From: Patellaria atrata CBS 101060
Lineage: Eukaryota
DNA: 64,000 nucleotides
Assembly (NCBI GenBank): GCA_010093705.1
Contig: MU006089.1
Span: 477,570 to 541,569, forward strand
Reading direction: 5' to 3'
A program made the translations under genes and the position numbers. This document shows, in pieces, positions 1 through 64,000 of this stretch (within the stretch, counting starts at the first letter, position 1; each line of letters opens with the position of its first letter). The notes under the pieces were generated by a model that was not told the DNA's origin, did no database searches, and saw only the letters and a program-made list of their open reading frames with translations.

Positions 1-2208
1 GAACCCGGACGGCGCATCCTTAGGATTAACCATATAATCGTCCTCATCCTCTGTGATATTTGTCGCCGGTTTCCTCGGCCCTCCCTTATGAACCTGGTAG
101 TTCTCCCTGTGATCCGGGTTCGCGCTGACGCCAGAGAAGAGCGTGTAGCGGGGGTCCCAATTGGAGGGGAAGTTTGTGCCTTCCGTGTATGTCAGGTTCC
201 CCGTGAGTATGTACTGCGACTCGCCGGAGTTCTGGTATGTGCCGATTGCGTCGCGCTTCTTGCGGTCCGTCGTCTGCGCGTTCAGGTACATCGTGTCGAC
301 GGAGCCCATGACGTCGAAGCCGTGGCCGTGGTCTGCGGTCACGAGAATAAGGGTGTCGTTGAAGGCGCCGTTAGCCTTGAGGTGCGCGATCGAGGCTTTA
401 ATCGTGTCGTCGAGTTCGAGTAGCTCGCCGAGGGCCCGGTCGTAGTCGAGCACGTGCATCATTTTGTCGATGGACGCGGCTTCAGACATGATGAACCATC
501 CCCCATCGCCGCTGCGCTCCTCGAGGATGTCAATGGCTTTCAAGGTCATCTCTTTGAGGCCGGGTTGGTTGGTAGCGTCATTACCGGAACCATCGGGGCT
601 GTTTTCTTGCCCTTCGAGGTTGTCGGTGTAGACGTTTCGGTCAAGCCATTTGGCCATGTTTGAAACGGAGAAGATTCCAAGAGTTTTGGAGTCGTTAGAC
701 GCGGCAGCAAGTTCGGTGGCATCTTGGACTACCTGGTAGCCCTTGTTGGCGAATTCGGCGTAGTAGTCCTTGTCCATGTATGTTTCTCCGCCGAGGGAAG
801 AATTGAAGATGTTCTCCGCACCTCCGCCAAACAAAACATCTGGTCCGTTCCATTCCGTCCATGAGTAATTAGTTATTCCATTAAGGAATGAGTCAATGAC
901 AGCGCCATATTCACTACGGGCTCGAGTATGCTACTGAAGTTAGGACTGATAATCGTGAATCCCAAGATATTACATACGGCGGTCAAAGCGGCTGGCGTTG
1001 CGTCTGCGATAAACGCAGTGCTTACGATACCAACGTGGCCGCCACAAATTCGGTGAAAGATTTCCGCAATGGTTTCAATCTTAGGATCATCGAACGGATC
1101 TGCACTGCTGTCACCGTAGACGCCGAGTGCGTTAACGACTGATTTGTGCCCAGTATACAATGCAGTCGCCGAGTTTGCGGAGTCAGTAATAAAAGTATCG
1201 AGGGAATGCGTCATTTGATGTCCTAATAAACAATTAGCTCTGTTTATACTCGAATATCAGAGGATATGTACCAAGGACTGGGAATTGATCCATCGCCTGT
1301 TTAGTTGTTAGGTGAATTCACTATATTATCAGATTGAGTAATCTCACCATCCTCGTCTGATATTTTCCATTCTTTTGCTTGTGGGCGATCAAGCGTGCGG
1401 CCTATCAAGCGTTAGATCTATCCCATACTCGGTCGTGCTATTAGGGGATAAGGGGAGCTATTGCTCTGCCACGCCTATGCAAAACTTACAGTGATCATGT
1501 TGGTTGTCATTCCGTCGCCGATGAAGAGAATGACATTCTTAGCCTTGCGGACCTCCTGAATATCCCTCACTAGCCAAGTCGCCTCGGAAGTCGTACCGTT
1601 GTTGTAAGTCAGGATGGCAGTGTATTCTCCAGGCTCATACAAGGCAACCTTTCGGTAGATCTTAGAAGCGACATTGACAATGGACTTGTTCTTAGCATCA
1701 CGAGCGAATAGATCTATTATTTTGTATGAGCAAGCGTTAAAATAGCCAGCTGTGCAAAGAGATTACCCACCCTCGTACCACCCAAACGACCAGCTCTCGA
1801 GCTCTGGCTCTTCAAGACCGAAATACGCGGCAGCAGTCTGCGCCTCGGTATCAGAATCCGCTTTCGCGATGGTGAATATAAAGTTCTCATCTGGTTCTAA
1901 ACCATTGGCTTCTGAACCATTGACTGGCGCGTGAACTTCCAAGCGGATGTCGAAGTACTGTCCAGCTAGGAAGTCGGCTCTACATTAGATCAGCATTGCT
2001 CCCTGAGTACAGGAGGACCTAACATACTGATCGGGAGGGAAGATGCAACCTGAGAGAGAGTCAATTATCAGCTCGGCCTCCCCACTTCTCGATCAATTGA
2101 CTTACCAAGTTCAGGGCAGGCTCCAAGTCTCTGAAAGGTCTGAGCATAGCCTTTTGCGACAAAGGAAGCAGCTAGCACCGCAAGTAATGAGCTCTTAGAA
2201 GCAACCAT
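1..2208 (-). CDS. Secreted alkaline phosphatase (multi-intron, 3' end outside window)
   Basis: ATG at 2208 gives the signal peptide MVASKSSLLAVLAASFVAKGYA. Spliced exons encode NVILFIGDGM, the catalytic-Ser motif ITDSANSATA, ADATPA and MSEAASIDKMMH. Confidence 0.92.
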
Positions 2209-3386
2209 AGCTGCAATGAGGGATGTAAAGGATCAGGAGAAGCTGGAAACCCATGATCGCACTGGGTCTTAAGGTTTTTATAGCTGTGAGAAGCTCCCAA
2301 TAGTTGGGACCTGCAGATCTCCATGGACCTCTGGGACGGGATTAATGAGTAGCTTTACAGCTCACGACAAGGGAAGCTACATGGATCCATTATGATGCTG
2401 TGGAGCCAGTGGGTACGACGTGCATACTGCCCGTGGTCGTAATGGGCATCTCTTACTGCTCAACGCAATATATTCGGCCTGTAAACCAAGATTTAGCGGA
2501 TGAGTTTCGTGCATGCTAACATTGAACTACACCTTCCTAATGTAGCAATCACCTATCTATTCTATCCAGTGACAGATGGGCCGACAGGCTGGGGAACGAG
2601 TGAGAGTGCTACAATCTAACATCGTGTCAATTTGATAGCAAAGTCCGGGGCTAAACGTGCGAAAATGGTGGAAGCTTATTCGCTCTTTGAGAGAAGAACA
2701 CCCGCCTCGGCAATGCTTGATGCTCATCCTGTACAGCCCCTCGGAGGCCTCAAGCGTGGAAAGATTGAAAAGAAAAACCCAGAGACATGGAAGAAATTGA
2801 AGAATGACGAAAGAAATGGAACCGGGAGACAGGAAATCGGCATTTAACTAAATCTGTTCATGAGATGGGAAGGTCAATCGTCATGAGTCAAGTTGGTCGC
2901 GAAAGCAGCTGATTGCGCGACCAGAGGTTCACCATATCATCGTGCTAAACCCTTTTGAGCAGTAACAGTAGCTCTCATATTGTCCTGATTCTGGAGAAGT
3001 TGAACGTTGGTGCATATTGATACATTTCAATTCTTCTTAATGTCCCAACTACTAAGTCTGAAAAAACCTAATGTCGGATTAGAACTAGAAGCAGTTTTCC
3101 AAGCCTCTCAACGATACCCTGACTTCACGCTAAAACTGTAAACCCAATACAAGCTGTTATCCAGGTTCTCTATTCTTTCCTAGACGTATATCTTGTTAGC
3201 ATAGATGTGACCAGATTCTCATAGCTCATTCCCTGCCAGTACATTCCCTTTAGAATTGCAACGTTGGTGCAACTCCGAACTGCTTCGACACCCAGTAGCG
3301 TACCCCTAGATTATCTTACCAAATCACCTTATGACAACTCTATGAGTACCGGATGGTTTTACCAGATACACATTTCATCTCTTTAC

Positions 3387-4403
3387 TTATTCTTCTCGTG
3401 CTTCTTCCGCACCCATATAATAACCTTGCATCTCCCATCTCTGTTGCTGCCATATTTCCTTCAAGACTGGATCATGTGTCGGATCCCCGTCCCAGTATTT
3501 GGCATGAAAACTTGCAGCACCCCCTCTCAAGTCGTTTTCTGTCGGCCAATTCATATTCCATGAATACAGAAGTTGTTGCCATGGCATATTCCCATCTCTA
3601 CGATGAGCGTAGTTAAACAGGTTCTGCTCTGGGAATCCAGGATCGAAACGACCATTGATGTTGATTACACTGAGGTAATAATTGAATAGCTCTTTGGAGG
3701 GCTGGAAAACGAAGAAGCCTGCGTTTAGGTAATCTCCTGGTTCGGGAGGATAGGGGTGACTGTACCCGCCGGCATCGGTCTTACTGGCGAACATAAAGGT
3801 TGCCGGGAGGGGCGCTTCGTCGTCTTTGGTCTGACTAGTGATGTTCTGAGTTGCCATCACCATGGTGGCATCGTCTTCAAACACGCCCTCGAGCCGTTTG
3901 ACGACCAAATGATCTGCGTCGATGAAGCAGATTTTGGTGTATTGGGTCATATCAAATAACCGCAATTTCGATAACACATCCTTCCACCTCTCGATCTCCG
4001 TATGTACAAATTCAGATGTAATTTTCTCTATAGTTATTACAGTAGCACCATCCTTGGTAAGTCGATCGCGCTTCCGTTGAGCCACATCCTCAGTAACGAG
4101 GACTAAGAACGGAATATCGCGTCGGGATCGCGTGGTCGGAGAATGAAGTAGCTTGTAAGCAAGCACTCGGGCACCCAAATAATAACCGTCTTCGTCGTCC
4201 GGGGTTGTGGACGTCTCGTCCCCTGGCTTTCCAGCTAGGAATGTTGCGAATGCTAAAGAAGGCTTCTTCGAGGTTAGGGGAGTGGAGCCCTCAGGCCAGG
4301 ACACTTTTCCGTGAGGAGAATGAACGTTGTATGAGATGATAGCAGAAGCGAGGAAAAGGCTAACGCAGATGAAAACCGCACGATATGAGGAAAATACTGT
4401 CAT
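3387..4403 (-). CDS. Glycosyltransferase family 8 (type II membrane, glycogenin/Gnt1-like)
   Basis: Intronless 338 aa ORF with an N-terminal TM helix, LSKLRLFDM, the DxD motif FIDAD, LNAGFFVFQPS, PEQNLFNY and HAKYW. Confidence 0.9.
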   Translation of the reverse strand: MTVFSSYRAVFICVSLFLASAIISYNVHSPHGKVSWPEGSTPLTSKKPSLAFATFLAGKPGDETSTTPDDEDGYYLGARVLAYKLLHSPTTRSRRDIPFLVLVTEDVAQRKRDRLTKDGATVITIEKITSEFVHTEIERWKDVLSKLRLFDMTQYTKICFIDADHLVVKRLEGVFEDDATMVMATQNITSQTKDDEAPLPATFMFASKTDAGGYSHPYPPEPGDYLNAGFFVFQPSKELFNYYLSVININGRFDPGFPEQNLFNYAHRRDGNMPWQQLLYSWNMNWPTENDLRGGAASFHAKYWDGDPTHDPVLKEIWQQQRWEMQGYYMGAEEAREE

Positions 4404-5495
4404 TGTAGAAGACCTTTGCTCAGGCCGTTTGGAGTTGCGTCTCCTACAGTTAACTCAGATATCGTAATCAAACGTCAAGATCGGTGGATGAAACAGATGT
4501 TCATCTGACTTGGTAAAACCTGATGACGCCAATCACAATAAGGGTTGAAGAGTTGTAATGGGAGTCTGAAATGAGACAGCCTACTGAGACTGTTTTTTTT
4601 TTCGTCGCCGTTGATTCGACCTTCAGCTAAGTGGTTGACGTAGAGAGAAGCACCCATATAGTTTGTGACTCACTTACCCTTCAACCATCAATGCCTATAA
4701 AAAAAGGGGAGAGAGGAAGTAAAGAACTGCATAGCGTAAAAAGCAGACCGAATTGAAAGTTGAAAAAAGAGAGGAACTGAAAAAAGACACGATGAAGTGG
4801 AATTCATGCCGGAATTCGACGCCTGCAAGGCACGACATGACCTTTCGTAGCACAGCCAAGCATTCCTGAACTCACCCTTTTGAGCTTATCAATATCCACG
4901 TCCAAAGGTGGTTACCTTAGTTCTGCTGTTGTGTGACTTGTCTCTGTGTGGAATAAGGTTGGGCTGATAGCTGATAAGGTACCCGTTTAAGGAGATGTTT
5001 CCACGCTGTGTTTTAACTACTGTTAAGACATTAATAAACGTGGGATTCAATCTAGATAAGGAACGAAAAGTGGTGCAAAAGCGCGGTTTTGTGGAGCTGA
5101 ACTTTGGAAGGCTTGGGAGAAAAGTAAACAGACCGAGTTCAACTTAGTATCAACGCAACGCAAGACTTAAGAATAAATGTTGAGATACTTCCCAAAGTTA
5201 CCACTGAGATGTTTGTTCTGATGATGGTGATTTCACCTTCTACAAAATTGCTGATGGCGAGTTATGCATCTAGAGGTGGTTGACTATTTTTGCGTGGCAG
5301 CGAATCTTTTTCTCCTAAAACCTTCCTATGTTTAGCGATAGAGCTAGCCACAAATAGAGGATCTGCGCTAGGTGTAGAGCAGCGGCTCTTGAAGCTCTGA
5401 GAGGAAACACGCGAGCGACTTCTGAGAATAATATACAATAGATTTTACTATACGGAGTACTGAGGTCTCTCCCAATTGATCCAAAACTCCAAGTC

Positions 5496-6594
5496 TTAGC
5501 CCGAAGCTAGGTGTATCACCCACTCATGCCTAGGATCCTGTCTCCCTCTCCTGAAGAATTCCTCCATATCCTTTCTCTTGTCATATAGCTTCATCAGTTC
5601 CTCCGGTCCCGTTTTCCAAAATTTCTCATGTAACGTAGCAACACCTCCCATCAGATCCTTCTTACTCGGCCACGTTGCTGACCACCTCCAATCCAGCTCG
5701 ATCCAAGGCGTGGCGTCCTCTCTTCGAAAAGCATAATTAAGCAAGCTTTGCTCTATCGTATGCGGATCAAAACTTCTTCCAATGCCGCATAATCGATATC
5801 AAATACTTGAACAACTCCTCCGAAGGTGCCGCTACCCAAAACCCCGCGCTGAAGATGGGCGTCTTACCTGGGGGGACCTGATGCTCTCGTTCTCCCATGA
5901 ACGCATTGTCAGAGTGTGCCGCGAAGACATAGCTCGCGGGTAGCTTCTCCTCATCCCTCTTCACCTCCCGTGAGCGCTCAAACAGCGTCCGCTGCGGAGC
6001 ACCCACGTCCAGCTCTTCAAAAATTCCATCCACGGGCTTGACGATCAATGTATCCGCGTCTATGAACAACACGAGTTCGTATTCGACCATCTGTAGCAGG
6101 CGCAACTTCGTAAACTAGTCTTTCCACCTCGTTACCCTCGTCCTGATCCACCACGATAACGGGACATCCTGGACCTCCACAACCCGCGCTCCATCCGCCT
6201 CAAGTCGCAGTCTCTTGCACTCCGATACCTTATTGGTGACAAGGACTACAAATGGGATATCGCGCTTGCACTTCGTTTCCGGCGCCTAGAGTAGCTGGTA
6301 GGCTAATTGGCGGGTCGAAAGAAACTACTCATCGTCTTTGTTGTCATCATTGTCCGCGCTCAGGAAGATCGCAATGGCAAATTTGCTAGTTGAACGCGTC
6401 GCATCGATGCGACCGTAGGTAAGGTCAGATTCCGGCACAGGGAGGAAGCGAGGGAGTAGGAATTGGTATGCGACGTTTAGCGATGATTGTGGGCGCATCT
6501 CGCCAAGCACGCTATACCAACCGTGGTTAAACATCATCTGTTGCCTAATTTGGAGGTGCATGATGCGGCAGAACCGAAACCGAACTGGGCGCAC
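5496..6594 (-). pseudogene. Disrupted GT8 glycosyltransferase paralog
   Basis: Collinear with the GT8 at 3387-4403 (RDIPFVVLVT, KLRL, FIDAD, SAGFWVAAPS, EQSLLNYAFRR, HEKFW). In-frame TAG codons at 6325-6327, 6286-6288 and 6115-6117, plus a +1 T frameshift near 5768 (AAG TTTT GAT CCG). The 5' start is uncertain. Confidence 0.88.
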
Positions 6595-6953
6595 GTGATG
6601 CTGCTGACTAATAATTACCTTTTACGTCAACTATGATAACCTTAAGGTATTAATAGCCAAGTGATAACCAAACCGAAAAGAACATATCTGAGTCCCTAAT
6701 GATGAAAGGTAAGTAAAGCTGTTATATAGTAAGGTACAGTGAGTACAGTTAAGTAGGCTGGTCCTGATTCTCGAGGTTATTAGTCATCTTGTACTGTAGC
6801 ATTTAAGGTAAGCCTTCCATCCGCTCATACAGTCAGGTAATTGTGCAATTGCTCTACCTATAAAGGGTTTTCATCCATTGATATTTTCTGCTATACTTCT
6901 ATAGACGCTTCCAAGATAATTCTATTGCGTACTGTCCAGCTTTGTCGCACAAA

Positions 6954-7708
6954 ATGTCCACCGTCCTAATTACCGGTTCCGCCTCAGGCTTGGGCCATGA
7001 ATTTATACGCCAGTATCAAGTCGACAGTTCAGTCAAGCAGCTTATAGGTTTAGACAAAAACTCCACAGACTCCAACTTGGACGTATCGAATGAACGTCCC
7101 GTCGGCCCAAAATCCGTACACTACCCGCGCGGGGATCTCACCTCCAAAGAGGACTTAGATGCACACATGGACTTTCTGCACGATGCCCCGGTTCACACTG
7201 TTATACACTCCGCTGGAATTCGTGGCCTAGTCCCTTCAGCCGTGGAACCCAATCCCAACGACGTCGCCACTGCTGAAACTTTGAAGACATGGATACTGAG
7301 ACCATGACGCGCACGTATGCGATAAACACGGTAGCGACCTTCGAGTTTATACGACGTTTAGTATCAAATCTCCGTCGTGCAGCGACGAGCGGTGTGGTTT
7401 CCAAGGTCCTGGTGATGTCGTCGCGGATGGGTTCAATCTCGAACGATCCGATCGGAGGGGGATACGCATATCGAGCGTCGAAGGCTGCGTTGAATGCAAT
7501 CCTCAAGACCTTCAGCGTTGATGTACCGGAAGTGGTTTTCGTTGCAATGCATCCTGGTTGCGGGGAGACCGGGTTGGTGAAATATAAGGAGAAGGGTGCT
7601 ATAAGCGCGAACGAGAGTGTTACGGATATGCGGGATACGATCGAAAAACTTGATATTGGAGACAGCGGTACTTGCGTAGATAGGTGGGTGGAAAAGATTG
7701 AATGGTAG
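6954..7708 (+). pseudogene. Short-chain dehydrogenase/reductase (CsgA-like) with a 1-nt frameshift
   Basis: Frame 1 carries TGSASGLG (Rossmann motif) and HSAG. Frame 2 carries SSRMGS, YRASK and MHPG. The junction TTG AAG AC ATG (7281-7291) lacks one base and shows no intron signals. Confidence 0.78.
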
Positions 7709-7877
7709 GAAAATGACGCTGTTAATAAGATGTTGATTTTGACGGGAGTCATATCTCTTGGTATTGAATTTCCAGGATAGCATGCTGAATTAGATAGAGG
7801 TCGGTGTCAATCAATCCATCAAAGCTGACACTTCATTCTCGCCAGAGCTGCAGAGGGCTCTCCATCTGCATGCGCTT

Positions 7878-8699
7878 TCACCTATATGCATCAGCGTCTA
7901 CTTCTCCACCGGTAACTTCCCCCAAAACCTCCATCCCTTTGCTGAATTTCATGACAATGTCACTCAATCCCGCAATCATATCACCTCCATTATTTTCTCG
8001 AGCATCTTGAAGTAATTCCCGCCCACTGTTGTACGTAGATTGAAGTTCCGTGCCTTGTATGCGCAACATAAGGCCCGCTTCTCCCGCCTGCCCCTCGCTT
8101 TCGTCCCACGTCGGTGCGATGTCGATTCCAGCTTGGATAATCTGCCACTCCTTATCCAAGCTTTGAGTTTGTATGACGGTATGTCCGTCAGCGGCTACAT
8201 CAACAACGAGGTATCGCTCCTTGCTGCCTGCTGGTGGTTGTCTTGCTGAGGTAGAGTCTCGATCGTTTGTGCTAGGATGATCTGTTGCGCTATCTTCTAC
8301 AGGATCATACCCAGTCAGAGCATTGATGGATATGGCTGTCTGTACTTCAGGATCATCATCGGCAAAGACATAATGAACTGAAGGATGATAGTGTTCACCG
8401 TTAACGGCGTCTTCGATGAGAGTGAAGAAAGGGTTGAAGTTAGCTGGAGGAAGTAGGTGCTCATCCACCGTCTCTATATAGTCAGCGGTAGTATCTTCCT
8501 CAGTCAAGTCTTCTCCTTGGTGGTCTCTAGCAAAATCAAGATTGGACGTATCGTCTCCGGACACGTGACGCTCGGGGTAGGGAAATAATCCTTCTTCAGG
8601 GCTAAGGGGTTGATGTTCATCGCGTATGTTATCCTTCCCCTTTGGAAATACGGAAGGCAGGAGCTCTTGTGGAGTTGCTTTGTCTCGATCCACGGACAT
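7878..8699 (-). CDS. Conserved-looking acidic hypothetical protein (possible remote Atg31 homologue)
   Basis: Intronless 273 aa ATG-started ORF with ordered blocks FFTLIED, HPSVHYVFADDD, ERYLVVDV, LMLRIQG and a C-terminal amphipathic helix. Confidence 0.75.
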   Translation of the reverse strand: MSVDRDKATPQELLPSVFPKGKDNIRDEHQPLSPEEGLFPYPERHVSGDDTSNLDFARDHQGEDLTEEDTTADYIETVDEHLLPPANFNPFFTLIEDAVNGEHYHPSVHYVFADDDPEVQTAISINALTGYDPVEDSATDHPSTNDRDSTSARQPPAGSKERYLVVDVAADGHTVIQTQSLDKEWQIIQAGIDIAPTWDESEGQAGEAGLMLRIQGTELQSTYNSGRELLQDARENNGGDMIAGLSDIVMKFSKGMEVLGEVTGGEVDADAYR

Positions 8700-9200
8700 A
8701 TTGCTGTGAGGTTGAGGTTTACTTTAAGAGACTAAAAGATCTTAGACAGCATTTCTCAGAAAAGAACAAGCTCTATCATGAGTTACGTAGTAACGGCCTT
8801 AAGCTATGTTCAAAAGTGGCCTTCAGCAGCCCAGGAAGTTCACTTGTTGTACTGTAGGTACAGTTAGGCTGCAGTTTGCTTGAGCTGTGAGGTTACCGTG
8901 AGGTACAGTTGTAGGTTGAGCTACGCTTATGTAAGGCAAGAACTACCTGAGTTCTAACAAGTCGCTTATAGTTGCCTGTCCGTTTCCGATGGACCAAAAT
9001 CATCCTTATATTATTTAGTATTGAGAGGGTCACAAGTGAAGAAATATCTATGTTATCATTGGATCAAATTCGATTCATATTTGTAACGATCGTCAATGGT
9101 AACTAACTGTGGCGTATGAGAGAGACAATGTATACCCTTTTCCATCCAAATAATGGCACCTCATCTACGGACGACATCAAGTTGTACTTTCTCCCTGAAT

Positions 9201-10604
9201 CTACTCCGTGAATGTAGAGCCAATAGGGCCAAACTTGATGTTAGAATAGGTGACAGATGCGCTAGCGCTCTGTGACTCCACATCAGCTGGGACCCCGGAA
9301 CTAGTTGCACACTCGCCACGCTCGAAACCTGGACCAGAACCATCCGTTGGGTAAGTGCTATCAAGCCAGAGCATATTGGCGTAGTGATCATCCCACAAGC
9401 TCATTACCAGCACCATTCCCTTGGACATCGCTGTGCTCATAGATTGGAAACCTCCTTTCTCCTTATAGCCGTAGTTATCTTTGAACACTGCCTTTTGAGC
9501 ATCGCAGAATTCATTAGTGATAGAGTTGAAACCCTCAACACCCTCGATGGTTGACATGGAGTTGGGGATAGTTTTGCCGTTTTGGACGTAGAAGCGTTTG
9601 ATTTCCGTGAGCGGATTACCAATGAACTGAGTGACAACAGTAAACTTCTTGCTGGTATCCACTGTCTTGCCCTTGCCGTAGAAGGTCTTGTCGCCCATGC
9701 GATAGGAATTGAAATCGCATCCATCTGGATCACAATCACCGCCGTATCGATCTGCAGAGTATGTTCCGCCGCAGCTATCCCCACTGCACATATGTTGTGC
9801 GGTATCCCTGCAGGAATGTGGTGTCACAGCAGTTGACACGGAGTTCGCCTCCCAAATGTCCATTTCGGCGCAGCAAGAGCCATGCTCACCTACACCAGCG
9901 TTCTGGTCATTCGTCGAAGGTGTCCAGCCTTCAACATTAGCCTACAGATGCATGTTAGTCTAAGAGCACTACTGCATCAGTGGAAGGCTTACTTGGCCAT
10001 TGATAAACTTCAAATCTCGAGGGCACTGAGCATCACAGTATCCCGTGCCGTATTTAGCTCCAGCTTTATTGGTAGAGTACTTAGCCATACCGCCATCTGC
10101 GTCCATGGAAACGAAGTACAGAGCTCCATTTAAGCCGCATGGAAGGTTCGAAACGTCCACATCGAATGTAAATTCATTGTTCAGCAGATTGAACATTTGA
10201 TATTTGGTGTCGCTCTCCATCAAATATGTCCGGGATCCAATATTGGTTGAGTATTGACCCTCAGTAACAAATGTGAGCTTTAAGGAGTTTGATCCGGCGT
10301 TGATACCATAGGTACCAGTATAATCGGCACCATCAAGAGCACAACTTGTAGCACATGCTGCATTGTCACTGCAAATTGTGCTATTCCACTCGTTGTCAGT
10401 ATAACAGTTGGTATACCCTTCTTTGGTGTGGAGCCATCTCCAGTTTGCGTCAAGAACGATTTTGCCTTGCTTGGATGAACAACTTCCGCCACTAGAGCAT
10501 TGTTGCCATGTCATGCCGGGGTGCGTTTCAGTCTGCTGCGTGCCAACAAGTTGGCCGCGAGCAAGAGCTGCAAGAGAAGTAGCGAGAAATAGACTGCGAT
10601 ACAT
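9201..10604 (-). CDS. cbh1: GH7 cellobiohydrolase I, catalytic domain only (no linker/CBM1)
   Basis: Signal peptide, [16 protein letters not shown], catalytic [20 protein letters not shown]. One intron 9942-9992 (GTAAGC..CTAAC..TAG) joins FINGQ to ANVEGW. The protein ends GPIGSTFTE. Confidence 0.96.
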
Positions 10605-12878
10605 GATGGTCCGCTGAAGATGGTTTGAAAATCTAGCAACAATAATTATGTGCGAGGTACGGCTCTTATATACATGTCAACAGAGTAAAAAAAAAAGGTG
10701 CTGAAACTAGAAGATGACAAGAATTTAGATTTCTATACTAGATGTGGACATAGTAATTAAGGGGGAAGTAGCAAAAACTTCGAATAAAGAAATGCCGGAT
10801 CGACGGGAATATCTCCTTAGATTATAGACAAAGTACTGTTCCGGCCAGGCGATGGAGTTCACGAGACTCCGAGGAAAGTTGATTTGACATGAATAAGGTC
10901 ATGGCAATCTATGAGACTGAATTTGACGTGTATCGGGGATAGATCTAAATGTCCCGATATTGATACCCGGTTAGGCAGGTCTGTGAGAGGTCTAATGAGG
11001 CTCTATCGATGCTTCTCGAGCAAATCATGCTCATCTGTTCAATAAGTAGATCCTGTCTCGAATAAAGGAAGCATCTTACAGCAAGAGTATGAAGGGAACC
11101 ACAGGGATTGGAGATGGAAGAGAGAGTTCTATGATTGTTAGTTGGAACAATCAACTCTAGGGCGAACTCACTGGGGCGACTGATGATGAATGGAACGGGG
11201 CGACTTTCATGATAGGCTTAGAAGCACAAACCATGACCTTGAGCATATCACAAAGCAAGGAATGCCTATTACGAACCCTGGGGCATGAGCTTCCCCGCAG
11301 AATCGTGATACGCGCCACGAAGAACATGCAAGGTTAGTAAGAGTTCCGTTTGCAAGTCTAACCATCAGAGAATGCTAGTCCGTAACTAGGTTTTTATTAT
11401 CCATCTTATATGAGTAACATCTAGCTTCCGAGTACACTCGGTGCGCCGAACTCTGCGCTTAAGCATCGCTGCTAAATCTTGCGGTTAAGAGCAGGATAGA
11501 CTCCGTCACTTAGGTTCCTTCATGAGAACGTAACATCGCCCCTCCCTAAGGGTTCCGTACGAGACGAGGTGAAGCTGGGCTGATAAGAGTAATTATGCTC
11601 CGTACTGACCTAGAGAGGAATACAAAAGAAGTTAGACGTCAGTCCGGACAGGGTGTTGAAATGATTCGTATGCGTGTCAGACGAGAAGGATGCTAGTGGT
11701 TCGATGGCTGATGGTTTCTTTACTGCATATTATCGGGACATGGGGTTGGTCAAGAAAATGGTCGTCCCACCTTGCATGTGAAGCATCACAATGGTGAGGG
11801 GATGCAAATGGGGCCGAGATATTAATCTAGGAGGGCTGCGACTGAGCTAGGAATTGGAGCATCAGCGTTATAATGTAGGTATTCGGGTTTCCCGCCTGGT
11901 GTGGTATTACCCCACAACCTCAATAAGCATTCCCCATACTTGGCGCCGAACCCCTGCCAGCGAACTCGCGGAGTAAACGTAAAAAGAGTACCTTCGCGTT
12001 TGACAGTATTCTTATCAATCCATGCTCAGAGACGAGCTGAGAATGCCCTCGTTGTCTGTATAGGACTTAAAGCGATGGTAACGCGATACACGATTGAGGT
12101 TTGCTACCCTGATGGAAGTCTGATAGTATGGATTGGTGTGAACGTCGAGGTAAGCAATCGCCTCCGTACTTGGCATGACTTAGTAGTTACCAAGCATTGC
12201 AAGAACGTGCTCAAGGACTCGATTGTGGGAACTTGTGGATACTTTCACGTACAATGCACAGGGCACAGTACGGTGTGGTGCGCTTTAACCAGGCGACGCG
12301 ATATTGCTGTAATATAGGAACTCCGGTTTGGGCCGTCGGGTGCGTTGGCCCCGCTTGGGATACGTAGACCGTACAGATCCTAGACAGGCACACGAGGACT
12401 GACGCTTCCTCGTGCCGACAAAGAGACGACAAAGGGGCGCAAGAAAGCATCGGAACGTGCATCAGGCTCATCTATAAGTCTTGGAGCCATTCAAAGCTTT
12501 CTTCTACGGCCTTGGTAGAAACCTTCTGATAATACAGCAATGAGATAATGTTCTCATTCATCGTGTGTACTTCACATTTTCAGGGGAAGTGGTTTGCATT
12601 CACAATAATGTAGTGTCTCGTGAACAATGTCTACTAATGTTTAGCAACTTCGAATAAATGAAGCCTCTAGGCGGTGGATCTTGTCTTCTCTGGGTAAGCT
12701 CGTGAATGCAATGAGTATCCTATGTGAATGGTTGCCGAAGTAGCCATGTAGTGACATTCCTCCTTTTGAAGCCCGATTGCATCGCCTGTGCTGATCGAAA
12801 AGGTATAAACAGTGAAGGGCTTGTATATTCTCCAGATGCGTTCAATATGTCAAATTGCTATAGTTAGGACGATAAGCA

Positions 12879-14498
12879 TCAAGATAGCCCAGATTCGGTG
12901 AGGGGACGCCTCTCGACAAGTCGCACCCATCTACGCCGCCTCCATTCCCCTTTCTGACCAGAGCCATTGCCTTCTTCCCAGCTTTTTCTTGCCTCTGAGT
13001 CTTTACTTTTTCCTTTTGAATTGAATGAAGGCCTTGTTCCTAGCTCTTTCTCATCGTCATACTTGATATCAGTGACCCACCTCTCGCCCTCGATTTCGAT
13101 TTCGACGCCCGAAATACAACGCTCCTCCACCCATTCTCTTGACAGAAGGTCCAAAATCCACTTTTTGTCGGACCATCGCCACCCAGATGGTGGCTCTACA
13201 TCTTCAAAAAACCGTGTGCCTCGAGGTCTGTCGCCTGCGATGCGAGATGGTGACAATGGCGTATATGGTGAGGAACTAAACATGAATGGTTCATATTCAG
13301 AATCCTTAGAGTATAAGTCGTGCCGCTGCAACTCAAATATTTCAACTTCACGCTTCTCAAAACGAGTTGAGAGTAAATTATCCGAAGTAGAGAAATCATC
13401 GAACCAGGAGGTAACTTTGGTCTCGTTATCATGGTACAGCTTGTTGGCCTTGGGAGTATGGAGCAACTCCTGTACGCTACTGTGTCCCACACAGACAGCA
13501 ATCCAACCAAGGATTAGGAATATCCCCCGCCAAGGAAGAAGATGAGAGACTATGAATAAAGCGCAGCTAAGAAAAAATATGGAAAGAAACAAAGTAGAGG
13601 AAAGTGATTCATTAGAGAAATTGGTTGGTGGTGCGATGACAGAGATTGCTAGGTCATGGAGTCTACTAAAGTCCTCCATACAATTCTGTAGATCACGCAT
13701 ATTGCGAAAGAAGTCCTTGCTTAGCTCTGGCGCTGGTTTCACTGTCGGAGGAGGTGCTATAGCTGGGCCAGTTAATGGGTAAGCTTCCGTGGGTAGTGTT
13801 GTCGGAGGCGCCGGGTGTCTAGCCAAATATGCAGGTACCATAACAAAGAAAAGACAACCAACAAGCGGTAGGACAGCTAAAAGTGTAGGCTCAAGGCAAA
13901 GGAAGGTATAAATTGCTAAGAAGGACAACGTTTGAGTAGGGGCACGCCATGTGAAAAGACGAATCATACGGTTTTGGAAGATGAAAGCTACTCCAATCCT
14001 ATCACATGTAAGATTGATATCTTCCTGATAAGGCTGACATGAATTAAGGGCAATAAAGCATACCTTGAGTTGAACCGTCGGAAGTTACTTGACATGAGTG
14101 GGAGACTAAAGTTTGGACGGTCGACATATTTCCTCGAACGTTTATCCATAGGAGTCTCTCCAGGTTCATCGGACTCTTGTACGGGGACAATCTGTTGTAG
14201 AAGCCTAGTAATGGTATGAGCCAGCCGCTCGTATGATATTGTGTTTTGCTATAATTACGCACATGTTGAATAGTCTGTCTTGCATGCTGCCCTTTGGTCC
14301 CAACATCTCATCGTGTTTCAAATCCTCCAGTTTCCCCTTTAGATTATTCGGGGACAGATTACGTCTGAAAGACTCTCTTTTGCTTGATGATGGTTCATTT
14401 CGGGCTGGGGATGTTGACTCGTATTGAGAACTTGATACAGAGATCGTAGGGATAGGATCATCGCGGTTTACTAGAGTGTGAGCGGGGGATTTCTCCAT
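12879..14498 (-). CDS. Integral peroxisomal membrane peroxin, Pex24/Pex28/Pex29 family (dysferlin domain)
   Basis: Spliced N-terminus ...FNMLLQQIVP...MSSNFRRFNS, then KDFFRNMRDLQN, TM segments, EIFELQR and the dysferlin-like GEWRRRRWVRLV. Two introns (~14204-14261 and ~14000-14062). Confidence 0.85.
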
Positions 14499-14926
14499 GT
14501 TGTAGGCCGGAGAAAAGGATCCAGCTATGTGGAGACCTAACAAGGACGAGAGGTCTAGTAGGCTTAGTAACTAAGCACATGTTAATAGAAGTCTTTCTTC
14601 TGGACCAGCACAAACAGGAAGTGACCTCACAGAAGCTCACAAGGGCATGTTCACCTCGGGTAAACCTTGGGAATAAGACAAACGCTTGGCATGGCGGCTC
14701 TTAATGTGGCGTTGACACTCCATTACCTTATCTTCACAATTCTTCCTCTCCAGCTACACCATCATCACCTCTTCCTAGCACTTCTTCATCGACTCTTTCC
14801 GCATTACATCATCACGACCCTCGTTTCCGTATACCCATTCCCTGTACACTCAGCTTTTTAACCTTCTGCGACGCTACTCAATCCTTCCGTGTACCTCATA
14901 TAAGATCATATAAGTGGTTGCCCAAG

Positions 14927-15958
14927 ATGCCACGAGCAGAGGTAGGATCCACGAAGTATCTTGCCAACCGTATGAAGATGAAAGGGCTCCAGCGTCTTAG
15001 ATGGTACTGTCAGCCTTGCGAACGCCAGATGAGGGATGAAAATGCCTTCAAACAGCATACGATGTCTGAGAGTCATATCCGGAATATGTTAGCAGTGGGA
15101 GAGAACACTCGATCTCACATAAGCCAGTGGTCCACACAATTTCAAAATGATTTTGTCAACCAGCTACGTACGAGCCACCAAGAGAAGCCAGTCGTTTTAA
15201 ACCACATGTATCAGCAGTACATCTCACATAAAGAACACATACACATGAATGCGACGCGTTGGAATTCCCTCACCGAGTTTGCCCTCTATCTTGGTCGTGA
15301 AGGCATCTGTTGTGTCGAAGAAGATCCCGAGAAAGGATTGACTATAGCCTGGATCAATAATAGTCCGGATGCTTTAAGGAGACAGGAAGCCCTGCGAAAG
15401 AAAGAAAGAGAAAATCGTGGCGATGAAGAACGTGAACAGCGTATGATAAGAGAACAGGTAGCGAAGGCAAAGGCACAAAGGGAGACGTCTACCGAAGATG
15501 CCAATGAGGAAGAGGCTGAGGATGCTACTATCCTTCAAAGAGCGGAGGGAGAGAAGATAAAATTGAGTTTTGGATCTAAACCACAGGCAGTCACACCGAT
15601 CACACCACCGAAGTCTGAATCGGAGTTAGGATTGGGATCAGACAAAGCTGAATCACAATCTCCAGACGTAACTCGGAAACAACGAGAAGTACCTCAAACA
15701 GCGACCCCACCAGTGGATGACAGAACTACCGACGCTATTCCAGTGAAAGTTTCTATCGCAAGTGGAGCCATCAAGCCTAAGAATATCTTTGCAGCGGCGA
15801 AGAAGAGTAATCCACTATCTAATAAAAAGAGTATCTTACAGCTACCCCCTAAGAAAATGAGCGAAGCGGAACGCATTATGAAAGAGGAAATTGAGAGGAA
15901 ACGTGCTAGGGAAGCTAGCGGGCTTGGAGGCAGTTTCAAGAAGCAGAGAATAGGATAA
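14927..15958 (+). CDS. RTS2: KIN17/Rts2 zinc-finger nucleic-acid-binding protein
   Basis: KGLQRLRWYCQPCERQMRDENAFKQHTMSESH C2H2-like finger and the HIHMNATRWNSLTEF Kin17 domain. Confidence 0.92.
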   Translation: MPRAEVGSTKYLANRMKMKGLQRLRWYCQPCERQMRDENAFKQHTMSESHIRNMLAVGENTRSHISQWSTQFQNDFVNQLRTSHQEKPVVLNHMYQQYISHKEHIHMNATRWNSLTEFALYLGREGICCVEEDPEKGLTIAWINNSPDALRRQEALRKKERENRGDEEREQRMIREQVAKAKAQRETSTEDANEEEAEDATILQRAEGEKIKLSFGSKPQAVTPITPPKSESELGLGSDKAESQSPDVTRKQREVPQTATPPVDDRTTDAIPVKVSIASGAIKPKNIFAAAKKSNPLSNKKSILQLPPKKMSEAERIMKEEIERKRAREASGLGGSFKKQRIG

Positions 15959-16185
15959 TGGAAGGTCCTATCGCATCTACACTATTGGGAATAGGAGTTA
16001 TCTGAATGGAACTGTGGGACTTTTGTGAGCATTTACAGCGTGGCGTTTGGGCTCCTTTACGATCAAATGCAAGGACGGACATCTTACGTTTGCATTACTG
16101 GATTTCATATTCTACCCTCTCATGTATATATTTAAGAGTCGGAGGATATAAACTTTAATTATACGTCATCAATGTCACCGTCTCT

Positions 16186-17008
16186 CTATCCACGAGTAAT
16201 GATTGCCCACCAATTATCCTTCTCGTATCCAGCATCTAAAATAACGCCGCCTGCGCTCTTAACATCCTCTTCTAGCTCCCCTTTACGATATAGATGATAG
16301 TACCGCTGAAACGTCTTGTCTTCTTGTTTCACTTGCCCTATTGCCTTTCTATCTGCACCCTTCAATACCCACGGGACCATAACGTCCTGCTCGTCTCCCT
16401 CATCCCATCCTCTCCGACTAGACTTCTGTTCCAGCGCCCAAACATATATGAGGGCTTTCCCTTCCGAGTCTGCTTTCCCATCCGGTAAAGGCGGTCGCAG
16501 AGTCTCTAGTATGGATTTTATAGCCTCGATCCTCCGCGCTGGCGTCGAGAGATGGTGTATTACAGCGATCGATATCGCGAAGTCAAACTTAGCAAGCGGA
16601 TGTGGGAGAAATAGTGTGTCCGCTACAATGGTGCTAGAGGGAGAATGCGAAGACGCTATGCGTGTGAGATTGTGAGATCTATCTGAACCGATGATGAATA
16701 CGTTTTTATTCACGGAAAGGTATTTCCCATTCCCGCAGCCGATATCTAGGCCTACAGAGCCGGGAGGAAGAGAAAGGAGGAAACGCTCGACTATGGGCCA
16801 GGGCTAGATGTCAGTTAGCAATTAAAGGATTCCAAGCGTAGTTGTAGGGGATTCGGTGCCAATTGAGCCCGCAGGATGGGATCACGCACACCTTGTACCG
16901 CGTGGATGAGAAGTGTTCCGCTATCTCTTCATAGACGGAGTGAACATGTTGGCGTTCGTATTCTTCGTCACGAGCGCTACCAGACTGCTCGCTTCTAGAT
17001 TGCTCCAT
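16186..17008 (-). CDS. TRM9: tRNA (mcm5U34) methyltransferase
   Basis: YERQHVHSVYEEIAEHFSSTRYK, an intron (~16805-16891), then PWPIVERFL, the SAM motif LDIGCGNGKY, ISIAVIHHLST and RYYHLY. Confidence 0.92.
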
Positions 17009-18589
17009 CTCAATTTGAGCTTACCCGTACAGACTTTTATGTACAAGAGAAGAAGCTGTTAATTTGCCTTGATAATGGGAAGTGGGTAGTTGTACTAAGA
17101 TCGCGGGGCTGCGGGAGATCTGCAGCCCTTCTGCAGCCCTACAGCGGATATCTTGACCTCCAACCTCGAATTTTCCAGCTCCATTTCATACAAGAGATGA
17201 TCATCTGAAATACCCCTGGTAAACACCAGTTCGATTCTCCGTATATCTCTATCTATAGTCTCACCGTTCTTTGATTCCATCGAACGTATATGCCGGCTTT
17301 GCGAATATGGCCGCCATAATACCAAGAAATAGCTTCAGAGGAACGCCACATTATACTGTATCACGCCGTAGACAACTAACTGTACTCACGATCACCTCCC
17401 CAAACTCGAGAGGTACTGTACGGAGCTACTCAATGGAACCGAGCGTGGCATCTTTAGTCATGGCCAACTCATTTTCTGTGGCTCAATACAGTAAGCTGAT
17501 AAATAACGCAAAGAGGTAATCGCAGTTAATGGTCATAGCATATAAACAGCATATCGATACGACTATTATTGTAAGAAGTATTCTCTATTTTTTCTTAAAG
17601 GTTCAGTGTTACCTATTGCTGCTCTCGGCTCCACTAATTTCACAGCGGCGAACAATGAACCACAATAGCCGTTTTCAGTATCATTGTCTTTAACAGTAGC
17701 GTGATTCGACTACTCCAATGGCCGAATTAAGTACAGTTCAGTATTTTCATCTCCTTTATTCTATCTTTTATTTTCCTTCCAGTCATTTTGCTCGTATATC
17801 TCTATATTCCAACCACGAAAGAAAAGATCATACATCGCCAGTCCCCTTAGCTTTTTCATGCTCCTTGTAGCTACTAGATAGCTTCAGTGGTCCTTTAGAG
17901 TTATTTTCTTAAAAGTGCAATGTCGGGAGTTACTCGTCACCGTGTGCTGCACGCACATAAAGCATCTACCTACGGTTCAGAAGAACAGAAGAGCAAGAAT
18001 GTAGTGGTACGTTTGCTATGATCTATCCCTATCGGAGACTCTTTCCTTGAGGCTCAACAAGATTGTACTCAAAGAATACATCACCTTCGACGGCGTACAT
18101 CTTAGATTACAAGCGTACAGTATAACCGTTATAGGAGTCTTATATGTATTAATGCGATACATCCGTCATCAAGGACAATTTATACATGCTGGGCGAAAGG
18201 ATCTAAATCCCCTGGTTTACCATTTTCCTGATGCATACAGGCGGATCAACATTTATATGTGTATACTAACAATCGAGTTCAACAAGGTACGCGATATTTC
18301 AAGAAATCCCCTCTCACTGTACCTCCTTCGGCTTCCCGAATCCCCGGAACTGGTGCTACCGCCGCAGTATACTGCAGCTCTTCTTCCACCTCCCCGTCTT
18401 CCAGTCTTGGATCACATCTCACGATTCCGGCTTTGACGAGTGTGCCGGTGACCTTTGTCGAGCCTGCGCTCTCAGCCGGCTCAATAGCCCCTACTAGAAA
18501 CAGAAAAAGGAGCAAACCAGGGCCATCACCGCGACCCACCAAAGCAAGCTGAACCAGGAAGTCGCAGACCTTGACAAACTGATCGCGAA

Positions 18590-19363
18590 GATTGGAAACG
18601 ACGGAGGTGTTTCTTGGAAAGGCACAGGGCAAACACAGGAAGGCGTGGCCGAATTCTTCGACTGAATATTCAGAGTAGAGATCGAAAAGGAGTATATCGA
18701 GTACGTCCTCCCTGGCCCCGAACCAATCTACCAAACAAACACCATGCTAGCGCAGACACCACAACTTCCCTCTTCAACACCAACCTCACCTCCACGTGGA
18801 CCTGCTCCAACTGCCATACGACCCACAGCTCCCCCGTGACCGGCGAACGCATCCTCAGCTTCGCCATCGACACGCCCTCAACCGGCCTCCCCCTCCTCTC
18901 CTCCTGCATCACCTCATACACTCGCGAAACCGTCGACACCCGCTGCGACTCCTGCAAAAAGTCCCACAACAACTTACAACGCACGCAACACATCCTTTCC
19001 GCGCCGGAAGTCCTGTTCCTCCAATTCAAGCTCTTCCGCACCGAACAGCACATCACCAACCGCGGCGTCACCGTCAGCTACCAAAAGATGCAGAAGGCGC
19101 CGATATACGGACCCTAGCTCGATCTAAGCCCATACCAGATGAACCTCCGCTTGCGGGACAAGCCGAATCTGGGGTATAAGTTGGTTGGGGCGGTGTGCCA
19201 TTCGGGGCAGAACCTCAGTTCGGGCCATTATATCGCGTATGTGGTGGGTCCCTGGGGGATTAAGAAGTCAACGATAGGAGGGTCCGAGAGGCGGGGTTTG
19301 AGGGAGATGTTGAACCCCGAGGGGCCCCTTGGAGACGTATTTGTTGGTGTATGTAAAGACATA
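18590..19363 (+). pseudogene. Degenerate ubiquitin-specific protease (peptidase C19) relic
   Basis: QEGVAEFFD*IF (QQD-box-like, TGA at 18663-18665), CxxC pairs, APEVLFLQFKLF, an in-frame TAG at 19115-19117, the His box VCHSGQNLSSGHYIAYV, then frameshifted NDRRV and YLLVY. No Cys box found. Confidence 0.75.
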
Positions 19364-19968
19364 GGAGTGCTTGGGGCTTGGGCTGGTTCAATTCCTGAGA
19401 TTTTTCGTATGGGAATGAATAATTCGCCTTCTGGAGTTTGTACTGTACGGTATATCTGAAGTATACTCGTCTTTAGCAGATCCTGTACGGGTTTTGACAT
19501 CAGTGTACGGAGAACAGAGGATATTACCAGACACGTCGTATAGCATTTTAGTATTATTCTCGTTCAACGTTTTATTCTAGAGTATATCAGCATACGGGGT
19601 TCCTTGTTTCCACCCATTTCAACTGTTAGACGAATACCTGTACAATCTCCCTCTCCTATGATAGTAAGATTATGAAGGAACTGAGAAGCTCCTATTCGTA
19701 CAGATCCCCCCTTGATGTATTCAAAATAGGAGGAGTGTGAAAGAGAAACTGTAGCAGATTCACCTTGACACTACTTTTTAAAACTCGTGATGTCATTGTC
19801 GTTACATTCGTGTATTTGTTGAATATCGCTCTTCTGAAGTGATCACTAATAATCTTGCAGAGATGGCTAACGCCCACCACAATCCTATTTCCAAGCCTAG
19901 GGTATGTCAATGTCCTCCTTCGCAGGAATGCGGTCTAACAACTTAAAGTACTGATACTCTCGCTCTCT

Positions 19969-21818
19969 CTATTTGTCTCCCTCCTTTCCCCACCTTGCCG
20001 CTTCATCTCCCCCAGTCCACTCCTTCTCGGTGTAGCCTAATCGACGCTTTACGTCTTCAACTGTTGCTTTATCGCCTGTGTTCTTACCAATATTGTCACT
20101 GATTTTGACGGCGGGTCTACCGCCCGCCGAGAATAGCTTAATAACGATATTGAGTGGGATTGATTTTTTGCCTGTTGAGAGACGGGTAAAGTCATCTGGT
20201 TCCAGTCTTAGTTGGTGTATATTAACTTTGCAATTAGGATAACTTACTAGTCAGGAAAGTTCCCATGCCAAAGGTTGGTTGGAAACCTTCTGCTTCAGCT
20301 GCTGCTTTGTACTTCAGACAAAGTTCTATATTCAGCGAATCTGAAAACACGATCGTCTTCTTCTCAGTTATCCCCTGGCTGTCGTAGAACTTCCTCATCA
20401 GTTTAATGAAGTCGACCGGGTCGCCAGAGTCTTGACGAACACCGGTAAAGACTTGAGCGTAAGTTGGTGGCTCCTGTGCTCGAGAATCGCCGTCATGTAT
20501 CGGTGCGGAGAGGGGAGGGTCAGTGTTGCTCAGTGTTTCCTCAGCTGGGATAGACGAAGTTGTACCCACTGAAGCGGTAGTTGCGGCGGATCCGGAGACA
20601 GGGGTCGTATATTTGGGAATATGCTTCTGGAACGCTTCAAGAAACGAAGGAGTACCAAACGTGTCTGTCAGGGCGATTCCGAGAACCTGTAAAGTTAGCT
20701 TCCGGATGATTTTGGAATAGGGTTATATTTGTAGAAATAGGACATAGCCATGCTCACCCCTTCGCCAAATGTCCCCACCCAATATCTCAGTGAAATTTCA
20801 TTAGCTTGTTCATAGTCATTGGTGACTGCCGCAACTCCCATGAACCACTCGTGGGCCACAGTGCCGACTGGGGTCAGTCCATACTTCATAGCGAACTGTA
20901 CATTGCTGGTACCTGAGAGTTTACCTGTCCATCCTGCATCTCTTGCATCAGCTTCAGCCTTTAGCAGACCTTGAATTACTAGGTCTTGGGTATGATAGCA
21001 ACGTCTGCGTCTACTTCCGAATTCCGACAATAGGCAACCCTCTTTGAGCAACCGCTGGCCCTTCGAGCGCGCAAGGTCGAGCTGTCCGTCATAATTCCAA
21101 TCTCGATCGATGAACTTGAAGTAAGCCTCACTAATGAGTGCTAACAGGGGAATTTCGTATAGAATAGTTTCCACCCACAGCCCCTTGACCCGCAGCTCCA
21201 GATCGCCGACATCCTCGTCACTGCCGGTGTCATTGGTGGGATGAAACTGCAGATCGATTTGGTCGGCGGGACGTAAGCGGAACGAGGAGAGAAACCCGAG
21301 GTATCCACTGGTAAGGAATGAACATTTACTTGACAGGAAGCTGTGCTCCTCGTCAGAGAGTGTTAATTCTCCGAGCTCTACCGAATGAGGAGTCAGCCCG
21401 TAGTCCTTATGACGAAAACATTTGATTCCGTACTTGTTATCTGGATCTGGAGCCACTTGAAAGCCGTTCGGTTGAGTTTCAAATGGGGAGTACGGTTTGT
21501 AAAGTTATAGGTAACAGCTAACAGGCACCTAATTAGATCCAGTTTATGCTCTGGCAGCCATATCCTTGACTTACGGACGTCGGGGAAGTACTTGAGGACA
21601 CAGCCTAAGGTGGTCTTCTATTCAGCTCTATGTAACACAAGCCAACTCTCAGCCAAAAGCACTTACATTGCATAGTAAGCTTGTACAGATCTCTAGAAGA
21701 GTGTTAGAAGGATATTGCCTGCAAACATGGTTCATGTAATGCACAGAATATGCACTCACGTATCGAGTAACGAAAAGATCGCTGGCGGCAGCTCTGCCGC
21801 TTCGCCTGAAGAAGCCAT
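19969..21818 (-). CDS. NPT1: Nicotinate phosphoribosyltransferase
   Basis: Spliced IFSLLDT/DLYKLTMQ, then EFGSRRRR, GTSNV, GTVAHEW, ALTDTFGT, GVRQDSGDP, FSDSLN and AVKISDNIGKNTGD. About 6 introns; TAG at 19969-19971. Confidence 0.95.
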
Positions 21819-22964
21819 AACTGGCAATGTGAGAGGAGGCACGGGGTGTGATATGGAGGCACGGCTATAGCGCTGGTGCGGTTCAAGCGTCCAACATCAA
21901 TAGTTATCCGGGAGCACCGTAGGGAATTAGGACTAGAAAGGCAAGTATTGCAGACAGGGCTGAAGAACAACAAGCAGAATAGGGCACGACATGCAAAGGT
22001 ATGCCAGATAGAGTGAGATAGTGTGAAATAATGAACTGAAACGAGCAGAACGAGGCAGGTTTGATGACTGATCCCTTCACAGAACTGTATGACTTGGTAG
22101 AACTACCACGATGCGAGTTCAGCATGCACAGAACGCACACGACGGTTTCTGGCTTTGCATCGTGTCATACGTATGTAACCATGTTGTATATATAACTTAG
22201 ATATTATTCTTAAACCTTGCTCGATGCTTGCATACCTTATTAGATTGTCAGATTTTTAACGGTGCGGTAATTCTTTGTGTGGAGGAAAGCAGTTTGGAAT
22301 TCGATGAGACGAATGGAAACAGCTTTTGCTCTTCGTTTGTGCTGCCCCACCAAAACGCATGGCATTGCCTGTGCACAGCTTAGCCCGAAAGGCCCAAACT
22401 GCTGGTGAGGGGCACCAAAAGCTCCTGGGCGCGCAAAACTTACCCGTCCCCCCGTGACCCCCGCCAAAGGCTGCCCCCCGAGCCCCCTTGGCCCTGGGGT
22501 TGCGCGCCGAGTCATCCCACATGGCAGACAGCCGTGACTAGAGAAAACACCTCAGCAAGCACCTCATTCTTTCGATACCAGCGCCCCAAAATAATCCCAA
22601 CTCCACCCCCCTCTCCTTTGCTAGCTCTCTCTTCCCAGTCACCACATGTAGCACTCGCTCCAAGTTCCAGTTTGAGCTTCATCTCAAGCTGGTTACGGCA
22701 CTGACCTTGTCGGACTCCGTCCCTTACACCGATCTGCTCATTCGTACACTGAAACTAGTGCACAGTGGCGTGCCCAGATCGCCCAGCTCACAATCAATCT
22801 TCGATCAAACTTTGCTCAACCTGAACAACCTGAATTTTCCACTCTCCCATCTCAATCTTATAGATATAAAGCCCGTGGCTCTAAGAGCGCTTCGAATGTC
22901 TAATTCTATACATCATCCGCAACGCATTGCCCAAAGTTCTCCTCACATTCCCTCCAACCGCAAC

Positions 22965-24062
22965 ATGGCGCAAGAAAAACTTCTGTCTCTGCATGATGAC
23001 GATCCCCGCTCTTCGACTCTCCAAAGGCTTCCCAACGCCAACTATCCTCGAAGACCCTCAATAAGCGCCAAAGAACGCGAAAACCTCTACGCGTCTATCC
23101 AGTCATCGAACAGCCGCGACAGACAACCGGTCATCTTTGACGCTCCAGACCCCTTTTTCAAAGATCATACCGCCCTTGTCAAACAGGCCCCCAGACCAAG
23201 ACTAGTTCGGAACATCTTAGAGGAGGAGGAGCAGGCACGGGACCCAAGAGACAAGGCCGTGCCTCCATCACCACCCCTCACTACTCGTCCTTCTAGTCCC
23301 TATACTCAAAATCCCACGGTAGACTTGGACGGATTGAGTTGGCCAAGTAGGTATCCAACGTACAATGGAAGGTTGATGCGTATGCTGACAGACTTGCAAG
23401 GTCTAGGAACCCGTGAACGACTAGAGGATAGCGTTGAGCAGAGAAAAGTTAGGGAACAGAAGCTCTCTGGTGCTGTCAAGACTATCCTCGAGTGTATAGG
23501 TGAGGATTCTGAGCGAGAAGGACTTCTTCAGACACCAGAGAGGTATGCGAAGGCTATGCTGTTCTTCACGAAGGGGTATGAAGAGAACCTGCGAGATATT
23601 GTGAATGGAGCTGTCTTCAACGAAGATCATGATGAGCTTGTCATTGTGAAAGATATTGAAATATTTTCTCTATGCGAACACCACTTGGTCCCATTCACTG
23701 GACGGGTAAGCTCACTCTACCTTCTCGCCTACTACTCCTCTAATATGTTATAGGTACACATTGGCTATATCCCAGACCGAAGAGTCATCGGACTATCGAA
23801 ACTAGGAAGAATAGCAGAGATGTACGCCAGAAGACTACAAGTACAAGAGCGGTTAACAAAGCAAATCGCCCTTGCGATATTAGAAGTCCTTCAACCTCGA
23901 GGTGTCGCCGTAGTCATTGAATCAGCTCATCTCTGTATGGTGAGCCGAGGGGTCCAGAAAACAACATCATCAACTACGACTAGCTGCATGCTTGGATGCT
24001 TCAGGTCACAGGGAAAGACAAGAGAGGAATTCTTGACCCTTGTCGGTGCTGGCCGGCGGTGA
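22965..24062 (+). CDS. FOL2: GTP cyclohydrolase I
   Basis: [51 protein letters not shown]. Introns at 23347-23400 and 23706-23753. The start could alternatively be ATG 22896. Confidence 0.93.
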
Positions 24063-24725
24063 TTCTTTTGTATTTTTTGCCTTATTTACTATTCGCATTT
24101 CTCCTTTCATTTTGCATACACCTCACCGGGGCGAATAATGCCACAAAGTTCAACATAGGCGATCTATTTGGGCAAATGCTGCTCTCAGCTCTACCACATA
24201 CTGGGATCCATTATTTTTGTATATATTGCAGGGCATTACGGCGCTCATGGACTGCGGCGGTGTTGGGCGGATGTACTGTATGATTAAAGATGCTGTAGGT
24301 GCGGCATGGGGACATTGGATTGAATATCGGAAAGAGAATGTAATATTCTTACGTTATGTTTCTAATTTGAAATTGTTACACCGGTATTTAAAAAGAAGAT
24401 GGTGTCATGATGCCAGAAATAATTTTTCATTGGCGGGGCAGATTTCAGGAACAGGAAAAGATAACAGGATACCCCTGATAACGATTTGCATGACCGTTAT
24501 CGATAAGTCGATTTGAGGCTTGCAGCAACGCCTTGACCACAGCTCGGTTCCCATTCAAGCTTGCATCACAGACGCGTCGGTTCTCACGATATCCCAAGCG
24601 TTTTTACAACACATATCTTCTCGTTACCGTCAATTGCTGCAATTATCTCTCCGATTGTCCTCTTACACGCGTTGTTCTTTGTGCCAAGTCCATATTTCCC
24701 TATAATTACTGTACTGAAACCGTAC

Positions 24726-26514
24726 ATGGCTTTTCTATTACATGAACGTGATATTGCACACGACACCCATGAGCCTCCTAGCTCTCCGCCTTCCCTACCG
24801 TCACTACCAGAAGTACCCCTTACCCTTCGGAAAAAACGTAGTCGCCCAATTGACGACTATGACATTCTCTTAACCAGTGATCCTCCCTTATTTTCGAGCG
24901 ACGACAACCCTCTCGATGCATCTGTGGACGATTATCGAGAGGGTGGGAAAAGGAAGAAGCAATATCATGGCGTCTGGTGGCATCAGAACCAGAGACCGGG
25001 GGTATTAGCATCCGGTACGGATTTTTCTGCCCCCAAATCAGTATTCTCCCGAAACATGGACAGCGGAGTGTGGATGGGAAGTGACTGCACAGAAGACGAT
25101 ATCACTCCGGAAGTCGTACAGGGAGACGTTTCCACGCCGACCACTTCATTTCGCCGGCACCTTGCCACTCTAGCCGAACAGAGATCCCAGGAAGAAGCAT
25201 GCGTTCAGAAGATACACAAGCTACTGGAGCAGGGCATGGAAACGGTGGACTTAAGGTGTGTATACGTGCGTTTCCTTGGTTCTCCTAATGCTTAGCGTTG
25301 AAGCGTTTATTTAGAGTCCAGTCATACGAACGGGTCATATAGGTACAGGATGCCGTGTAACTAAGACGGCACTCTGTAGCGAGTAGCAAATTATGGTATA
25401 TTCTATGCTACAGCTAATCATTGCTAGTGATTCATATCTACAGTCAATATCTGATGCGACTATCCGACCTCTACACTCACTGATCAAACATCCGCAAGTC
25501 GATGATCGCCCACCAAGTCCGGAGGGCTACGAGCCCTTTACACCTTCGCTCAAGATTTTCCTTTCTGGGAACATGCTTCGGACACTACCGCAGGAGCTAT
25601 TCAATCTGGATAATCTAACAGTTCTAAGTTTACGCAATAACGAGCTTACCGAACTTCCACCATTGATATTTCGATTGCGCAACCTTGTGGAGTTAAATAT
25701 TGCCAGAAATCTATTGCGATGGTTACCATGGGAGTTGTTGCATCTTTTGGGGACAGGCAAGAGGCTCAAAAGGCTCACGCTCCTTCCTAATCCGTTCGTC
25801 CGCGGTGTCGATCTCCATGGAACAATAGTGAAAAATGGATATTGGAATATCCCGACTACCATTAGTGAAACTGAAGAAGCTATTGAGACTCTAGAACAGG
25901 AATTGAGCGAATCGGATTCCTCGCAACATTCACTACAGATTGCATGGATGTTAAAATTGCTACGTACATTCCTATACAGAATGAACAGGGCAATAAAAAT
26001 TCCTGGTGCCGATATCGCGAAGACCATATGGAAGTCCGACCCAGTCTATTTAGGCTCAAGCTCATTAGCATTCAAAGGGTTCGATGGAGTTTTGGATCCC
26101 CTCTCACCTCCTTGGCCCAGTTCGTTTCCTGCTGAGGTGACGAAAGTTCCGGCTGCAAGGATGAGTGAGGACGTCCTACACGAGCGCTTGAAGACATCAT
26201 CGTGCGTCCCCTCACTTTTCGAGATCAGCCTCCGGGAGTGCGCCAAACACGACCTCAATCTGGTAACGCGCTATGCTGCTGAGGCATCCGCGCCGGTACA
26301 GCGAGCTCTGCAGGGAGCAAGTACTATCAAGAGTAGTGGCGGTCGGATATGTTCCATATGCGGCTCCTCGTACGTCCTTGCACGTGCCGAATGGGTTGAG
26401 TATTGGCATTATGTTCCAGAGTTCCTTACTTGTCGACCTGAAGAATTGTTTATACCATTTGTCAGGCAAGCTTGTAGTTTGGCTTGTGCGAAGGAGCATG
26501 AAGCTCCGCCATGA
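24726..26514 (+). CDS. Leucine-rich repeat protein of unknown function
   Basis: LRRs (LSGNMLRTLP, LSLRNNELTELP, LNIARNLLRWLP), a VPSLFEISLR box and C-terminal CxxC...CSxxC. Intron 25256-25427 joins VDL-S-DSYL. Confidence 0.82.
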
Positions 26515-27000
26515 GCCGCATTGTCGGGAATCACTGTAAGCTACGGAACAAAATGATCGAGTAGATATTGACCTTGTAAACAGAAATAGCATTATTGATG
26601 ACATGAGTTACCTTATGGCATGGGTTTTTAGTGCCTCGCGGGTCCGCGCATGTAGAGGATGATCAAACATTACATCCAATTGCTCTATGTGCACCTGGTC
26701 AATTGTCAACTACCCCCCGGTCTTTCCGCCCCGCCATGTCCGCCAAACACTACCTACAAAAGTATCTTGAGATGATCTGACGTCGGACAGCACAACATCT
26801 CCGGCTACATTCTCCTCCAAACGCTTGTTCCTTCCTGATTTGTTCTTTCCTTTGTTGATTGATACATGCCGTTTTTCGCCCTGAGAAATACTCCACGCCA
26901 TTACCTCCTACCGCAGCTGAAACTTGCTATTCCCAACCCTTACCCACCCCTCCATATCTCCATCATACGCTCTTACGCTTCACAACAAGGCGCCACGAAA

Positions 27001-28225
27001 ATGACCTCGAAGATCGAAGAAGCTAAACAGTCCGCGGCCCGTAAAGCCGTCGAGGACCACTTCGATCCCAACTTCAGCTATGTCGGCATCGGGTCCGGAA
27101 CTACCATCATCTACGTTATCGAAGCAATCAAGGAGCGCAGCTCAAACCCGCAAATCCAATTCGTGCCTACGGGATACCAATCACGTCAAGCGATCGTAGA
27201 TGCGGGACTAAAGCCCATTGCATTTGATAGTCTGCCTAATGACGTATTACTGGACGTCGCATTCGACGGTGCGGATGAGGTTGACGAGGACCTGAACTGT
27301 ATCAAGGGCGGCGGGGCTTGTCTGTTCCAAGAGAAATTGGTAGCGGAGCGCGCGAGGAAGTTCGTCTGTGTTGCTGGTATGTTCATCTGATCGTCTTTAT
27401 CACACTCCGCCTCTGATGTCCGCTCCTCCCGTCGCTTCTACTCCATTGTGACCTCCTACCTCCCTCTTCTATCTTTCCCTTCCTCTTCTCCCCACTTTCC
27501 TATTACATTCCTCTCCTCTCTATGCTATCCTTGGCTATCCTCTTTTCCTTTCTGTTTTCATATCTTCTCTTCATTCTCCGCCTTCCATCCATCACTCTCT
27601 TAATAAGTTTCTTTCCACACGTCTCCGTTTCTATCATTTCTACTCCTCCTCTCTTTCCCCCAATCTCCCCTTCCCTCCCACTTCCCCCTATCTCCTTCCC
27701 CAACGACCCCAACGCTCCTAACCCCCCCCTGCTCCCCCCTTAGACTACCGCAAAGACCAACCCCGCCTCCTAACAACCTGGCCCACCATCCCCATCGAAA
27801 TCGCCCCCCTCTCCGCCCCCGTCGTCCTCTCCGCCCTCCGCGCTCTCGGCTCCCCCTCCCCCACCATCCGCTCGAACAAGCAGGCGAAAGCCGGACCCCT
27901 GAAAACAGACCAAGACTTTTTCATCGTCGACGCGCCGTTCCCCCCACTTTTACTGCCGCAGGACGTTACGGGATCCGGCGACGGTACTAAATTTGGCGAG
28001 GGAGGAGAGGGGAAGTGGGAAGTCGGTAGTCTGGCAAAGAGAATCAAGGAGATCACGGGCGTGTTGGACGTGGGGATTTTCTGGGGGGTTGATGGTGCAC
28101 AGGCATTGAAAGAGGGACGTGGGAAGGGCGGACAGAGGCCTGTTGCTGTTTATTTTGGGTTGCAGGATGGACGGGTTAAGTTGAGGACTGTGGAGACGGG
28201 GTTGGAAGGGAGGATCTTGGATTGA
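27001..28225 (+). CDS. RKI1: Ribose-5-phosphate isomerase A
   Basis: GIGSGTT, DGADEVD, IKGGGACLFQEK. Intron 27377-27743 joins VA-D-YRK, followed by KAGPLKTDQDFFIVD and ITGVLDVGIF. In-frame upstream ATG at 26866. Confidence 0.95.
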
Positions 28226-28530
28226 GGGATTGCCGATTTCCCGGATGGTGTGGCTTTGCTTAGATTTTGAGAGTGCATGTGCGTGTAGATAAATAGTTAG
28301 AGTGTGTGATGTGGTGGGTCGGGCTGTGAGCAGTCTTGCTCGCATAGAGGAGGAAATGAATTGTATAGACCGTTCCTCAATTAGCGAAGATACTTTGACA
28401 TCGTACACCAAAAACGCCTCATGCACCCCGCTAAATGCATAAGAACCAAAGCCAAATGCAACGGCACAATTCTAACCCCTCTATTCAACCAAATTCAACG
28501 CTCTATTATTCTCCCCCAAACACCCCGCCC

Positions 28531-29516
28531 TCAAAAATTCCTCGATGTCCCACCGAAAAATCTCCCCCTTTTCGCCCCATTCGCGTGTCCATGCGCTTGA
28601 CCGTTCGTGTGGCCGTTCGTGTGGCCGTTCGCATGGTACCCATTCCCATCCGCAAACTCGGCCGGTGCGCCATCGCGCATGCCCATCTCCACGGTAGTGG
28701 CGCGGGATTGGTGATGCTTAGTGCGGAGAGCAGGGACGAAGTCGATAAAGAAGGAGAGGATATAGAAGGTAAAGATAAGAGCGATGATCCACTCGAGGAC
28801 GGCAGCTTCGTTGTATTTGTCTTGTCTCTGGCAAACTCCAAAAGCTTCAGACGAAAAAAAAATTAAAAATTAAATTAGTCTAGCAATAACGGGATTTGTG
28901 AAGTTGGGCAGAAACTTACCGATGGCGAGGGCGACTTCGACGAGGATGAAGGCGAGCTTGATCCAGAAGGAGGCGCGCAGGAGCCTGTGTTCGCGGTAGT
29001 GGAAGCCGAGACGCTGGTACTCGGCGCAGGTGAAGACAGCGGAGAGGATGTAGCCGCCGATGAAGATGCCTAGGAATGCGTTGTGCATGCGCCCGTGTCG
29101 AAGGCTGTCGAATACAGTGAGAAGGATGAGGCCAGCGGCGCCGGCGATAGCAGCGAGGATCGAGAGGATCGAGAGCGCGTTTTGCAAGTTGGAGGTCGTC
29201 GGGTGGAGGCGTCCGCGATGTCGCAGCCAGCGCTCGAAGATGAAGGATAGGTCTAGGGTTACGACGGTCACGGCGCCCATAGCGATAAAGAGCGGTTTTA
29301 GCTTGTCGGCTCCGATGTCTGAGATGTACCTGCACGTTGTCAGTTCGAGGGTCGAGTGTATCTGAAGCAGGTGACTTACGCGATCTGCTGTTTTGCATCC
29401 ATGGATAGATAGTGAGGTGATCCGTCGATTAGCCATGTCAGGAGCATGGCGAGTAGCATTGCTAGCCACACGCATGCTGCGAACAGCGGAAACACCCAGT
29501 ATGAAAACCCCCACAT
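28531..29516 (-). CDS. SFK1: Frag1/DRAM/Sfk1-family membrane protein
   Basis: MWGFSYWVFP...QQIA/YISDIGADKLKPLF, ERWLRHRGRL, AAVLEWIIALIFTFYILSFFID. Two introns; the protein ends SRNF (TGA at 28531-28533). Confidence 0.88.
28601..28630. repeat. 12-bp tandem repeat (CCGTTCGTGTGG x2.5) encoding NGHT repeats in the Sfk1-like tail
   Basis: Direct inspection: ccgttcgtgtgg ccgttcgtgtgg ccgttc. Confidence 0.7.
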
Positions 29517-30398
29517 TATGTTGCTCCCTTTAAGGACCTATTTAAGGATCTAGGAAAGTTTATGATCCCGCGACGAGGTAATTCTATCTCGGTTTTGTTC
29601 GTAGTCGAGATTCGGACGAAACGAAGACGCGACTGTCGAGGTGCAAGAGTCCGGCTCAGGAAACAGGAAGGAGAGGTAGGACTTAGGAAAGAGGATTAGA
29701 GAAGACGGTAATGAAAGAAGAACTTCTTCGGTGGAATAGACAGAAACCGGGAATGGAATTGAAGAAGTTGTAGAAAAGTATAGCTTAGGGTGATAGCCCT
29801 GTTACGGTGGTTGTTACTTGAGTGATACCAGAATACGTCACTAACCGCGCAACGCCGCGGACGGGTTTTTGCTCGTCCTCCATAACTCCGTCTTGGACTT
29901 CCTCCATCGATGGTAACACTACATTCTGAATTACGCGTACGAAAGCAATGCCTAATGAGGTGGAAATCTCTTGAAGAGAATGTCAATGTAAGATTAAACA
30001 TTGAAGATATGTCTTAGAAGCTCTTTAAGGCTGCATAAGGTACCGGACGCCTCGCATCCCCAATTAGACGCCACCAGATAGTCGAAGATCCCAACGCTAC
30101 GGAGAATTGAAAGTCTGTCAATTGGAATTTTTATACCTTTTCATCAAATAAGTATCGAATTCTAATATATCTTTCGAATCAGAACATTGTTTTTACCCCT
30201 TTCGTACACCCTGTACTGTCCATACAATTGGGGAGTCCTCTGTCCAGTGTCTCTGTAGTTAGGACTACATTTCTCCTGAGCACGGAGCTCCCGTCTGGTT
30301 GAGGCACTATTTTGACCATCGCTGCCAATTTCAACTTCACATAACCCTTTTCCATCCACATACATGAGCTTCGTGTTATAGGGGATCTACATCGCCAA

Positions 30399-30752
30399 AT
30401 GCACAGACTGTCGGGACTGCAGAGAGATGTACTCTCACTCTACCGGCAATGTCTTCGATCTGCAAGGAAAAAACCTGAAGTAAGAGCGTTACGTATTACG
30501 ATACATAGGGGTAAAAGTTAATAACAGCATAGTAGGAGACCAGAGAGAACTTCCGGTCATTTGCAGAGTATGTCTGTTCCATTAATCGCAGTTGAATTCA
30601 TACCCACTTGCTTACATTTCTTTAGAGAGGAATTTAGACAACATAAGGCCATCGATAAGAAGGACTTCTCAACAATAGAATTCCTGCTTCGTAAAGGACG
30701 AAGGCAACTAGAGACCTATGAATCGCCTGGAATCACGAATATCACACGATGA
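30399..30752 (+). CDS. SDH6: LYR-motif succinate dehydrogenase assembly factor 1
   Basis: MHRLSGLQRDVLSLYRQCLRSARKKPE, two short introns, then EEFRQH..IDKKDFSTIEFLLRKGRRQLE. Exon 1 is absent from the ORF track. Confidence 0.88.
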
Positions 30753-30834
30753 TCCTTTTGAGGTATAAGATACCGGAGGAATCGTCAACAGAAAGCCAGA
30801 AAGCATGTACAGTACATAGTTGTATCCTAATCGA

Positions 30835-33696
30835 TTATCGGACGATCGCATAGTCTATCTCCTTATCAACTCCATTAACACTTACCCCTGTACCCATCAG
30901 TTCGTTCATTTCTCCTAGTGTGAATTCAACAAGGTAACTTTCATCTACCAGTTCTTCCGTCCGCTTAAAGTGCCTTTCAGTATACGCTTTCAAAGCATCC
31001 AATACATCTTTCAGACTATTTTTAGCTTCTTTAGCACCGCTAACCTTGAGATTCGCCAACCGGTTTGCGGGATAACTGCGTACAATAACGCTGAGCACTC
31101 GCTGTGCCACAGTCGCCGTGCGCGCATTTACGTTCCAATCCCGAATTCTTAGGAGTAATCTGAAAAGTTGCTCGTCTGCGAGATTTGCGATAACATCATC
31201 GACTGCTTTGCGGCCGATGAGGCTACCTGGCTCAGGTACATCACTTTCCACCACCGTTTTGAATAAGGAAAACAATCGCCCAGGTTGATCTAGAGCCAGA
31301 GCAAGGGTGATGGCCTCGCGGTAGTTTCCAGTGTAGATGAAGTTATCTAACTGCTGATTCTCCTCTATTTGCTTTGTTTCTGCAACCGCAGCTTGCGTCA
31401 GGGTAATCGCCGTAGTATCAGTCCAGAAAGTTACCATGCTGTCGGCACCGCCAGAGATCAATTGAATCGCACTTTCTGGGCCGGCCTCGTTGTTCTCATC
31501 GTCTTCTTCCGTTTCTGACCGGTCGGTACGTTCAGTCAAAGCCGCAGCTAGAGCCCATACTCGGTCGGTGTGATTATCCAACGTAGTAGCCAATTCACCG
31601 CTCACGGTGTCCCAAACCTTGACCAAGCCGTCGCCACCCGCTGACGCTATGAGAGCACCACGTTTGTCGCGAGCACCTATTTGGATGAAAGGAAGCCAAA
31701 GGACTTTGAGAACGCTGTTAGTATGACCTTCAAATGTAAGAAGACAAGTGTAGTCTGCTAGGTTCCAGATTTTGACAGTTTTATCTCCGCTTCCGGTCGC
31801 GATAAGACCCTTGCGGCCACTCGATCCTGTCGCTGGGATATCTTTAGGAGCAAATTTCACTGTCCATACACCGCGACGATGGCCACGAAGTACGCCTTGG
31901 GTCTCGCCTTCTTCTACAGACCAGATCTTCACTGTTTTGTCTTGAGATGCTGAAGCGAATAGAGTTGAAGTATAATTGGCGTCAAGAGAATTAATATCTT
32001 TATCATGAGCTTTCCGCGTATATGTCGCTCTTGTCGTCTTCTTGTTGGAAATCTCCCACCGCTTCACGGTCTTATCTTGGGATCCTGTGACGAGAAATCG
32101 CGGCGGATGGTTAAGAGGGTCACTGTGAGCTTTAGAACCAGGTGGAGGAGCGCGTGGTAGTGTTATCGCTCCAACAGATTCGGCATGGCCTGTAAATGTA
32201 GCATAACATGTATATGAATCATTCTCCGGATCTAACCGCCAAAGACGAGCCGTATTATCTTTAGCACCAGTGGCAAGCCAGTGACCTGACCAATCTGCGT
32301 CTATGCAAATAATGATTTCTTCGTGACCTTTCAGAAGAGTCACGTCGGCACCAAAGTGATTGCCGCCAATATCACTATTACCTATTGTTTCTGTACGATC
32401 AGCTCCAGTCGATCCTAATGAAACGAGTCTTATGTCTTCCGAATTGGTAGCAAGAGCGAGCAGGGACTGATTCGAACCGACATATGCAAGGTCAATAACC
32501 TCATCATAAGTTCCTGATATACGCCGCAAAATGGGTAGCGCATCCATCGGAGTTGCGCCAAACTCCCGATCCACGGGAGCAAGAGAATGATAGACTAGGG
32601 TCTGGTCGGCGTGAACAGACAAGAGATAAGGTAGTTGCGGGTAGTGTATTATTTCCGTGATGCTTTCTGTCTCTGTACCCGCCTCTTGCACTCTCGTTAA
32701 TTCGGATCCCTTATCGGTAGTCCATAATCGGATCCGACCATTTTCCCCGCCGGAATATATTATGCTTCCATTCCTGACAAAGCCAATGCTCTCTACCCCC
32801 TCCAGGACAGGAATGGTTCTGCGGGTTTTCCAGGTTTTAGCATCCCAGATTATGATTGTTTTGTCTCTACTTCCCGAAATCAAAGCATTCTCAGTTTCCG
32901 AGAATTGTATACTCCGTACGACTGAGACGTGCGAGTCTAGAATGGCCGCGGATTTCCGCTTGTGGAGGTCCCATATCCTCACCTTGCCATCTTCTGTGCC
33001 TGAGGCTAGACGAAAGCTGAGTGTTGACTCCTCGGCTGGAGGCACCTCAGTGCCCTTTGTCTTCTTCCTCCCAGTAGATTCCACGGGGGTTGTAACTTTA
33101 AAGAAGTGTAGCGCAGAAATAACTCCGCTATGTCCATAGAAAGTATGTGTGACAAACCCACCTGTGATATCCCAGACCTTGACAATGCCATCTGCTCCTC
33201 CGGTAGCTATTAATGTGCCTGTATGATCCATTGCAGAAGTAACAACCGGAGATGAATGGGGTTTCAAGGTTCGCAACAGACTTGCGGAAGTTCTGCCACT
33301 GGTAAATGAGACCTCGAGCTCGAAGATGCGCATAGACAAGGAACGAGAACATATCACTAGATGGGAACCAGAAGGTGTCACTGAAGTTCATCAGCAGTGT
33401 TCAGTATAAAGCATTGAATAAGCTTACGAGAGAGAGTAGTGATATATTCCCCGTCCTATACTATGTGTCAACAGGTCAGATATGGTGGTAACAGGAAGAG
33501 TCTTCCATGGAAAGCTTACTCCTTCGATACGAGTTAAATGTTCCCCAGTGCGGATATCAGTCAGAAGAACATCCTCTCCTAGCGATCCAGCAAGTATGCG
33601 TCCATCTTCGGTCAATGCAACTGGGCCTCCAACATATATCGGCTGGATGACTTTGCTAGGAGCAAAAGTTGTTTTTAGAGCCACCCTGTGTGCCAT
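30835..33696 (-). CDS. UTP13: U3 snoRNP/SSU processome WD40 protein Utp13 (TBL3)
   Basis: N-terminus LKTTFAPSKVIQPIYVGG, many GH..WD repeats and a C-terminal Utp13 domain (LLLRIRDWNVNART, AYTERHFKR). Two 5' introns flank a ~28-nt exon. Confidence 0.92.
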
Positions 33697-34137
33697 GATG
33701 GGATGGATCGGACTTTCAGAAGCTAACTAAAGGTTCGGTCGCGTTTGCAACACATCATCTCATCGGAATATAATGCGACAAGGAGTATAAGAGTATAGAA
33801 CCCTTGAAGTGTACTGTCCTGTCATACTGCGGGATATCAGAAAAATATCATGAATGGACCGTGCGTGCAGCCGCATCTAGCCAAAAGAGGAAATCTCCGC
33901 ACAACCTCGTTGAACGTCGAGAGAGCTTGCCAGAACTAGTTCTGGTCTGGCACGTGCAATCGTGATATTTCAACTCCAACATTCACAACATCCTCCTTCA
34001 CCTTCCACGATGTAATTGCCAAGCTAAACAAACGACCCGCCCGGTCTTGCAAATTTTCCAAATGTTGTTGACTCACCTCTCTCACAACAACTCTCACCTC
34101 TACATCTCAACCATCTCAGAATTCGCAGATTCTCAAG

Positions 34138-36070
34138 ATGGCACGCTACGCATATCTGCAACGCATAATCCTCGTAAGTATTCCATCTATCTATCCAGCT
34201 TGAGGCTTTTTTTGAATATCTCTGACTTTGTTTAGGGTCGGTCTGCTTACGAGGCGCCGGATGAGATTCCTGCCTCCATCTCAGTAGAAACCGAGCTAGT
34301 GCAAACAACGCAACCCGACATTGATCAAAATGGAGATACAATCCATGCCAACGGATACGTCCAGCTTTATGATGAACGCGGCCATCCTGTTAATCCCAGG
34401 GCGCGTGCTTATGCTCGCGCAATGCGAGAAGCGCAGAACGATGTCCTCGCAGCTGTCGGTGTTGTTGTCCGAAATAATCAACAAAATCAAGAACGTGAAC
34501 GTATTGCAGAGAACGCTCTTCCTTCCGAGGAAGATCGAAAGACTCTCGTCAACGCACTCAATGAGAATAGAGCAGGTGTAATCATTACCGAGTCGTTTAG
34601 TCTGCTTAGGTTTCTGTGCACTTTTTGGAGTTTTTCCTTAGGAAACCGAATTTCGGTTCGTAACTTCTCAGCTTGATACGTATAAGTCCTAACATTCCAA
34701 GTTATTCGAATCACCTCCTGGGATGAATTTCCTCCAGCTCGTGAGCGAGCAGATCTCAGCAATGGGACTACTCAACTTCTTTACCGCCGGCTTACCAAGC
34801 TCTTTGCTCATCAATTTCCTAAGATCTTATCCCCAGTTGGATTGGTACCTCGTACGGATATTCGATTTATTCGCCTTTGGAACCAATCTATCTATGTATC
34901 GAAGGTATCGAACCCTGAGGCCGTCACTTCGGAATGGGTGAGTGTTCCGCACCTAATCCAACCAAATCTCCAAGCGTGAATTATCTTTCTGATTTTCTTC
35001 ATAGGATGCGTAGAATGCTTCAAATCGCTTCCATACCACTTACGGTTCACATGTACGGACAGACTCTAGGTCTAGTGCCTTCAAGTCAACTTTTTCCTCG
35101 ACTGGATAACTTCCTCGTCTATTTGGGTCTCGACTCCTTGTATCGTATGTCTCTTACCCTTCGAAATCCTAGCATCCACGGCGTTAGACGTTTCCTCGAT
35201 TCCCTACTAAGAACACCTTTGGTATCATTACCCATCTGGAATTACATAGAGCTTACTACACGCCTATACGTGACGAGAGTGATACCAAAGGGCTTATTAT
35301 GCCCTTTGGACTATGACTATGTATCCACGACCAAAGAACAAACTTCCTCCAGGGCATCTACAGGACACTTTGGGCTAAGAGAGTTCATCTCTAGACCGTT
35401 GTCTTATCTCGGGTTTCCTAATACCTTTAATGGTATAAGGACGGAAAGCTCAGAGGACCAGGGCCTAGTACCACAAGCCCACGAACGAACCCAAACCTCC
35501 TTCATACGCCCTGAACTAAATACTGATGAGAATTCCGTCCTAGTCTCGCCTCCCTCGTCATCTACCCCCAGCTCCTCCAGTGGCGCTGGGGGTGCGACGA
35601 TACGGATCTCAGAGCAGAATGGGGCGAGAGGGTCAGTACATCTTGAGATCTCCATTGGAGAATACGCAGAGGAAAGTGTACCAACAATAACAAACGGCAG
35701 TGCTCCCCGGTACCACCTCTCGGCGCTCTCGATGGCGCCGAACGTCGCGGGCAGGAGAATCCTTGCCGTCGCGATTGACGGATTCCTGCTGTTCCCGGTC
35801 CGTGTTTGGCTTCTGCAGCGCGTCGTTACTGGGCTGTTCTCTCGCTCCGGTACCCCGCTCGGCGGGGTACCGCATCCGTACGTAGGCATGCGTACCGGTG
35901 GTGTCTTTTCGCGTGGGGGGTTCCATCTCCTCGGACACATGGCGCTTTGTCACGCCATCAGACTCGTAGTCAACGGGGCCCTCTTGATCCTAGAGGCCAG
36001 AGTGGTACTCTGGGTTGGCCAGCGTTTCTTTGGCTGGAGGCAGGTGGAGGACGTGGAGGAGGAGGAGTAA
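34138..36070 (+). CDS. Fungal hypothetical multi-pass membrane protein (possible degenerate mitochondrial-carrier fold)
   Basis: Four exons: MARYAYLQRIIL/GRSAYE...YDERGHPVNP...AQNDVLAAVGV. Introns at ~34174-34235, 34656-34701 and 34938-35004 keep the frame. Several hydrophobic helices. Confidence 0.75.
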
Positions 36071-36658
36071 GGGGGAATTCTTTTGTACAATAGGTACCCG
36101 TGCTCTAAGGAGCAATTACTTTTGACTGTTCCGTACCAGTAGAATAATGAGCAGATTATGACTCTCTCATAACATGGCTCATATTGTGTCATTTACAACA
36201 ACTCCTTAATGTTCACTTCCAGCCATCCTTCACTCCTCGAGTATAGCACTCCCTAGTAGCAAATCCCACTCACCAACATAGCTAGCTGCATACACCATCC
36301 ATCAATTGCGAAAAAGATACTCGAGGTAAGTGCTGAAACAGTTAATAGAACGTACGATAATTCCTCCTCTCTAGCTTACGAAAACAGACCGTACGGTACT
36401 CGCAAGATATGAGGAAAGGGATAATGTAGAAGATACATTACAAGCCATAACAACGAGATTCGTAAACACGCGTGGAGAGCACACCCACAACAGAAGCGTC
36501 CCACCTCCCAACCAACGCTAGAAAAGTCGTTCCCAAAAGTCGTGTACAGCGTGCTCATAACCAAAACCTCCACCTGGACTCCCCGACCCCCAAATCCCCA
36601 AAAAGCCACCCATATAAATCATGTGGAAACAAGCCATCCAAGTCATAAACATAACACG

Positions 36659-39049
36659 TCACTTCGTCCTCAGCAACAACAATCTCGCGACCAGCCTATC
36701 AAAGAAGAGATCCATATCCTCCAACCCGCCGACCTTAACCTTCGCCCTCTCCTCAAAATACGCGCCACAGGCTTGCATATCCCTCTTCAAGCTAGCCACG
36801 AACCTATGTCCGGGATCGGGCCGCTCGAACTCCATTTCCACCGCGTCCTCGGTCAACCTCGCATGGCACTCACCATAGCACAATTTATAAAAATTGAGCA
36901 GAGTATCGACGCCCGCTTCGTCCACGGCCTCGAGCACGGCCGCCTGCCTCTTGACGTTCGAGTACTCCGATGCGGACGGGGCGTTGCCGTCGTACAGACA
37001 ATGGTACGGAACCCGCGCGGCGTGGTACTGCACACTCTCAATGGTCATGAGGACCAAGGCGAAGGCGCTGAGTACGATGGGCCATTGGGAGCAGTTCCGG
37101 GAGAGGGATAGGCGCTCCAGGTTGGAGAGGATGTCGCGCATGAGGTCGCGGGCTAGCTCGGGCATGACGGCGCCCATTTGGCCGCGGATGAAGCAGGGGG
37201 TTGCGCCGGCGTGGACGGCGGGGTTGTTGGGGAGGACGTCGGCGAGGATTTCTTGGACCGCTGGGGAATGCGGGACTTGAATGTCGTCGCCGATGTGGAC
37301 GAGGACGAGCAGTTTGAGGGCAGTGTGGAGGATGGAATTGTGATCCTGGTAAGGTTAAGTTGGTAAGGAGATAGAGAGGTGCGGATTCTATATTGATCAT
37401 ACCTGGGATAGTCTTCTATACAAGATATAGATATCACGTAGGACATTGCTAGAGGAGACATAAACTGGAAAGTAAGCGAAATCACGGTCCACCAAGACTG
37501 ACAGGTGATTGTTCAAGCTGGTCTTTAGGTCCGAGGTGTCCGACAATATGGCTGGAAAGACTGAATTGCAGCGTGATTTGCCGTGTCCTTGACTAGGAGG
37601 CCAATCATAAACGACATGGGAATGGAACAGTTGGCTGCTGTCATTCGGTACCACCACACGGACGCGACGCTGAAAGTATGTACCAAAGCCAATATTCAAA
37701 GGGATGACATACTCCTTACTTGAGATAAAGTAGGAGCCTTCACCAAGGAACTGGTCGACGGATCTTCTTGAAGGGAAACACTTCAGGTTCTCTGTCTTAC
37801 CCATCAGTACCGTTCTTGGTCAAGACAGATGGATGTGCGAGGATCGATCTTTGGGCACGATTGTAAACCAAAACCACACGAATATCGAAACCAAATGTAA
37901 AATCACGTCGAATCATGTAACAATGCTATTATTTCTTACCAGAAAGTAAAGTAGCGGAAAGGTTTTCTAGAAGTCTGCCACGACATGGATGTCGAACCAG
38001 ATCGCCTTTGTAATATTCAACACAGGCCTTGCAAGGAGAGCCAGGATCACACTATTGAAACCATGTTAGATCATACAGAGTAAGAAGATTTATCTACGCA
38101 CTTTCTCTTTTCGTCGTCGACAGGCATTGCAAGAGCCAACAATACGCATCAAGTGGGCATGGCTCCTTTGATCGGGGGTCAGTTTCCCTCTCCGACCTCG
38201 TGGTCGTTTATTCGAACTGATGTCTAGTGAGACTATGCTTAGCCTATCGTTATTGACACTGTACTGGAACCATTGACCATTAGATGATCTGTTGGATGAG
38301 CTTCTTGGCCGATATGACCTTGTGGCCATAGAGGTTTTGTTGCCTGTCGGGATAGCAATGGCTTCTGAACTCGCATGCTTAGAAGGTCCAGATTTCACTA
38401 CCTGTTCCTGGGATTTTCCAAAGTCTTTGTTATAGCTTGAACCAGCATAATCAAAAGACGACCAAGCTTCTCTATTGACGAAATCCATAGACGTTGCTTT
38501 CGATGATGAGCTACTACTCAAGGCTTCCAGTCCCGTATTGTCAAGAGTTGCTGTTGAGTAGCCAAAACCTTCGAATTCAGATATATTTGAGTTAAAGCTT
38601 TGGAATGGTGAATCCGTCGTTATCGAGCTGGCCCAAGACGCTGGAAAACCTCCCCAAGAAGACCATGTGGACGAGGAAAAGGGTGAGCTCATTGTTGGAG
38701 AGATATTCATCTCCACTGGGTCAAAGGAGAAGGAGGTCTCTGATTGTGGTACAGATGTAGAATAGACATTGGTGTCATCTTGGGAGAATGCATCGTAGTT
38801 ATCCCCTTCCTGCCATACCGAATCTTGCCAGTCCTCTCTTTCCCCGGAGCGGAAAAATGACGAATTGGTTCGAAAGTTTTCCTCACCATCAAATGATTGC
38901 ATACAGGGCAGTGACTCTATAACATTCAATTGGCCATGTGAGTAATTGTGGGACTCTGTAACTGACCTAAATGAATAGCTTAATGTGTCGATGTTGCTGA
39001 ATTGATATCAACAAGCTTTTTCGGTCTCTTACCGAACTATGTCTTTCAT
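36659..39049 (-). CDS. Zn(II)2Cys6 fungal transcription factor
   Basis: The cluster is split by an intron: CNACRRRKEK/CDPGSPCKACVEYYKGDLVRHPC, preceded by the basic segment RGRRGKL. About 4 introns; first exon MKDIVR (ATG at 39049). Confidence 0.82.
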
Positions 39050-39673
39050 GCAAATCGTCTCAAGAGTCAGAATAGGAAAGAAGACAAGAGAGGTCGAGTC
39101 TGAAACAAAGGAAAGGTGGGAACTTAATACACAGCCGTCGTAAGTAAGGCTGAGGCGTAACGATCGTAACGATGTCACAAGGCAAACAGCTCCCCAGGCA
39201 TCAGCCTAGTCTATCGGGAGACAAAGTACGCCCTGCAACGCTTACATCGATAAATGACTCGATGTAAATTGCAAAAGAAAACACATGCGGAAATGCTCAT
39301 CACTACTATCTGGCCTATTAGCAGTTGGCCGTCGGGATGGTTACCTTTAGTGTTGTCGAAGTCATTTGCCGCGCTATTGTATGGGAGGATTTTGCCCGGC
39401 CTTGGACTCTTTTGACCGGTGAACCTTCCCCCTTTCCCCCATATTCCCCCACTCATGGGCTGAACGAGGTCTGCAACCAAACAAAACATCTAAATATACT
39501 CGTAAATAGCATGTGAATGACACAGAACACCATGACAACGTTCGGGAAACTGTAGATACAGTCATAGTTCATCACTAGATGGCGGTGTGTAGCTTCTTCG
39601 TATCTACCTTGTTTAGACCGATGCAGACCCCAAATCGAATGAAAAAAAAAACAGAGTACTCTCATACAGCCTA

Positions 39674-41521
39674 TCAAATTCCACTTTGTCTCCATGCTTC
39701 ACATGGTGTACCAAGGAAGTAGTAGTTCCCAAGTCTGTTCCCAATCGCATCCTCCCCCCTTCCACCCGGTCCTTTCATGAATTGATAGCGTTCTGCGCTC
39801 AAATACTGATCAGCCTCCCTAAAAGTAGGGCTTGCATTCCTGAATTCCACCGGCTTTGGACGAAAAGCCATTTCCTTTTGGTGAGAACGAGACTCTAAGT
39901 CCGCCTTGCCATGATGAAATACGGGCAATTGAGCCCCAATCCCTTTTCCTGGTTCCTTTGAATTGTCCATATCTTCCCTTAAGATTTCAACCTGCTTCTT
40001 CATGACGCGCCAGAATTCATACTTATCAAGATCCTCATCATCGTCCTCATCATCGTCCTCATCACTGCCAAACCCAATTACTCGGCGCTTGGTATGACTA
40101 CGTGCGAGGACAAGCAGAGTAGCTACAAATGCTTCTTGCATGTAAGCGAAGCTGAAACCATCCGTGATACTAGCAATGGCGTTACAGAGTTTGACCGGAA
40201 AGTCTATAGCGTGTTTTCCCTTGATCTTTTTGCGCCAAAACTTAGAGTATTGAACCCTCTCAGCCTGCAAAGTCAATAGGTAAGCTCTGAACGAACACTG
40301 TTTTAATGAAAGCTTACCTTTGATGGTAGTGGAAACAAGTATTTGCGGTCAAATCTACTAGGACGCTTTGATAATCCTGGGTCGAGCTTGTCAATGTGGT
40401 TCGTGCTTGCAACCATCAAGATGCCATCATTGTTCTCGAGGCCGTCAACCTCATTGAGAAAGTAGCTACGAGTCGATTCAGTGACAATTGTATCAATATC
40501 TTCTAGGACTAGGAGACATGGTGCCTTAAGTCGAGCTAGTGCGAAGACTTCTCGGATGTTCCATGTGCTTGATGACTGTCAGCAACTATCTCTAATGCTA
40601 GTGAAGTAATTCACTACTCACTATGGTGCCGATTTGACGTAAAGGGTTGGAACTGCAGGAGAACGGTCGGCTAAAGTGTGCATAAGAGCTGAGTTGTGTG
40701 AGCATCATGCGAGTATTTTAAACCTTTTCAAACATGATGTTACCTTTTATACTAATTGTTTTTCCATTACCAGCTGGACCGTAGAAGATCAATCCCCGTT
40801 TCCAGGGTACTCCGAATTCATCGTAAACTTCTTTGCCTGGCTATAATTAGCGTATAACATTCAGACAATAGTTTAGACACTCACTGTCGAAGAATTTTTC
40901 GCTGACATCCGTTAGGTCCTTCTTCATGTCAGGATCCAGAATAACTTTATCCCATGATGCTTTCTGGACTTGTTCGTATAACTGTGTGCTTCTGGTCCAG
41001 TAGTTATCGTATACATAGATGCTCGGTGGAGGAGGGGGAAATTGCCAGCTGCCAACAGTTTGAATCAATTCGTCAGTGACTGAAGAATTGGACAAGGTCG
41101 ACTCATGTCCTCTCGGTTCCTTAAGTATATACTGGACAGTGATATACCCCTCGACTACACTATAAAGGATGAAGTACTCGTCCTTCCACTTGTAATTGTA
41201 TTTCGCAAAGAAGATCGCTTCTCCTATGCCTCCATGACCATTAGAGGAGGGAACATATCCCCTCCATCTGATAATAGAGTCGGTTTTGGTATCAAGCTCG
41301 GCTGTAGCATGTCCAGCTGCGGCAAATTGTAGTAGGCTGACGTTGTTACCGGGAACAACAGTCACAATCAGGTCTGGGTATTGCTCTCTCAGTTTAGCAG
41401 TTATCTGGACGTCGATGTCGGTATATTTCCCAGAGGTCATATCATGGTAACCAGGAAAGAGTTGAGGTAGTTCATGTTCTTCAGACTTAGTGATGATTTC
41501 AAAGGGCTCTGGAGCTGACAT
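39674..41521 (-). CDS. AAA+ ATPase (BCS1-like/unclassified fungal family)
   Basis: [18 protein letters not shown] (Walker A), LLVLEDID (Walker B variant), [30 protein letters not shown]. Four introns. Confidence 0.88.
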
Positions 41522-42946
41522 CTTGAAGCTGATATATGAGAGAGATGGTGTGATGTGAGATTCGATTTGGGATTATACCAAATCACTGAGAAACTTAATC
41601 ACAAATGACGGATTTCAAACGGCTTTTGAAGCTCTCCAGGCACCAGCTTCGAAAGCTTTGAGATGAGTCGTCAATGATGGTGGGAGGATCGGGTCTGAGA
41701 CCTACTAAATTCGGGGCTTCTGCTTTTGATCCCTGAATCCTGAGATATATTGAGGTAAAAGTATACTCTATTCCAAGGGGATGGACTCAGCCTCTTATGC
41801 TCCCCGGGGTGTCATGAGTGATGTTGGCCTTTTTGATAGATTAGGAACGTCATTGGCTTGGTACAACGTCTGCCCTGCCACCTTCCCTTCGTGTCAAGCT
41901 CAATACTGAAACAAGACCTCCATCATCCCAAAGGCGGAGGTGACTAGCAATCTTGAAATGGGACTTTGGTCCAGATGCTTGGGCGGGATATAAGCTTTTT
42001 TCTATGAATAATAGAGATACTCTGCGCGATTGTCCCATACATGTGGGCTGTTCAAGTTAGAGCTGGCTGTGCTGGATCCTGGAGTAGCTCTTCTACTGGC
42101 TCTAGCTCTAACTCTATAGTGCTTTAACCTAGCGGTCTAATAAGTGCAGACTATACAGTACTTGTTCAAGTATACAGTATCTATGCGGCGGTTCATTCGG
42201 TATCGTTGATGGACCCTGACTTGCATCTGTGTCATTTCATCCATAGGAGTATAGCGCCCAATTCTCAGAGCTAACAGAAGAGGTGGCGGACAATAGCAGA
42301 CTTAAAATTCCAAGTTAACAACGACTCTTGAAGCTCTTCTAGTTTACGGCTATATGAGAGGATGAATTGCCTTACTTTCTGTTCTGTACCTTATTAACTT
42401 TGCTTTCACGGACATTTAAATCCCGCAGTACAGTGACGTGCATGCACCCGGGAGCGAGAGATATAACCTCAACCCCCCTCCTACCCCAGATTCCTATCCA
42501 AGCTATCCTCCTTCTCCAGGAACTCATCCTGCCATAATACTACTGTATACTTTCAAAGTCTAGCGCCTCTTTATTTCTTGTGATAGAGCTGATGATGCGG
42601 GCAACTGCACATGATCCTTCGAGATGCAGTGGGAACAAAATTCGGCTGGGACGGCGCCCAGCAAAAGGCCAATCGAACTCAGTCGAGATCCCGCTTTGTC
42701 ACCACTCACTTCCCCTAAGTGCAAGATATGGCGAGAATAGATGGATATCCACGGCCTAAAGAAAGATTCTTCAACACCCTCGTCTTTCCTTCATTCATAG
42801 CCTGGCCACTCTATTCAATCTGACAACTTTGCTTATTCTCCTCAACAAAACCTACCCTTTATCAGTCTTTTGACACTATCCTAAGAACACCACAACCGCA
42901 CAACCCCACCAAACGACAAAAGCAAGACAGCTGAATATTTACTGCA

Positions 42947-44578
42947 ATGTCTCCCATAGCAATCAGCAATCACAGCAATACTACCAATGGATCCAGCTTA
43001 AAACCAACTGCGAAGTCGTTCCATCCAACCGGTAATTCAGGCCTAAAGAAATACCACGCCTCTTCCACGGCGGCTGCAATCTCCAGTGAACACGAATTCG
43101 CTGCACACAATTGTACGGATATATCTACTTCCTGCTACCCCCCTACATTCCCATTAACACTATCTCTAGATCATCCTCTTCCAGTTGTGTTCAGTAGGGC
43201 TTCTGGATGCTCAGTATGGGATCCTGAAGGTAAACACTACCTCGATTTCCTATCTGCATACAGCGCCGTCAACCAAGGCCATTGTCATCCCGAGCTCGTG
43301 AAAGCTCTGACGGAGCAGGCTTCCAGGTTGACCCTCAGTAGCCGTGCCTTCTACAACGATGTTTTCCCCAAATTTGCAGAATTCGCCACTAGAATATTCG
43401 GGTTTGACATGGTGCTCCCTATGAATACTGGCGCGGAGGCCGTTGAAACAGCTATCAAGATTGCGAGGAAATGGGGTTACAAAGTCAAGGGCATACCCGA
43501 GAATGAGGCACTCGTCTTCGGTGCGCAGGAAAATTTCCACGGAAGGACGGTAAGTAAACGTATAGGGTTCAAGCTCTTGTGTTGACATCCGGTTCCTCGT
43601 AGTTCGCCGCAATCACCATGTCCACAGATCCAGAGTCCCGAGAAAACTATGGCCCATATCTCCCCAACATTGGCAGTATCAGCCCTTCTACTGGCAAGCC
43701 GATAAGATACAATAATGTTGGTGATGTACAGGAGGTACTAGAAGCACATGGAAGAAACACCGCCGCTTTCCTCGTCGAACCCATTCAAGGTGAAGCAGGT
43801 ATTGTTGTGCCCGATGACAACTATCTCCGTGAGGTTAAAGCTCTCTGTGAGAAGCACAACGTCCTACTCATCTGTGATGAAATTCAGACAGGAATTGCAC
43901 GTACAGGTAAACTTTTATGCCATGAATGGAGCGGCATCAAACCCGATCTTGTACTTCTAGGAAAAGCTATATCTGGTGGAATGTACCCTGTTTCCTGCGT
44001 ATTAGGGTCGAAGGAAGTTATGCTCACTATTGAGCCGGGCACGCATGGCTCGACGTACGGAGGCAATCCATTGGGATCTGCTGTGGCTATCCGCGCCCTT
44101 GAGCTCGTACAAGAGGAGAACATGACTGCGAACGCTCAACGTCTGGGCGAACTTTTCAGGGATGGTCTTGCGAAGATCAACAACCCAATGATCATGACGA
44201 TCAGGGGTAAAGGTCTCTTGAACGCCATCGTCATCGACGAAGGTAGGACTAACGGCCACAGTGCGTGGGATCTATGTATGCTCTTTAAGGAGAAGGGGCT
44301 TTTGGTAGGCCGCCTCCAAGATCGCACCCCTTCGAAAGATCGCGAATGGGTTGCCACCTGCTGAAATAAACCATACTAACAACAGTGCACAGGCTAAACC
44401 CACTCATCAGAATATCATAAGGCTCGCACCGCCACTTGTAATCGCAGAGTCTGAAATACAGACTGCTCTCCGTATCATCAAAGAGGCTATGGAAGAGCTT
44501 CCAGATTTGAACGGTAAGCGCGAGGATGAGATCATTCCCCTGGGTGAGAGAAACATACATATTGGCGTAGACAATTGA
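42947..44578 (+). CDS. CAR2: Ornithine aminotransferase
   Basis: AHNYHPLP (after intron 43113-43169), [45 protein letters not shown] lysine in [23 protein letters not shown]. Confidence 0.96.
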
Positions 44579-45332
44579 TGTGTTCATATTTCACTACCTT
44601 ATACCCGGCCTTCTTTTTATGGCCATTGGGGGATTCGTAAATTGCGAGAGAATTTTCAGCATATGTGGACTCTGGTGGCGAATACATAACAGACTGCTTC
44701 GTAGATGGTAACCTGGCTCTGGGTTCTGGGTATGTATTCTCAGAATCTTGGGAAACTGGATTAGGTAGGAAGTTATCTGAGCCCAATGCTCTTCTCAGAT
44801 TTATGTAATGTCAGCAATGTCTATCACAACCTGAGGTGGAGCTTTAACAGTCTCGTTGACCATGGTTACTGCAAGTTCCATAATGGAAATCTATATAAGG
44901 TTTTGAATCGTAACACATGAATCTGGATGTGGCACTTTTGAGAGTGGTTCGACGAGCAAGTGCATTAAATCCAAGGGTATATAACCAAATGAGTCATGAT
45001 CGTCAGAATTCTAAAAGTCGTAAAAAAAGACGTCCAAGATAGAAACATCCAGGTGAGGAAATAATTCTTGCGGAGATGAAATGCAAGGTTTAGGGAAGGA
45101 AACGACCATGACCATTGACAATGAGTGCCTTCCTCTTTCCAAATCGCACCTTCCCATCCACGAGCCCCTATCTAATGGAACATGAATTCCTGACTGAATC
45201 CTCGATCAGTAACGACAAGCTCTTCCCATCCCAGGTTTTCACCCCTGCTAAGGAAGCTTCCTTTCCTCTTGTAATCCACCAACTCTTTGACACGGAACGA
45301 TACTTATTTGCATTCAAGCATGCTTCATTACC

Positions 45333-46052
45333 CTACATGAAGGCCTTCGCGATCTTTAGGGCACTACCAAGAGTGTCACCGTTCATTAATCCGCCACCCA
45401 GACCAGCTCCCTTAGCGATACCCCCAATGTCGAATCCATCATCATACCCCTTGCTACCGTAATAGCCTCCACTACCTCCAGCCATCTCCTTTGCCGCTTT
45501 CGCGCCCATCAAGAAGGCTGGAAGCTTGATGCCAAACGTCTTTGCTATACTAGCAAGGACACCTCCGCTGATCAGGGGCATGATGACCAGGAAGAACACC
45601 TTGAACGGATGGCGTTTGCCGTACTTCACCAAGTCGTGGAAAAGTACCTTAAGCTTGTAGATCAGGTATTTGATATACCCATCCCTAGGACGGACACGGT
45701 GACCACGGTATGAGGAGCTACGGCTGTACGTCGAGCCTGAAGACGACCGTGCGTACGATGGTCGGTGGTGCGAGCTCGAGGAAGAGGAGAACCACCCCAT
45801 TTCTTTTACACGCGCGATGATACGATCGTAGGTGCGCTCGAGGAATTGGATGGTATGCCGTACGAGGAGGGAAACAATGACAGCTTTCGGAAGTGTCTCA
45901 ATAACCTCGATGAAGAGCGATTTGGGCTCTTTGGGCTGGGATGGGCTGAGACCCGCGAGAGCTGAGAGAGCTTGCCACGGGATCGAGACGTAGAGGGGGT
46001 TATCGCAATTGGGACAGTTGAGGTCGGGAGAGCTGGAGGGAGGAGGGTACAT
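45333..46052 (-). CDS. Fungal hypothetical protein with one TM segment and a Gly-rich tail
   Basis: Intronless ORF: Ser/Arg-rich segment, RPRDGY, HPFKVFFLVIMPLISGGVL, Gly-rich C-terminus. Alternative start MGWF at 45800. Confidence 0.7.
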   Translation of the reverse strand: MYPPPSSSPDLNCPNCDNPLYVSIPWQALSALAGLSPSQPKEPKSLFIEVIETLPKAVIVSLLVRHTIQFLERTYDRIIARVKEMGWFSSSSSSHHRPSYARSSSGSTYSRSSSYRGHRVRPRDGYIKYLIYKLKVLFHDLVKYGKRHPFKVFFLVIMPLISGGVLASIAKTFGIKLPAFLMGAKAAKEMAGGSGGYYGSKGYDDGFDIGGIAKGAGLGGGLMNGDTLGSALKIAKAFM

Positions 46053-46663
46053 GAACGAGGGGAGCGGAGTGAAGTTAAGGAAGGGTTTTAGGGTAGCTTT
46101 TAGGTGCTAAAAGTAACAATTTCAGCTGATGTGGTATGGTGCTTCAGGTCGGACTGTTTGCGCCCAGAGATAGACCGCTCTTGCCGGTGGTTGGGGGATC
46201 TTCGCGGGTGCACAGAGGTGGCGGGCTACTGCAGGACAACTGCAAGCTACGGTATGCGAGTAGTCGCTTCAATCAGGACTGCTACTTTATCATAGTAATA
46301 AAAGAAAGTAATAAGTTGAGGAATTCTTTCTCTATAGGAGTCTGTGTCATATCTACCCTACTATATAATTATTGTGTATGATACGGGAAAACTTCTAATT
46401 CCGGAGGTTCTTAAGTCTTAAGCAGACTTTATCTTCACGTGATTTGGCGATCCGTCAACGTCATGCTCCGCCAGGCTTCTGATGAGACAAATGTCCAAGG
46501 TCTTAGACGAGACATAAAGCAGCCTTTCTATTTTCTCGCCCAAACAACTCCAGGCGCAAACTACCTCTTAAATACCGTTATACCCTAAGAACTCCCTATT
46601 CTTATCTTTCGTACAATTTGAGGAGTTCTTTCATTGACTTCCTAGCCAAGATCTATATTCATA

Positions 46664-47497
46664 ATGTCGTGTATGCTCCCCTGGCACTGTTTTCACATGT
46701 TGAACAAGGCTAATCTCTTCATACAGCGCAACCAGTAGATTACTGTACATATTTCTGTCTTCGCTGTATTAGTGTCCTTAGTAACGATTCAGATCAGACA
46801 AGACGCTTGAAGTCGAATCTAAAGCCACGCAGCAACAGATTCGCGATGCCTACAAACGGTATCTTCCCCCTTACCATCTTGAATATCTCCTTTCACACTC
46901 GTCTACAACTGGAAACTGACAGTATAACCCTTCAGGCAAGCTCTAAAACACCACCCTGACCGCGTCCCCACCGACTCTCCCGAACGCCAACAACGCACCA
47001 AAAGATTCCAACAGATAAACGACGCATACTACACCCTCTCCGACCCTACCCGTCGGCGCGACTACGATGCTGCCCGCACCTTCGCCTCTGGCCCCTCGGA
47101 TAAGGACACCAGTACCGGCGGATCCTTCCCCTTCAGCTCCTTCTTCGGCGGCGGTCGCACCCAAGCCCACGAACAAGAAGAGTTCTCGAACGAGCAGTTC
47201 GGCTCCGTTTTTGAGGACATGTTGCGCGAAGAGGGTATGGCGGAGGGCTCTGATGCCACTCCCACGGGGAAGTTCTGGAGCATGGTTGGTGGGTTGAGCG
47301 GTGGGGCTATGGGGTTTATTGTTGCGAATTTGCCGGGTGCGCTCGCCGGAGCTGTTGCGGGGAACAGATTAGGCGCGATTAGAGATGCGAGGGGGAAGAG
47401 TGTATACAGTGTGTTCCAGGAGTTACCTCAGTCCGATAAGGCGAGGTTGTTAAGTGAGATGGCGACTAAGGTCTTTGCGCATGCGGTGGGAAGCTGA
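46664..47497 (+). CDS. DnaJ (J-domain) protein with hydrophobic Gly-rich C-terminus
   Basis: Spliced MSSQPVDYYKTLEV...IRDAYKRQALKHHPDR (HPD motif) and FQQINDAYYTLSDP. Three introns; the first two coding exons are 7 nt and 18 nt (46727-46744). Confidence 0.9.
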
Positions 47498-47926
47498 GGG
47501 ATCAGCTGTGCGATGGGAACGGCGTTCTGTCGATGAGACGATGAAGGGTTGTTACAGCATGTTTTTATGAGTTTGTTGTTTGTTTTTGGTTCCATTTGGA
47601 TTGCTGATATGCGCCGGTAAACGCTTAAATTCCGCTATTACAGCATGTTATGTCCACTGTCCACGGAAGCCACAAGGATATCATTTTCAGAGTAGAAGTA
47701 CAAGTGAGAGAAGGCCGCTCAACTGTCTCCCGCCGCCCATGTCATTTTGTATGATCCACGTTAGGAGTGTACGTTTTACCTCTTAGATCTAAGAAGAGCG
47801 GGGGGTGGAGGGGGACGCTGATGATGACTAAGCAAAATATTCTCCGACAGACGCGAGTATCTGTGTCCTTAAGTTTCAGTGAGACGAGGCAGCAATACCT
47901 CATAGTCAACCAAATACGCTACAATT

Positions 47927-49457
47927 ATGATCCAGGCGTTTTTACAGGTACGTTGGTTTCTCCTTGAGTTTTAAGTGAGACTAACACTCTCAGCGGCTGG
48001 CGCGCTTTTTCGATCGTCCAATATTCCCCTGGAAGAAAATAGTAGTAGGCTTTTCTCTCGGGCAGTTCTTCCTCGAGAATTTCCTTCTCTACCGCCAGTA
48101 CAATGTGTACAAGCGAACTGTGATTCCAAAAGCTTTGAAGAATGAAATTACCCAGGAAAAGTTTGACAAGAGCCAGGTACAAAACATACCCAAGATCAGT
48201 CGGATAATTGGAGCTCACAAGTTGTAGGCATACGGTCGCGCAAAAGCCAAATTCAGCTTCGTAAACGCCGTTTGGAACCAGTCTAAATCCCTCGCTATTA
48301 TTTACTTCGACATCTGGCCCAAAGTATGGGCTCTGACCGGCTTATGGATCGCTCGATATGCACCCTCTCGCTTCTCTGGTGAAATCACACACTCGCTCGT
48401 CTTCTTCTTCTTCTGGAGCTTTGTTGACACAATCATGAACATACCCTTCGACTACTATCATCATTTCATCCAGGAACAAAAGTTTGGTTTCAATAAGATG
48501 ACCGTAGATCTGTGGATAAAGGATATGATCAAGGGCCAGGCGTTAGGAATCGCGTTCGGTGTACCTATTGGAAGCGCCTTTCTGGCTATCATCAAGAAGA
48601 CCGGGCAGAGCTTCTTTTACTATATCTGGATGTTCATGCTTGCGGTTCAGGTCATGGCTATTACCATCTACCCAATTCTAATCGTTCCTCTCTTTAACAA
48701 GCTCTCCCCCCTGGAAGCTGGGCCCCTGAAGGAAGGCGTTGAAGCTCTTGCATCTAAACTCAAATTCCCGTTGGCCGAGCTCTTCGTTATCGATGGGAGC
48801 AAACGTAGTTCTCACAGCAATGCTTACTTTACCGGACTCCCGTGGAAGAAGAAGATTGTCATTTATGATACATTGATTGATCAGAGCGGCAACAAACACG
48901 AGGAAGTGGAAGCAGTTCTTGCACATGAACTTGGTCACTGGAAGATGGGTCATACAACGAGGCTCCTGCTCATCAGTCAGGTCCATTTGTTCTACATATT
49001 CTCATTGTTCTCCGTCTTCATTAACAACAGGTCGGTTTACGAGGAATTTGGATTCCACAACGAAAAGCCAATCGCCATTGGCTTCTTACTGTTTAGTGAA
49101 ATCCTCTCGCCCACTGACTCTGTAATCAAGCTGCTTATGAACATGCTGACGCGAAAGTATGAGTACGAAGCTGGTAAGTTGACCCTTAACCTTCTAGTCT
49201 GGATTTGAAATACTGACGAACAATTAGACGCATTCGCTGTAAAGCTTGGTTACACCGCTCAGCTATCAAGAGCTTTGCTGAAGCTTCAGATCTCAAATCT
49301 TTCGAGTATGGATGCTGACTGGATGTATTCGGCTTTCCATTACTCGCATCCCATCTTGACGGAGCGTTTGAGGGCGATGAATTGGGATAGCGATAAATCT
49401 ACCCCTAAGCAGGTGGACGAGCAAAAGGCATTGAAGGTGGCCGATCGAGAGTTGTAG
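47927..49457 (+). CDS. STE24: CAAX prenyl protease 1 (peptidase M48)
   Basis: FPWKKIVVGFS, EQKFGFNKMT, DGSKRSSHSNAYFTG, HELGH (HExxH), EYEA/DAFA, HYSHP. Four introns or fewer. Confidence 0.96.
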
Positions 49458-49615
49458 TCTGACTCAATTGCCGACCCCGTTGGATTGGGGTCGAATAAAT
49501 AGCATATCCGCGTAGTCGTGTAATTAACCTCGAAATCCACTAACTTTCGTTCAATGGCGAAGTAAATCGTGGATCGGATCCAGTGCTCCAACCCGTCTCT
49601 CATCCTGACTAACCC

Positions 49616-50263
49616 TCAACCAAGCTTTGCTCTCTTCCTCGCCTCCTCCTTCTCCCTCTTCATCGCCTTTTCCCTCTCCTTCTTCGCCCGCTTCCTCGCC
49701 TCTTTATCAACAACACCTCCCCTCACCTCTCCATTTTCCCTCACTTGTCCATCCACCTCCATCTGCGTGCTCACAACTTGAACCTCAGGCTGCTCACCCC
49801 CATCGACCCCATTATCCCTCATCCCAATCTCTCCTTCCGTAACCTCCTGCTCCCGCCTAAAAGCCTCCATATCCTCCCACCCCTCTCCATCCTCATCCGC
49901 ACCCCCCTCCTGCCTCATCCCCTTCTCCGTCTCCTCAATCAGCACGTCAAGCACAACATCATCCCTCTCCCCCCTCCCCACCGTCGCGTACTCCCTCTCT
50001 TTCGGCGGATCCGGCTCCAGATGCTCGCCGCGCAGCCCGGCTTCCACGCGCCGCAGGTTGTGCAGCACGATGCCGCCGGCGGCGCCGGACGCGAGCGGGT
50101 ATTTGAGACCCGAGGGCGTAAAGGTGCTGTCGGGGTGGAGGTGGGGGGCTTTCGTCGAGGCTGCGAGGTAGGATTGCAAGAGTTCGAGGGCGCGGGAGGG
50201 GGGAACGGCGGTTGTTAGTTGGGGGTGCTGTAGATGCGGAGGGAGTGATCTGGGAGGAGGCAT
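49616..50263 (-). CDS. RPA14: RNA polymerase I subunit Rpa14-like protein
   Basis: LLQSYL...HLHPDS...IVLHNLRRVEAGLRGE resembles the fungal A14 core. Acidic middle and a Lys/Arg-rich coiled C-terminus. Confidence 0.7.
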   Translation of the reverse strand: MPPPRSLPPHLQHPQLTTAVPPSRALELLQSYLAASTKAPHLHPDSTFTPSGLKYPLASGAAGGIVLHNLRRVEAGLRGEHLEPDPPKEREYATVGRGERDDVVLDVLIEETEKGMRQEGGADEDGEGWEDMEAFRREQEVTEGEIGMRDNGVDGGEQPEVQVVSTQMEVDGQVRENGEVRGGVVDKEARKRAKKEREKAMKREKEEARKRAKLG

Positions 50264-50508
50264 TGTGGGTAGAGGAAAGCAATTGCTGCGCCAGGGTCTG
50301 GTTGCCGGTTGGTGTGCTGGTTGCGGATGGCTATCGCATGTAGAGGAAAAATGTTTAAAGTGAGAAGTTTGTAAAATTCGGCGCACGGACCATCTTTAAG
50401 TTTATCGGACCTCAAGTTCTCACACTGTACCCGACTTTCACCTGCGGACGACGAGCTTCCCAAGAAATACCCACGACTCCAAGCCCTCAACCCCATCCAC
50501 CTCACTCA

Positions 50509-50968
50509 ATGCACTCTCTACGCAGTCTACGGACGCTCGCACGTCTATCGGACCCGCTCTCGCGCCACCCCCCACAACCCTCAACACCACGGCTCCTCTC
50601 ATCCCTCAGGTTCGATCGCACCCCCATCCCGCCCTCAACCTAACTAACCCCCCTCCCTTAGGTACCAGCGTCCCTTCTCCCTCTTCGTGCATCGACGACC
50701 ACACCTCGCACCCAGCACCCCTCCAGCAGCCCCTGTGGCTTCAAAAATCCCCAACCCCATCGTCACCCCCCTCGACCTCCTCCCCAAAATATCGTCCCAC
50801 CCTTCTCTCGCGGGGATCCAGGTCCGCAACGGGCCGCGCGCGACGTACGATCCGAGCCACAGAGTTCGGAAGAGACGACATGGGTTTTTGGCACGGCTGA
50901 GGAGTCGAACGGGCAGGAAGATTTTGAAGAGGAGGAGGGCGAGGGGGCGGATTTGTTTGAGTCATTAG
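50509..50968 (+). CDS. MRPL34: Mitochondrial ribosomal protein bL34m
   Basis: Arg/Ser-rich presequence, one intron (~50610-50661), then the bL34 core [38 protein letters not shown]. Confidence 0.9.
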
Positions 50969-51471
50969 GGTCTTTTTTAAAGCAAAGTGATAGGATATTA
51001 GGGGAAGACGTGACTGTATTAGGGGGATGAGGACGAGGGAGGTGGGGTATATGTGCGGTAGTAGGGGGGTTGGACTGCTTGCTGAGATGGAAGTTGGTGT
51101 TGTAGGATATTCGATATATGGCGTCGGGGACTAGAAGATAAATGTATAATAGCACCTATTTACTCAAAAAAGTTACTGCAGCAGATATCCTGCCACAGCA
51201 ATTGATGTATACTATCTAAGGCCGGTGTCTTCTCTTATCATGCTTGGACCTCGTTAGTTACTTTACCTTCATCTGCATCAGTGACTAACTTGGTTACAGT
51301 CCATCTATTTCCCCCCTTTACACAACGCAACCCCCCTGTATACCCGTGAGTCATCCTCCAACATCTCCCTTTCGAGACGGTGCGGTACTCTAGTCCTATA
51401 AATTTTTGGGCTCTGTACAGCATGATCGATTTGTCCTTTTTCGTCATGTATACGATTCTTCAGTTTCAGAG

Positions 51472-51784
51472 TCCGACCGTTTCGTACAGTCGATTTATAC
51501 AGTCGTGTCAAGATATACAGTCATGTTAATACGTAAGGTCATGAGGTATCGATTTGTACGGTCGTGTCGATCTATACGGTCAAATAGGTGTATATATTCT
51601 ACCTATTTTGTACTGTCTACCTATTTTATACACTCTAGCTTTTTTATACACTCTACCCGTTTCGTATAGTACAGTCACTAGTCAACTATAACATCCTACA
51701 GTCTTTTACGGTTTAATAATTCTGCGCATTTCTAATATTCCGTACAGTCAGTCAACCCATCTGGTACAGTCAACTCATCTGGTA
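51472..51784. repeat. Degenerate 18-bp-period minisatellite
   Basis: Units: tcgatttatacagtcgtg / tcaagatatacagtcatg / tcgatttgtacggtcgtg; tctacctattttgtactg / tctacctattttatacac / tctagcttttttatacac / tctacccgtttcgtatag (51598-51669); cagtcaacccatctggta / cagtcaactcatctggta (51749-51784). Confidence 0.75.
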
Positions 51785-52060
51785 CAACCTACCCATCACC
51801 AACCCAACATAGTCTAGTACGGTGAAAGCAGTCCATTACCAAGCGTGTTATCCCAAGGAGCGGAAAGAAGGACACAAACCATACTCAGTACACCCAGGTA
51901 ATAATTCAAGGAATATATATTATCACTTTCCACTCATCTACATACAACCCAATGCATAACGCTATGCAAACACCTTCTATCGATATCTCATCTATCAATC
52001 TTCGTTCTATTCTCCAACTCTCCCCTACCTCTCCAACCCCATCACACATCTTCAACCCCC

Positions 52061-55000
52061 TTATTCCCCTTTAACTTTCCTCTCCCCCAACCCCGTCCGC
52101 ATAACCACATTCCGCTCCACCCACTTCAACGCCTCATCGATGCCAATAATCGGCGCACTGATCCACAGCACAGCCTTCCACTCATCCATATTCAGGGGCA
52201 CGATGGAGAAGAGGCCCTGTAGAAAGGGGATGTATAGGAGCGCGAAGTGTAGCGCCATGGAGAGCGCGATGGCGTAGATGAGGGGCATGTTTTTCCAGAG
52301 GGGGAGGGTGAGGAGGGATTCGGAAGAGGAGAGGGCGTTCATCGCGTTGAACATTTCGATGACGACGAGGCTGAGGGGAAGATGTGAGTGATTTGTGATT
52401 TGTGATTTGTGCTTTTTTTTGGGGGGAATGGGGAGCTTACATTGATAATGAGACGGTGGAAGCTGCTTTGGCATAGTCGTTGGAGAACATGTCACAACCG
52501 ATCTCTGGGAATTGGGTAGAGCAGCGGTGGAAGTGTCTCTGTTAAGTCATCAGTATTGATATATTGAGCGAGGATGGGTTAGGGAGCGATGGGGATTTAC
52601 CAATTGATAGAAGGAGATTTGAGGGCCCTCGGAATAAAACATAAACCACCACGCATACCCGAATACCGTCGCTGCACCCACATAAGTCCCGATAACCATA
52701 TACCTGAAAAACAACCAACCACCAACGAGGGCCTCATCCCTCTTCCGTGGAGGTCTCCTCATGACATCGTGATCCGGCGGATTAAAGCTCAGCGCTGTAG
52801 CGGGTAACCCATCCGTAACTAAATTCACCCACAGAAGCTGAACCGGAATCAGCGCTTCAGGCATCCCCGCCGCGGCAGTGAGGAAAATTGAAACGACCTC
52901 GCCGATATTCGAGGAGATGAGATATCGTATAAACTGTTGCGTGTTGTTATAAATCGATCTACCCTCCTCCACTGCGCTTTCGATCGTCGCGAAGTTATCA
53001 TCCGCAAGCACCATATCAGCGGCCAGTTTAGCGACATCAGTCCCGGAACCCATGGCTACGCCGATATCCGCTTTCTTGAGAGCGGGGGCATCGTTGACGC
53101 CGTCACCAGTCATAGCTACGACCTCGCCGGCCGACTGTAGGAGATCAACGAGTTTGGACTTGTGCGTTGGTTCTGTTCTAGAGAATAAGGAGGCGCGTTT
53201 GGCGGCCGCGAGCTTTTCGGACTCGCTGAGATCGTCAAATTCGCGACCGGTATAGCTCTTGCCGGTTAGGTCTTCATCGTAGCCGAATACTCCAATTTGA
53301 CGGCAGATAGTTTCGGCAGTGTTCTGGTTGTCGCCGGTGATGACGATAACTCGGATACCGGCTTGTCGGCACTGTCGGATTGATTCGGCGACCTCAGGTC
53401 GTGGAGGATCTAACATGCCAACGAGACCGACTAGAGTCATCTTCTGCTCGAGCTGGGTATATTCTTTGGATGTCTTAGCTGACTTGGTGAGAGGGTTTTT
53501 CTCGACATTGTCAACGCTTGCGAGAGCAATAACACGTAAGCCCCTATTTCCGAACTTGATAACTTCCCCCGAGATTAAATCTGCGAGTTTACGGTCGAAG
53601 GCTACTTTCTTCCCTCCTCTGCCGATGAGTGCATGGGAGCAACGGCTAAGGATCGATTCTGGGGCTCCTTTAACCAGTAGACGAGTGCCGCCGTGGCCCT
53701 TCACAAGTACAGACATACTCTTTCGATCTCTTGAGAATTCATATGTGGAGACTTTCGAACAACAGTCCTCGTACCATTGGCTCGCAGCATGGACCTTTTG
53801 GTCGGCCGACAACTGGCTATTCTCTTCATTCCGTTTGACGTCAGGGGTTCCAACTTTCTCAACCAAAACCCGAAGTGCGCCTTCCGTTGGCTCTCCTATT
53901 ATACTGTAAGTTTTACTTTTTGCATCATAAGAAAGTCTAGATTCGTTGCAAAGTGCCGCGATCTCCGTTAGTTGCCTCAAAGTCGGGTTTGATGAGGCTG
54001 TATTTTCCAGTACTTGGCCCTGGTAGCTGATCCTGCCATTAGGAGCGAAACTACTCCCCTCGACATCTATTTCTTCCAGGCCGTAACCGTCCTCGTTGAT
54101 GTGTACGATCTTGTTAACGCTCATTTGATTCGTGGTCAGGGTTCCAGTCTTATCTGAGCAGATTACGCTACAGCTGCCCAAGGTCTCAACAGAGGGGAGA
54201 CTGCGGACAACGGCGTTCTTCGCGGCCATCTTGCGGGTTCCGAGAGCGAGACAAGTGGTGATGACAACTGCTAAACCTTCCGGAATAGCAGCTACACCTA
54301 GCGAGACAGCGATCTAAACAAATTATTAGCATCGTTGATTATCACGGACGTAATCTGATACCCACCTTTAGATAATATATCGCGCCCTTTGTCCAGCCAC
54401 CATGAGAAGGGTCATTAAAGTTTCGAATATTGATGAGCCAGACCAAAATGCAGATACCAGTGATAACTTTGGCTAACATATCTCCGAAATCGTTCAATTT
54501 CTCCTTGAGTGGGGTAGGTTGTGATATCTGAGCTGTAATACTCTCATGAATATCTCCTATCGCAGTATTACCTCCAGTCAGGACGACCAACGCATTAGCG
54601 TGTCCCGTCACAACCGTCGTGCCTGAGAAAAGAATGTTGGTCTGATCCTGCTTTACAGCATCTTTGTCCTGAATTGGACTTGTGTCCTTTCCTACACTTT
54701 CACTCTCTCCGGTGAGGATAGACTGGTCCACGCTAAAGCTATTACTATGAATTGATAGCACCCTACAGTCGGCAGGTATCCTATCACCAATTGAAACTGT
54801 TATAATGTCCCCTGGAACCAATTCCTCAGCTTTGATTCTCTTGACCGCTCCATCGCGAATGACTTTTGCTTCATTGGCAGAGTATTCTTGAAGCGCCGCA
54901 ATAGCCTTTTCAGCGCTACTTTCTTGCGACACTCCAACCACGGCATTGAGGATTAGGATGGTAAGGATCTATCAATGAATACGTAAGAAACAAGTAGTTT

Positions 55001-55348
55001 GATGGTATTCTGGGGTTACGTACAACGGCAGGATCCACAAAAGCAGTCCAGCCGTCTCCTCCTTCGAAGAGCGCAAGGATGAATGATATTCCCGCCGAGC
55101 CCAGAAGTATCAATACAAGCTGGTCCTTGAATTGCTCAAGGATAAGCTCCCATAATGGTGTTGGAGGGTCTTCGGGAAGGGCTGAAAATCAATTAGCGCG
55201 GAAATCTCTCACTATAATCAAGTGTCATACCATTCGAGCCATGTTCTTTCCTAAGTGTTTCCACCTGTCGCTCCGTAAGGCCAGTTTCCTCAGAGACGTC
55301 GAAATGCTTCAGAACGTCCTTAACGGATCGCACATACGCAGCCTCCAT
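52061..55348 (-). CDS. SERCA-type (P2A) Ca2+-transporting P-type ATPase
   Basis: [68 protein letters not shown]. Five introns. Confidence 0.96.
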
Positions 55349-56127
55349 ATTATAAACCTGATCTCAACGTGAACCTCTCTATGCATCCGGTAAGAGACAA
55401 TTGTCGGATGTGGTCCGTAAAATTTCCGTTTTCGTCAAGGTATGTAGGCGATCGGGTAGTTCTACAAAAGGTAGATCCGAAGAAGAGGTCGTGAGCTTTC
55501 AGAGCATTACCAACAATAAAGATAGACGAAAGAGTGACTATGGTTCCCGAAAAGTGAGTGCAGCTGCATATGTGTGCAAAAAGTAGGCAGCAATAAGATC
55601 TTGACGGAGGGGCAAATAGTACGTAAAGTGGAACAAGTGTCTTCTTTTCGGGACGGACATTATTGAGGCTCTTTCGTTCGGCTTCAAAAACCGTCAGCCA
55701 AGCCCAGGTCCGACCAAAGAGACCCTGCACGTTCACGCCTAGAACTTCCCGCTTGCTACACGTGGGAGAAGATTTGCAGAGATTTGCGAACATATCCATA
55801 CCTTAATGTGGTCTATTTGCATATCCATCTAACTAGAGGTTTACCCTACCACGTCTTCCTACGTCTCGAACACCACGCCAAATCTATCTAGACAGAGGTA
55901 AGAAATGTCATTCATTCAACAGACCTACAACTGGCCTTCTTATTCCCGAAACGCCGAAGTTTCCTGTCCACGCTATGCACAAAATGACAGACTGAAGACC
56001 AGCCCCTTAATGCTTGGAACAAAAGTCCTTGAGTGAAGACTATTTCCCTCCAAAAAATATTCGTAAACCCTTCTAAGATTAGCGTATTCGTCATTAATGT
56101 AGGTAAAGCGGAATAAAAATATTTAAA

Positions 56128-56227
56128 NNNNNNNNNNNNNNNNNNNNNNNNNNNNNNNNNNNNNNNNNNNNNNNNNNNNNNNNNNNNNNNNNNNNNNNNN
56201 NNNNNNNNNNNNNNNNNNNNNNNNNNN
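56128..56227. other. Assembly gap (100 N)
   Basis: Run of 100 N. Confidence 0.99.
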
Positions 56228-56249
56228 TGTTTGTCGGTATTAAGCCAGT

Positions 56250-59015
56250 TTACATGACCATGTTGTGGTCACGGCTGGCGCAGTATTCCACGATAAGACG
56301 TTCAAGATCAAGTAGAGTATGCGGTTTGGTCAAGAAACCCTTCATGCCAACGTTCGCGGCTCGTTCGAGAGCTCCGTCCGTGACATCTGCAGTAATGGCG
56401 AGTATCGTTGGTTCAATCCGCCGTCTGAGGCCCGGGGAGTCGTCCGCATGCATCCCAAGAATGCGTTCTGTGGCCTCATAACCGTCCATGAACGGCATCC
56501 ATAGATCCATCAGGATGACTTCGATATCTTGGCCTTCACCTCGGTCGACAGACATCTGTCGGACTGCTTCAGCACCGTCGTATGCTTCATATATCGTTGT
56601 ATAGCCAAGTTTTCTTAGCATGTTGACGAGTAGAGAGCGATTGATCTTGTTGTCTTCCGCGACCAGAAACCGTATAGGATGCTTCTTAGCCAAATTGCGA
56701 TCGAATGTGACCTTTTTCGAAGACATACGACGATTCATAGGTCTACTGTTTCGTCTACCGGGAGTAGTTGATTGAGGAGGAGAGGGAATGCTTAGTCGTT
56801 GTGGTGTAGGGTTCGATGTTTGTGACTGTGCGTTAATAGCTTCGCGCTGCAATGATGAGGGAGGAAGAGGAGACGCATGACGGGCTGGGGATACGATGCC
56901 CTTGGCATCTGGTACGTCCAAGTCTGCAGACTGCCTTGACCTTGTAGATGGCGTAGGAGAACTAAAGGGTGAGCCTGCTCTGCTGCACACATCCCCTGGG
57001 GTCAAGGGAACTCGTATCTCGAATTCTGTACCCCTATTTTGACCTGATGTCTCTGATCTTGTGCAGTGTAGGTCACCTCCAAGCTTACGAGCAAGTCCTT
57101 TTGCTACAAGTAAGCCAAGTCCTAAGCCTTCACTCTGACGAGTTAAGGAGACATCTTCACGGGCGAAAGGCTTGAACAGGTTCGGGAGGAACGCTTTTGG
57201 AATGCCAGGCCCGGTATCTTTCACGTTGATCACCACATATCGTGACTTTGGGCTGAGCCTAGCGGCTACGTTGATAGTACCTCGATGTGTAAATTTTATT
57301 GCGTTATGCACTACGCAGGAAATGACTTTAGAGAGGTCCTTCTCGTCAACTATTCAATAATTAGTGAAAATAGTATTAAATGTTGACAAGTTTAACCTAC
57401 TCAACAGGGTCTCCGGAACCCCCGGAACGACAGACCACTCGATTGTCTTAGTACTCTCATTTCCGCTAGAGCTCCTTGTCCGGACTTCAATTATCTCACC
57501 GTTATCCGTTTCATGGGCGATCGCTGACTCTGGGCGTCCTCCAACCTTCAGTGAGTCGTTCACAACATACTGTAGGACATCCCGAACGTGTGTGTAACGT
57601 AAGCCTGGGGCAACAGTCCGTTCAAGAGGAAAGTCCATGGATCGAGGAGAATTCTCTCGCGCCAGTTGTTCGCTAACCAATGCAGATTGAGTCACCGCGA
57701 AAGATTCAAATGCCGCATAACTGGGTAGTGGGCTGGGCTGTGATCTTGAAGCGACGCTTGATTTCGTAGCTTGAATTTTGGCAGCATTACCTGACTCCCA
57801 GGCCACGCTCTTTCTACGTCGCTTGTTGTGTCCAAAATTGATTGGCATATTGTTTCCAGTAACGACGATATCAGGCCTTCGTTCCTTTTCACATGGAACT
57901 TTATCCTCATAATCAGCATCAAATGGAGTATGCGGAGTGTCCGGAAATCCCATATTCATGTCATAAGCATGCACAACATTGTCCGCAGCTTCGACAGCTC
58001 TTCTAGAGCTGTCTGGTATATTGTTTAGCCGAGGGAGACACGGGGAGATTACAGTTGACTTACCCTGAACGATTTCGATATTCTCTTTTAGCGTTTCGAA
58101 CACTTTCCTAAGGCGGGCGTCTTTTAGACCTTCTGCTGCCTCCTGAACAGTGCCATGCATTACATCTAGCATTCCCACTATACCCTGCATAGGGGTTCTG
58201 AGCTCATGGGAAAGACTCCGTGCATACGGTTTGAGAGACTGAGCTGCAGAAATAGCCTCGTGAGGTATCACCCGGCTTGGATCCTTTGATAGGGCATCTG
58301 GTCTTGGGAAAACATCACCAGAGAGTAGACGTTCGAGGATCACATCTTCAAGTGCGTGAAACATCATTTCGATATAACCCCAGCCTAGAGTTCGCTTCCT
58401 AGCTCCTTCTACCGACCACATCACACCGAAGTGGGCAAAACATTTTCCATCGGCGAAAAGTGGAATTCCGATATAACTTTCTCCTTTGAATGGCAGTACA
58501 TTTGGGTTTTCTGTGACAAATTGGTCGAGCATTTCCGGAATGATGAAAACTTTGTCGTGCTTCATATACGCACATGGACAGCTATATGCGTGATATTTGA
58601 TGTTTTTCATCGTTTTCTTGACCCCTCCGGTGGTACCATCGTTGGCATACATCGCAACGCCCAACAGACAGGATCCGGGATGTCCGATAGGGGGCATCTC
58701 AACGGCGGAATCTTCATCGTCGGCCAGAATTCTTTTGGAAACAAATGCAAGCTGCGCACCCGCAAGGTCGGTGAGTCCCTCCACAACCACTTCCCAAAAG
58801 TCCTCAGTGGTAGTTGTCCGTAACCGCTGCTTCAACTCAATCAACTTCTCCGCCGCGTTATTTTCAGCCACAACAAAATGCTTCCTGACCTCTTCTCGAA
58901 ACCCGGCATCATGCTCATGAACAACAACTCCAGGAACTGGTCGCGATAAACAAAGTGTCTTTCTTGGTAGTATGTCCGGCGGTTCGTCCCGCGAGCTCTG
59001 CTCGCCACCACCCAT
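56250..59015 (-). CDS. Hybrid sensor histidine kinase (GAF-like sensor, HisKA, HATPase_c, receiver)
   Basis: H-box LSHELRTPMQG, N-box HNAIKFT, G1 DTGPGI, G2 GLGLGL, receiver AEDNKIN...LMDLWMP...KP. Introns at 58013-58063 and 57350-57400. Confidence 0.93.
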
Positions 59016-61600
59016 TTTTCGGCAATTTCTCCAGTTTCCAAATGTTACTTTTCAAATGCTCGTTTTGTTGCACCAGAGCCTTTAGGGGTTAATGACGGTC
59101 TAGTGGTGAGTAAACTTCTTTACCAAATTTCTAAAGAAAACAGATGTTTGAAACAAGAGGTGGAGGAAGATCTGCTTCTGGTGATCTTGGAAAAGGTGGG
59201 AAAAACGAGGGTCAAAGTTCTGGAGTGGAAATGATCGACTCATCAGCCCGAACATTCAGCGGTCTGGAGAAGAACGATGTGCGAAGCTGGACCCAGGGCG
59301 TACCAAGGCTACCTTCTTGGTTCTAGGGCGAACCTGAGGCTGACTAAGGGTCGTATCTTGACCTGCAAGTACTTTCTTATTAGCTCCGTGTCGGTTTGGA
59401 TATTCGAGGTGGAGCTTCAGAAAGCTGGACCATATCTTCTCGTAAGGGTTGAAGGTAAGGTAGTTTTAAAGAAGAGCACGAGAAGAGACAAGATGGGAGC
59501 TACAAATCCACGAGTAACTGGTACAACTCCGTACGATAAGCTCACACATATGGTACAAGTACAAAATCTCACCATTGATTGTTATTAGGCGGGACTAGCA
59601 AAGACAGGGAAAAGGCGGAGGGAATAATCACAAAACCGCTTTCTCGAAAGGGCACTGTCTGGATAGTTTCTCACAATAATTGGATAGAGTAGTGAGGGGG
59701 CCCCCTTGGGGGTAAGTCAGGCCCTGAAGGGGGAGCGGGCACTGGCAGGCAAAGATGGGTTGTGTGTCGGCGGTGGTACTGTGTACTGTGGGTTCTGCGG
59801 AAAGTCTGGAAGGGGCTTAGTGGGTACTCAAGCACTTTTACTGTAGCACGGACAATTTGTTGGTGGTTTGTCTTTCGACCGTTCTAGACGCGTTTCAGGT
59901 TCCTCATCTTTGCTGTGCCAACCCACCTGCGCCCTCATGAACCAGTTCTTCGGTATCGTGGATTCGTGGAAATCATGCTTTTTCCATCTTATTCTTGACT
60001 CTCATATCATCAATATCCTCGATTGTAATCATCCAAATCATGTCGTGTGCTCTGTGTGCATTGCAATATCTCTGCAGAGGAAGCGAAAAAGGGGTCTGCT
60101 TCAGTCTTCAGATACAGTAACTGCACCCTGATGGATCATCGATGAGGTGATATAACATGTAGCTTGAAAAGATTACGTATGCTTGCGATCGGGGGATCAA
60201 CGGCGCGAGAACTCTAAAGAAGGATAAATGGCCGATCATGCCGATAAATCTGATGCTTGTCCAGCACTTTTCTGAGTGTTTACCGTGATTTCTGGCAGGG
60301 ACATACTTGTACTGTATGCAGTTGGAGTTCTAGAACGCACCTTCAAGCCGTTTACCCATAACAGCTTCCTGCGAGCCTTGGCTTTCGTCAGAGGCGTTTA
60401 TGCAAGGCTTGGTTCAATCTACTACTGCTGGCACGTCGTAGCACGACAAAAAGCAGTTCCAAAAGAGGACGACCAAGCCGAGAAGGCCATACTTACAAAA
60501 TCACAACAGAGTCAATCCTATTTACGTTGCAGCCGACAAAGCCGAAGCCTTCCATTTTTGCTCAAAAGCAGACGAGAAATAGATCACCAGGGATTGTAGA
60601 AAACTCACAGAGCACTGCGAAGTTGCTTCAGCGATATTCAAAATGGATCCACTAAATTTCAATATGAAGTAAAGTAAATGAAACTCTAAGAAACTCTTCT
60701 AGCTTTTATTTCTGATTATGTTGTGCGTTGTAAGAGTTCTGCACGCTCTGGTGGAGTTATCCCTCTTCCTTACTGCACAACAAGACTATAGTAGCTAGCT
60801 TATATACGCTAGTTCTATCTTTGTGCTGCGCTCACCAGACCTTCTTTTCTCATTATATCTGAGGATTCCATCACGCTCCGGTTATTCACGTGCCGTATGA
60901 CCGGCCTATCATACTTTTCTGAAAAGATCTACTTTCCGCCTAGCAATTCTCGATGCGTTTCCTAATAATCCCGTCTGACGATTGGTGCGTCTCTTAGCAC
61001 AAGATGTTAGGGTAATGTCTCAATAACGGGAATAAAACACATCGAGCCGTTCCAGTCGCTCCACTACTCGGCATACGGACCCTTTCCGATTGACTTAAGT
61101 TTATGTTCATGACAGATAATCAGATGTTTCCCTTACAGGTTCAGTAATTCCTAGATCAAGGAGCCTCCACGAACAAGTTGCTGTGCTACTTTGATGAGAG
61201 GTTTTCGGGAGACTTAGGTTAGAAGCTGATGTAACGATACGCAAAGGCATTTGAGTATCCTTTTTCTAGTCACCCCGATATTCTTCACTTTTGGTCTCTA
61301 TTCTCGTGGCTTTCAAGCACCATTCCCTTTACTCAGATATGAGGATAAAAGAAATTGTAGGAGATAGGAGATATGAATTTCTGTGTTACGAATCCTCCGG
61401 AACTCCTCAAAATCCTGTTCGGTGGTTCTTGTTCTCATGATGAAAGATGTCGACGTCACGTTTCGGTCTTCAACCCCGCCTCCGAGTAACAGCCCGAATG
61501 AATCCATCGGACGCGGATTAGAACGGTAAACAGCCACAATGATGTGATTAAGTACCGATTAGATCCTATCCTGATGCCCGTGTTCCCGTCCCTTAGCGCT

Positions 61601-63170
61601 CTAGAGAGCCCCAAATTCTGCGTCCAGCATAGCGTCCCCCCTCGTCAGGAACTGGATATCGTCCTCTAGCGGTTCTACAAGCTGCTGCAGACGAGCGGCA
61701 ACTTCATCGACCTCCTTCCATACCCTTAATAAATTTCGCCCAACTATTTTTGCGCAATCCTCTTCGCTCACACCTCGCCTCAAAAGCTCTGCTACCAGAT
61801 CTGGGAATTTTGATACATCCTCCAATCCCCTAGGAGTGCTCTGGATTCCATCATAGTCCGTTCCAATGCCCACGTAGTCATACCCTATCAAGTCACCGAT
61901 ATGCATGATATGGCTCACCACATGCTCAAGTGTTGAGTTCTTCGGATAGAAATCCGGGATCCCCGTGGACGAATTCGATGCCGTGCACGACACGAAGTCA
62001 GGGCTGAAGTTCACCATCACAAGTGAGATTCTCTCCTTAACGAGATGCAGAATCTCATCTGGTACATTGCGGGGATGCGGACACAGCGCATGTGCCGAAC
62101 TGTGGCTGAATATGGGAGGTGCCGCGCTGCCTGAGATGTTCTTCTCTCTGTTTCCAACGAGCGTATCGCGCATTGTCTCCGGACTCACGTGAGAGAGGTC
62201 AACGATCATGCCCATACGATTCATCTCATGGATTAGTTCAGCACCGGCAGGGCTAAGACCGTGCCAGAGAGGCGTTGCCACTTCGATCTCGCCTTCCTTG
62301 TTAGGTATGACAGCTGCGTCGGCGTAGATATTGTGGCAGTTCCATGTCAGCGTTGCATAACGAACGCCTAGACTATGGTAGAGTCGGAGAGTAGAAAGAG
62401 AATTGCCGATTTGATGCAGGCCTTCGATTGCCAGGGGCGAGATAAGATTCCCAGCTTTGAAAGCACGGAGAGCGGAGCGGTAGGAGGGGGTTGGGGTAAA
62501 GACTTTGGGATATAGGGCGGCCAGACGATGGAAGGCGTCGATTTGTTCCAACGTTGCTCGGACGTCTAAGTGTATTAGTTGAGTTGGAAAAGAGTATCCA
62601 TTCTACGGATCTAGATCTTCTGAGAGTTTGAATCTCATGCATGAGGTTTTCAATTTGACTCACAGGGCGCATAATTCTCGTCCGAGAAATCAGTAACATT
62701 CTCCGGGCAAGGAAGAAATGCACTCCAAAATGCTCCTCCCTGCTTGCCAGTTTGAAGTCTAGGAAGATCAAAATGTCCGGGAAAGCCGCCGTTCTCAAAT
62801 GGCTCCTTGAATCCTGAACCATATATATGATTCTTATGAAGAAATCTTACTAAGATTAACAGATCGTTGTGACCATCTGTACTTTTGTCAGATTGTCTGA
62901 TTTTGAAGTTTCAAAGTAATCATGGAAACTACCTATCAGGGGATTCTTGTCTAGTATGCTCTTTGCTCTTTCTTCAATGGATAATTTTCCGAATGATAAC
63001 TGATCCCATGATCTGGACCAACTCGTAGGGAGAAACAACCTGAGACTGAAGCCGAGAAAGACAATGAGGACAACATTTCGCACTACTCCCCAGTGTTTAG
63101 ACTTAGCTTGCTTTGTTCCTGGAGCACGGATAGGTGCGGGTTCCATCAACACTCTCTTTTCGTCCATCAT
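61601..63170 (-). CDS. Membrane dipeptidase (peptidase M19, renal dipeptidase family)
   Basis: N-terminal TM, PLI/DGHNDL, GHFDLPRL, IEGLHQIGNS, TLTWNCHN, VDLSHVS, FSHSSA, HPRNVPD, GIGTDYDG. The start may be 63209. Confidence 0.92.
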
Positions 63171-63428
63171 ATAGAAATTAGATGAAAATCTGGGAAGTGG
63201 ATCTTTCATATCGATTCATTTCTCAATGTCTGAAAGCATTATATAGGTATATACTTATTACTACAGCACATAAACAAACTGACGTCGGAGTTAACTGTAG
63301 ACCCCGGAGGGAGCTCAGGCCAACTACGACAGGGCGTTGCGGCCCGGGAAGCTTCAAAGGTCCTCTGTTGTCACAGCAAACCCATCTCGAAATAATCGAT
63401 ACGTTCACGTCCTGGAATTGACATCAAG

Positions 63429-64000
63429 ATGGCTCTCATATCAGCCTTCACAATGATTCGGGCCATTGCCCTCTTCCATCTCACCGTTGCATTCTATCTC
63501 CTAAGCTCTCCGAAAACAGTAGCAGACCATAATCTAGTCTTTCTGTTAGGAGCATCAATGCGGCTCGTAAGTGCACCTATATACATAAGCCGCAACCTCT
63601 GACCTTAAATGCAGGAGCATATCTCTGCATTCAACAAACCTTCGCCCGTAACTGCGTTCCTCGCTGTCGTATTCGCTTTCCTTGGTATCTCCGACCTCGC
63701 AGCCGCGTCTTTGGCAGAAGAAATTGCTATTCCGTATTGGAACTCTCAAGCACCCGTGCGGGCGTTTTTCTTATTCGCCTTGACCAGCTATACGTATATG
63801 TATAAGGAAGGTGGGATGTTGGCGAACCAGGGGTTCAGATATAAGCAGAATGTGGGTGACAACTTGAAGAATGGTGTGGTATTTGCGTGGAGTTTCATGG
63901 AGCTGGTGTCGTGGTTCTGGGTAAGTAATGGATGTCTAGTGCATTATGTGCTACTCATATGGTTGATGTTGGCTTTTATATTTGATGCTAACATTTATGT
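63429..64000 (+). CDS. ILM1: Ilm1-family membrane protein (partial, continues beyond window)
   Basis: MALISAFTMIRAIALFHLTVAFYLLSSPK..., an intron, then YWNSQAPVR and LKNGVVFAWSFMELVSWFW followed by a GTAAGT donor. Confidence 0.82.

Follow-up and report, generated by a model that had tools for sequence, protein, structure and literature searches.

A probable, strongly diverged counterpart of the autophagy scaffold subunit Atg31 in filamentous ascomycetes

In budding yeasts, the autophagy subunit Atg31 (Cis1, Pfam family PF09795) has been solved from Lachancea thermotolerans as chains B and E of 4HPQ, 4P1W and 5JHF, with chain B of 4HPQ identified as L. thermotolerans Atg31 in PMC4383750. Yeast Atg31 is described as a beta-sandwich of eight strands, one of them contributed by the N-terminus of Atg29, and a C-terminal helix through which it binds to the concave face of Atg17, and in the solved complex Atg31 provides the only known route by which Atg29 reaches Atg17 (PMC4506457). 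Filamentous fungi have been stated to have no homologue of Atg31 (PMC6550541, 2018), and the protein was not found in Fusarium graminearum (PMC5594004, 2017) or in Magnaporthe oryzae, for which Atg101 was proposed as its replacement (PMC9643702, 2022). At the same time, filamentous fungi are reported to possess Atg17 and Atg29 (PMC9643702, PMC6550541), in agreement with the sequence-only reading that preceded this analysis, which had held that filamentous ascomycetes are reported with Atg17 and Atg29 and generally without Atg31. The puzzle addressed here is the reported occurrence of Atg29 in fungi thought to be devoid of Atg31, its only known link to Atg17. Atg101 serves the Atg1/ULK initiation complex as an accessory subunit and is discussed as a functional alternative to Atg29-Atg31 (PMC9643702, PMC4506457); it carries a HORMA domain, has Atg13 as a binding partner and resembles Atg29-Atg31 neither in sequence nor in structure (PMC4506457), and some yeasts are annotated with both Atg101 and Atg29/Atg31 (PMC12482441). 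The latter paper covers budding and fission yeasts only, with no mention of filamentous fungi, and cites a reconstruction by the Mizushima group of how the initiation complex evolved "in fungi" (Lai et al., Autophagy, 2025), a study that may already describe the Pezizomycotina family presented below. A literature search joining Atg31 with Pezizomycotina found no paper, and a search for Atg31 homologues or orthologues gave no title on filamentous fungi among the matches listed.

The gene considered here lies in a 64-kb window, by which we mean the whole stretch of Patellaria atrata DNA that was analysed, and we regard its product as likely to be what corresponds in Pezizomycotina to Atg31, which forms part of the Atg17-Atg31-Atg29 scaffold in the Atg1 autophagy-initiation complex. 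Its coding sequence occupies positions 7878..8699 of the minus strand as a complete, single-exon and uninterrupted open reading frame of 273 residues (P0001, the window protein), which begins with an ATG at 8697-8699, has its final codon at 7881-7883 and is closed by a TGA at 7878-7880. Homologues speak for this start codon, as their N-termini (MS...LLPSPFP) align with the ATG, and they can be aligned with the window protein from the start methionine through to the C-terminus. The sequence-only reading had listed six ordered blocks, and all six are present in the frame in the order claimed, each on the minus strand: FTLIED (residues 92-97; 8409-8426), HPSVHYVFADDD (residues 105-116; 8352-8387), ERYLVVDVAADG (residues 161-172; 8184-8219), VIQTQSLDKEWQII (residues 175-188; 8136-8177), LMLRIQG (residues 210-216; 8052-8072) and LSDIVMKFSKGMEVL (residues 245-259; 7923-7967). 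The acidic linker that it had placed between the second and third blocks exists as a linker (residues 117-160) and is not purely acidic, being rich in Ser, Pro, Thr, Ala and Asp. Ahead of the blocks, residues 1-83 (8451..8699, minus strand) form an Asp/Glu/Leu/Pro-rich and weakly conserved N-terminal region that is predicted to be disordered. An LLPSxFP-like motif, ELLPSVFP, is located near the N-terminus (residues 12-19; window positions 8643-8666, minus strand); the LLPSxFP motif also occurs in P0002, P0005, P0025, P0061, P0102 and P0103, is absent from Pleosporales and may represent a short linear motif inside the disordered region.

Genes around this open reading frame are of ordinary fungal types. 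A short-chain dehydrogenase gene (6882-7708, plus strand) converges on its 3' end and consists of the overlapping frames 6882-7307 and 7277-7708, an overlap that suggests an intron, and the upstream neighbour is a GH7 cellulase gene (9201-10676, minus strand), whose division into open frames 9201-9941 and 9969-10676 would fit one short intron. Farther off in the window are genes for a Pex24p peroxin, KIN17, Utp13, a P-type ATPase and a hybrid histidine kinase (56250-59051, minus strand), the last with HATPase_c and response-regulator receiver domains at 56250-57353 and continuing into a 565-aa open frame that has no Pfam match at E<=1e-5. Neither Atg29 nor Atg17 nor APC11 was seen within the 64-kb window. 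No RNA run was listed as containing the gene; the two sequencing runs in which the stretch was found carry it as long contigs, in pieces of 17-57 kb, and are probably DNA that may have been the source of the window itself.

The window protein belongs to a large family. A word-seeded search with 791 candidates returned 116 proteins at E<=1e-3, the nearest relative being 48% identical, and a 36-sequence profile, against which the window protein itself scores E=7.4e-77, was run by HMMER over 1.84 billion representatives and matched 678 of them at E<=1e-3, of which 597 also pass E<=1e-10 and 320 pass E<=1e-30, the best 150 of the 678 being listed. Named members come from Dothideomycetes, Eurotiomycetes (Aspergillus, Talaromyces, Penicillium, Exophiala and Capronia), Lecanoromycetes, Geoglossomycetes, Leotiomycetes and Sordariomycetes, the last including Gaeumannomyces, a genus of the Magnaporthales. 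In the 36-sequence alignment A1, residues F88, P90, F91, F92, D97, H105, P106, Y110, F112, D114, D115, S180, W185, A195, P196, M211 and G216 are invariant. The most conserved columns of this large family coincide with the six blocks, and hence the blocks are not due to chance. About 25 entries (P0405-P0429) of 150-220 aa correspond to C-terminal halves of Leotiomycete members; they are probably truncated gene calls on short contigs, and their treatment as a separate new lineage was rejected on the grounds that they are such halves.

Source names in ten clusters checked were "hypothetical", "uncharacterized" or "Anaphase-promoting complex subunit 11" and nothing else, and the latter name or "ubiquitin-protein transferase" is attached to some relatives in the databases. 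Such names would suggest that the protein is one of the subunits of the anaphase-promoting complex or one of its partners, as would the merged gene models of several Dothideomycetes and Eurotiomycetes, which place the APC11 gene directly upstream and in the same orientation. However, in every case examined the RING-H2 residues are confined to the N-terminal extension of merged or truncated gene models (P0034 1-23, P0091 1-22, P0163 8-31, P0167 69-128 and P0370 21-49), and APC11 is therefore a frequent upstream neighbour and not part of this protein. Relatives that bear the name without a RING (P0382, P0305, P0311 and P0325) match no Pfam family, the window protein has no match to RING-H2 (zf-ANAPC11, PF12861), and a tblastn search of the 64-kb window found no APC11-like sequence, which together make a role in the anaphase-promoting complex extremely unlikely. 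An identity as APC11 or another APC/C component was thus rejected, as the names derive from merged gene models and the window protein is without a RING. The merged models add either the last exon of APC11 or its whole RING (P0034, P0091, P0108, P0163, P0167, P0370, P0458 and P0478), and the name has spread onto RING-less entries, for example those of P0382 and P0459. If the identification as Atg31 holds, the "APC11" mis-annotation on many database entries would be corrected.

The window protein itself matched no Pfam family at E<=10 over its full length, nor did its core (residues 84-273) match any at E<=1, so that the window protein has no direct match to the Pfam ATG31 profile. At the level of the family, a transitive link was found. 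One relative, P0327, lies above the curated cut-off of PF09795 (30.1 vs 25 bits, E=5.8e-7) and is related to the window protein with a BLASTP E of 6e-20 and 31% identity over 213 residues. Using a set made non-redundant at 62% identity (146 of 190 representatives, alignment A4) against 24,736 Pfam models, of which 45 families were seen, ATG31 was matched by 29 of the 146 members at E<=1 and was absent in 117, the runner-up family being matched by two. Sub-threshold PF09795 matches were also found in 8 of 140 representatives (among the best 150 of 678), in 6 of 29 further members and in 3 of 37 others; in relatives these matches fall mostly on profile positions 25-106 of 156 and map to the beta-sandwich core. 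Furthermore, PF09795 is precomputed on 11 of the 102 matches of the third family search, those with names nearby being Helotiales. As far as sequence profiles go, the family is hence connected to Pfam ATG31. Searches by phmmer and hmmsearch with P0001, A1, A2, A3 and P0327 found no Atg31 chain in the PDB, the best matches there being unrelated helices or a MarR protein at E>=0.044, and database searches with A2 and A3 to E 10 returned Pezizomycotina members only, plus one entry at E=2.8. A protein-language-model search placed a "Cis1p" cluster, 50% of whose members carry PF09795, at rank 7 with a score of 0.87 for the full protein and first among named clusters for the core (0.89, 193/256 features), a match that we take as a lead only.

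Structure prediction by AlphaFold2 used 36 sequences for the full-length model and 146 for the core model of residues 84-273. The full-length model has a mean pLDDT of 65, with about the first 85 residues disordered (pLDDT 41-54 over residues 1-80), and the core model reaches a mean pLDDT of 83.4 and a pTM of 0.72. The predicted chain comprises a beta-sandwich followed by a C-terminal alpha-helix. The sandwich core (residues 84-218; 8046..8450, minus strand) has strands at 92-97, 164-168, 175-180, 185-194 and 210-218 in the core model and carries the invariant motifs FxPFFTLIED, HPxVHYxFxDDD, SLSxxWQ, AP and LMLxIxG. It is interrupted by a family-specific insertion (residues 117-160; 8220..8351, minus strand) with a helix at 117-129 (117-128 in the core model) and then a low-confidence Ser/Pro/Thr/Asp-rich loop; the insertion has a pLDDT of 57-77 in the core model, and its length varies widely among members. 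The C-terminal helical region (residues 226-262; 7914..8024, minus strand) has two helices, a short one at 226-236 and a long, amphipathic one at 241-262.

Comparison of both models with 350,542 PDB chains by Foldseek gave the same five top matches, all of them chains B or E of the Atg17-Atg29-Atg31 complexes 4HPQ, 4P1W and 5JHF, and the structure prediction and Foldseek comparison with this complex that the sequence-only reading had called for thus came out in favour of Atg31. E-values for the Atg31 chains were 0.011-0.064 with the full-length model and 0.014-0.045 with the core model, for which the probability rose up to 0.98 and the TM-score by target up to 0.54; the match at rank 6 had a probability of only 0.06-0.14, and no match reached E<=0.001. 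Two independent aligners placed the Atg31 chains alone on top, with 111-118 of 115-135 residues covered at 11-14% identity and the next structural match 2.6-4 Z units lower, the alignment to the L. thermotolerans Atg31 sandwich pairing model range 4..183 with chain range 9..146. The predicted fold therefore resembles that of solved Atg31, with no other solved chain comparable. One could still suppose that the beta-sandwich and helix resemble Atg31 by chance, that the Pfam matches are noise from acidic and Ser-rich composition and that the family is unrelated to Atg31. We hold this to be very unlikely, given that none of the other 24,736 Pfam models is matched by more than two of the 146 members as against 29 for ATG31, that P0327 passes the curated cut-off of that family, that both aligners leave the Atg31 chains clear of all other structures and that the language-model search arrives at the Atg31 family independently. 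Homology to Atg31 is thus well supported, and the suggestion of the sequence-only reading that this might be a highly diverged Atg31 gains support from the family profile link together with the predicted fold match. The window protein is a probable, strongly diverged Atg31 orthologue of filamentous ascomycetes.

A bridging function of the protein is putative and is proposed by analogy with yeast Atg31. In structural alignment, helix 241-262 aligns with the C-terminal helix of the Atg31 chains, and it is a candidate for the Atg17-binding helix. Its positions 245, 248, 249, 252, 256, 259, 262 and 263 are hydrophobic in 94-99% of the 146 members, and the hydrophobic moment of the long helix (1.39 at 100 degrees vs 0.38 at 160 degrees) points to helical periodicity. 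Such a conserved, amphipathic pattern would fit the packing of a helix on a helical bundle, so that the protein would be expected to bridge Atg29 and Atg17. By the yeast model, Atg29 would lend its N-terminal strand to the incomplete sandwich, the conserved helix 241-262 would pack onto the helical bundle of Atg17, and in starvation-induced autophagy the protein would thereby connect these two subunits at the phagophore assembly site. The disordered N-terminus of about 83 residues and the Ser/Thr-rich insertion 117-160 are lineage-specific additions, and it is a matter of speculation that they serve as regulatory (phosphorylation) regions.

A true homologue of Atg31 might also have ceased to act as the bridge between Atg29 and Atg17 and serve other partners or a role outside autophagy, with Atg101 as the accessory subunit. 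The proposed replacement of Atg31 by Atg101 in M. oryzae (PMC9643702) would accord with such a loss, as would the extreme divergence and the presence of the N-terminal region and the insertion 117-160, both absent from the solved yeast chains. However, the family is conserved best in the sandwich and the C-terminal amphipathic helix, which are the contact elements in yeast, both Atg17 and Atg29 have been reported from filamentous fungi (PMC9643702, PMC6550541), in the solved complex Atg29 depends on Atg31 for its access to Atg17 (PMC4506457), and yeasts annotated with Atg101 in addition to Atg29/Atg31 exist (PMC12482441). Loss of the bridging function is hence judged unlikely, and the reading of the gene as a counterpart of Atg31 within the scaffold is preferred.

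As to what this identification would mean, we lean slightly towards the broader view that filamentous ascomycetes have kept a complete Atg17-Atg31-Atg29 scaffold alongside Atg101, and that the apparent mutual exclusivity of Atg101 and Atg29/Atg31 is an artefact of the extreme divergence of Atg31. A complete scaffold beside Atg101 would imply that the Atg29-Atg31 module predates the split between Pezizomycotina and Saccharomycotina, and its origin would thus shift to an earlier point in ascomycete evolution. If true, autophagy initiation in filamentous ascomycetes would also have new regulatory inputs in the form of the Ser/Thr-rich insertion and the disordered N-terminus. Now that six classes of Pezizomycotina offer a credible candidate for Atg31, it can be tested directly which subunits make up the initiation complex. 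Two ESM Atlas clusters of "hypothetical proteins" from Basidiomycota also resemble the core, one (170 aa, 438 members) with a feature score of 0.87 and the other (121 aa, 162 members) with a TM-score, normalised to its own length, of 0.60 across query residues 85-221. Both may be Atg31-like proteins outside Ascomycota, and as weak leads from the language model and from structure they hint that the Atg29-Atg31 module could be older still.

Among the known systems, likeness to APC11 (PF12861) is limited to the name on some relatives and to gene adjacency in several lineages; APC11 has a RING-H2, whereas the window protein has no RING and no adjacent APC11 in the window. Atg101 is a HORMA-domain protein, and no HORMA chain is found among the structure matches listed for the window protein. 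The annotated Atg31 of Nadsonia fulvescens, an early-branching budding yeast that also has Atg101, is long and highly diverged, with no detectable sequence similarity to S. cerevisiae Atg31, and its AlphaFold3 model has the same arrangement of a sandwich and an Atg17-binding helix (239-260) as described in PMC4506457 (PMC12482441). By its description, this helix lies close to where the window protein has its long helix (241-262), and the similar length of the two proteins may be a coincidence. Relative to the solved yeast Atg31, the window protein, itself without a Pfam ATG31 match and 11-14% identical, adds a disordered N-terminus of about 83 residues and an insertion of about 44 residues in the sandwich.
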